Shown here: one piece after another, positions 1 to 32,000 of the stretch | Numbering within the stretch: the stretch's first letter is position 1 | How the letters are laid out: every line of letters begins with the position of its first letter | Origin: Erysipelotrichaceae bacterium | GTDB lineage: Bacteria > Bacillota_I > Bacilli_A > Erysipelotrichales > Erysipelotrichaceae | Length of the DNA: 32,000 nucleotides | Direction: 5' to 3' | Assembly: GCA_030604855.1 (NCBI GenBank) | Contig: JAUVVC010000005.1 | Location: 1 to 32,000 of the forward strand | Notes under the pieces: model-generated | Told to the model about the DNA's origin: nothing | Database searches by the model: none | What the model saw: only the letters and a program-made list of their open reading frames with translations | Program-made: the position numbers and the translations under genes

Positions 1-63
1 ATCATCAATAAAGTCCTCACCCAAAGTATAACTGAATTCCCTTTGTGTGAGGACGATGAATAA
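1..63 (+). CDS. 3' end of an unidentified upstream CDS (partial, runs off the window)
   Basis: Frame +1 is open from the window edge to TAA at 61-63 (..IINKVLTQSITEFPLCEDDE*). It is too short to identify. A hairpin plus T-tract follows at 97-124. Confidence 0.3.
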   Translation: MINKVLTQSITEFPLCEDDE

Positions 64-96
64 ATCATGGATTATGTTTTCTTTATTTTTCAAGAT

Positions 97-124
97 GGCG
101 AAGATTTATCTTCGTCACTTTTTT
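97..124 (+). terminator. Rho-independent terminator candidate
   Basis: GGCGAAGA-TTTA-TCTTCGTC hairpin (one G.U pair), followed by AC and a T6 tract. Confidence 0.5.
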
Positions 125-216
125 ATGTTTGATAAATGTCACAGCAATGTTTGAGTTATGACAAAGTTTCGACATACTTTTGGACTATTCTTGAATGATA
201 AAAGGGAGGAATCATT

Positions 217-1674
217 ATGTATTTATTTAATCGTGCCTTTGCCTACATCCGAAAACAAAAAGCAAAAACAATCTTACTTCTCGTCTTGTTCTTTATCATC
301 GCAAATATTGTGCTTGCGGGCCTATCCATCCAAAGTGCGACGGAAACAGCAAAGGTACTGGCACGTCAAGAAATTGGAGCAGATGTCATCTATACCTTCA
401 ACACATCGAAACTCACCACAGATTTCAAGAGTGGTGTCATTGATGCGACTGTGGATCGATCCACACTTGAAGGGGCTCCTTTGTATGGGAACTTCATTAA
501 ACTTTTAGACTCAGATATGATCCAATCGTATGATGCAGTAAGCAATTACGAAGTCACAACTGAAGTACTGACACCCTATGTCTATGTATCTTCGACGTCG
601 ACATCTACAACTGGAACGGGTTCTGGTCAAGGTGCAGGCAAGCTTATCACAGGAACCTATGAATCCAGTGGCGATTTAAGTTTAAGAACATTCACACGAA
701 CCGAACCCAGTGACTTTGTGGACGGGACTTCATCCTTACTACAAGGCCGCTATGCGACACAAAGTGAAATCGATGAAGGTGCTTATGTCGTTTTGATTGA
801 AAAGACGCTTGCGGATTTGAATCAAATCAAACTGGGTGATTCATTGAGTTTGACGCCAACGGTTGAAGCTTATAACACCAGTACTTTGACATATGAAGTC
901 ATCGGGATTTATCAAACCAATGAAATTATTGATGATCGAAGTGCAAGCATGGTGGGTTCATCTCTCTTAGCGCAAAATCGACTTTACACACCATTCACAA
1001 CCTTAAGTGCAATGGGCTATACCGATAATGAACTCAGCCAAGTTCTATTGGATAAAGCAGTCATTACCCTCGATGATCCTTTGAATGTGGATGCATATCT
1101 AGCATCCATCGAAGGTGAGATCAACTTAGTCTACGGATCAATCTCCGCAAACGATGCCGTATATGAGCAACTTGCAGGTCCAATCGATACGCTTGGTCAA
1201 ATGAGTACCGTCTTGGTCTGGATCGTTGTGATTGCAGGTGCTGCGATTCTATCTTTGATCACAGCCTTGACGATCAATCAACGTCGTAATGAAATTGGTA
1301 TCCTTTTAGCCATTGGCGAAAGTAAAACCAAGATTGTCAGTCAGTTTATTGTGGAAGTCCTTACGATTGCTATCATCGCATTCACGCTTTCCACATTCTC
1401 TGGTTTAAAAATTGGACAAATGATCTCCGAAACAACGCTCTCAACATTCTTAACCCCGGAACAAACTGAAGTTGTTCCAACAGGAGTGGGTAGAAGAGCT
1501 TCAACGGTATCTATTGAAGATATTGAGCCTGTTGAGCTTAATGTCAAATTCGATCCGATCGTCTTGATTCAATTCTTTGGGGCAGGTTTATTGATTTCAA
1601 TCATTAGTGTGGCGATTCCAGCGCTTTATGTCACACGTTTCAATCCAAAACAAATATTGACGAATAACGGGTAA
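217..1674 (+). CDS. ABC transporter permease, FtsX/MacB type, with a large extracytoplasmic domain
   Basis: 485-aa ORF with a GGGAGG ribosome-binding site just upstream. It has an N-terminal TM helix, a ~300-aa extracytoplasmic domain and a C-terminal FtsX-type TM bundle (..LTINQRRNEIGILLAIGESK.. loop). The ATPase gene starts 7 nt after its stop. Confidence 0.9.
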   Translation: MYLFNRAFAYIRKQKAKTILLLVLFFIIANIVLAGLSIQSATETAKVLARQEIGADVIYTFNTSKLTTDFKSGVIDATVDRSTLEGAPLYGNFIKLLDSDMIQSYDAVSNYEVTTEVLTPYVYVSSTSTSTTGTGSGQGAGKLITGTYESSGDLSLRTFTRTEPSDFVDGTSSLLQGRYATQSEIDEGAYVVLIEKTLADLNQIKLGDSLSLTPTVEAYNTSTLTYEVIGIYQTNEIIDDRSASMVGSSLLAQNRLYTPFTTLSAMGYTDNELSQVLLDKAVITLDDPLNVDAYLASIEGEINLVYGSISANDAVYEQLAGPIDTLGQMSTVLVWIVVIAGAAILSLITALTINQRRNEIGILLAIGESKTKIVSQFIVEVLTIAIIAFTLSTFSGLKIGQMISETTLSTFLTPEQTEVVPTGVGRRASTVSIEDIEPVELNVKFDPIVLIQFFGAGLLISIISVAIPALYVTRFNPKQILTNNG

Positions 1675-1681
1675 GGAGAAC

Positions 1682-2377
1682 ATGATGTCAATTCTAGAAC
1701 TAAAAAATATTACTTATGGTTATATTGATGGAAATAAGAAACGTACCATTTTAAATGACCTTTCGTATACCTTTGAAAAAGGGAAATTCTATTCAATCCT
1801 TGGGCCATCCGGAAGTGGTAAGACAACCTTATTATCCTTGATGGGTGCACTTGAGAAAACGCAAGAAGGCAGTATTTATTTTGAGGGTAAAACAATCGCA
1901 GAGATCGGTTATACACAGTATCGTCGTAATCACCAAGCCATCGTGTTCCAACAATTCAATTTGATTCCCTATCTTAGTGGTTTGGAAAACATATTGAATG
2001 TCATGCATATCACCACCAACGAATTACCAAAAGATAAGCGGACAACAGCTTTGAATCTTTTAAACACCTTTGGGATCGTGGAATCTAAAGCGAAGCGAAG
2101 TATTTCACAGCTCTCTGGTGGGGAGCAGCAACGTGTTGCGATCGCACGTGCATTGGCAACCAATGTGGATTTGATCTTAGCCGATGAACCCACAGGGAAC
2201 TTAGATACCGCAACACAGAAAGAAATCGTTGCGATCTTCAGAAAACTTGCCAGCGAATATGGTCGCTGTGTCATCGTGGTCACGCACAGTGATGAAGTCG
2301 CGAAAACCAGTGACACACAATTGAAGTTGGTTGATGGTAAACTCGTGGATATTACTGGGAGTGTGAATCATGTCTAA
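1682..2377 (+). CDS. ABC transporter ATP-binding protein (MacB/LolD-like subfamily)
   Basis: Walker A GPSGSGKTT, signature LSGGEQQRVAIARAL, Walker B LILADEPTGNLD, H-loop VVTHS. AAGGAG ribosome-binding site upstream. Confidence 0.95.
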   Translation: MMSILELKNITYGYIDGNKKRTILNDLSYTFEKGKFYSILGPSGSGKTTLLSLMGALEKTQEGSIYFEGKTIAEIGYTQYRRNHQAIVFQQFNLIPYLSGLENILNVMHITTNELPKDKRTTALNLLNTFGIVESKAKRSISQLSGGEQQRVAIARALATNVDLILADEPTGNLDTATQKEIVAIFRKLASEYGRCVIVVTHSDEVAKTSDTQLKLVDGKLVDITGSVNHV

Positions 2378-3794
2378 AGAATTTCTTAATGAGATTAATG
2401 AAAAGGAAGCCAATCAAAACGAGAGTTTTCAAAAAGAGAAATTCGAGAAAATAAAACCAGATCGATCAAAATATATCGTACTGGCACTCGTGTTGATCGC
2501 ACTAATCGTCGCATCCATCTTTTTCATGAATCCTAAAGTCACACTCGAACAATTGGTGGGGATGGATATTTCAGATGCCAAGACCTGGGCTTTTAACAAT
2601 GATATCCAACTGATTCAGAAAGATATCTATGCACCGATGGAAAGTGGAACGATATTAACGCAATCCATTGAAGCAGGGAATGAAATCAAAGCTAAAAGCA
2701 CAATTACCGTGGAAGTATCCCTTGGTTATGATCCCAATGAAGTGATCAATCTCCCAATGTTTGATGACACATGGACAAAGACGAAGATTATTGCTTGGTT
2801 AAATGAAAATCAGCTCGAGAATTTTACCTTGGTATATGAAGAGACTTTGGATAAAGAACCAAACCTATATTTGAGCCATACTTTACCTGAAACCACAAAT
2901 GAATTCTTAAGATCACATCAAATCGAGTTCACCCTAACAGCCTTACCCGTCGAAGCAGAAATCACGGTCGTCGACTTCTTGAATTTCAGTACGGCCCAAA
3001 TTGATGCGTGGGCGAAGGATAATGAGATTCTTGTGAAATACAATTTCGCCTACAGTGATACGGTTCAAACCAATAAAGTGTTGAGACAAAGCCTTTCTGC
3101 TGGTACGATCATCAATCCAAAAGATAGTATTCTTGTGACGCTATCACAAGGACCTGCCATTAAGGTCGTCGACTTTACATCGTATGATGAAAGTGCTGCT
3201 AGTGCATGGGCAAAAGAGAACAGTATCGATTTGACGACCATCAAGGAATACAGCTTGAATGTGGCGAAGGATGTGGCCATCTATCAAAGCTTAGCGAAAG
3301 ACAGCATCGTCAAGACAGGAGAGAATTTGACACTCTATTACTCGCTTGGTGCAGAAATCACCATTCCGAGTTATGTGAATCAAGCCTTTACGAATCTACA
3401 AAACTTTGTGGAGACACAAAATAAGAATAAAGCTCAACTCATCTTGAATGTGAAGTACAGTCATTCATCAGATGTGGCAAAGAATAAAATCATTGCACAA
3501 AGCATCGTGGATGCGCGTACTCCCATTGGTTCAACGATTGATGTGGTTGTATCGCTTGGGGATCTCGTGATTGTGCCAAGTTTGACAGATGATCCAACGA
3601 CATATGTTGGTGGAAGCCGCAGTGCTCTACAAGCGTATGAAATGGTGATGCAAGCATGTAAATCAGCAGACATCGTATGTCAAATCATCTTTGAAGACAA
3701 TGATGAGAAACTCGGTATGGTGTACTCACAATCGATTCAATCTGGAACACAAGTAAGTGATTCAACGGTTGTGGAAGTTGTGATCTATGATTGA
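2370..3794 (+). CDS. Single-pass membrane protein with about six tandem PASTA-like repeats and no kinase or transpeptidase domain
   Basis: Its ATG at 2370 overlaps the ATPase stop by 8 nt (AATCATGTCTAA). It has a ~40-aa cytoplasmic N-terminus and one TM helix (IVLALVLIALIVASIFF). Repeated ~65-70-aa modules follow. Examples: VGMDISDAKTWAFNNDIQL..GTILTQSIEAGNEIKAKSTITVEVSLG; VDFLNFSTAQIDAWAKDNEIL..VLRQSLSAGTIINPKDSILVTLSQG; VDFTSYDESAASAWAKENSIDL..AIYQSLAKDSIVKTGENLTLYYSLG. These fit the PASTA pattern. Confidence 0.75.
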   Translation: MSKEFLNEINEKEANQNESFQKEKFEKIKPDRSKYIVLALVLIALIVASIFFMNPKVTLEQLVGMDISDAKTWAFNNDIQLIQKDIYAPMESGTILTQSIEAGNEIKAKSTITVEVSLGYDPNEVINLPMFDDTWTKTKIIAWLNENQLENFTLVYEETLDKEPNLYLSHTLPETTNEFLRSHQIEFTLTALPVEAEITVVDFLNFSTAQIDAWAKDNEILVKYNFAYSDTVQTNKVLRQSLSAGTIINPKDSILVTLSQGPAIKVVDFTSYDESAASAWAKENSIDLTTIKEYSLNVAKDVAIYQSLAKDSIVKTGENLTLYYSLGAEITIPSYVNQAFTNLQNFVETQNKNKAQLILNVKYSHSSDVAKNKIIAQSIVDARTPIGSTIDVVVSLGDLVIVPSLTDDPTTYVGGSRSALQAYEMVMQACKSADIVCQIIFEDNDEKLGMVYSQSIQSGTQVSDSTVVEVVIYD

Positions 3795-3840
3795 CTAAGT
3801 ATCTCGACAAAAGGAGTTAAAATCCAGTATATTAAATAAA

Positions 3841-3877
3841 CCCTATAGAGGCTCGTCGTAAGCGAATCTCTATAGGG
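3841..3877. terminator. Bidirectional terminator between the convergent PASTA gene and etfA
   Basis: Perfect 10-bp stem CCCTATAGAG / CTCTATAGGG. It is flanked by TTTATTTAAT on the minus-strand side and by CTTTAAT on the plus-strand side. Confidence 0.7.
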
Positions 3878-3927
3878 CTTTAATCTGTGTTTGCTATTTA
3901 ATCATATGTATAAATAGATGACGTATT

Positions 3928-4938
3928 TCAAGAATGTTTTTGTTTGTAGGCTTTAAGATTTTCAATGACAAGCGGTAGAATCGCTCTCGCATCTCCTACA
4001 ATGCCGATTGTCGCAACACCAAAGATGGGTGCTTGGGGATCCGAATTGATGGCAATGATGGTTTCTGACTTATCCATACCAGCGGTATGTTGGACAGCAC
4101 CAGAAATGCCACAAGCAAGATATAAACGTGGACGTACGGTCTTTCCGGTTTGCCCAACTTGGATATCTTTAGGTGCAGCCCCTTTATCCACAACACCACG
4201 ACTTGCGGCAACGACGCCACCTGTTAAAACTGCCACTTCATCCAACAAATCAAAACAATTCAACATCCCTCGACCACCCGAAACCAAGATATTGGCATGA
4301 GTGATGTCAGGTCCTGTGTTATGCTTCTTAGTCCGCTTCAAGATGCGAACACTGTCTTCCATCGGTTTATAGGGAAGGTTGAGGATAATACCGGGACGAT
4401 TCGCTTGAAAGAAATCCGCATCCAAGACTTGAGGGCGTATCGTTGCCATTTGAGGGCGATGGTTAGGACATACGATGGTCCCAAAGAGATTGCCCCCAAA
4501 AGCAGGTCGTGTGATCCACAGCTCAGAAGTGTTCTCTTCATTAGGGTTGATCTCAATCTTTGTCGCATCCGCGGTAAGGCCTGTATCCAAACGTGCCGCA
4601 ATCCGTGGTGCCAAGTCACGCCCAATGACACTTGCACCGATCAGAAAGGCATCCGGCTTATGTTGTTTAACCAATTCACTGATAACATGTGTATAGCGCA
4701 ATGTGGAATAATGAGCAAGTTCTGGATGATCCGCCACATAGACACGATCTGCCCCATGGTTCAACACATCATGAGGCAATTGACCTAGATTACTGCCCAG
4801 TAGAATCCCTACGACTTCAAATTTCACATGTTTGATTTGTTTAACAAGTTTACGTGCTTCACTTAAAAGTTCATAACTAACACTTTGAATGACATTATCA
4901 CGTTGTTCAATGAATACGAGAATATCTTTGGTTTCCAT
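3928..4938 (-). CDS. etfA: Electron transfer flavoprotein subunit alpha
   Basis: EtfA-like sequence with the C-terminal FAD-binding region (..RPRLYLACGISGAVQHTAGM..IIAINSDPQAPIF..). I place the start at METKDILVF (4938), behind a GGAGG ribosome-binding site and 1 nt after the etfB stop. The ORF-track start at 4968 is an upstream extension. Confidence 0.9.
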   Translation of the reverse strand: METKDILVFIEQRDNVIQSVSYELLSEARKLVKQIKHVKFEVVGILLGSNLGQLPHDVLNHGADRVYVADHPELAHYSTLRYTHVISELVKQHKPDAFLIGASVIGRDLAPRIAARLDTGLTADATKIEINPNEENTSELWITRPAFGGNLFGTIVCPNHRPQMATIRPQVLDADFFQANRPGIILNLPYKPMEDSVRILKRTKKHNTGPDITHANILVSGGRGMLNCFDLLDEVAVLTGGVVAASRGVVDKGAAPKDIQVGQTGKTVRPRLYLACGISGAVQHTAGMDKSETIIAINSDPQAPIFGVATIGIVGDARAILPLVIENLKAYKQKHS

Positions 4939-4939
4939 A

Positions 4940-5722
4940 TCAGGCCTCCATGGTTTTGATGAGCACATCCGTGATCAATCGAGCTGCGTCCTCAGGACTC
5001 AAATCGGTTTTTAATGAAGCAGCTTCTAAACTTCGCGTAAAGATCTTTCTGACTTGTGTAGGAGATCCCTTTAACCCAACATCTGACTCTGGCAAATCGA
5101 GATCACTGAAACGTACAAGTGTAAGCGGCTTATCATAAGCAGCCCAAGCATCCACCGCATTCATGCCTCGATCCCTGTTCATTGTACTCAAGGTCGTAAT
5201 CAAAGCAGGGAGCTTCACTTCCAACAATTCGGAATCTTCTTCATAAGCCTTGCTTAATCTGAGCCAAGTCCCATCACACGCTTCAATGGATTCGACATAC
5301 GATACTTGAGGAATCCCAAGTTTTTCGGCCACTTGCGGACCCACTTGAGCGGTATCCCCGTCAATGGCTTGACGGCCTGCGATGATCAAGTCGAATGTCT
5401 GTGTTTTCAACCATGCGGCCAATGTTGTGGAGGTTGCCCAAGTATCGGCTCCAGCAAATTTCGCATCAGATAAAAGAACCGCTTGATCAACGCCACGACC
5501 CAGGATTTCTCTTAACATGCGTTCGGCTTGCAAAGGACCCATGCTTACGGCGGTGATGGTTCCGCCATACCTGTCTTTCAAACTCAAAGCAGCTTCAATA
5601 CCTGCCATATCATCTGGGTTGATGATGGAAGGTACACCAGCACGAATCAAGGTGCCATGGATCGGATCGATCTTCATTTCCGTCGTATCAGGTACTTGTT
5701 TGACTAAAACAATGATGTTCAT
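4940..5722 (-). CDS. etfB: Electron transfer flavoprotein subunit beta
   Basis: MNIIVLVKQVPDT.. is the typical EtfB N-terminus. 260 aa, lying between bcd and etfA. Confidence 0.9.
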   Translation of the reverse strand: MNIIVLVKQVPDTTEMKIDPIHGTLIRAGVPSIINPDDMAGIEAALSLKDRYGGTITAVSMGPLQAERMLREILGRGVDQAVLLSDAKFAGADTWATSTTLAAWLKTQTFDLIIAGRQAIDGDTAQVGPQVAEKLGIPQVSYVESIEACDGTWLRLSKAYEEDSELLEVKLPALITTLSTMNRDRGMNAVDAWAAYDKPLTLVRFSDLDLPESDVGLKGSPTQVRKIFTRSLEAASLKTDLSPEDAARLITDVLIKTMEA

Positions 5723-5728
5723 ACTGAA

Positions 5729-6868
5729 TTACCCTAAGAGGGACGCACTGATAACCATGCGTTGAACCTCTGATGTCCCTTCGTAAATTTCTGTAATCTT
5801 GGCATCCCGCATCATGCGCTCAACCGGATAATCACGGGTATAGCCATAACCCCCAAAGAGTTGAACCGCTTGGGTCGTCACTTCCATTGCCGTTTCAGAG
5901 GCATAGAGTTTGGCCATGGCGGCTTCCGTCGAATAAGCTTTGCCCTCATCTTTCAATACAGCGGCTTTGTACACCAACAAACGTGCCGCTTCAACTTTCA
6001 TGGCCATATCAGCCAGCTTGAATTGTGTGTTCTGGAAGGCACTGATGGGTTTATTGAACTGCTTACGTTGTTTGACATAAAGGATCGTCTCATCCAACGC
6101 ACCTTGTGCGATGCCCAATGCCTGAGCAGCAATTCCGATGCGACCTCCATCTAAGGTGCTCATCGCAACTTTGAAACCTTTGCCTTCCTGTCCCAATAAG
6201 TTGGTCAGAGGAACTTTCACATTCTGCAAGACAAGTTCACAGGTTGAGGAACCCCGAATGCCAAGTTTCTTCTCTTTCTTAGAGACACCGAAACCAGGCA
6301 TGTCTTTCTCGACAATGAACGCCGAGATGCCACGTGTTCCAGCAGACTTGTCCGTCATCGCAAAGATGATGTATATATCGGCATAACCAGCATTTGTGAT
6401 GAAGATTTTGGATCCTGTGATGAGGTAGTGATCATCGTGTTTGATCGCAATGGTTTGTTGGCCAGCCGCATCGGTTCCCGCATTGGGTTCGGTCAAACCA
6501 AAAGCACCCAAGGACTTACCTTCTAATAAGGGTTTAAGATACTTCTCTTTTTGCTCGGCGGTCCCAAATTGATGAATGGGATGTGCAGCGAGTGAAGTGT
6601 GAGCGGAAAGAATGACACCAGTTGTGGCACACACTTTGGAAAGTTCTTCAACCGCTAATATATAGCTTAAGGTATCTGCACCGGCACCACCCAATTCTTT
6701 GGCAAAGGGAATGCCCATCATTTTGGCTTCAACCATTTTTTGTAGGGTTTCGCTTGGAAAACGTTCTTCCTCATCGATTTCTGCAGCCAGGGGTTTGACA
6801 TGCTTAAGAGCGAAATCACGAAACATGGTTCGCATCAATTGATGCTTGGGGCTTAAGTTGAAATTCAT
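5729..6868 (-). CDS. bcd: Short-chain (butyryl-CoA-type) acyl-CoA dehydrogenase
   Basis: MNFNLSPKHQL..FPSETLQKMVEAKMMGIPFAKELGGAGADTLSYILAVEELSKVCATTGVILSAHTSL.. closely resembles clostridial Bcd as I recall it. It ends ..EIYEGTSEVQRMVIS... I place the start at 6868, 1 nt past the upstream gene's TGA. The ORF-track start at 6901 is an extension. Confidence 0.85.
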   Translation of the reverse strand: MNFNLSPKHQLMRTMFRDFALKHVKPLAAEIDEEERFPSETLQKMVEAKMMGIPFAKELGGAGADTLSYILAVEELSKVCATTGVILSAHTSLAAHPIHQFGTAEQKEKYLKPLLEGKSLGAFGLTEPNAGTDAAGQQTIAIKHDDHYLITGSKIFITNAGYADIYIIFAMTDKSAGTRGISAFIVEKDMPGFGVSKKEKKLGIRGSSTCELVLQNVKVPLTNLLGQEGKGFKVAMSTLDGGRIGIAAQALGIAQGALDETILYVKQRKQFNKPISAFQNTQFKLADMAMKVEAARLLVYKAAVLKDEGKAYSTEAAMAKLYASETAMEVTTQAVQLFGGYGYTRDYPVERMMRDAKITEIYEGTSEVQRMVISASLLG

Positions 6869-6869
6869 A

Positions 6870-7292
6870 TCAAGCCTTGGGTGGCATGATGGTTGCCACA
6901 CCTTTCACGACGACCTCACCCAATTGATTAACGGCAATCGTCTCCAATAAAACTCGATTCTTTTCTGAATTGATCTCAGATACCGTAACGGTTGCGGTGA
7001 TGGTGTCATTCAATCTGACGGGTTTCACGAATCGAGCATCCTGACCACAGTAAATGGATCCTGGACCGGGAAGTTCCGTTCCGAGTACCGTTGAAAACAG
7101 CGATGCGACCAGCATGCCGTGCGCTATTCGCGTTTGAAATAGGGTTGTGGATGCATAAGCCTCATCCAAGTGAACTGGATTATGATCCCCCGATATTTTG
7201 GCAAATAAATTCACATCCTCTTCAGTAATGATTTTGGTAAATGATGCGGTATCGCCCAACTTCAATTCATTAATCGTTTTCCCTTTTTGCAT
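6870..7292 (-). CDS. MaoC-like (R)-specific enoyl-CoA hydratase/dehydratase (hot-dog fold)
   Basis: 140 aa. The hydratase-2 motif region is ..FAKISGDHNPVHLDEAYA..FQTRIAHGML... GAGAGGAAA ribosome-binding site. First gene of the bcd-etfBA operon. Confidence 0.8.
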   Translation of the reverse strand: MQKGKTINELKLGDTASFTKIITEEDVNLFAKISGDHNPVHLDEAYASTTLFQTRIAHGMLVASLFSTVLGTELPGPGSIYCGQDARFVKPVRLNDTITATVTVSEINSEKNRVLLETIAVNQLGEVVVKGVATIMPPKA

Positions 7293-7338
7293 AAGTTTCC
7301 TCTCTGAATATAAAAGGTGAATCAGTATTCATGTTTTC

Positions 7339-7366
7339 ATCTTAAACCTTGTTAAAATATTGTCAA
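7339..7366 (-). promoter_or_regulatory. Sigma-A-type promoter of the maoC-bcd-etfBA operon
   Basis: On the minus strand: TTGACA (7366-7361), a 16-nt spacer, then TAAGAT (7344-7339). It lies ~45 nt upstream of the maoC start. Confidence 0.5.
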
Positions 7367-7388
7367 GTACTTGTTAATGTTTTAACAA
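7349..7388. promoter_or_regulatory. Two tandem Rex-type operators (TTGTTAA-N4-TTAACAA)
   Basis: Site B at 7371-7388, TTGTTAATGTTTTAACAA, is a perfect TTGTTAA-N4-TTAACAA palindrome. Site A at 7349-7366, TTGTTAAAATATTGTCAA, has 2 mismatches and overlaps the -35. The two sites are separated by GTAC. Confidence 0.7.
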
Positions 7389-7455
7389 TACAAAAATATG
7401 AATCTCCGTTAACTGAATTTCGTGATGATCATCATATTCTGAGAGAAGTGTGAAT

Positions 7456-7489
7456 TCTTCATCGCCTTGTCTCATATGAAGTCTATGAT
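7456..7489 (+). promoter_or_regulatory. Response-regulator-box promoter (distal, ~360 nt upstream of copB)
   Basis: TCTTCAT-CGCC-TTGTCTC-ATATGAAGTC-TATGAT. The spacing is identical to the five other sites in the copper island. Confidence 0.5.
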
Positions 7490-7744
7490 ATGTAAAAGAT
7501 GTGATGCATACATCATGATGACAAGAACGTGGAAAGATCAAATTTAGAAGTCATTTGAGAATATCATTCCGATTGAGCTATAGATAAAATAACTCTTATT
7601 TCCAGAATCTAAAGTATTGGGTAAGATGGATAATTATCGCAGAGAAAAGAACGAAGAATCTCAGAAAGTATTGAGATTGTTTTCTATCCACAATAACTGA
7701 GAATAAACAGCGCTTTAAACTAAAGAATAATTGAAGTAAAACAC

Positions 7745-7771
7745 TTGATAAATACCCCTTGGGGGTATAAT
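7745..7771 (+). promoter_or_regulatory. Proximal copB promoter with an overlapping CsoR-type operator
   Basis: ATACCCCTTGGGGGTAT (7752-7768) has 7-bp GC-tract arms of the CsoR operator type. It overlaps the -10 TATAAT (7766-7771). TTGATA at 7745-7750 is a possible -35, but the spacer is only 15 nt. Confidence 0.7.
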
Positions 7772-7849
7772 ATATCATTATAACGATAATCACGTCATTG
7801 TTGTAAGTTTAACTATAAAGACGAATGATTATCTGAAAGAGGAGCAAAT

Positions 7850-9967
7850 ATGTCGAATTCTGATAAATCTTCTAAACATGTCCATTCGGAACACGAAACA
7901 ATGCATGATCATAAGCATTCATCAAAAACAATGGATAAAGAATCTTCAAGCAAGCAAAACGAAGAGAATACTGTAAGTCACTTGCACATGGACCATGAGG
8001 CTAAACCACACAGTGAAGGGCATCACGATCATCATGCGATGATGGTTGAGGATTTCAAGAAGCGTTTTTTCATTTCATTGGTGTTAACACTACCAATATT
8101 GTTGCTATCACCCATGATACAAATGTTCATGGGGGTAGATTGGCGCTTTCCAGGGGATACATATATTTTGTTTGGGTTGTCGACCCTGCTCTTTATCTAT
8201 GGAGGAAAACCTTTCTTAAAAGGAGCGGTGGATGAATTTAATCAAAAATCACCTGCCATGATGATGTTGATCGCATTGGCGATCAGTGTTTCTTATCTCT
8301 ATAGTGTGTTGACGGTCTTTGTTTTGCAGGGAAATGATTTCTTCTGGGAACTTGCAACCTTGATATCCATCATGTTGTTGGGGCATTGGATCGAGATGCG
8401 ATCTGTCTTAGGTGCATCTAAAGCGCTTGAAGAACTCGTTAAACTTATGCCAGATACCGCGCATATGATTCACGATGATGGTGAAATCATGGAACATGCA
8501 CTTGACCACTTCAAAGTAGGATTCAATGTAATGGTAAAACCGGGTGAGAAAATACCTCTGGATGGTGTGATCTATGAAGGTGTCTCTTCCGTCAATGAAT
8601 CCATGATCACAGGTGAATCCGTTCCTGTTGAAAAAGGGATCGGTGATGATATCATCGGAGGATCGATTAATGGTGATGGTGTATTAAAGTTTACGATCAC
8701 AAAAGTTGGAGAAGATACTTTCTTATCTCAAGTCATCAAACTTGTTCGTGAAGCGCAAGCATCGAAATCAAAAACACAAAGATTGGCAGATGTAGCGGCT
8801 AAATGGTTGTTCTACATCGCAGTGGTTTCAGGTTTGTTGACGTTTGTTATCTGGTTGATGTTTGGAGCGGAAATCGGATTTGCGATAGAAAGAACCGTCA
8901 CTGTCATCGTCATTTCATGTCCGCATGCTTTAGGTTTGGCGACACCGTTGGTCACAGCTGTCTCCACAAGTATCGGTGCAAAGAAGGGACTACTTGTCCG
9001 CAATCGTGCTGCTTTCGAAGAAGCTCGTAAGCTTACAACCGTTGTTTTCGATAAGACGGGAACACTAACTGAAGGTGCCTTTGGTGTCACAGACATAATT
9101 GCATATAATATTGATAAACAAGAACTTCTAAAATTGGCGTATGCTGTTGAAATGAATTCTGAACACCCAATTGCGAAGGGAATTGTTGATGAAGGCAAAC
9201 GAATCGGTCTTAATATGTTGGATGTCAAAGACTTCCAAGCGCTCCCAGGCAAGGGTTTGCGTGCAAGTGTTGAAGGTCGAGAAATCATGATCGTCAGCCC
9301 AGGATATCTTAGAACTGCAGACATCCAATATGATCACAAACAGTATGAAGCATTGGCAATCGTAGGAAAGACAGTTGTCTTTGTACTAGAAGATGATAAG
9401 TTGATTGGCATGATCGCATTGTCCGATAAAGTTCGCACAACCGCGATTGAAGCAATCAAAGTGTTGAAGCAAATGAATATTGAAACAGTTATGCTGACAG
9501 GTGACAATCAACGCGTTGCTGAATATGTAGGGAAGCAACTTGAAATCAATACCGTAATCGCTGAAGTTCTACCGCACCAAAAAGCTCAGAAAATCGAAGA
9601 ACTTAGAGGTCCAGGTAAATTTATTGCTATGACGGGAGATGGGATCAATGATGCGCCTTCATTGGCAAAAGCGGATCTTGGCATTGCTATTGGTGCAGGG
9701 ACGGATGTGGCGATAGAAACAGCAGATATCATCCTTGTTAAGAGCAATCCATTGGATGTTGTTAATATCATAAAGCTCTCTAAGGCGACCTATCGTAAAA
9801 TGGTAGAGAACTTGTTCTGGGCTACAGCTTATAACATCATTGCATTACCACTAGCAGCGGGTGTTTTGATGAATCAAGGTATCATGATTTCACCAGCGAT
9901 TGGTGCTGTCTTGATGTCGATGAGTACGATCATCGTTGCAATCAACGCGAGAAGATTGAAAATATAG
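7850..9967 (+). CDS. copB: Copper-translocating P1B-type ATPase, CopB-like (P1B-3: His-rich N-terminus, CPH motif)
   Basis: The N-terminus is His-rich (HVHSEHETMHDHKH..HLHMDHEAKPHSEGHHDHHAMM). The TM6 motif is SCPHALGLATP. Also present: the phosphorylation site DKTGTLT, the hinge GDGINDAP and the HP motif SEHPIA. AGAGGAG ribosome-binding site. Confidence 0.92.
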   Translation: MSNSDKSSKHVHSEHETMHDHKHSSKTMDKESSSKQNEENTVSHLHMDHEAKPHSEGHHDHHAMMVEDFKKRFFISLVLTLPILLLSPMIQMFMGVDWRFPGDTYILFGLSTLLFIYGGKPFLKGAVDEFNQKSPAMMMLIALAISVSYLYSVLTVFVLQGNDFFWELATLISIMLLGHWIEMRSVLGASKALEELVKLMPDTAHMIHDDGEIMEHALDHFKVGFNVMVKPGEKIPLDGVIYEGVSSVNESMITGESVPVEKGIGDDIIGGSINGDGVLKFTITKVGEDTFLSQVIKLVREAQASKSKTQRLADVAAKWLFYIAVVSGLLTFVIWLMFGAEIGFAIERTVTVIVISCPHALGLATPLVTAVSTSIGAKKGLLVRNRAAFEEARKLTTVVFDKTGTLTEGAFGVTDIIAYNIDKQELLKLAYAVEMNSEHPIAKGIVDEGKRIGLNMLDVKDFQALPGKGLRASVEGREIMIVSPGYLRTADIQYDHKQYEALAIVGKTVVFVLEDDKLIGMIALSDKVRTTAIEAIKVLKQMNIETVMLTGDNQRVAEYVGKQLEINTVIAEVLPHQKAQKIEELRGPGKFIAMTGDGINDAPSLAKADLGIAIGAGTDVAIETADIILVKSNPLDVVNIIKLSKATYRKMVENLFWATAYNIIALPLAAGVLMNQGIMISPAIGAVLMSMSTIIVAINARRLKI

Positions 9968-10043
9968 AAGGTATATACTCTGATAAAGCTCTCAGGATTT
10001 TGTGTATATTGACTTGGTAGTACAAAGATTTGATCTAACGATT

Positions 10044-10077
10044 TCTTCATCACTTTGTCACATCTTAATCGTAAACT
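10044..10077 (+). promoter_or_regulatory. Response-regulator-box promoter upstream of the SHOCT gene
   Basis: TCTTCAT-CACT-TTGTCAC-ATCTTAATCG-TAAACT. The AGGAGG ribosome-binding site and the ATG at 10099 follow directly. Confidence 0.55.
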
Positions 10078-10098
10078 CAAAGCATAGGAGGTGATTGT

Positions 10099-10275
10099 AT
10101 GGGAATCATCGGTTTGTTATTAATCATCTGGTTGGTTATGGAATTCACAGGACATCGTCCGTGGGAAAGTAGATATCCATCGCAGACATCCTCTGTTGAA
10201 ATCCTTAAGGAACGTTATGCGAGAGGTGAGATTTCACGCGATGCTTATCTAGAAGCACTGAAGTTGATCCGCTAA
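10099..10275 (+). CDS. SHOCT-domain small membrane protein (58 aa; absent from the ORF track)
   Basis: MGIIGLLLIIWLVMEFTGHRPWESRYPSQTSSVEILKERYARGEISRDAYLEALKLIR. It has one N-terminal TM helix and the SHOCT signature ILKERYARGEIS..Y. AGGAGG ribosome-binding site 7 nt upstream. Confidence 0.8.
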   Translation: MGIIGLLLIIWLVMEFTGHRPWESRYPSQTSSVEILKERYARGEISRDAYLEALKLIR

Positions 10276-10286
10276 AAAGTGGATCT

Positions 10287-10320
10287 TCTTCATTAAATCT
10301 TCATATCAATCAAATACGAT
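10287..10320 (+). promoter_or_regulatory. Response-regulator-box promoter upstream of copZ
   Basis: TCTTCAT-TAAA-TCTTCAT-ATCAATCAAA-TACGAT. This is a perfect 11-bp-phased direct repeat. The reverse complement reads TGAAGATTTAATGAAGA. Confidence 0.65.
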
Positions 10321-10383
10321 AAACATGGAATATTTCTATTTTTTTCGTGTTTGTTGAGTATCAATTTGAAAGGAAGTGAATAA

Positions 10384-10593
10384 ATGTATAAAACATTAAT
10401 CATCGATGGGATGCACTGTGGACATTGTGCGGGACTGGTTCAAGTTGAACTGTTTCGTATTCCTCAAGTCAGGGATGTGTCCGTCAATGTCACAAAACGC
10501 AATGCAATCGTTCGCATCGATTCTTCTGTGTCGTTTGAGCAGTTTGCCAAACATGTGGCTGAAGCAGGCTATACCTTGGAACGCTTGATATAA
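10384..10593 (+). CDS. copZ: Copper chaperone, HMA domain
   Basis: 69 aa with the GMHCGHC (MxCxxC) metal-binding loop and a beta-alpha-beta-beta-alpha-beta length and pattern. GAAAGGAAG ribosome-binding site. Confidence 0.9.
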   Translation: MYKTLIIDGMHCGHCAGLVQVELFRIPQVRDVSVNVTKRNAIVRIDSSVSFEQFAKHVAEAGYTLERLI

Positions 10594-10595
10594 AA

Positions 10596-10613
10596 AAGAC
10601 ATTTGCATGTCTT
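10596..10613 (-). terminator. Rho-independent terminator, oriented for the minus-strand peptide gene
   Basis: AAGACAT-gcaa-ATGTCTT hairpin. On the minus strand TTTTTTA follows it. On the plus strand (after copZ) no T-tract follows it. Confidence 0.7.
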
Positions 10614-10707
10614 ACATTCCAAATAACATCATCTGAATCATATCTGCCAATTCTTGTCCACGCATTCCACACATGCGGATGCAGTTGGCCAATGCCAATC
10701 CGTTCAT
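10612..10707 (-). CDS. Unannotated 31-aa Met/Cys-rich peptide (MNGLALANCIRMCGMRGQELADMIQMMLFGM)
   Basis: AAGGAGG ribosome-binding site 7 nt upstream of the ATG (10707). TAA stop at 10614-10612. It has its own terminator and its own response-regulator-box promoter. 7 Met and 2 Cys in 31 residues. Too short for the ORF track. Confidence 0.6.
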   Translation of the reverse strand: MNGLALANCIRMCGMRGQELADMIQMMLFGM

Positions 10708-10730
10708 TTCTATACCTCCTTGATGAAGAA

Positions 10731-10764
10731 AGTCTAACAAGAAGCTGTGAAGATTTGATGGTGA
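10731..10764 (-). promoter_or_regulatory. Response-regulator-box promoter of the 31-aa peptide gene
   Basis: The minus strand reads TCACCAT-CAAA-TCTTCAC-AGCTTCTTGT-TAGACT. The spacing matches the five plus-strand sites. Confidence 0.55.
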
Positions 10765-10772
10765 AAAAAGTG

Positions 10773-10801
10773 TTGAATTGAAAAATCAAATTCGATAAAC
10801 T
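10773..10801 (+). promoter_or_regulatory. Sigma-A-type promoter for the HMA-like gene
   Basis: TTGAAT (10773-10778), a 17-nt spacer, then TAAACT (10796-10801). Confidence 0.5.
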
Positions 10802-10822
10802 GTTGTGGGGAGAAAAGAGGTT

Positions 10823-11038
10823 ATGATGCGGATTTTGCGTCTGAAAGTGGATCAGCTCCACGATTATCACAGTGTTCGAAACATTCGAACGAATTTATTG
10901 AACATGCGAGGCATTCAATATGTTCGGGTCACGCGTGATCTAGGGCATATCTTGGTTGAATATATGGATGCGGCGTTATCACCCGCAATGATCATGATGC
11001 AAATTGAACGAATGGGACATCAGGTCAAGATCTACTAA
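10823..11038 (+). CDS. HMA-like (ferredoxin-fold) small protein lacking the CxxC motif
   Basis: MMRILRLKVDQLHDYHSVRNIRTNLLNMRGIQYVRVTRDLGHILVEYMD..MIMMQIERMGHQVKIY. Length and hydrophobic pattern match an HMA domain, but the metal loop reads QLHDYHS and the protein has no Cys. The start is ATG 10823 or 10826, after AAGAGG. The track's 10805 GTG start is less likely. Confidence 0.6.
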   Translation: MMRILRLKVDQLHDYHSVRNIRTNLLNMRGIQYVRVTRDLGHILVEYMDAALSPAMIMMQIERMGHQVKIY

Positions 11039-11040
11039 GT

Positions 11041-11074
11041 TCTTCATCAATTCTACATATGCTTACGCTATACT
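11041..11074 (+). promoter_or_regulatory. Response-regulator-box promoter upstream of the lipoprotein gene
   Basis: TCTTCAT-CAAT-TCTACAT-ATGCTTACGC-TATACT. Confidence 0.65.
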
Positions 11075-11104
11075 CCACATGCAAATTATTTGCAGGAGTA
11101 AACG

Positions 11105-11767
11105 ATGAAAAAATATCTGATTGTACTTGGCTTATTGAGTATCGTATTAGTGGGTTGTACTGCACAAACCAAACCTGAACCGGTAGTTGAAATTCCGGTT
11201 GAAGTGGAACCCTCTGTGGCGTCGTTTGATGCTTTGGGGACGTCCATCGCATGGACACAAGAAGCGAATGGCTTTGGTTTGATTGCGCCAGATGGAAGTG
11301 CGAGTGTATTCATCGCACAAAACTTTAGTGGAGCTCAAGATATTGTCTTGCGTGTGGATGCGACACCGTTTATCGCAGCAGGTTTGGATGTGACGAAGTT
11401 GTCAGAAACATCATTTGTCGATGGCCTTCTAACCTACAGTGTTGATCTGGATGGATCAAAGACCTACGCGAATGTTGTGGAAGCCTTTACGGATATCGTA
11501 TCCATACAAGCAGACTTGGTTGGGTATCATGCGGCCTTGGATCATTATGGTTTAAGTTTGAATGATGGAAATGTCTTTGAATGGGCAGCGGATGTGAAGA
11601 CCAACGATAAAGACATCGTCTTTGTATTGAACCCACAAAGTTTGATGGATGCCGGTGTGGATGTGGAAAATATTGAAGGTTGGATTTTTGCGGAAGTTGA
11701 AATCATGTTGGCAGATGGTACGATGAAAATGGTTCCGAAGTTGTTGAAACCGTTTGATTTGAACTAA
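11105..11767 (+). CDS. Lipoprotein of unknown function (acidic, 220 aa)
   Basis: Signal peptide plus lipobox MKKYLIVLGLLSIVLVGC. CAGGAG ribosome-binding site. I recognise no family. Two loosely similar internal segments end ..DIVLRVDATPFIAAGLDV and ..DIVFVLNPQSLMDAGVDV. Confidence 0.75.
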   Translation: MKKYLIVLGLLSIVLVGCTAQTKPEPVVEIPVEVEPSVASFDALGTSIAWTQEANGFGLIAPDGSASVFIAQNFSGAQDIVLRVDATPFIAAGLDVTKLSETSFVDGLLTYSVDLDGSKTYANVVEAFTDIVSIQADLVGYHAALDHYGLSLNDGNVFEWAADVKTNDKDIVFVLNPQSLMDAGVDVENIEGWIFAEVEIMLADGTMKMVPKLLKPFDLN

Positions 11768-11800
11768 GCATTCCTTTGCGTCATACTTAATAATATAAAC

Positions 11801-11821
11801 AAGCTCAAAATCTTTGAGCTT
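11801..11821 (+). terminator. Hairpin (weak terminator or attenuator) between the lipoprotein gene and the response-regulator gene
   Basis: AAGCTCAAA-atc-TTTGAGCTT, a 9-bp stem. Only a short interrupted T run (TCGTTG) follows, so read-through into the two-component genes is plausible. Confidence 0.45.
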
Positions 11822-11840
11822 TCGTTGTAGGAGCGGATCC

Positions 11841-12536
11841 ATGTCCTCAAGAAACATACTCATCGTTGAAGATGAACTCAAGTTAGTGGAAGTCTTAAAA
11901 GCCAACTTCGAACATAAGGGTGATCGCGTTTTTGTTGCGCACGATGGCTTGAGTGCGCTTGATATCGCACGAAGCGAAGACATCGATCTTGTGCTCTTGG
12001 ATTGGATGTTGCCACTGATGAGTGGGGATGTCGTTCTTCAGAATCTTCGGAACTTTTCACGGGTACCTGTGATCATGCTTACAGCGCGCTCAGGTGAAAG
12101 TGATATCGTGGATGGGTTGAAACTGGGATCGGATGATTATCTCACCAAGCCTTTCAGTCTTAAAGAATTGAACGCAAGGATTGAAGCCGTCTTGAGACGC
12201 TCACCCGAGTCGAATCAACCCATCTATCAAAAGTTGAAGTTGGATGATCGTTTGACCATTGATTTCGATTCACATCGGATCACCTGCAATCAAGAAATTG
12301 TTCATCTCACACCCAATGAGTTCAAACTGCTGACCATTTTAATCAAACACCCACAGCGTGTTTTCACCCGTGAAGAATTGGTGACCTCTGCTTTTGGGGA
12401 TGATTTCGATGGTTTTGATCGGACGGTGGATACACACATCAAGAACCTTCGGATGAAGTTGGAGGTGGACCCTAAACAGCCTAAAATCATCATTACGGTT
12501 TTTGGCGTTGGCTATCGTTACGGTGGAAATGTATGA
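11841..12536 (+). CDS. OmpR/PhoB-family response regulator (CopR-like by context)
   Basis: Receiver domain (ILIVEDE.., DLVLLDWMLP, LTKPF) plus a winged-helix output domain (..LTPNEFKLL..VDTHIKNLRMKL..VFGVGYRY). I place the start at ATG 11841, after AGGAG. The track's 11814 TTG start is an extension. Confidence 0.9.
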   Translation: MSSRNILIVEDELKLVEVLKANFEHKGDRVFVAHDGLSALDIARSEDIDLVLLDWMLPLMSGDVVLQNLRNFSRVPVIMLTARSGESDIVDGLKLGSDDYLTKPFSLKELNARIEAVLRRSPESNQPIYQKLKLDDRLTIDFDSHRITCNQEIVHLTPNEFKLLTILIKHPQRVFTREELVTSAFGDDFDGFDRTVDTHIKNLRMKLEVDPKQPKIIITVFGVGYRYGGNV

Positions 12537-13927
12537 AGCGTACCTTGCGTCGTCAACTCACCTCAACGATTGTTTTAACCGTTTTAATTGCGGTTTCTTT
12601 TGTCAGCTTATTTTCAAGTTTCATCATTCATGATCATTTCAAAGGATACATCGAAGCTAAACAGACGCAAACCATCCAACAGTTGGTTGCACAAGTGGCC
12701 CAACAATACGAACTTGAAGAGGATCGTTGGGATGTGGAAAACATTCATGAGATTGGGATGGTGGCCTTATACAGTGGTTATATCATCAAAGTCAACGATG
12801 GAAATGGCCAGCTCATCTGGGATGCGGAGCTCGAAGACATGAGTGCTTGTGTTACGATTGCGGATGAAGTGACAGAACGCATGTTGAAGCAATTTCCAAA
12901 CCAAAAGGGTTCATTCAATGATAATCCGTATCCCTTGAGGGTTCAGGATGAAAGCATTGGGGTGGTGAACATCCGTCATTATGGACCGATTTTCTATTCC
13001 ATTGAAGATGAACGTTTCATCAATCAAGTTCAACAAATGTTGTGGCTCATTGCATTATTCAGCATTTTGCTAAGTAGCTTTGTAGGGCTCCATTTGGCTA
13101 AATCACTCAGTCGTCCCTTGACAAAATCCATCAATCAGACATCACTCATTGCTCAAGGCAACTATGGTGGTTTGATTGAAGATGACTCGAACATCGATGA
13201 AGTCCGCTCCCTCATCAAAGCCGTCAATCATTTGTCGACGACAATGGCAGAGCAGGATCGCTTGAAGAAACAACTCACATCCGATGTCGCACATGAACTA
13301 AGAACACCTTTATCAACGCTTGAAATCAGTATGGAAGCGGCGTTGGATGGCATTCTACCCATGGATCAAAAGCGCATGCAAGGCTTGTTGGATGAGATAC
13401 AGCGATTGAGTAAAATTGTGAAGGATCTGGACCAATTGAATCGAATTGAGGAAACGCAACGCTTAAATACTGTTCCATTTGAATTAAGTAGCTTGATTGA
13501 TGAGGTCATCCGTGCCCTTGAGATTCAAAGTCAAACAAAATCCATTCGAATCAAAACGAATGGGGACTCACTTTCTATTACAGGAGATCGTGATCGTTTG
13601 AACCAAGTCTTTTATAACCTAATCCTAAATGCTTTGAATTACTCAAATCCAAATTCAAACATCGAAGTCCAGTGGATGAGAATCCATGAAAACGTTCAAA
13701 TCACCATAAAAGACGAAGGCATCGGGATCCCTGAAAAAGAACTTCCGCATATCTTTGATCGCTTCTATCGTGTTGAGAGTGCCCGTGATCGCATCCGGGG
13801 TGGAAGTGGGATTGGTCTTGCCATCGTCAAACGTTTCATTGAAGCCCATAAGGGGTCGATCACAGTCACAAGTTCTGAAAATATCGGTACCACCTTCACG
13901 ATCACATTACCTTTAAAATCTTCATAA
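12533..13927 (+). CDS. Sensor histidine kinase (two TM helices, extracytoplasmic domain, HAMP, HisKA, HATPase_c)
   Basis: ATGA overlap with the response-regulator gene. H-box SDVAHELRTPLS, N-box NLILNALNYS, G-boxes DEGIGI and GGSGIGLAIV. A ~135-aa loop lies between TM1 (~res 12-32) and TM2 (~res 170-190). Confidence 0.9.
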   Translation: MKRTLRRQLTSTIVLTVLIAVSFVSLFSSFIIHDHFKGYIEAKQTQTIQQLVAQVAQQYELEEDRWDVENIHEIGMVALYSGYIIKVNDGNGQLIWDAELEDMSACVTIADEVTERMLKQFPNQKGSFNDNPYPLRVQDESIGVVNIRHYGPIFYSIEDERFINQVQQMLWLIALFSILLSSFVGLHLAKSLSRPLTKSINQTSLIAQGNYGGLIEDDSNIDEVRSLIKAVNHLSTTMAEQDRLKKQLTSDVAHELRTPLSTLEISMEAALDGILPMDQKRMQGLLDEIQRLSKIVKDLDQLNRIEETQRLNTVPFELSSLIDEVIRALEIQSQTKSIRIKTNGDSLSITGDRDRLNQVFYNLILNALNYSNPNSNIEVQWMRIHENVQITIKDEGIGIPEKELPHIFDRFYRVESARDRIRGGSGIGLAIVKRFIEAHKGSITVTSSENIGTTFTITLPLKSS

Positions 13928-13952
13928 GTTCTCCATAAGCATGGATTAGACT
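13919..13952 (+). promoter_or_regulatory. Response-regulator-box promoter upstream of the cueP-like gene
   Basis: TCTTCAT-AAGT-TCTCCAT-AAGCATGGAT-TAGACT. The first half-site is built from the last two codons and the stop of the kinase gene. The -10 ends 6 nt before the ATG at 13959. Confidence 0.6.
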
Positions 13953-13958
13953 GGTTAT

Positions 13959-14537
13959 ATGAAAATAAATAGAATGTTGAAAATAGGAGGCGCTTTGTTG
14001 ATCGCAATCACAATTGGCGTCAGTGCATTGTTGTTAAATACAAAACGAGTGAATGCAGAAAGTATTTTAGAACGTTTGGGCTTACAGAATCAAGACCTGA
14101 GCAGTGTCGTCTTAGCCTTGGATGAACGTCTGGATGAACCTCAAGATATCGGGGCACGCATCACGGGTGAAGACTTGCTTCTCTATCAAGGAGAAGAGGA
14201 GTTCAAAGTCGCAATACCCGATGGACTGTTCTTCGTATCAATTGCGCCATACATCAATGACGTCCATCCGTGTCAAATCCACAATCTGATCAGCTGTCGT
14301 GGTGAATTGTATGGTGAAACCATGCTCATCACCATCACATTAAATGATGGGACCGTGCTCTTCAGTGAAGAACGCACAACACAAGCCAATGGCTTCATCG
14401 GTCTCTGGTTACCAAGTGGGATCGAAGGAACCTTAAGTGTCGAGATGTCCAATCGTATCGTGACACATCCGATCTCAACCTATGCCAACAGTGATACCTG
14501 TATCACGACGCCTTTGAAGTTATTGCCTAAAGCTTAA
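13959..14537 (+). CDS. CueP-family extracytoplasmic copper-binding protein (signal or anchor sequence)
   Basis: N-terminal signal or anchor MKINRMLKIGGALLIAITIGVSALLL. It carries H103-x-C105-x7-C113 (HPCQIHNLISC) and C181. The Cys spacings (8 and 68) and the His at -2 match Salmonella CueP His94/Cys96/Cys104/Cys172 as I recall them. The start is uncertain. ATG 13959 has no ribosome-binding site, so the transcript may be leaderless. Alternatively an in-frame TTG at 13995 or 13998 follows AGGAGG. Confidence 0.7.
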   Translation: MKINRMLKIGGALLIAITIGVSALLLNTKRVNAESILERLGLQNQDLSSVVLALDERLDEPQDIGARITGEDLLLYQGEEEFKVAIPDGLFFVSIAPYINDVHPCQIHNLISCRGELYGETMLITITLNDGTVLFSEERTTQANGFIGLWLPSGIEGTLSVEMSNRIVTHPISTYANSDTCITTPLKLLPKA

Positions 14538-14620
14538 TGCTAATTGCTGGAATGCTTGCTCGATTGTTCCTTGTCCCCCCCTTTTAAAAACAAATATAGA
14601 CAAAGCATTCCTTTTGATAC

Positions 14621-14648
14621 AACTTCGTCCATGACGAAGTTTTTGTTT
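14621..14648 (+). terminator. Rho-independent terminator ending the copper island
   Basis: AACTTCGTC-cat-GACGAAGTT, a 9-bp stem, followed by TTTGTTTG. Confidence 0.8.
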
Positions 14649-14658
14649 GTGTATATTC

Positions 14659-14687
14659 TTGTATCCAAAGCACTTATTGTGTATCAT
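14659..14687 (+). promoter_or_regulatory. Sigma-A-type promoter of the ABC-F gene
   Basis: TTGTAT, a 17-nt spacer, then TATCAT. Confidence 0.5.
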
Positions 14688-14713
14688 AGCCCTTGTGAAT
14701 CCGGAGGTTTATT

Positions 14714-16273
14714 ATGAGCATCTGTACCGTTGAAAATTTAAGTCATGGCTTTGGCGATCGTGGTATTTTCGAAGACGTATCCTTTCGTCTCTTAAAAGGT
14801 GAACATGTCGGTTTAATCGGCGCAAATGGTGAGGGAAAATCCACCTTTTTCAGTGTTCTCACTGGAAAATTGGTGCCCGATGAAGGTAAAGTATCCTGGT
14901 CTTCCAAGGTGCGCGTTGGTTATCTTGACCAACATGCAAAATTGGAGAAAGGGACGACCATTCGTCAGAACCTTGCCAAGGCTTTCCAATATCTCATTGA
15001 TGCGGAAGCAGAGATCATGGATCTCTACAACCAAATGGCTGAAGATAGCAATCTGGATATGGATAAAGCGCTTGAAAAGATCGGTATCCTGCAGGATATG
15101 TTGGATCACCATGGTTATTACACCTTGGATATCAAGATTGAAGAAGTCGCTTCTGCCTTAGGTCTAAGTGCTCTAGGTTTGGATCGGGATGTGGAAGATC
15201 TCAGTGGGGGGCAACGGACCAAAGTTCTTTTGACAAAGCTCTTGTTGGAAGAACCGGATATTCTTTTGTTGGATGAACCAACGAATTATCTGGATGAAGA
15301 ACACATTGTCTGGTTGAAACGTTATCTACAGAATTATGAGAATGCCTTCATACTCATATCGCATGACATTCCCTTCTTAGATGAAGTGGTCAACTTGATT
15401 TATCATGTCGAGAATCGAAGACTGACACGTTATGTGGGTGGCTATAATGATTTCACCCGCATCTATGAACAAAATAAATACGCCTTGGAAGCCAGTTACA
15501 ATCGCCAACAAGCTGAAATCGCCCGCTTGGAAGACTTTGTGGCACGTAATAAGGCGCGTGTATCCACCCGTGGCATCGCAGCTTCACGCCAAAAGGTTTT
15601 GGATAAGATGGACATCATCGAACTGAACCCTGAGAAACCGAAGCCCAGCTTCATCTTCAAGACAGCTCGTACCAGTGGAAGAGTGATTGTAGAGACAGAG
15701 AATCTTGTGATTGGTTATGACTCCGCACTATCACGTCCACTTAAGTTCACGCTGGAGCGTGGTCAGAAAGTGGCACTTGTCGGTGCGAATGGACTTGGAA
15801 AGTCAACACTCTTAAAAAGTATCCTGGGTTTGATTGAACCTTTTGATGGGGCGATGCATAAAGGCGAGTTCTTAAACATCGGTTACTTTGAACAAGAAGT
15901 CAAAACCAAAAACGACAAAACCTGCATTGATGAAGTTTGGGGAAGCTTCCCAGCCATGACCCAGCAAGAAGTGCGCAGTGCCTTGGCAAAAGTGGGTCTG
16001 ACCCGTTCACAACTCGAATCCAAACTTGCTGTCCTCAGTGGAGGTGAACAAGCCAAGGTTCGTTTATGCAAGATCACCAACACCCCAAGCAATGTCTTGG
16101 TTTTGGATGAACCCACCAATCATTTGGATCCTGAAGCCAAAGAAGAGTTGAAACGAGCTTTGATTGAATACAAAGGAACCATTCTCTTGGTCAGCCATGA
16201 ACCTGAATTTTATCGAGATATCGTCGATGAAATATGGAATGTGGAAGACTGGACGACCAAAGTGGTGTTATGA
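14714..16273 (+). CDS. ABC-F family ATPase (two tandem ABC domains, no TM domain)
   Basis: Two Walker A motifs (GANGEGKST, GANGLGKST), two signatures (LSGGQRTK, LSGGEQAK), two Walker B motifs (LLLDEPTN, LVLDEPTN) and an interdomain linker. 519 aa. GGAGG ribosome-binding site. Confidence 0.9.
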   Translation: MSICTVENLSHGFGDRGIFEDVSFRLLKGEHVGLIGANGEGKSTFFSVLTGKLVPDEGKVSWSSKVRVGYLDQHAKLEKGTTIRQNLAKAFQYLIDAEAEIMDLYNQMAEDSNLDMDKALEKIGILQDMLDHHGYYTLDIKIEEVASALGLSALGLDRDVEDLSGGQRTKVLLTKLLLEEPDILLLDEPTNYLDEEHIVWLKRYLQNYENAFILISHDIPFLDEVVNLIYHVENRRLTRYVGGYNDFTRIYEQNKYALEASYNRQQAEIARLEDFVARNKARVSTRGIAASRQKVLDKMDIIELNPEKPKPSFIFKTARTSGRVIVETENLVIGYDSALSRPLKFTLERGQKVALVGANGLGKSTLLKSILGLIEPFDGAMHKGEFLNIGYFEQEVKTKNDKTCIDEVWGSFPAMTQQEVRSALAKVGLTRSQLESKLAVLSGGEQAKVRLCKITNTPSNVLVLDEPTNHLDPEAKEELKRALIEYKGTILLVSHEPEFYRDIVDEIWNVEDWTTKVVL

Positions 16274-16280
16274 TGATTCT

Positions 16281-16739
16281 ATGATTGAAATCAAGCCAGC
16301 GTATGACAATTTAGACGCGATCCGAGAACTCTTCCGTGAATATGCGACCGGTCTAGGGGTTGATTTGTGTTTCCAAGACTTTGAACAGGAACTTGCGCTT
16401 TTACCTGGGAAATACAGTGAACCGATGGGACGTCTTTACCTTGCCTATGATCAAGATGAAGCGATCGCATGCATCGCTTTGCGTCCATTCAAAGATCATG
16501 TAGGAGAAATAAAACGACTCTATGTCAAACCCTCGCATCGTAGACAGGGTTTAAGCAAGATCTTAGTCAAGAGAATCCTCGAAGATGCACGTATGATCGG
16601 CTACCAACGTTTGGTGCTTGATACCTTGAACACCATGACGCCTGCGATGAAGCTCTATAAGACTTGTGGTTTCCAAGAAATCGAAGCCTATTATCCCAAC
16701 CCCTTGGAGGGTGCGACCTATTTCGCATTGGATCTATGA
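16281..16739 (+). CDS. GNAT-family N-acetyltransferase
   Basis: The acetyl-CoA-binding motif A region is ..IKRLYVKPSHRRQGLSKILV... I place the start at MIEIKPAY (16281). The track start at 16164 overlaps the ABC-F gene. Confidence 0.8.
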   Translation: MIEIKPAYDNLDAIRELFREYATGLGVDLCFQDFEQELALLPGKYSEPMGRLYLAYDQDEAIACIALRPFKDHVGEIKRLYVKPSHRRQGLSKILVKRILEDARMIGYQRLVLDTLNTMTPAMKLYKTCGFQEIEAYYPNPLEGATYFALDL

Positions 16740-17209
16740 GAAGCATGCGTAGAAAAGATCGCGAAGTGGTGAATCCGCAAGAGCTTAAACACATCCTGGA
16801 TGTGTGCAAGATCTGTCGCATCGCTTATCAAGACGATGAAGGCTTGACCATCGTTCCTCTGAACTTCGGTTATGTTTATGATGAACAACTGACCCTTTAT
16901 TTCCACAGTGCCAAAGCTGGTCGTAAGTTCGATGCCTTTCAAACACCTCAATCCGTAGCTTTTGAAATGGATGGAGCCCATCGTTTGATTGAAGGTGAAG
17001 AAGCCTGTGATTTCAGCTACAGCTTTGTGAGCATCATTGGGAATGGAATAATTTTCAACGTTGAAGACAGCGATGAAAAGATCAAAGCACTTCAATGTTT
17101 GATGCACCATGAGACGAAGCGTGATTTTGAGATTCGTCCAGAGATGACGCAACAGGTCGCCATCTTTAAATTGAATGTTTCGCAACTCACAGGGAAATAT
17201 CATCCCTAA
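16736..17209 (+). CDS. Pyridoxamine 5'-phosphate oxidase-like FMN-binding protein
   Basis: MRSMRRKDREV.. is the typical N-terminus of the PNPOx-like split-barrel family. ATGA overlap with the GNAT stop. Confidence 0.7.
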   Translation: MRSMRRKDREVVNPQELKHILDVCKICRIAYQDDEGLTIVPLNFGYVYDEQLTLYFHSAKAGRKFDAFQTPQSVAFEMDGAHRLIEGEEACDFSYSFVSIIGNGIIFNVEDSDEKIKALQCLMHHETKRDFEIRPEMTQQVAIFKLNVSQLTGKYHP

Positions 17210-17211
17210 TC

Positions 17212-17238
17212 AAAAAAAGATCTTCACAGATCTTTTTT
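17212..17238. terminator. Bidirectional terminator
   Basis: AAAAAAAGATCT-tcac-AGATCTTTTTT. The A-tract and T-tract flanks let it serve both convergent genes. Confidence 0.8.
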
Positions 17239-17242
17239 AGTC

Positions 17243-18241
17243 TCATCGATTGAACGTATACGGAATCAAACCCACCAATTCATGTGGGGCATACATTTCT
17301 TCCAGATAAAGCATATCTTCTAATGTCAACTTGAGCTCAAGCGCTTTAACCGCATCTTCCAAATGACTGATTTTGGTTGCGCCTACTATCGGTGAAACGA
17401 CTTGTGGACGATGCAAAAGCCAAGCTAAAGCCACATGAGCTCGTGGAACCTGGTACTTTTCAGCCAACGTTCCCACACGATCCACAATCAAGCGATCCGC
17501 TTCAGCGGTTTTTCCATACTTCGCTTTTCGTGTCTGATCGGTCTCTATCCGAGTGGATGTTTCATCTGGTGCTTTTGCCAGGATACCGGATGCCAAAGGA
17601 CTGTAAGGGGTCAGTGCGATCTTGTTCTCTGCACAGAAGGGAATCAATTCACGTTCATCTTCACGATAGATCAGATTGTAGTGATTCTGCATCGATACGA
17701 ACTTTGTCCATCCATTCTTCTCAGCGATATACTGTGCTTTTTGAAATTGCCAAGCATACATGGCAGAAGCACCGATGTAGCGCACCTTACCAATCTTAAC
17801 TAAATCATGCAAAGCTTCCATGGTTTCTTCAATAGGGGTGTTGTAATCCCAACGATGAATGATATAGAGATCTACATAATCCGTTTGAAGTCGTTTCAAG
17901 CTCTTATCAATCTCGCTCATGATGTGTTTACGGGATAAGCCTGCCCCGTTGGCACCTTCATGCATTCTGAAGTTGACTTTTGTCGCAATCACGACTTTAT
18001 CGCGATCCGCAAAATCGTTTAACGCTCTTCCTAGGTACTCCTCACTGGTGCCTGCGGAGTAGACGTTGGCTGTATCAAAGAAGTTGATGCCAAGATCCAA
18101 GGCGCGTTTGATGACCTCGCGACTCTGTGCTTCATCCACGACCCATTGGTGAAAGCCAGTGTTCACATCCCCGAAACCCATGGCACCTAAACAAATGCGT
18201 GATACTTCTAAACCCGTATTTCCAAATTTTACGTATTCCAT
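17243..18241 (-). CDS. Aldo/keto reductase (332 aa, YhdN/Tas-like class)
   Basis: MEYVKFGNTGLEVSRICLGAMGFG..FFDTANVYS..G.SEE.LG.. are AKR signature regions. GAGGAGG ribosome-binding site. Confidence 0.9.
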   Translation of the reverse strand: MEYVKFGNTGLEVSRICLGAMGFGDVNTGFHQWVVDEAQSREVIKRALDLGINFFDTANVYSAGTSEEYLGRALNDFADRDKVVIATKVNFRMHEGANGAGLSRKHIMSEIDKSLKRLQTDYVDLYIIHRWDYNTPIEETMEALHDLVKIGKVRYIGASAMYAWQFQKAQYIAEKNGWTKFVSMQNHYNLIYREDERELIPFCAENKIALTPYSPLASGILAKAPDETSTRIETDQTRKAKYGKTAEADRLIVDRVGTLAEKYQVPRAHVALAWLLHRPQVVSPIVGATKISHLEDAVKALELKLTLEDMLYLEEMYAPHELVGLIPYTFNR

Positions 18242-18261
18242 AGGATCCTCCTCATACTTTC

Positions 18262-18292
18262 ATTGTATAGGCTTGAGTTAAGTCCAAGTCAA
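18262..18292 (-). promoter_or_regulatory. MerR-type promoter (19-bp spacer) of the 332-aa aldo/keto reductase
   Basis: The minus strand reads C-TTGACT-TGGACTTAACTCAAGCCTA-TACAAT. The spacer is 19 nt, with the imperfect dyad CTTGACT..ACTCAAG. Confidence 0.6.
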
Positions 18293-18316
18293 GCACAATG
18301 TTTATCTTTCATATGA

Positions 18317-18348
18317 CTTGACTTGGAGTTCAGTCAAGGGCGTATAAT
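18317..18348 (+). promoter_or_regulatory. MerR-type promoter (19-bp spacer) of the 273-aa aldo/keto reductase
   Basis: C-TTGACT-TGGAGTTCAGTCAAGGGCG-TATAAT. The spacer is 19 nt, with the perfect 7-bp inverted repeat CTTGACT-N8-AGTCAAG. Confidence 0.65.
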
Positions 18349-18366
18349 CAAGATAAAGGAGTAACG

Positions 18367-19188
18367 ATGAAAACATTAACAGAAACGTATACTTTGCATA
18401 ATGGATTAAAGATCCCCAAGATAGCCTTTGGGACCTGGCAGATTCCCAATGAAGACGCCTATCAAGCGGTTTTAGATGCTTTAGCCGTTGGTTATCGTCA
18501 TATTGATACTGCTAAGTCCTATCATAATGAAGATGCTGTTGGACGGGCAATCAAAGATTCTGGAATTCCAAGAGATGACATCTTTGTGGTAAGCAAGCTC
18601 AGAGCACCTGCAATCGGTTATGACGAGACCATAGCTTCTTTTGAAGCTCAACTCAAAGAATTGGGTTTGGACTATCTTGATCTTTATTTGATCCATGCCC
18701 CATGGAATTGGAGCGATCGCAGTGTATCCGTTACACCTCAAAACATTGAGGCGTGGCGTGCCATGGAAGACCTTTACAAACAAGGAAAAATCAGATCCAT
18801 TGGAGTAAGCAACTTCAGTGTCAAGGATCTACAAGCCTTATTGGACCATGGGACAATCGTTCCGATGGTCAATCAAATCCGCTTCTCAGTCGGTTTCACC
18901 CAAGATGAAATCGTTAACTTTTGCAATGAACACAATATCCTTATCGAAGCCTACTCTCCCTTAGGAACTGGAAGTGTCTTCAGTGATTCCAATCTCGAAG
19001 CGATGGCTAAAAAATATGACGTAAGCATCGCTCAATTGTGCATTCAATACTGTTTGGAAAAGGGAACCTTACCCTTACCGAAAACACGCAGTAAAGATCG
19101 AATGATTCAGAATGCGACCCTTGATTTTGGAATAAAAGAAGATGACATGAAAGTCTTGGATGCCTTTGAAGAGATTCAGCGCTTATAG
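18367..19188 (+). CDS. Aldo/keto reductase (273 aa, YvgN/YtbE/2,5-diketogluconate-reductase-like class)
   Basis: ..IPKIAFGTWQ..GYRHIDTAKSYHNE..LDYLDLYLIHAP..IRSIGVSNF.. show the AKR catalytic tetrad context. AAAGGAG ribosome-binding site. Confidence 0.9.
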   Translation: MKTLTETYTLHNGLKIPKIAFGTWQIPNEDAYQAVLDALAVGYRHIDTAKSYHNEDAVGRAIKDSGIPRDDIFVVSKLRAPAIGYDETIASFEAQLKELGLDYLDLYLIHAPWNWSDRSVSVTPQNIEAWRAMEDLYKQGKIRSIGVSNFSVKDLQALLDHGTIVPMVNQIRFSVGFTQDEIVNFCNEHNILIEAYSPLGTGSVFSDSNLEAMAKKYDVSIAQLCIQYCLEKGTLPLPKTRSKDRMIQNATLDFGIKEDDMKVLDAFEEIQRL

Positions 19189-19193
19189 TATCT

Positions 19194-19219
19194 GTTCCGT
19201 GAAAACGGAACATTTTTTA
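19194..19219 (+). terminator. Rho-independent terminator
   Basis: GTTCCGT-gaaa-ACGGAAC followed by ATTTTTTAT. Confidence 0.8.
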
Positions 19220-19248
19220 TGTTAGGATTAAATTACATAAGGGGTTTT

Positions 19249-20676
19249 ATGACAAAGCTGAACGAGAACAGAATACCCATTCAAGATAAGATCAACTATG
19301 GAATGGGCAATTTAAGTGTCGGGATTGCGATGCAAGTCGTGGGGACATACTTGGTCTTCTTTTCCACAGTCATATTAGGGATTCCAGGTGTTTTGGTCGG
19401 CTTGGCACTTGGCATCAGTGTCTTTTGGGATGCGATCACCGATCCCTTAATGGGTTTCATTTCAGATGTCACTAAATCCAAGCGTTTTGGACGTCGTCAT
19501 CTGTATCTATTGATCGGCTCCGTTGGCATCGCACTCACGTTATTGGTGATGTGGGTGATTCCACCCAGTTTGAGCACGAATCTCAAGTTTACTTTACTCT
19601 TCATTGACATCATCCTCTTTAAATCCTTCATCACCGTCTATGTGACCCCTTATACGGCACTTGGGGCAGAGCTGTCGAGTGATTATCATGAGCGTACAAG
19701 CATTCAAAGCATTAAAACAATCTTCTTTTTATTGGGTTTGGCCTTTGTGTCAGTGGCTGGACTCTATCTATTTTTTCAACCGTCCGATGCTTATACACAT
19801 GGTCAATTGAATCCAGATTCGTATCGTAATATCGGTATCATCTCCGCGATACTCGTCTTAACAGCGGCAGGGATTTGTTATCAAAGTACGAAAAAATACA
19901 TTGATGTGCTCAATCGTAAACATATCAAAGATCGCCAAGCAAACAATCTCACGACATTCATCCAATCACTTAAAAGCACAATCCAAAATAAGGCCTTTCG
20001 GTCGGTCGCCTTATGTTATATGTTTACGAATCTCGCATCGGCTTTCTTAAGCAACATGGGACTGCATGTCTTCACCTATACCTTTGTTTTGACAAGCCAA
20101 CAGATCGCCATCATCTTAGCGGTGCAATTCTCTGTGAGCATCGTATCGCAACCGATTTGGATGCTCATCACTCGTAGGGTGGATAAGAAACCTGCCATCA
20201 TCGTGGGTTTGATTTTCAGTATCTGCGCTGGTTTGATTTTTGTGTTGCTTGTCTTACTTAAAGATAGGATCGCATCACAGCTTATCTATTTCTTTCCCTA
20301 TGCCATCTTAGCAGGATTTGGGACAGGCGCACTGTTCACGATACCTTTATCTATAGTGGTGGATACGATCGATATGGATGAACTTCAACGTGGACAACGT
20401 TTTGAAGGGTTCTATTTTGGTAGTTTGACGCTTTACTATAAGCTTTCGCAAGCCATTGCGATCTTCTTTATTGGGATTCTTCTTGATTTGATCCGCTTCG
20501 ATTCATCACTTTTGCATCAGTCCGAATTCACCTTGATCAGTTTGGGTTTGATTCTTGCGTTTGGATCGATCTTGAGTTTTGGCTTTGCTTATTTGAGTAT
20601 TCGTTTGTATCCATTGGACAAGGATAAAGTACTTGAAATTCAAAGCGACATCGCAAAGATCCATCACATCGCTTAA
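19249..20676 (+). CDS. MFS transporter, glycoside-pentoside-hexuronide (GPH)/MFSD2-like family
   Basis: 12-TM profile with the N-terminal region ..YGMGNLSVGIAMQVVGTYLVFF..DAITDPLMGFISD..KRFGRR.., typical of GPH cation symporters. I place the start at MTKLNEN (19249). Confidence 0.75.
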   Translation: MTKLNENRIPIQDKINYGMGNLSVGIAMQVVGTYLVFFSTVILGIPGVLVGLALGISVFWDAITDPLMGFISDVTKSKRFGRRHLYLLIGSVGIALTLLVMWVIPPSLSTNLKFTLLFIDIILFKSFITVYVTPYTALGAELSSDYHERTSIQSIKTIFFLLGLAFVSVAGLYLFFQPSDAYTHGQLNPDSYRNIGIISAILVLTAAGICYQSTKKYIDVLNRKHIKDRQANNLTTFIQSLKSTIQNKAFRSVALCYMFTNLASAFLSNMGLHVFTYTFVLTSQQIAIILAVQFSVSIVSQPIWMLITRRVDKKPAIIVGLIFSICAGLIFVLLVLLKDRIASQLIYFFPYAILAGFGTGALFTIPLSIVVDTIDMDELQRGQRFEGFYFGSLTLYYKLSQAIAIFFIGILLDLIRFDSSLLHQSEFTLISLGLILAFGSILSFGFAYLSIRLYPLDKDKVLEIQSDIAKIHHIA

Positions 20677-20738
20677 TGTGAGCTTTCATGTCTTATCTAA
20701 AATAGCGTACAATGGTATGGTTAAAAGGGGAGATCATC

Positions 20739-21113
20739 ATGCGCCGTTTCATTAGTTTGCTTATCGCAGTTGTCGTATTTGTTGCCATGCAGTGGGGGGT
20801 TAAAGAGATCAATGCCATTGCAGTTGAAACGTATAAAATGTTTCCTTACGGCTATCTGGCCATGTTGGTAAGGATCTTTGGTTATCAGCTGATTGCGATT
20901 CTACTCTTAAAGGACACTTTGCTTATGAACTCACGCAAACTACCGCGGTATTTTACCAGCTTGATTAGCTTGTTTCTCGTCAATGCGTTGGTGATGTGGG
21001 TATTATACAATCATGGTGTGTGGCTGAACAAAGCATATGTTCCACTTGCTTATGTTGAAGGCGTGGTGTGGATGACGGGTTTGTTGCTGAGTGAATATCT
21101 GTTGAATTCGTAA
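20739..21113 (+). CDS. Small integral membrane protein, unknown function (~4 TM)
   Basis: 124-aa hydrophobic ORF starting at MRRFISLLIAVVVF after an AAAGGGGAG ribosome-binding site. I recognise no family. Confidence 0.55.
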   Translation: MRRFISLLIAVVVFVAMQWGVKEINAIAVETYKMFPYGYLAMLVRIFGYQLIAILLLKDTLLMNSRKLPRYFTSLISLFLVNALVMWVLYNHGVWLNKAYVPLAYVEGVVWMTGLLLSEYLLNS

Positions 21114-21177
21114 TCAATGTTGTTTTCGCTTGACCTTTTGGTAAAATGAAAGGGTAAGCTTTTTGTCAGGAGATCCA

Positions 21178-21483
21178 ATGAAAAAGATTGTCTTGTTTTG
21201 TGGAGCTGGGATGTCCAGCAGTCTACTCGTCTTAAAAGTACGCAATGCCGTCAAAGAAGCCGGTTTGGATTACTCGGTGGAAGGCTATGACACCAGTACG
21301 GTTGTCAAGAATGCCAGTGATGCGGATGTCGTCTTGGTTGCACCTCAAGTACGCCATATGCTGAAGAAGTATCAGGCTTCCATTACACATTGCCCCGTTG
21401 AACCGATGGATATGGTTGCGTACGGCTCGATGAATGGACCTAAGATTTTAGCGCAAGCACGTCTTTTGATGAATGAAGATTAA
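21178..21483 (+). CDS. PTS EIIB component, lactose/cellobiose family (orphan)
   Basis: MKKIVLFCGAGMSSSLLV.. carries the active-site Cys. ..ADVVLVAPQVRHML.. also resembles CelA/ChbB. CAGGAG ribosome-binding site. No IIC or IIA gene lies nearby. Confidence 0.85.
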   Translation: MKKIVLFCGAGMSSSLLVLKVRNAVKEAGLDYSVEGYDTSTVVKNASDADVVLVAPQVRHMLKKYQASITHCPVEPMDMVAYGSMNGPKILAQARLLMNED

Positions 21484-21500
21484 CCGGAATTCCGGTTTTC
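21483..21500 (+). terminator. Weak terminator candidate
   Basis: Perfect 16-nt palindrome AACCGGAATTCCGGTT followed by TTCTT. Confidence 0.35.
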
Positions 21501-21516
21501 TTATGAGAGGAGAAAA

Positions 21517-22446
21517 ATGAAAACAGCCTTGATCGGATATACAGGTTTTGTGGGTTCGAATCTTTTGAACCAATATGATTTTACCGATTGTTATAATTCA
21601 AAGAATATCCAAAATATTCATGGCAAGTCATACGATTTGTGTATTTGTGCAGGGGTTCGTGCTCCAAAATGGATTGCGAATGAGCAACCTGCTCAAGACT
21701 TGAGTGACATACAAAGCTTGATGAATCATCTATCGAAAGCAGACATCCAAACCATGGTTCTGATTTCAACCGTGGATGTCTATCCCGATCGTGTGGATGT
21801 GGATGAAAATACCGAGATCGATGAATCGCGACTGGTTCCCTATGGATTCAATCGTCGTCAACTTGAAAAATGGGTCGAACAAACGTACGCCAATCATCTC
21901 ATTGTACGATTACCAGGTCTGCTTGGAACGGGCATCAAGAAGAATTTCATCCGCGATATCCTTTATCCCATGCCCTTGCTTTTCAATGAGAATTTCATGC
22001 GACACATCCGTGCTGAGATGAACAATGAAGATTATGCGTTTATTGAAAAACATTACCCCAAACAAGGTGTGAACTACAGTTTCAATCAAACAGATGAGCA
22101 AGAAGTCAGATCGGTATTGGATCGCTATGGCATCTCGAGTCTTCTGTTCACAGACAGCGAAGACAGCTTTCAATATTATCCGTTGATGGAACTTCGTAAA
22201 CACATTGATATCTGTTTAAATCATAAAATAAAGGTCATCAATCTTGTGACGGAACCTGTTCAAGCAAAAGAAGTGTACCACTATCTGACAGGCAAACATT
22301 TCCGTAATGAACTTCCCCGCATGAAACAGGTGTATGATTTAAAAACGATCCACTGTGATGTGTTGGGTGGTAAAAACGGTTATCTCTACACAAAATCCGA
22401 GATGCTGGAAATCATTCGTAATTTCGTCACAAAATATACACGCTGA
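21517..22446 (+). CDS. NAD(P)-dependent epimerase/dehydratase-family (extended SDR) protein
   Basis: N-terminal Rossmann motif MKTALIGYTGFVGSNL. 309 aa. GAGAGGAG ribosome-binding site. Substrate unknown. Confidence 0.65.
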   Translation: MKTALIGYTGFVGSNLLNQYDFTDCYNSKNIQNIHGKSYDLCICAGVRAPKWIANEQPAQDLSDIQSLMNHLSKADIQTMVLISTVDVYPDRVDVDENTEIDESRLVPYGFNRRQLEKWVEQTYANHLIVRLPGLLGTGIKKNFIRDILYPMPLLFNENFMRHIRAEMNNEDYAFIEKHYPKQGVNYSFNQTDEQEVRSVLDRYGISSLLFTDSEDSFQYYPLMELRKHIDICLNHKIKVINLVTEPVQAKEVYHYLTGKHFRNELPRMKQVYDLKTIHCDVLGGKNGYLYTKSEMLEIIRNFVTKYTR

Positions 22447-22447
22447 A

Positions 22448-22472
22448 TGAGACATTCAAGTCTCATTTTTTG
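22448..22472 (+). terminator. Rho-independent terminator
   Basis: TGAGAC-attcaa-GTCTCA followed by TTTTTTG. Confidence 0.7.
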
Positions 22473-22474
22473 TG

Positions 22475-22518
22475 TTGACAAAGCAAAAGACACATCGTAT
22501 ACTAAGTAAGTACTTACT
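22475..22518 (+). promoter_or_regulatory. Promoter of the tetR-mmpL operon with a palindromic operator
   Basis: TTGACA (22475-22480), a 17-nt spacer, then TATACT (22498-22503). The perfect 14-bp palindrome AGTAAGTACTTACT (22505-22518) follows immediately, covering the predicted transcription start. Confidence 0.65.
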
Positions 22519-22533
22519 AACATAAGGAGATTC

Positions 22534-23082
22534 ATGGATACACAAAAACGATTGACACCCGAGGCTCGAAGAGAACAGATCATCCAAGCCGCATTGGCTG
22601 TTTTTATTGAAAAGGGTTTTAGTGGAACAACGACAGCTGAATTGGCTAAAGCGGCTGGCATATCCGAAGTGACATTGTTTCGTCACTTCAGTTCTAAGCA
22701 AGAGATCTTTCAAGCAGGGGTTGAACCCATTCTGTTTGAATCCTTAACGAATGATGTCCCTTTGATCGAGGGTAAGATCAGCTTGGAAGAATTATCCAGC
22801 ATCTTATTTAAACGGATCAAGTTTTTGGCAGATCGTCGTGGCATCATCAAGTTGATTTTGAATGAGCATTTGTTAAACCAGAATGATATGAATGTCGTTC
22901 AAAGAATGGCGATGACCTTTGGGAATCTTCTAAGTTCTTATCAACTGGCGCAAGATGAAACATTTTTGATTCGTTTGTTTATGGGCTCGTTCTTATCGTT
23001 CCTATATCTCCCTGTTGAAGATGAGGATTCGATCAAAGCATTTGCCACAGAGTTGGCTGAAATGATTCTAGGAAGGAATTAG
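22534..23082 (+). CDS. TetR/AcrR-family transcriptional regulator
   Basis: N-terminal helix-turn-helix: ..[47 protein letters not shown]... 182 aa. AAGGAG ribosome-binding site. Confidence 0.9.
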
Positions 23083-23085
23083 AAA

Positions 23086-25929
23086 ATGAATAAAATATTT
23101 AGTTCTTTAGGTTCTCTCATTGAGAGAAAACCTTTTAAGTCGCTCTTATTGACTTTGCTTGTTGTAGCAGGGATGGTCGCAGGTGCCAGTCAAATGCGTA
23201 TGGCAACGGGAAATGAAACCTTGGTTCAAGTCGACAACCCTGTTTATATTTCAAATCAAGCCATGGAAGAGACCTTTGGCGGTGATGCGATTCTTGTCTT
23301 GTTTGACGCAGATCATCGTGAGGACTTGTTAAGTGTAGAAAACATCCAGAAGATGTATGCCATCGAACAACGTCTAAGTTATGAAGACAATCTTTTCAGT
23401 GTCATCAGTCCAGCAACGGTAGTACATCAAATCACGTCGAAACAAGCTGAGATGATTATCGAAAATGTTGGGACGATGAGTGAAGGCTTGAACACCATGG
23501 GCGTTAAGATGCAAGATCTTGGGAACACCCTATTGGCCAAAGACATCAAGGACCCCAAGGAAATGTTGGCAAAACTTGAAGAACTTGGTGCAATGAGTGC
23601 GAAGTTCAGTGAACTCGCGAATGCCCAAACACAGATGACCTCGGGTGTCGCACAACTTGAAACGGGCTTATATCAAGTCTCGGATGGTCTGAGTACAGTT
23701 GCCACGCAATTAAGTGCGCTTGCTCAAAGCCAAGCTGCAGGTCCACTTCAAACCAATCTCTTGGCAATTGCTGGAAATCTCGAAAATACATCGACAGGCG
23801 TTCGCACCATGGGCACTAATACACAGAAGATTCAAGAGGGCACAAGTGCTACGGCAGGTGCACTGACAATGATTGGATCCACCTTGAATACTGAACTCAG
23901 TGGAATGAAAGAGGGCTTGAAGGATGCACTCTCTCCTCAAGAGCTCAAAGCCATGGCGGAGGGTTTTGTATCCATGGGTGCGAATCTTGAAGAGATCAGT
24001 TCAGGTCTAAGCCTCTTTCAAACCAAGAGCACCATGATGGAAGCCAATGTGCCAAGTTTAGCCAGTGAGATGAACCTTGTTCTGTATGAAGAGGGTTCAC
24101 TCCGCAGCGTATTTTCAGATGTGGTTATCAGCGATACACAAGCTATGATGATGGTTAAGTTGGAGGGCAATCTCAATGATGTGGAGAAAGAGCGTTTAAC
24201 CAATCTCGTCATCACAAGCATCGAGGATGCGGATTTTATGACTGTTGAACCAACAATATCCGGAAAAACCGTCTTAGACATCGCACTTCGAACAGAGATG
24301 AAATCAAGCATGATGGTTATGGTCGCTTTAGCGGTGTTGATCATGTTTGCCGTACTCTTACTTGTGTTTAAGGTTAAATGGCGGATGTTGAGCCTGGCTG
24401 TGATCTTTGTGTCGGTAATTGCGACATTGGGCTTCATGAGTTGGATTCGTGTGCCGGTAACCATGGTATCGATGGCAGTTTTCCCCATCTTGATCGGCTT
24501 GGGCATTGATTACTCGATTCAGTTTCACAACCGTTTCCACGAGGAACAAAGTGTCCAAACAAGCTTGTCACAAATTGGTAAAGCCATTGGAATCGCGGTC
24601 TTTGCGACGGTATTGGGCTTTATCTCACTGTATGCTTCGCCTGTTCCAATGATCAAGGATTTCGGGAAGATGCTGACGATCGGGGTCGTTGTGAGTTTTT
24701 TGGGCAGTATTTTCCTACTCTTGCCAATTATACAAATCGGGAAACTGAATGATCATCCGGTCAAAGCAATCATCAAAAAAGAAAATCAGAACAGTAATTT
24801 AGATCGTTTCTTTAAAGGGATGACCCGATTGACTTTAAAATTATCCATTCCGATTTTACTTACGGTTCTATTTCTGGCGGGTTATGGTATTTATGTGGAT
24901 AATCAAGTGGGTGTTGAGACCGACATTGAAACTTTTATGCCCCAAGATCTTCCAGCTTTAATCGACATTCACAAAATACGCGATGCGGTGGAGACTACAG
25001 ATCAGATCGCGATTTATCTCAAAGATGACACTATTTTAAGTGAAAGCAATCTGCTTTGGATCGATTCAAAGGTTCAAAGCTTAACATCAAAATACAGCAA
25101 TGAAATTGTAAGCATAAAGTCATTATCTAGTTTGTTAAGTGCACTTGGAGCGGATGAAACAACATCCTATGATGAGAAAATGGACTTGATGAGCGATCTT
25201 CCTGCCACGCAACGAGCGATGTTTGTGAACGTGGATGAGAATGAAAGCTTGATCTTGGTGAATATCAAACATCTCTCGACCGAAGCTTCTAAGGCGTTGA
25301 TTCAAGATATCCAAACAGATCTTGCGGATGCGCCGATGGAAGTTCAGTTGGCTGGCAAGACCGTAATGGATGTCGAAATGGTCGAAGGATTGACATCGGG
25401 TCGTATCACGATGACCTTATTGGGTTTAGCTTTGGTTTTCATGGCATTATTGATCATTTATCGAAACCTGTTCAAAGCGCTGATTCCAATTATTCCAGTC
25501 GTCTTAATCATCGGAATTTCTAGTTTGGTCATGGTGGGTATGAATATTGATTTCACGCCCATTACCGCTACCCTCGGTGCGCTTGTCCTTGGCATGGGCA
25601 GTGAGATGACGATCATGGTTATGGAGCGATACTTGGAAGAACGTGAAATCGGTCTGACTAAACAAGATGCCATGTCGCTTTCAATCCAAAAGATTGGCAA
25701 AGCTGTCTTGGCCTCCGGCTTGACCACGATTGGTGGGTTTGCAGTGCTCTTGTTCTCGGATTTTGTGATCCTGCAAGACTTTGGGTTCATGACCGTTGTA
25801 AACATCAGTTTGGCACTTTTAAGTACATTCATCGTCTTGCCTCCTCTGATTGTCTTGTTTGATCGTTTCTTAGTTAAAAAAGAAGTACGTGAACGTGTTC
25901 AGCTTAAAGCTTTAGAAAGTGAGGTATAA
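23086..25929 (+). CDS. MMPL/RND-superfamily transporter (YdgH/YdfJ-like) with a heptad-repeat insertion in extracytoplasmic loop 1
   Basis: 947 aa. The architecture is TM1, a ~360-aa loop, 5 TM, a ~200-aa loop, then 6 TM. The loop holds xxxLxxG heptads (..GVAQLETGLYQVSDGLSTVATQL..). The gene starts 3 nt after tetR. Confidence 0.85.
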   Translation: MNKIFSSLGSLIERKPFKSLLLTLLVVAGMVAGASQMRMATGNETLVQVDNPVYISNQAMEETFGGDAILVLFDADHREDLLSVENIQKMYAIEQRLSYEDNLFSVISPATVVHQITSKQAEMIIENVGTMSEGLNTMGVKMQDLGNTLLAKDIKDPKEMLAKLEELGAMSAKFSELANAQTQMTSGVAQLETGLYQVSDGLSTVATQLSALAQSQAAGPLQTNLLAIAGNLENTSTGVRTMGTNTQKIQEGTSATAGALTMIGSTLNTELSGMKEGLKDALSPQELKAMAEGFVSMGANLEEISSGLSLFQTKSTMMEANVPSLASEMNLVLYEEGSLRSVFSDVVISDTQAMMMVKLEGNLNDVEKERLTNLVITSIEDADFMTVEPTISGKTVLDIALRTEMKSSMMVMVALAVLIMFAVLLLVFKVKWRMLSLAVIFVSVIATLGFMSWIRVPVTMVSMAVFPILIGLGIDYSIQFHNRFHEEQSVQTSLSQIGKAIGIAVFATVLGFISLYASPVPMIKDFGKMLTIGVVVSFLGSIFLLLPIIQIGKLNDHPVKAIIKKENQNSNLDRFFKGMTRLTLKLSIPILLTVLFLAGYGIYVDNQVGVETDIETFMPQDLPALIDIHKIRDAVETTDQIAIYLKDDTILSESNLLWIDSKVQSLTSKYSNEIVSIKSLSSLLSALGADETTSYDEKMDLMSDLPATQRAMFVNVDENESLILVNIKHLSTEASKALIQDIQTDLADAPMEVQLAGKTVMDVEMVEGLTSGRITMTLLGLALVFMALLIIYRNLFKALIPIIPVVLIIGISSLVMVGMNIDFTPITATLGALVLGMGSEMTIMVMERYLEEREIGLTKQDAMSLSIQKIGKAVLASGLTTIGGFAVLLFSDFVILQDFGFMTVVNISLALLSTFIVLPPLIVLFDRFLVKKEVRERVQLKALESEV

Positions 25930-25932
25930 GAA

Positions 25933-26535
25933 ATGTTGAGTCCGATAGTAATCGGTATATTGATGGGATTGGCATATTATTTCACACCACAGATTTTGAA
26001 TTATCGCAAACAACTTTACATTGTGGTGTGGTTTGTCTTGGCGTTTGTGATTGCCCTTCGAGGAATGCCATTTGTGACACCCTTTATCAAAGGTTTCGTT
26101 GGGTTCGCCTTCTTTTATGTCGTCATGGTCACCGGTGCTTTAAATCCAAACTGGAAATTGACGAAGAAGTTGCGCAGTGTGCGTGCACCGTATTCCATTC
26201 TGGGTTTCGTGCTCTTGATGAGTCATCCGTTAAACTACGTGGCAGAGGTTCTGAGCAAGCAACGTGATATTCCTTATTTTGGTGTTGCAGCATTCGTAAT
26301 CATGATTCCACTCTTCATCACCAGTTATATGGCGGTACGTAAGAAGATGAAGGCCCAAGCCTGGATCAAGCTTCAACGATGGGCTTATCTGAGTTATGCT
26401 TTGGTTCTTATTCATCTTGTGGTGAATGCTTCATCACCTCAGAATCGGATTGTGGCGATTCTTTTGTTTATACCATATATCGGCTTGAAAGTGTATAAGG
26501 AGTTTATCGTTAAGCAAAAAGTTGTCAGTGCATAA
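25933..26535 (+). CDS. Ferric-reductase-like (YedZ/MsrQ-type) polytopic membrane protein, putative heme b-binding
   Basis: 200 aa, ~6 TM. ..RAPYSILGFVLLMSHPLNY.. and ..WIKLQRWAYLSYALVLIHLVV.. resemble the two His-bearing helices of MsrQ/YedZ. The gene starts 3 nt after mmpL. Confidence 0.55.
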   Translation: MLSPIVIGILMGLAYYFTPQILNYRKQLYIVVWFVLAFVIALRGMPFVTPFIKGFVGFAFFYVVMVTGALNPNWKLTKKLRSVRAPYSILGFVLLMSHPLNYVAEVLSKQRDIPYFGVAAFVIMIPLFITSYMAVRKKMKAQAWIKLQRWAYLSYALVLIHLVVNASSPQNRIVAILLFIPYIGLKVYKEFIVKQKVVSA

Positions 26536-26538
26536 GTT

Positions 26539-26567
26539 TTGCACAGTCTGTTCATGTTTTGTACAAT
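26539..26567 (+). promoter_or_regulatory. Sigma-A-type promoter of the cytochrome-b5-like lipoprotein gene
   Basis: TTGCAC, a 17-nt spacer, then TACAAT. Confidence 0.55.
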
Positions 26568-26588
26568 GTTGCAAAGCGAGGACAGTTT

Positions 26589-26975
26589 ATGCGAAAATCA
26601 GGAATCATATTCGTGCTTATGTTCGTCTTGACAGGCTGTGCGACAGAAACACCGATCGCAGAGTCCTTTAAACCAACACCGATTGAAACCGATGGGGAGA
26701 CCCTTGACGAAGTGACGGGACTTAGAGTTGATGCGGAATCGGGACTTCTATTGATGTCACTTGAAGAACTTGCTCAATTCAATGGAAAAGATGGAAATCT
26801 TGCCTTTGTGGCGGTGGATGGTCAAGTCTATGATGTGACCAACGAACCCAAGTGGCGCAATGGGGATCATAATGGCCAACAAGCGGGTCAGGATGTCAGT
26901 GCCTATATCAGTGGTGCCCCGCATGGCAAAGGGATTCTGGACCGATTCACGGTTGTAGGAAAGATTACGGAATAA
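26589..26975 (+). CDS. Lipoprotein with a cytochrome b5-like heme/steroid-binding domain
   Basis: Lipobox MRKSGIIFVLMFVLTGC. The domain is LEELAQFNGKDGNLAFVAVDGQVYDVTN..W.NG.H....AGQDVS......PHG..IL. I place the start at ATG 26589, after GAGGA. The track's 26559 TTG start is an extension. Confidence 0.75.
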   Translation: MRKSGIIFVLMFVLTGCATETPIAESFKPTPIETDGETLDEVTGLRVDAESGLLLMSLEELAQFNGKDGNLAFVAVDGQVYDVTNEPKWRNGDHNGQQAGQDVSAYISGAPHGKGILDRFTVVGKITE

Positions 26976-26987
26976 AGTAATTACAAG

Positions 26988-27014
26988 AACGCATCTCACA
27001 ATGCGTTTTATTTT
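26988..27014 (+). terminator. Rho-independent terminator
   Basis: AACGCAT-ctcaca-ATGCGTT followed by TTATTTT. Confidence 0.75.
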
Positions 27015-27021
27015 ACACTTT

Positions 27022-27048
27022 TGTCACAGTTTTGATCATTTTGTGACA
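27022..27048. repeat. Inverted repeat TGTCACA-N13-TGTGACA upstream of the DUF2202 gene
   Basis: Seen directly. It also reads as the direct repeat TTTTGTCACA / TTTTGTGACA with a 20-nt period. A -10-like TATACT lies at 27060-27065. Confidence 0.4.
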
Positions 27049-27117
27049 CATCCTTTCGGTATACTGTGCTCAAGATCAAATACATGATCGGGTCAACAGA
27101 CCACAGGAGAAATCAAA

Positions 27118-27732
27118 ATGAGAAAAATCTTTAGTACCACAATTCTAAGTGGTATCCTACTCGCTAGTATCGCAAGCCTCGCGCCTGTCAGCGCATTGGA
27201 GGCAAGTGATGCGGAGTTGGAGAAAATGTTTACGGTATTGATCAACGATGAATATAAAGCTCAAGCAGAATACGAAGCCTTAATTGATGAATTCGGAGCA
27301 GTCAATCCATTCGCGCGGATCGTCAAAGCGGAAGCACGTCACATCGATGCGTTGGAAACCTTATTCGATGTGTATGATTTCGATATCCCAGAAGATAATG
27401 GAGAAAAGTATGCGGTTGTACCAAACTCATTGGAAGAAGCCTATGCGATCGGAGTTGAAGCGGAAGTCGCAAACATCAAACTGTATGAAGACTACTTGAA
27501 ACTCGATTTACCAGAGGATGTAAAACGTGTCTTCACCAACTTGATGAAGGCATCTGAAAATCACCTGCGTGCCTTTGAAAATGCAGTGGTTGGAAACATT
27601 GGCACCGGCAATGGTTCAAGAGGCAATGCTGAAATGCGCCAGACACGTACAGAAGATTGTGATCTCACAGGTGAAGCTCAGGTTTTGAATGAAAGTCGTC
27701 AGATGAATCAACGCAAAGGCCGTAATTTCTAA
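27118..27732 (+). CDS. Secreted ferritin-like protein (DUF2202 family)
   Basis: Signal peptide MRKIFSTTILSGILLASIASLAPVSALEA. ..DEYKAQAEYEALIDEFG..NPFARIVKAEARHIDAL..LF.. and ..ASENHLRAFE.. are the paired E/H helices of the DUF2202 ferritin-like fold. Confidence 0.7.
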   Translation: MRKIFSTTILSGILLASIASLAPVSALEASDAELEKMFTVLINDEYKAQAEYEALIDEFGAVNPFARIVKAEARHIDALETLFDVYDFDIPEDNGEKYAVVPNSLEEAYAIGVEAEVANIKLYEDYLKLDLPEDVKRVFTNLMKASENHLRAFENAVVGNIGTGNGSRGNAEMRQTRTEDCDLTGEAQVLNESRQMNQRKGRNF

Positions 27733-27734
27733 GA

Positions 27735-27760
27735 AGATTGGGGAAACCCAGTCTTTTTGT
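27735..27760 (+). terminator. Rho-independent terminator
   Basis: AGATTGGG-gaaa-CCCAGTCT (one G.U pair) followed by TTTTTG. Confidence 0.65.
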
Positions 27761-27783
27761 TTATAATGAAGTCAGAGGAAACT

Positions 27784-28167
27784 ATGAAACTTGAACACTT
27801 GGCTTGTTATGTTAGAGATTTGGAGTTAATGAAGACTTTCTACATGAAATACTTCAACGCCATACCGAATGAAAAGTATCACAATCCCAGAACGGGCTTG
27901 ATGACCTATTTTCTTACTTTTGAAGAAGGCGCACGTTTGGAGATCATGAGTCGACCCGACATGGAAGATGTAAAGCGTGGTCTGATGCAAAATGGCTTTA
28001 TTCATATCGCATTCAAATTGGGAACCAAAGAAAAAGTCGATCAAATGTTTGAACGACTTAAAGCAGATGGCTATGAAATCCTAAGTGGTCCTCGGACCAC
28101 AGGAGACGGCTACTATGAACTGGCTTTCCTGGATCCTGAAAACAATCAGATTGAACTGGTCGCGTAA
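27784..28167 (+). CDS. VOC-family protein (glyoxalase/bleomycin-resistance/dioxygenase fold)
   Basis: MKLEHLACYVRDLE..FY...F.. at the N-terminus and ..HIAF....E.V......L...G.. GPR.TGDGYYE..FLDPENN.IEL at the C-terminus. 127 aa from ATG 27784. Confidence 0.8.
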   Translation: MKLEHLACYVRDLELMKTFYMKYFNAIPNEKYHNPRTGLMTYFLTFEEGARLEIMSRPDMEDVKRGLMQNGFIHIAFKLGTKEKVDQMFERLKADGYEILSGPRTTGDGYYELAFLDPENNQIELVA

Positions 28168-28189
28168 GCAATGCTTATGCGACTTTTCT

Positions 28190-29338
28190 TCAACGGATAC
28201 GTACGGCAAAACTTTGAATGACAACTGTAAGCAAAGCGGTCGCTAAGGTAAAGAAAATGATGCTTTGAATACCAAAATTAGCGACAATAAGTGCAGCGAT
28301 GCTTGAGCCGATCGCAGAACCCAATTGAATGGACGTACCGGTGAGACTGATGATGAAGCGAGCATCGTGATGCGTCTCCTGCATGATGCCGAGATTCAAC
28401 TGAAGACCCGTCAACCAGGCACTCATGATGTAGAAGATGATAAAGAGTATGTTGAAGAGCGTAAAGTTACGCAAGACAATGACCAAAAGAATGTTTACCG
28501 TCTGCAAAGCTGCGCCAACCAACATGGACTTTGAATAACCGATGCGATCACTGAGGTGGCCACCGATGTTATTGCCAATGAAACTGGCAAAGCCCAAACC
28601 CACCAAAACGAGACTCATGATCGGGTTCAAGTCTGGAAAACGATCCAATAAGAAAGGTGTCACAAAGGTGTTCAGCGCCGCAAAACCACTGAACATGACT
28701 AAGGTGAAAATATAAATTGTCCATACTTTTATGGACTTCAAGTAATCAAATTGATCCAGTATGCTCATCTTCTCAGTTTCATCCCTTGGATTCGGCAATA
28801 CCAAAGCAAAATAAATAAAGGCTGAAAAGCTTAAGCCATTTAGAATCCAGAAGATACCACGCCAATCCAAAATACCCGACAAAGCTCTTGCAAGGGGAAC
28901 ACCCACCAACATGGCTAAGGCATTGCCCATGATGAGAAATGCCAAAGATCGTCCTTGACGGTCTTTATCCGAAAGTGAGATGACCGTGGAAATTGCCATG
29001 ACCCCATAGCCATTGATCGTGATGCCCATCAAGGTACGCGCCACTAACAATAAGATGAAGTTTGGCGCAAGAATCGTTGCGACATTACTGAATATACTGA
29101 GCGCCAACAGGATAAGCATCAAACGTTTTCGATTGGCCTTTGCAAAGACAATCAGAATGATCGGGACTCCAATCGCGGCCCCAACTGAAAAAGTGGTTGC
29201 TAAAAGACCCGTCAATGCGACCGAGACATTCAACGATAAAGCGACTTGATCCAAGATGCCACCAAAAACCATGGCAGACATCCCAATCACAAAGTTCATC
29301 AACATGAATACGGTTAAAGTAAGTTGTGTTTTTTTCAT
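28190..29338 (-). CDS. MFS transporter, DHA1-type 12-TM exporter
   Basis: 382 aa with 12 predicted TM helices. An MFS motif-A-like loop (LSDKDRQGRSL) is present. Confidence 0.85.
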   Translation of the reverse strand: MKKTQLTLTVFMLMNFVIGMSAMVFGGILDQVALSLNVSVALTGLLATTFSVGAAIGVPIILIVFAKANRKRLMLILLALSIFSNVATILAPNFILLLVARTLMGITINGYGVMAISTVISLSDKDRQGRSLAFLIMGNALAMLVGVPLARALSGILDWRGIFWILNGLSFSAFIYFALVLPNPRDETEKMSILDQFDYLKSIKVWTIYIFTLVMFSGFAALNTFVTPFLLDRFPDLNPIMSLVLVGLGFASFIGNNIGGHLSDRIGYSKSMLVGAALQTVNILLVIVLRNFTLFNILFIIFYIMSAWLTGLQLNLGIMQETHHDARFIISLTGTSIQLGSAIGSSIAALIVANFGIQSIIFFTLATALLTVVIQSFAVRIR

Positions 29339-29355
29339 TTTAAATCCTCGTGCTG

Positions 29356-29386
29356 ATTATAAGGGCTAAAGTCCACTCTAAGTCAA
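29356..29386 (-). promoter_or_regulatory. MerR-type promoter (19-bp spacer) of the MFS exporter
   Basis: The minus strand reads C-TTGACT-TAGAGTGGACTTTAGCCCT-TATAAT. It has the same CTTGACTT(G/A)GA start and 19-nt spacer as the two aldo/keto reductase promoters. Confidence 0.55.
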
Positions 29387-29406
29387 GTGTATGTTAATGA
29401 GGACAC

Positions 29407-29433
29407 ATTTACAATCAACCAAAGATTGTAAAT
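29407..29433. repeat. Perfect 10-bp inverted repeat ATTTACAATC-N7-GATTGTAAAT
   Basis: Seen directly in the divergent MFS/purE intergenic region. No T-tract follows on either strand. Confidence 0.4.
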
Positions 29434-29537
29434 AATTACATTGCTTACATTCATTTCATCACTTCCTTTAAGCGCGGCTTTGGTGTAGAATACGCCTATA
29501 AAGTACGCAATGTACTTTATTAAGCAAAATCAAATCG

Positions 29538-29605
29538 TTTTGTATAATCGCAGTAAGCTATGGTCTGCAAGTCTCTACCCCTTCACCCCTGAAGGGACTA
29601 CAAAA
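29538..29605 (+). promoter_or_regulatory. Purine riboswitch aptamer, guanine/hypoxanthine class
   Basis: P1 is TTTTGTA/TACAAAA. J1/2 is TAAT. P2 is CGCAG..CTGCA with the loop TAAGCTATGGT. J2/3 is AGTCTCTAC. P3 is CCCTTC/GAAGGG. J3/1 is ACT, with C at the ligand-discriminating position (29598). This aligns with the B. subtilis xpt G-box as I recall it. Confidence 0.85.
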
Positions 29606-29637
29606 TAAAAATAAGCTTTTTAGCTATTTTTGTTTTT

Positions 29638-29662
29638 AGACACTGGGGGCAGTGTCTTTTTG
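29638..29662 (+). terminator. Riboswitch expression-platform terminator
   Basis: AGACACTG-gggg-CAGTGTCT, an 8-bp stem, followed by TTTTTG. It lies 17 nt upstream of the purE start. Confidence 0.85.
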
Positions 29663-29678
29663 CATTTAGGAGGAAAAA

Positions 29679-30167
29679 ATGGAAAATCAAGTCAAAGTAT
29701 CGGTTGTCATGGGCTCTATTTCAGATTACGACACGGTCAAAGAAGCATGCATGATCTTAGATGGCTTCAATGTCAGTTACGAGAAAAAGATCGTGAGCGC
29801 ACATCGTACCCCTGAGTTCATGGTCGCTTATGCGAAAGAAGCTCGCGCAAACGGCATTCAGGTCATCATTGCGGCAGCGGGAGGAGCAGCCCACCTGCCT
29901 GGCATGATCGCAAGTTTGACGACCCTACCAGTCATCGGAATCCCCATTCAATCCAAAGCACTCAATGGTTTGGACAGTCTACTCTCCATCGTACAAATGC
30001 CCGCTGGTGTTCCGGTTTTAACCACCGCCATTGGGATTGCTGGAGCTAAGAATGCCGCCTTGGGTGCTTTACGCATATTAAGTCTTCATGATCAAGCCAT
30101 TGAAGAAAATCTTCGTGCTTATCAAGCAAAGAATGAAAAAGATGTGATGGAGACGCCTCTACCATGA
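29679..30167 (+). CDS. purE: N5-carboxyaminoimidazole ribonucleotide mutase
   Basis: ..[40 protein letters not shown].. are PurE signature regions. AGGAGG ribosome-binding site. Confidence 0.95.
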
Positions 30168-31267
30168 ATCTATTGAATCCTCCTGCTGTCATCGGCATCA
30201 TCGGGGGTGGACAATTGGGTCAGATGTTGGCTTTGTCCGCGATTGAACAAGGTTATTGGATCGCGGTATTGGATCCCGATCCCCATTGTCCCTGTTCCAA
30301 GTTGGCTCACCATTTCATTCAAGCCCAATACAACGATGAAGAAGCGCTCAAAAAACTGAATGTCTTGGCGGATGTCATCACCTATGAGTTCGAGAATGTG
30401 GATGTGGAAGCGACCCGAAGGGTCATCGAAGCCCATAAACTTCCTCAAGGTTTCAAAGCTTTGATGATCAGTCAAGATCGCTTGCTCGAGAAACAGTTCG
30501 CCATACAATGTGGGATCCCTTGTGTTCCATTTGAACATTTCAATACACGAGCAGAGTTCGATGCTTTGTCGATCAATCGCCCCCGTGTGATCAAAACACG
30601 TCGATATGGCTACGATGGCAAAGGTCAGAGCTATCTCTATACAGAAATAGATAAAGGACAATGTTCGCTTCGTTTCCCACATCCCTATGTCATTGAAGAT
30701 ATTTGTCTCTTTGATCGTGAAATCAGTGTGGCTGTGTGTGCCTTCGATGATGGCATCGTCGCATTTGAGCCTTTTGAGAACCTACATGTGAAGGGTATCC
30801 TGCGAAGCTCACTATTCCCGGCACGGATCGATCCTGCATTAAGTCAAAAAGCAAACGAAGCTGCGATCCGATTGGTAAAGGCATTGGACTATCGAGGGAT
30901 CTTAGTCGTGGAATACTTTGTATCGGGTGATGAAATCTATTTCAATGAATTCGCACCCCGTCCTCACAATTCTGCGCATGGGACTATTGAAGCTTGTGAT
31001 TTCAGTCAATTCGATCTTCACATACGTGCCATCTCGCATCACCCGAAAGTTGAACCCAAACGACTTCAATGTAACTTGATGCTCAACATCTTGGGTGAAG
31101 ACTATGAACACGCCTTAAAACTTTGGAACACATCCAAAGAAGCCATTCATCTCCATCTCTATGGCAAGACGGAGAAACGTCCCCAACGTAAGATGGGTCA
31201 CTTAAGCTTAAACACCGATACTGTAGAAGCATGCATCCCCCTTATAAACCAATGGAGAACACGATGA
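30164..31267 (+). CDS. purK: N5-carboxyaminoimidazole ribonucleotide synthase (ATP-grasp)
   Basis: ..[39 protein letters not shown]...C..SQF..H.RA.. ATGA overlap with purE. Confidence 0.92.
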
Positions 31268-32000
31268 AGCGAATCTTGATTGAGAAAAGAGAAGGCTTTA
31301 ACCAAGAAGCAAAAGCTTTGAGCCAACAATGCAAAGAACTTTTAGACATGAACGTGAACTGTCGTCTGATCAAAGGCTATGAAGTCACCCATCTTGAAGG
31401 TCAATATTGGTCTGAAGCCATCCGTCAGGTGTTCAGTGAACCCATGGTGGATGAAGTGGTTGACTTACAAGAACTCAGTTCAAGATCCATCATCGCACGT
31501 GAACCCCTTCCTGGTCAGTACGACCAAGCTGCAGACAGTGCTGAACAATGTCTACGATTATTGGATCCAAACAATCAAAGTAACATCACGACTTTTCAAA
31601 TATTGGTTTTTGATCGTGAATTGAGTGAGGACGAACGTAAACGTTTCATCCGCTATTGGATCAATCCTGTGGAGATGCGTGAGAAACAGTTCGATACACA
31701 AGAAATGAATCTTATTCCTGAAGCTGAAATTGAACTTAAGGGGTTCGTGCATTGGTCAAGTGTGCAGTGTGAAGCGTTTCTTAAAACACATGGCGCTGCC
31801 ATGCGCTTGGAAGACATGCTTTTGATTCAAGTGTATTTCAGCGAACACATGCGACGTGATCTCTCCTACACCGAATTCAAAGTATTGGATACCTATTGGA
31901 GCGATCATTGCCGTCACACCACATTTGAAACGGCAATCGACGACATTACGATCGAAGAGGGTCCTTTGGCCAAGCGCTACCAAGAAGCTCTTCAAGCCTA
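31264..32000 (+). CDS. purL: Phosphoribosylformylglycinamidine synthase, large single-chain type (5' part; runs off the window)
   Basis: Hand translation from ATG 31264 (ATGA overlap with the purK stop) stays open to the window end. It reads [66 protein letters not shown]... The YWSDHCRHTTF motif is diagnostic. The ORF is absent from the track because it has no stop in the window. Confidence 0.9.
   Translation, partial: MKRILIEKREGFNQEAKALSQQCKELLDMNVNCRLIKGYEVTHLEGQYWSEAIRQVFSEPMVDEVVDLQELSSRSIIAREPLPGQYDQAADSAEQCLRLLDPNNQSNITTFQILVFDRELSEDERKRFIRYWINPVEMREKQFDTQEMNLIPEAEIELKGFVHWSSVQCEAFLKTHGAAMRLEDMLLIQVYFSEHMRRDLSYTEFKVLDTYWSDHCRHTTFETAIDDITIEEGPLAKRYQEALQA

Follow-up and report, generated by a model that had tools for sequence, protein, structure and literature searches.

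We propose that a two-component gene pair encoded within an Erysipelotrichaceae copper locus probably works as a BaeSR/CopRS-like activator system on five promoters of one common architecture, most likely sensing extracytoplasmic copper. All five promoters carry a direct repeat of two half-sites in strict phase with a -10 element, the operon of the regulator is itself preceded by such a repeat (11041), and the same architecture recurs beside related kinases in dozens of other loci. The window, as we call the whole stretch of DNA analysed, comprises 32 kb; its source organism is an uncultured metagenome-assembled genome, and the promoter scan spans these 32 kb of it. The features discussed below, in window coordinates, are:

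7456-7489, plus strand: degenerate site, TCTTCATcgccTTGTCTC-N10-TATGAT, -1.5 bits, 360 nt upstream of copB
7745-7773, plus strand: proximal copB promoter, TTGATA-N17-TAATAT, with the palindrome TACCCCTTGGGGGTA inside it (7753-7767)
7850-9967, plus strand: copB-type copper P1B-ATPase (Pfam E1-E2_ATPase; NCBIfam TIGR01511, 611 bits against a cut-off of 397)
10044-10077, plus strand: SHOCT site and -10, 18.6 bits, 21 nt 5' of the SHOCT ATG
10099-10275, plus strand: small SHOCT-domain membrane protein (Pfam PF09851, E = 4e-6)
10287-10320, plus strand: copZ site and -10, 19.5 bits, 63 nt 5' of copZ, a perfect repeat of TCTTCATtaaaTCTTCAT
10384-10593, plus strand: copZ-like HMA copper chaperone with MxCxxC (Pfam HMA, E = 2e-12)
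10612-10707, minus strand: Cys/Met-rich small protein of 31 aa, MNGLALANCIRMCGMRGQELADMIQMMLFGM, belonging to no known family
10731-10764, minus strand: site and -10 of the 31-aa ORF, 20.4 bits, 23 nt 5' of the ORF
10823-11038, plus strand: HMA_2-like small protein (Pfam HMA_2, E = 9e-4)
11041-11074, plus strand: site and -10 of the lipoprotein, response-regulator and kinase genes, 33.8 bits, 30 nt 5' of the lipoprotein gene
11105-11767, plus strand: lipoprotein from an uncharacterised family in which the motifs GYHxxLDHYG and FEWAxD..NDKD are invariant
11841-12536, plus strand: OmpR-family response regulator (Pfam Response_reg and Trans_reg_C), the predicted binder of the sites
12533-13927, plus strand: sensor histidine kinase with two TM helices, an extracytoplasmic domain, HAMP, HisKA and HATPase
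13919-13952, plus strand: cueP site and -10, 33.8 bits, the -10 lying 6 nt 5' of the cueP ATG
13959-14537, plus strand: CueP-family copper-binding protein (Pfam CueP, E = 8e-39; NCBIfam CueP_fam, 129.7 against a cut-off of 60)

Five strong sites and their genes

An initial annotation of this DNA had described six 34-nt sites. Re-reading the sequence confirmed their coordinates, sequences and shared phasing, and also their placement, every site lying between genes or across a gene end and being directed at a gene. The pho-box-like geometry holds as well (two 7-bp direct repeats, a -10 at 10 bp and no -35), and a sigma-70 scan requiring a -35 recovered none of the six, as expected if the repeat stands in for that element. 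Allowing at most two mismatches, the full pattern matched seven times in the window against 1.8 expected, a number reached in none of 100 shuffles. The six sites proved unequal on scoring with a cross-validated weight matrix, whose training loci were restricted to kinases at most 56 % identical: five sites are strong, with 18.6-33.8 bits (hits of 18 bits or more are expected by chance 0.005 times per window), whereas the site at 7456 reaches only -1.5 bits. The seventh pattern match (21151, minus strand) scored below 8 bits and was dismissed as unrelated; a match at 17210 (10.2 bits) was ascribed to chance and proved on inspection to be a terminator-like hairpin.

At 13919 the kinase stop codon and the codons just before it form the first half-site, and the cueP ATG lies 6 nt 3' of the -10 in the window as in four close relatives. 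Such a spacing fits a start codon placed at the predicted transcription start, and the cueP mRNA is probably leaderless. The 10731-10764 site and the -35 of the divergent HMA_2 promoter are 9 bp apart, the site being the upstream one. In two of the window sites the second half-site is pho box-like, TTGTCAC or TTGTCTC.

Among the products, the CueP-family protein carries a signal or anchor sequence at its N-terminus. The 31-aa peptide has no Pfam match; searching the fetched loci by tblastn placed it in the window and in 15 other Erysipelotrichaceae loci, and in 14 of these 16 it was automatically assigned as the ORF downstream of a site of at least 14 bits (in L050 and L009, too, a site lies just upstream of it). 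The lipoprotein matched nothing in Pfam or NCBIfam, its 717 homologues are all unnamed or 'hypothetical', and its AF2 model (pLDDT 84.8) found no fold match in the PDB. As for the HMA_2 gene, its promoter reads as sigma-70-like (TTGAAT at 10773-10778, N17, TAAACT at 10796-10801), and divergent activation could possibly make it a seventh target.

Conservation across related loci

The initial annotation had suggested looking for the motif upstream of orthologous genes. The five strong sites are kept, each at its orthologous position, in four close relatives (L001, L048, L050 and L052) whose kinases are 74-81 % identical, and in alignments of these loci the half-sites, -10 elements, RBS and start codons are conserved while spacers and flanks diverge. 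A wider survey covered about 0.8 Mb of related loci. There, a 4-nt spacer separates 74 half-site pairs, while each other spacer length accounts for 7-23, and in 61 of these 74 a TAnnnT follows exactly 10 nt downstream. The architecture is therefore strict: TCTnCAT-N4-TCTnCAT, then N10, then TAnnnT. From 34 distant sites the consensus TCTnCATAAnT TCTaCATA was obtained; an A occupies position 8 in 31 of them and position 19 in all 34, both positions having been left unconstrained in the search.

In related loci 107 sites of at least 14 bits precede a restricted set of genes, those labelled being cueP (16), PPIase (15), the 31-aa peptide (14), the lipoprotein (12), NlpC/P60 (8), copA (6), SHOCT and copZ (5 each), and RR and HMA-DsbD (3 each); a further 16 have unlabelled targets and 3 have no ORF. 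The proposed link of the site family to the adjacent OmpR/HisKA pair is borne out, since the architecture accompanies orthologous and more distant kinases alike. Within the Erysipelotrichaceae loci the identified targets, namely cueP, copZ, copA-csoR-DUF2933-HMA::DsbD, SHOCT, the peptide and the lipoprotein, are copper-linked or confined to these clusters. Beside kinases only 30-36 % identical (Lachnospiraceae and others) the same site precedes genes for PrsA-like PPIase, CDF::Band7, Band7 and NlpC/P60 proteins, and the copA genes found nearby in many of these distant loci have no site in front of them. The ancestral signal may thus have been envelope damage.

The copB cassette

The window differs from its relatives upstream of the SHOCT gene. 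L048 and L052 have no copB between MaoC and SHOCT, L050 has none upstream of SHOCT, and the flanks of the 7456 site are homologous to the SHOCT promoter region of L050. These comparisons indicate that copB is an insertion relative to close relatives, and that the 7456 site is the positional orthologue of their SHOCT promoter, displaced when the copB cassette inserted; it is a decayed copy and probably weak or inactive. The earlier proposal that copB belongs to the regulon through a distal promoter is thus unconvincing, the 7456 sequence being a degenerate relic of the SHOCT promoter. Its score, the L050 homology and the palindromic promoter of copB itself led us largely to reject copB as a true sixth target. 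That same palindromic promoter precedes the copB orthologues of L005 and L008, and from the general form of CsoR boxes we take the palindrome to be a CsoR-type operator. The copB product has a His-rich N-terminus. Searching the window by tblastn with CsoR, DUF2933, HMA::DsbD and FTR1 of a relative gave no hit, and comparison of 7400-14600 with plasmids by megablast gave no match and no sign of a known mobile element.

Regulator and kinase

The regulator shows 42 % identity to a Corynebacterium-type CopR, against 37 % to E. coli BaeR (CopR and BaeR being 41 % identical to each other), and a PDB search also places RegX3 and MtrA among its near relatives. Such broad likeness leaves its specificity unfixed by protein similarity. 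Its recognition helix reads DRTVDTHIKNLR, against DRTIDSHIKNLR in BaeR. Neither protein passed the cut-off of a curated family; the top NCBIfam matches were BaeS for the kinase and PhoB for the regulator. No second OmpR-type regulator is labelled in the window.

The extracytoplasmic domain of the kinase (about 135 aa) is predicted to adopt a PDC-like fold, generic in kind according to the model. In PDB sequences it found nothing, even at E = 10; by Foldseek CusS (5ku5) ranked 22nd (E about 0.1), behind the WalK extracellular domain, and the Pfam CusS model gave E = 0.0037, below its cut-off. H72, M76, M103, C106 and M117 of this domain are invariant in homologues down to 34 % identity, C106 being the only invariant extracytoplasmic Cys. 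Sets of His, Met and Cys residues are typical of Cu(I)/Ag(I) ligands.

A model for the regulon and its alternatives

We infer that the regulator binds the sites, that it activates rather than represses, and that copper is the signal. A phosphorylated dimer would bind each of the five strong sites, contacting a head-to-tail pair of half-sites (TCTnCAT followed by an A/T-rich 4-mer) phased at 11 bp. Each site would cover about -40 to -23 of a promoter with a -10 (TAnnnT) and no -35, and the bound protein would take over the role of the -35 in bringing in RNA polymerase, as at pho-box and E. coli mdtA promoters; the target genes would therefore stay silent until the kinase is active. The PDC-like domain of the kinase, with its invariant His, Met and Cys residues, would most likely answer copper or copper damage outside the membrane. 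Separate small units would then be switched on: SHOCT, copZ, the 31-aa peptide, the lipoprotein with the regulator and kinase genes, and the leaderless cueP. Induction of the lipoprotein operon would amount to positive autoregulation, and cytoplasmic copper would be handled apart, through the putative CsoR operator on the inserted copB.

The nature of the signal is where another reading comes closest. The sites and regulator may be as described and the kinase respond, like BaeS, to general envelope or folding damage, to another thiophilic metal (Ag, Zn) or to redox stress, the copper genes being a lineage-specific addition to an envelope-stress regulon. BaeS is the best NCBIfam match of the kinase, the half-site is the BaeR box, Clostridial homologues drive PPIase, SPFH, CDF and NlpC/P60 genes from the same site, and the lone invariant C106 could be a redox sensor. 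Copper as the signal is read from the target genes, and in more distant Clostridial homologues the same site precedes envelope-type genes. We nevertheless consider this reading rather unlikely, because the Erysipelotrichaceae targets are copper-linked or cluster-restricted and the sensor residues are of a kind typical of Cu(I)/Ag(I) ligands. Moreover, C. glutamicum CopRS, which shares the DNA core, is strictly copper-specific (PMC3140484).

Other alternatives concern the regulator and its mode of action. That a different OmpR-family protein encoded elsewhere, for instance of PhoP/PhoB type, reads the motif and the local pair is merely a target has little probability: the PhoB match of the regulator and the two pho-box-like half-sites would fit it, but the motif accompanies these kinases in different families and orders, one site overlaps the kinase stop codon and another precedes the regulator operon, the targets include no pst or pho genes, and the window has no second labelled regulator of this type. 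It is just as improbable that the regulator represses, blocking the -35 region of constitutive promoters until a signal frees them. A protein at about -40 to -23 could obstruct polymerase; however, promoters without a -35 are expected to be weak unaided, PhoB, and BaeR at mdtA, activate from the same geometry, and CopR is an activator in C. glutamicum (PMC3140484). Finally, the likeness of the sites might stem from local duplication of a promoter cassette, the repeats being shared by descent with no common regulator. At least one duplication has taken place, the sites at 7456 and 10044 being two copies of the SHOCT promoter. As a general reading this is very unlikely: conservation is limited to half-sites and -10 while spacers vary between sites and species, and distant taxa show the architecture in front of genes that are not homologous. 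We thus retain an activator pair, most likely responsive to extracytoplasmic copper.

Implications

As a copper regulon the prediction is sound but unsurprising; it holds two uncharacterised proteins. The 31-aa peptide could serve to buffer copper by binding it or to modulate the kinase by feedback, and the lipoprotein could be a cell-surface copper-binding or co-sensing protein. More speculatively, the pair may represent an undescribed, widespread BaeR/CopR-type family of Firmicutes whose regulon, devoted to envelope-quality genes in Clostridia, was turned in Erysipelotrichaceae to defence against extracytoplasmic copper, with the peptide and lipoprotein as new Gram-positive copper-handling parts; we regard this wider view as tentative. 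Accounts of copper sensing in Firmicutes usually centre on the cytoplasmic repressors CsoR and CopY, and our literature search found no extracytoplasmic copper-sensing two-component system described for Firmicutes or Erysipelothrix. If the predicted copper system is real, anaerobic gut and environmental Firmicutes would share the two-compartment logic of E. coli (CueR and CusRS) and C. glutamicum (CsoR and CopRS), and the clean promoter code TCTnCATAAnTTCTnCATA, then N9, then TAnnnT, would be usable for regulon annotation in metagenome-assembled genomes. The two uncharacterised families would gain a testable copper context, and the BaeR and CopR boxes would be joined as a single recognition code.

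Comparison with known systems

The proteobacterial CusRS, CopRS and PcoRS systems resemble the window pair in their OmpR/HisKA composition, PDC-like sensor, autoregulation and proposed extracytoplasmic copper sensing. The pair nevertheless fails the heavy-metal models (TIGR01387 for the regulator, 157.7 against 279.2; TIGR01386 for the kinase, 203.9 against 292.55), the CusS sensor matches that of the kinase only weakly, and proteobacterial CusR/CopR boxes are different sequences from the window site.

In promoter geometry PhoB offers a model. Pho boxes lie 10 bp upstream of the -10 and take the place of the -35; their half-site is CTGTCAT, against TCTnCAT in the window family. Blanco et al. 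(2002), as quoted in PMC4971064, describe two 7-bp direct repeats, each followed by a 4-bp A/T-rich tract. There are no phosphate genes here, and the kinase lacks PhoR architecture.

BaeSR, the envelope-stress system of E. coli and Salmonella, agrees in DNA sequence. The BaeR box, published as TCTNCANAA / TTTTTCTCCATDATTGGC, fits the window-family half-site TCTnCATAA (PMC3799227), and the BaeR recognition helix is nearly identical to that of the window regulator. The E. coli mdtA promoter, TCCTCCAttttTCTCCCT-N11-TACACT, has the same layout of repeat and -10, but with N11. Of all named families the kinase matches BaeS best, yet the BaeS_SmeS score is 230.9 bits against a cut-off of 500, and the regulator, at 179.9 bits against 380, is far below that of the BaeR model; the BaeS sensor domain is not alignable with that of the kinase. 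BaeSR targets RND pumps and Spy, whereas the window host is Gram-positive, without a periplasm, and the window targets are copper proteins. The Clostridial relatives, with chaperone-like and efflux-like genes under the site, share a further trait with BaeSR.

There is also a resemblance to C. glutamicum CopRS, likewise a Gram-positive OmpR/HisKA pair within a copper cluster (neighbours here copZ, cueP and copB). The CopR site given in the initial annotation was right (TGAAGATTTgaTGAAGATTT; PMC3140484), while its reverse complement of the copZ site lacked 3 nt; the true sequence, TGAAGATTTAATGAAGAAGATCC, agrees with the CopR consensus at 15 of 18 positions by our count. The published site, TGAAGATTTnnTGAAGATTT, is a direct repeat with a TCTTCA core and 11-bp phasing (Schelder et al. 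2011, PMC3140484), and we located it on pLEW279b and pCha1. The CopR-type repeat TGAAGATTT-N2-TGAAGATTT is matched, as a sequence match only, by TCTTCA(T)-N4/5-TCTTCA in the window. The resemblance suggested earlier is thus real and reaches regulon content, both regulons or neighbourhoods including a protein of the CueP family, one with an HMA domain and an ATPase of copB type; in the cop regions of Corynebacterium, copRS is surrounded by genes for CueP, a multicopper oxidase (mco), an HMA protein and a copper ATPase, and of these the multicopper oxidase is absent from the window. C. glutamicum also has a separate CsoR system for cytoplasmic copper, as read here. The term CopRS analogue can therefore stand for function and DNA motif, not for family membership: no family cut-off was passed and the CopS sensor domain is unrelated, BLASTP aligning only the cytoplasmic part (residues 54-365 of CopS with 153-461; 382 aa against 464 aa). 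In C. glutamicum one site, not 10 bp from a recognisable -10, serves two divergent operons, whereas the window has five separate pho-box-type promoters and adds the peptide, the SHOCT protein and the lipoprotein to the targets.

Phased sites in the window and in related loci

The gene content around the sites, confirmed by Pfam, is as follows:

7850-9967, copB-type P1B ATPase
10099-10275, SHOCT protein
10384-10593, HMA chaperone (copZ)
10707-10612, minus strand, 31-aa ORF
10823-11038, HMA_2-like protein
11105-11767, lipoprotein, no family
11841-12536, OmpR-type regulator
12533-13927, HisKA kinase
13959-14537, CueP-family protein

The initial annotation described six sites (7456, 10044, 10287, 10764 on the minus strand, 11041 and 13919) in which two 7-bp half-sites (TCTTCAT and TnnnCAn), 4 nt apart, are followed after 10 nt by a TAnnnT -10 element. 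This observation is confirmed, the coordinates and internal spacing being exact for all six. With up to two mismatches, the full pattern has 7 matches in the window where 1.8 are expected, a count that shuffled sequence never attains; the seventh match (21151, minus strand) is unrelated. None of the six sites is recovered by a sigma-70 scan with an obligatory -35, and this lack of a -35 is consistent with activator-dependent promoters.

For comparison, we fetched 45 loci with a related kinase (identity from 81 % to about 30 %), plus five closer metagenomic loci, and built a weight matrix independent of the window from 34 sites in loci whose kinase is at most 56 % identical. The six promoters are not equal. 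Five are good, scoring 18.6-33.8 bits where the null expectation for at least 18 bits is 0.005 hits per simulated window. The 7456 site scores -1.5 bits: the first of its half-sites fits perfectly and the other, TTGTCTC, violates invariant positions. The only further match above 10 bits, at 17210-17243 (10.2 bits), is a terminator-like hairpin, AAAAAAGATCTtcacAGATCTTTTTT, and probably due to chance.

The consensus of the 34 distant sites is TCTnCATAAnT-TCTaCATA-N9-TAnAnT, with an A after the two half-sites in 31/34 and 34/34 sites, respectively, even though the search left both positions free. The architecture also emerged unforced from a non-redundant set of related loci (about 0.8 Mb): a 4-nt spacer separates 74 pairs of half-sites, vs 7-23 pairs for every other spacer, and TAnnnT lies exactly 10 nt downstream in 61 of these 74 vs at most 7 at any other offset. 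In four close relatives (L001, L048, L050 and L052, kinases 74-81 % identical), the SHOCT, copZ, peptide, lipoprotein and cueP sites occupy orthologous positions, and the alignments are conserved over half-sites, -10, ribosome-binding site and start codon and divergent in the spacers (N4 and N10) and the flanking sequence. In the window (13947-13961) and in all four relatives, the cueP ATG lies 6 nt 3' of the -10 and opens a typical charged-then-hydrophobic signal sequence. The cueP mRNA is thus probably leaderless, which lends independent support to the -10 assignment. Automatic gene calls place the cueP start further downstream in some relatives (L050, L054).

The probable regulator and its targets

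Sites of at least 14 bits (n=107 in 887 kb of related loci) lie ahead of a small set of genes.

Targets of the sites of at least 14 bits in related loci (number of sites)
cueP, 16
PPIase, 15
31-aa peptide, 14
lipoprotein, 12
NlpC/P60, 8
copA, 6
SHOCT, 5
copZ, 5
regulator gene, 3
HMA::DsbD, 3
copB, 1
unlabelled targets, 16
no downstream ORF, 3

The operon that holds the regulator is always preceded by one site, pointing to autoregulation, and the kinase stop codon lies within the cueP site. In the window, no other OmpR-type regulator is labelled. The motif accompanies this two-component family. By far the likeliest protein to bind the sites is the local OmpR-type regulator. The proposal of a local OmpR-type activator acting through a pho-box geometry is supported in outline; we infer the binder itself.

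In more distant Erysipelotrichaceae (L002-L010 and L016, e.g. L003:3454-8410), the site drives a copA (820 aa)-csoR-DUF2933-HMA::DsbD_2 operon, extended by HMA_2/copZ-like genes in L003 and L016. An FTR1-family permease gene is divergent from the peptide promoter in L005 and L007-L009.

Within the window, the HMA_2-like gene is served by a separate sigma-70-like promoter (TTGAAT-N17-TAAACT, 10773-10801), which begins 9 bp from the opposite-strand peptide-promoter site; one regulator dimer might drive both directions, by analogy with what is reported for C. glutamicum CopR. Between the lipoprotein and regulator genes, a hairpin with a 9-bp stem (AAGCTCAAAatcTTTGAGCTT, 11797-11821) may attenuate read-through into the regulator and kinase genes.

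The copB cassette

The initial annotation counted copB as a sixth target, through a distal promoter at 7456. This assignment is largely rejected: the 7456 site contributes no more than a weak additional input, and copB has a promoter of its own:

7745-7773, proximal copB promoter, with a perfect palindrome, TACCCCTTGGGGGTA, at 7753-7767 between the -35 and the -10

The same palindromic promoter lies 5' of the copB orthologues in L005 and L008, two of the more distant Erysipelotrichaceae loci. We take the palindrome, from general knowledge of such boxes, to be a CsoR-type operator, and on this reading copB is predicted to be mainly under cytoplasmic copper control. The window contains no csoR gene. 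L009 is an exception, a 17-bit site preceding copB instead.

Close relatives lack copB at the position between MaoC and SHOCT; in L048 and L052, SHOCT directly follows MaoC, with or without a flavodoxin gene. Because the region around 7380-7489 also shares homology with L050 at its SHOCT promoter region, spacer and -10 included (atttgaagtcTATGCT vs atatgaagtcTATGAT), the copB cassette appears to have been inserted just 3' of the ancestral SHOCT promoter. An intact second SHOCT promoter lies at 10044, so that the cassette (about 7490-10043) is flanked by two promoter copies, an arrangement that suggests insertion or recombination at the SHOCT promoter.

Uncharacterised members of the predicted regulon

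The 31-aa Cys/Met-rich peptide (10612-10707, minus strand) is encoded in the window and, by tblastn, in 15 Erysipelotrichaceae loci (L001-L010, L016, L048-L050 and L052), with the consensus MxGLxLANCIxxxGxRGQELA[DE][CM]I[QH]MM. It belongs to no Pfam family. In 14 of these 16 loci it is the automatically assigned downstream ORF of a site of at least 14 bits; L050 and L009 also have a site just 5' of it. The peptide gene is usually divergent from another site-driven gene, and its product could either bind copper or act as a feedback modulator.

The lipoprotein (11105-11767) matches no Pfam or NCBIfam family, and its 717 detected homologues include none that is named or has a Pfam domain. They share the invariant motifs GYHxxLDHYG and FEWAxD..NDKD. 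For the window lipoprotein, AF2 gives a confident model (pLDDT 84.8, pTM 0.79), to which Foldseek found no match in the PDB (best E = 0.19). In relatives, the gene lies within the regulator operon or after copA.

The signal

The kinase N-terminus, modelled with confidence (pLDDT 81), forms a PDC/PAS-like domain between two transmembrane helices; the sensor domain spans residues from about 31 to 165. Its nearest Foldseek match is the WalK extracellular domain, CusS appearing only at rank 22, and the Pfam CusS match of the kinase is sub-threshold. Five residues, H72, M76, M103, C106 and M117, are invariant in homologues down to 34 % identity; together they would make suitable ligands for Cu(I)/Ag(I), which is suggestive only.

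In a more distant branch, at 30-36 % identity (Lachnospiraceae, Oscillospiraceae and others), the Cys is retained and another set of His is conserved. Its loci, L012-L043 (e.g. L013:11418-17169, L027:7880-16838), contain the same site in the form TCyCCATaaaaTCyCCAy-N10-TAnnnT, here ahead of an operon of PrsA-like PPIase, CDF::Band7, Band7 and Band7 genes and of an NlpC/P60-regulator-kinase operon. In many of them copA, often with copZ, is nearby, but no site was found ahead of copA. For the Erysipelotrichaceae branch, copper is thus our best guess at the signal of the kinase, with a broader envelope stress as a serious rival. In the copper-responsive system proposed initially, we infer copper as the signal from the copper genes of the predicted regulon.

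Comparison with known systems

The geometry of the window sites is that of PhoB sites, which are placed 10 bp from the -10. In PhoB sites, a 7-bp repeat with its 4-bp A/T tract occurs twice (PMC4971064).

Neither regulator nor kinase passes any NCBIfam model, the proteobacterial heavy-metal subfamily models included; the best named matches are BaeS for the kinase and PhoB, MtrA and BaeR for the regulator.

The C. glutamicum CopR site, given correctly in the initial annotation, is TGAAGATTTgaTGAAGATTT; EMSA and mutation established it, and activation there is specific to copper (PMC3140484). Its reverse complement, TCTTCA-N5-TCTTCA, has the core and phasing of the window sites. With the window CueP as query, we found Corynebacterium plasmids on which cueP and a multicopper oxidase gene are divergent from copR-copS-HMA-copB, the published CopR site lying between the two groups; regulon gene content thus overlaps with that of the window. 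Besides this site, the Corynebacterium plasmid pLEW279b (L047) carries a second near-perfect CopR-type repeat, TCTTCATGAAATCTTCAT (6256-6289, minus strand), about 120 nt 5' of a 'four-helix bundle copper-binding protein' gene. CopR is 42 % identical to the window regulator, and CopS aligns with the window kinase over the cytoplasmic half only.

The published E. coli BaeR boxes are TCTNCANAA and TTTTTCTCCATDATTGGC (PMC3799227), and the window half-site TCTnCATAA fits the former exactly. BaeR shares 37 % identity with the window regulator, the recognition helices being almost identical, and 41 % identity with CopR. The E. coli mdtA promoter (L053, about 433-468) reads TCCTCCAttttTCTCCCT-N11-TACACT, the layout of the window sites, which would link the BaeR box, the Corynebacterium CopR site and the window motif as one recognition code.

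The predicted regulon would be no surprise to a specialist. We regard the system as a distinct, uncurated variant with a solid comparative-genomics regulon and some new parts. As for the CopRS analogue proposed initially, the CopR-like motif and regulon are supported in outline, and membership of the CopRS family gives way to a BaeR/CopR-type recognition code.

Follow-up and report, generated by a model that had tools for sequence, protein, structure and literature searches.

A 31-codon reading frame on the minus strand of a copper island in an Erysipelotrichaceae bacterium is, judged by comparative sequence data, a real gene under strong purifying selection, and it is highly probable that its product is a translated member of a regulon defined by a promoter box that also marks copper genes. 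The DNA that was analysed, called the window below, is a stretch of 32,000 nucleotides (positions 1 to 32,000 of contig JAUVVC010000005.1, assembly GCA_030604855.1). As the promoter box is common to the peptide gene and the adjoining copper-resistance genes, the peptide is probably a new copper-stress protein. The genes of the island specify a CopB ATPase, a SHOCT protein, CopZ, a Cys-less HMA-like protein, a lipoprotein, an OmpR-type response regulator (RR), a histidine kinase (HK) and CueP. The identification of CopB, CopZ, CueP and the two-component system (TCS) around the peptide gene bears out the copper-island setting that had been proposed from a reading of the sequence. The exact peptide of the window has been called as a gene on 16 metagenome contigs, and its relatives are listed by NCBI as 'hypothetical protein'.

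The elements of the peptide transcription unit are collected in the table, along with the other boxes of the window and the genes of the TCS. The original prediction had every feature that it listed at the right position, and the promoter span that it gave, 10764-10731, is exactly the box, the spacer and the -10 element. It erred on the T-run, which is TTTT-A-T-A-T and not TTTTTTA: four Ts rather than six follow the stem, since two of the six lie within it. The hairpin overlaps the stop codon of the peptide gene by 2 nt, and it is only on the minus strand that TTTTATAT comes after its 7-bp stem. On the plus strand the hairpin runs into ACATTCC, and hence the T-tract exists only in the direction of the peptide gene, as had been claimed. 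The hairpin is weak (-5.8 kcal/mol, z about -1.9), with an AT-rich stem. In clade 3 (L012-L014) the stem is AAGTCAC/GTGACTT as against AAGACAT/ATGTCTT in the window, which amounts to two compensatory pair changes, and clear hairpin-plus-T terminators are found downstream of other family members. This covariation of the stem supports the proposal that the peptide gene has a terminator of its own; with a stem-loop, a T-tract and a stem kept by compensatory change, the element has the features of a putative intrinsic terminator. A generic scan reported neither a sigma-70 consensus promoter nor a terminator for the unit, and is uninformative in this case because the promoter is of the activator type and the hairpin is AT-rich. 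It is on the comparative data rather than on such scans that the unit is found to exceed chance.

Table. Features of the peptide transcription unit, other promoter boxes and TCS genes in the window
Feature	Position	Strand	Remarks
Response-regulator box TCACCATCAAATCTTCAC (TCACCAT-CAAA-TCTTCAC)	10764-10747	-	two 7-bp direct repeats with 11-bp period; CopR/PhoB-style; replaces -35 element
Box-to--10 spacer, 10 nt	between 10747 and 10736	-	direct reading
-10 element TAGACT	10736-10731	-	preceded by TGT, giving an extended -10, TGT-TAGACT (10731..10739)
Transcription start, inferred	near 10724	-	about 7 nt past TAGACT
Ribosome-binding site AAGGAGG	10721-10715	-	7-nt spacer to ATG; invariant across clades, flanking bases variable
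Peptide ORF MNGLALANCIRMCGMRGQELADMIQMMLFGM, 31 codons and stop	10707-10612	-	ATG at 10707; TAA stop at 10614-10612
Terminator hairpin AAGACAT-GCAA-ATGTCTT	10613-10596	-	7-bp stem; fills the 18-nt gap between the convergent peptide and copZ stops
T-rich tail TTTTATATCA	10586..10595	-	conserved; overlaps the opposite-strand copZ stop codon
Box TCTTCATTAAATCTTCAT, 10 nt, TACGAT	10287..10304	+	upstream of copZ (10384-10593); PWM score 18.9
Box TCTTCATCAATTCTACAT, 10 nt, TATACT	11041..11058	+	upstream of the lipoprotein-RR-HK operon (11105-13927); PWM score 22.2
Box TCTTCATAAGTTCTCCAT, 10 nt, TAGACT	13919..13936	+	within the 3' end of the HK gene, upstream of cueP (13959-14537); PWM score 22.8
OmpR/PhoB-family response regulator	11841-12536	+	presumed regulator of the box
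HAMP/HisKA histidine kinase	12533-13927	+	with the RR, presumed regulator of the box

Searches with HMMER against 1.84 billion representative proteins, together with a metagenome scan, recovered about 30 distinct homologues, with lengths of 29-33 aa, all of which begin with ATG and none of which shows a frameshift, while nearly all of the 38 family loci have an AGGAGG-type ribosome-binding site. A word-indexed protein search with extended versions of the peptide (40-42 aa) returned near-identical sequences only. The 'permeases' of 378-406 aa that are found in the 90% cluster of the peptide are unrelated to it and represent a clustering artefact. Between the window and clade 2 the gene has accumulated seven synonymous and no non-synonymous changes (dS 0.66, dN 0). 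Flanking genes in the related contigs differ by 20-30% at the DNA level, with a dS of 0.6-2.1 and a dN of 0.02-0.27 for the neighbours, and the dS of the peptide gene is similar to theirs. Among ten alleles, 10 of the 12 variable sites of the ORF are third codon positions, and each of the alternative frames gathers 5-11 variable residues. The proposal of a genuine peptide gene is thus upheld by the conservation of the frame and by a dN of zero. A synonymous rate like that of the neighbours, combined with the complete lack of non-synonymous change, indicates that the constraint acts on the protein and not on the RNA. This bears directly on the alternative that the transcript itself is the functional element, either interfering as an antisense RNA with read-through from copZ or acting as a small RNA, with the frame being incidental. 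The convergence of the peptide gene, in several clades, with the 3' end of a cop operon, and the lack of a T-tract proper to copZ, speak for such a role. Nevertheless, it is very improbable, given the free change at synonymous sites and the retention of frame, ribosome-binding site and length in about 30 divergent members from unrelated contexts; there is also no Rfam match, the only hit in the window at the gathering thresholds being a purine riboswitch elsewhere.

The register of the promoter box, 7-4-7, was derived by aligning the family promoters on their -10 elements. An alternative register, TTCAC-N6-TTCAC, failed to match the window site, in which the two TTCAC stand 14 nt apart. In about 24 of the 28 family promoters, a gap of exactly 10 nt separates the 7-4-7 box from the -10 element downstream of it, and in three clades this element is conserved as TAGACT or TAGAGT, always 10 nt past the box. 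A position weight matrix (PWM) derived from the peptide promoters of the family has only four hits in the 32-kb window, upstream of copZ, the peptide gene, the lipoprotein-RR-HK operon and cueP, each with a TAnnnT element 10 nt downstream; it has none in one hundred simulated sequences. Equivalent boxes occur before the lipoprotein operon in L022, L035 and L041, and before cueP in L022, L017, L043, L044, L012 and L056. In other loci, covering 205 kb, the box again has as its annotated targets the peptide, cueP, copA/copB and lipoprotein/RR operons, apart from a few weak or unlabelled hits. The peptide gene accordingly has a response-regulator-box promoter of its own, made up of box, spacer and -10 element, and its assignment to the local copper regulon, which the original prediction had also made, follows from the occurrence of the same box before copZ, cueP and the TCS operon.

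In its period, its overlap with the -35 region and its fixed distance from the -10 element, the box would fit an activator-dependent promoter of the OmpR/PhoB type. The pho box recognised by Escherichia coli PhoB consists of two 7-bp direct repeats with a 4-bp gap; it lies 10 bp from the -10 element, on its upstream side, and takes the place of a -35 element. The window box is like it in geometry, and the best NCBIfam match of the window RR is PhoB; but the score is below the PhoB cut-off, the sequence of the repeats is different, and the regulon is one of copper and not of phosphate. The autoregulatory placement of one of the boxes and the content of the regulon suggest that this RR is what presumably acts on the box. 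Unlike members of the heavy-metal TCS families of NCBIfam (TIGR01387/TIGR01386), both proteins of the window fall below the respective cut-offs (RR 157.7 versus 279.2 bits, HK 203.9 versus 292.6 bits), and it is only the content of the regulon that would point to a role of this TCS in copper. In its sequence, the box is reminiscent of the EMSA-defined CopR site of Corynebacterium glutamicum, TGAAGATTTgaTGAAGATTT, with the half-site TGAAGA and an 11-bp period, the operator being a direct repeat TGAAGATTT with a 2-bp linker (PMC3140484). The plus-strand form of the window box, GTGAAGATTTGATGGTGA, has the same half-site and the same direct-repeat period of 11 bp. Compared with TGAAGATTT, the peptide box agrees at all nine positions of the first repeat and in the linker 'ga', but at only four of nine in the second, and the consensus of the family boxes is TG(A/T)AGA in both repeats. 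As in the case of the C. glutamicum CopRS, there is a site in a divergent intergenic region adjoining the TCS operon, and the targets are copper pumps and chaperones. In contrast to that system, in which one CopR site lies at a long distance upstream of the mapped start of cg3286 and for which no small peptide target is reported (PMC3140484), the box of the present contigs, which are of Bacillota type and thus from another phylum, is found at four separate promoters, directly ahead of the -10 element in each.

The location of the peptide gene inside a copper island holds for the window; the family as such is not restricted to copper islands. Around one-third of 24 non-redundant family contexts have genes for CopA/B, CopZ, CueP or Met-rich SHOCT proteins within 6 kb, and in about two-thirds a copper gene is absent within that distance, with the box mostly still present. 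Carriers of the family include the complete genomes OW818668.1 and OW818667.1. A scan of a genome collection with the neighbouring lipoprotein found one distant locus in a Bacillota MAG, from which both box and peptide are absent.

The peptide of the window contains seven Met and two Cys in its 31 residues by direct reading, and Met-richness had been taken as its key trait. This trait is not conserved across the family, the conserved core of which consists instead of three sulfur ligands, Cys9, Cys13 and Cys23, plus Met27. The residues G3, C9, G17, L20 and M27 are invariant; among the ligands, C9 and M27 occur in all 30 members, C13 in 28 and C23 in 24, the position of the last being occupied by Met in the clade of the window. 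Met27 is the only invariant Met, Met26 is common, and Met12, Met15 and Met31 are clade-specific. Over the family, 9% of the residues are Cys and 11% are Met, and positions 11, 15 and 16 often hold His. The substitutions at the Cys positions look like ligand swaps: the change of C13 to S or M is accompanied by His15, that of C23 to F by a new Cys31, and that of C23 to M, which is seen in two clades, by additional Met at the C-terminus.

Neither the peptide nor any of its 30 relatives has a meaningful match in Pfam or NCBIfam, a profile search of the PDB was likewise negative, and the searchable literature holds no description of them; the family is in this sense undescribed. The absence of Pfam and NCBIfam hits in the 30 members and the predicted helical hairpin also speak against an HMA/CopZ metallochaperone. 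A MymT-like metallothionein, with its high density of Cys in CxC or CxxC clusters, does not agree with the two Cys in 31 residues here and three in most relatives, with one CxxxC. A type I toxin or membrane peptide was rejected because R11, R16, E19 and D22 break up the hydrophobic span, as was a lipoprotein signal peptide around the L-A-N-C motif, with just eight residues before the Cys, no charged n-region and N/Q at -1. A further alternative is that the ORF specifies a precursor from which a peptide is made by modification or export, for example a RiPP metallophore or a pheromone. A small Cys-containing peptide tied to copper stress would find a parallel in the bufferins, which are copper-induced ribosomal Cys peptides that need MNIO-type modifying enzymes and are exported (PMC11626156). 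However, conservation in the present family extends over residues 1-28 without a leader/core split or a signal peptide, and the Pfam-annotated contexts show no recurrent neighbour that is a modifying enzyme or an exporter. A precursor is very improbable.

AlphaFold2 predicts the peptide to be a helical hairpin (pLDDT 80, from a shallow alignment of six sequences), with helices at residues 3-13 and 18-29 and a G14-x-x-G17 turn between them. In this model, Cys9 and Cys13 are on one helix, and residue 23 and Met27 are on the other. A Foldseek comparison of the model with the PDB gave nothing significant, as expected for a hairpin of 31 residues. Taking conservation and model together, we tentatively favour an inducible cytoplasmic Cu(I) peptide as the overall explanation, and Cu(I) binding is a plausible working principle for it. 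Counterpoints to this reading concern the number of Cys, which at two to three in 31 residues is far below that of metallothioneins; the single three-sulfur site, which may equally hold Zn or an Fe-S cluster or work as a redox or disulfide switch; and the roughly two-thirds of family contexts that lack a copper gene nearby.

MymT of Mycobacterium tuberculosis is a small metallothionein that is induced by copper, takes up several Cu(I) and is controlled by a repressor of the CsoR type. The present peptide is like it in being the product of a short ORF, easy to overlook, that goes with copper-defence genes and in its presumed sequestration of cytoplasmic Cu(I) by thiolates. Unlike MymT, which is longer and much richer in Cys, it has two to three Cys and a response-regulator promoter, and there is no sequence similarity between the two. 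The copper storage proteins Csp1 and Csp3 exceed 100 aa and form four-helix bundles, with many Cys that face inwards and hold Cu(I). The i, i+4 spacing of the Cys along a helix is shared with them, but a comparable bundle would require dimerisation of the 31-aa hairpin. The bufferins resemble the peptide in being ribosomal Cys peptides linked to copper stress, and differ from it in their modification genes and signal peptide, both of which are absent here.

The three conserved Cys on two helices would suit Zn or a dimer-bridging Fe-S cluster as well as Cu(I). Together with the frequent His at positions 11, 15 and 16 and redox-flavoured contexts, such as that of L016 with aldo-keto reductases and a MerR-family regulator, this raises the possibility of a thiol peptide with another role in copper stress, including that of a sacrificial or redox thiol which protects or repairs copper-damaged targets. 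We regard such a role as quite improbable. A Met ligand suits a soft Cu(I) site more than Zn or Fe-S, and the replacement of Cys23 by Met with extra Met in two clades would thus better fit a Cu(I) site; moreover, the genes sharing the box are those of copper chaperones and pumps.

The hairpin fold also has a counterpart among kinase regulators, namely Sda of Bacillus subtilis, a 46-aa two-helix hairpin that inhibits the kinase KinA, while E. coli MgrB is a membrane peptide that belongs to the regulon of its own kinase and feeds back on it. The peptide might, by analogy, be a feedback or connector protein that docks on the DHp domain of the HK, on the RR or on the ATPase and tunes the copper response, its cysteines being structural or making the interaction copper- or redox-dependent. 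Such a part would suit a core target of the regulon that has its own box promoter even when unlinked from the cop genes, and an RR/HK pair is found nearby in four non-copper contexts (L018, L027, L048 and L049). Against this, the peptide resembles neither Sda nor any Pfam family in sequence, it has no homology to MgrB, and it lacks a hydrophobic span; a docking surface alone would also leave unexplained the invariant or near-invariant Cys with their ligand-swap substitutions. We therefore consider a connector unlikely. It is fairly improbable, too, that the hairpin senses cytoplasmic Cu(I) through its three-sulfur site, with the copper-bound form acting on the envelope-sensing TCS or the export ATPase. 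If true, such a hairpin would couple cytoplasmic and extracytoplasmic copper sensing, and the family would constitute, in Bacillota, a new class of small thiol peptides at the core of a regulon.

Under the favoured explanation of an inducible Cu(I) peptide, the local OmpR-family TCS would turn on the peptide gene, copZ, cueP and its own operon as copper rises, with the CopR/PhoB-type direct-repeat box substituting for the -35 region of the peptide promoter. The gene is predicted to be monocistronic, giving a transcript of about 135 nt that would be translated from the strong AAGGAGG site and would end at the hairpin that is used back-to-back with copZ. The product would be a cytoplasmic peptide of about 3.4 kDa whose three to four sulfur ligands may bind Cu(I), either in one hairpin or across a dimer, and the dimer could form a small four-helix bundle holding Cu(I). 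It might then serve as an inducible buffer of cytoplasmic Cu(I) or as a hand-over partner of the export machinery.

Copper homeostasis in Gram-positive anaerobes is usually framed by CsoR or CopY, CopA/B and CopZ. The present analysis points to a second regulatory layer, a putative CopR-type two-component regulon over copZ, cueP and a 31-residue peptide. No other product of the island is as strongly conserved as this peptide, and its box is retained even away from copper genes. Its size permits synthesis, and thereby a direct test of the Cu(I)-binding hypothesis, and the promoter box can serve directly as a motif with which to chart the full regulon in complete genomes. The locus also makes a case for annotation: a real gene below the usual length threshold, validated by divergence that is synonymous only.

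The copper island of the window specifies on its minus strand a 31-residue Cys- and Met-containing peptide, and this ORF is a real gene under very strong purifying selection. The identical product is gene-called on 16 metagenome contigs, which group into clades. In the comparison of the window with clade 2 (loci L002, L006 and L008-L010), the flanking-gene DNA diverges by 11-32%, and the peptide DNA carries 7 changes in 96 positions, every one of them synonymous. Nei-Gojobori estimates for the peptide are dS 0.66 and dN 0 versus 0.89 and 0.16 for copZ, 1.75 and 0.27 for the HMA-like gene, 1.18 and 0.25 for the lipoprotein, and 2.15 and 0.06 for the response regulator (RR). Hence, the region is of the same age as its neighbors and the protein is the target of the constraint, which is incompatible with conservation of only an RNA or DNA element; an RNA-only role of the transcript is effectively excluded by this synonymous-only divergence. 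Among ten alleles, third codon positions account for 10 of the 12 variable sites, the other two altering residues 29 and 30 of the variable tail, while the five alternative frames each show 5-11 variable residues. The original prediction of a genuine peptide gene is thus upheld by its conserved reading frame.

The promoter box, ribosome-binding site (RBS), ORF and terminator hairpin described in that prediction are all present on direct reading of the minus strand, and the ATG-to-TAA ORF translates to MNGLALANCIRMCGMRGQELADMIQMMLFGM. The count of T's past the stem was overstated because two of the six belong to the stem, leaving four followed by A-T-A-T. The T-tract does occur in the peptide direction only; on the plus strand the hairpin runs into ACATTCC. 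Taken alone, these signals are weak: a consensus promoter/terminator scan called neither for the peptide unit, and the hairpin has an energy of -5.8 kcal/mol (z ~ -1.9). The RBS is unchanged across clades amid variable surrounding bases, and the terminator stem of clade 3 (L012-L014) is AAGTCAC/GTGACTT versus AAGACAT/ATGTCTT, with two pairs altered on both sides and the T-tract retained. The unit is monocistronic and comprises a promoter of the activator type, a strong RBS, the 31-codon ORF and a covarying terminator.

Features of the copper island, the peptide transcription unit and related loci (L-numbers)
Feature	Position	Strand	Detail
CsoR-type operator-like palindrome	7753-7767	+	TACCCCTTGGGGGTA
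Copper P-type ATPase (copB)	7850-9967		TIGR01511, 611 bits (cut-off 397)
SHOCT protein			58 aa
Terminator-like hairpin	10266-10285	+	GATCCGCT-AAAA-AGTGGATC, then TTCTTCATTA
Box	10287-10304	+	before copZ
CopZ	10384-10593
Peptide tail	10595-10586	-	TTTTATATCA
Peptide hairpin	10613-10596	-	AAGACAT-GCAA-ATGTCTT
Peptide stop	10614-10612	-	TAA
Peptide start	10707	-	ATG
Spacer, RBS to start	10714-10708	-	TATAGAA
Peptide RBS	10721-10715	-	AAGGAGG
Spacer, -10 to RBS	10730-10722	-	TTCTTCATC
Peptide -10 element	10736-10731	-	TAGACT
Spacer, box to -10	10746-10737	-	AGCTTCTTGT
Box	10764-10747	-	TCACCATCAAATCTTCAC; before peptide
HMA-like protein	10823-11038	+	71 aa, without metal-binding Cys; HMA_2 E 8e-4, CopZ_Bs E 7e-5
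Box	11041-11058	+	before lipoprotein-RR-HK operon
Lipoprotein			island gene
OmpR/PhoB-type RR			island gene
HAMP/HisKA kinase (HK)			island gene
Box	13919-13936	+	inside last HK codons, before cueP; -10 TAGACT
CueP			island gene
Purine riboswitch aptamer	29520-29620	+	RF00167, 61 bits (gathering score 37)
Met/Gly-rich SHOCT protein	L017 514-1158
Met/Gly-rich SHOCT protein	L044 1108-1752
Met/Gly-rich SHOCT protein	L035 6361-7191
Met/Gly-rich SHOCT protein	L016 3371-3925
Met/Gly-rich SHOCT protein	L056 8303-8950
MacB/FtsX-type permease	L012/L013 8776-10050		clade 3

When the sequences preceding the family ORFs are aligned by their -10 elements, a box emerges with the consensus TCTTCAT-AATA-TCTACAT, i.e., two 7-bp direct repeats with 4 bp between them. 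A spacer of exactly 10 nt separates it from a downstream TAnnnT hexamer, and the ATG follows it by 40-52 nt. The box of the window peptide, TCACCAT-CAAA-TCTTCAC, matches this 7-4-7 register, sharing both layout and placement with the PhoB pho boxes, which lie 10 bp before the -10 element. A weight matrix built from 19 aligned boxes finds only four matches in the 32-kb window; all four fall within the island and have a TAnnnT 10 nt downstream. At the same stringency, 100 Markov-simulated windows yield none. Across a further 205 kb from other loci, its annotated targets comprise the peptide gene, cueP, copA/copB and lipoprotein/RR operons, barring a few weak or unlabelled matches. The promoter box is thus common to the peptide, copper chaperone, pump and two-component system (TCS) genes, and the earlier regulatory reading largely stands, with copZ, cueP, the TCS operon and the peptide sharing it. 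We infer that the island RR activates all four promoters and, from the regulon content (CopZ, CueP, CopA/B), that its signal is probably copper; the RR and HK themselves score below the NCBIfam cut-offs for heavy-metal TCSs. The reverse complement of the box, TG(A/T)AGA-N5-TGAAGA (GTGAAGATTTGATGGTGA on the window plus strand), may be set beside the Corynebacterium glutamicum CopR site TGAAGATTTgaTGAAGATTT, defined by EMSA and mutagenesis (PMC3140484).

The box within the last HK codons is predicted to provide cueP with its own promoter, a layout also seen in L022, L012, L017, L044 and L056. In L025 (~1040-1090) and L037 (~5920-5970), a different direct repeat (…ACACACTTTCGTAAC, 10 nt, TAnnnT) occupies the same register, and these members may be under a regulator of altered specificity. 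The hairpin directly 3' of the SHOCT gene abuts the copZ box, suggesting that copB-SHOCT is transcribed separately from copZ. The CsoR-type palindrome overlaps a TATAAT ~80 nt upstream of copB, whose control appears to differ from that of the box genes. No CsoR-like ORF motif was found in the whole window; a CsoR gene adjoins CopA in the related islands L035, L041 and L056. The island apparently pairs CsoR control of the pump with TCS control of the chaperone set. The HMA-like gene is fast-evolving (dN 0.27-0.31) and has a sigma-70-like promoter (TTGAAT-17-TAAACT) kept in three clades. Elsewhere in the window, the purine riboswitch aptamer lies upstream of an ORF at 29679-30167.

Searching 1.84 billion representative proteins with phmmer recovered four small relatives (29-32 aa, E 2e-5 to 8e-4); two repetitive eukaryote-like matches were regarded as spurious. 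Scanning metagenome contigs with a degenerate pattern from the family alignment yielded 34 loci, all with an ATG-initiated ORF of 29-33 aa and nearly all with an AGGAGG-type site upstream. The representative of the 90%-identity cluster of the window peptide (P0009-P0011) is an unrelated 378-aa 'predicted permease', a clustering artefact that could conceal the peptide from representative-only searches. No family member was matched in Pfam, NCBIfam or PDB sequences, and Foldseek with the peptide model found nothing; some members are listed at NCBI as 'hypothetical protein' (e.g., KAF0224461.1 from an Erysipelotrichaceae MAG).

Across 30 distinct aligned sequences M1, G3, C9, G17, L20 and M27 are invariant, and L6, A7, I10, C13, A21 and I24 reach 90% conservation or more. 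Residue 23 is Cys in 24 sequences, Met in five (the window clade and that of protein P0006) and Phe in one. Several changes co-occur and look like ligand swaps: His15 accompanies replacement of C13 by S or M, a new Cys31 that of C23 by F, and extra C-terminal Met that of C23 by M. From this conservation and these substitutions, the family's conserved feature is three putative sulfur ligands plus Met27, rather than the general Met-richness initially stressed (Cys and Met make up 9% and 11% of residues). AlphaFold2 predicts helices at 3-13 and 18-29 joined by a turn at G14-G17 (mean pLDDT 80, from a shallow alignment of six sequences).

We propose that the local TCS would induce the gene in response to copper, yielding a cytoplasmic helical hairpin whose first helix would present Cys9 and Cys13 and whose second would present Cys/Met23 and Met27. 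This hairpin could bind Cu(I) at a three-to-four-sulfur site, possibly within a dimeric four-helix bundle. The C23-to-Met exchange, like the ligand swaps involving His and Cys, favors a soft-metal site without proving it. The Cu(I) reading is plausible and needs re-centering on the three conserved putative ligands. The leading alternative is a protein-protein regulator of the Sda/MgrB type, acting on the kinase, the regulator or the pump, with a thiol, Fe-S or Zn role as a further, less probable one. No recurrent modifying enzyme or exporter lies beside the gene in the contexts examined, making a RiPP role unlikely.

In about a third of 24 non-redundant contexts, CopA/B, CopZ, CueP or Met-rich SHOCT membrane proteins are encoded within 6 kb, and the peptide gene frequently faces the final gene of a cop operon in convergent orientation. 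In the complete 2.03-Mb genome OW818668.1, it ends a 9-kb copper island (CopA, CsoR, HMA-DsbD protein, HMA, RR, HK, CueP, CopZ, SHOCT, peptide), and in L040 it lies 12 nt past a gene for a 129-aa SHOCT protein on the same strand. In several clades the peptide gene adjoins genes for membrane proteins that combine Met/Gly-rich repeats (GGMMG, YGGMMGRNYGY) with a SHOCT domain at the C-terminus; these proteins are possible functional partners. In clade 3 (L012/L013), a MacB/FtsX-type permease gene replaces copB upstream of SHOCT-copZ, with peptide, box and terminator still present. The literature searched held no description of the family, and copper is absent from the text of a review on small proteins of Gram-positive bacteria. 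Small stress-induced metal or regulatory peptides under two-component regulons are already known as a general kind; no earlier description seems to exist of this family or of its position within a CopR-type regulon of Bacillota-like anaerobes. The other contexts contain unrelated genes (DegV, alcohol dehydrogenase, sortase, LarA and others), and since most of them retain the box, the peptide looks like a core member of the regulon and not like an accessory to a single operon.
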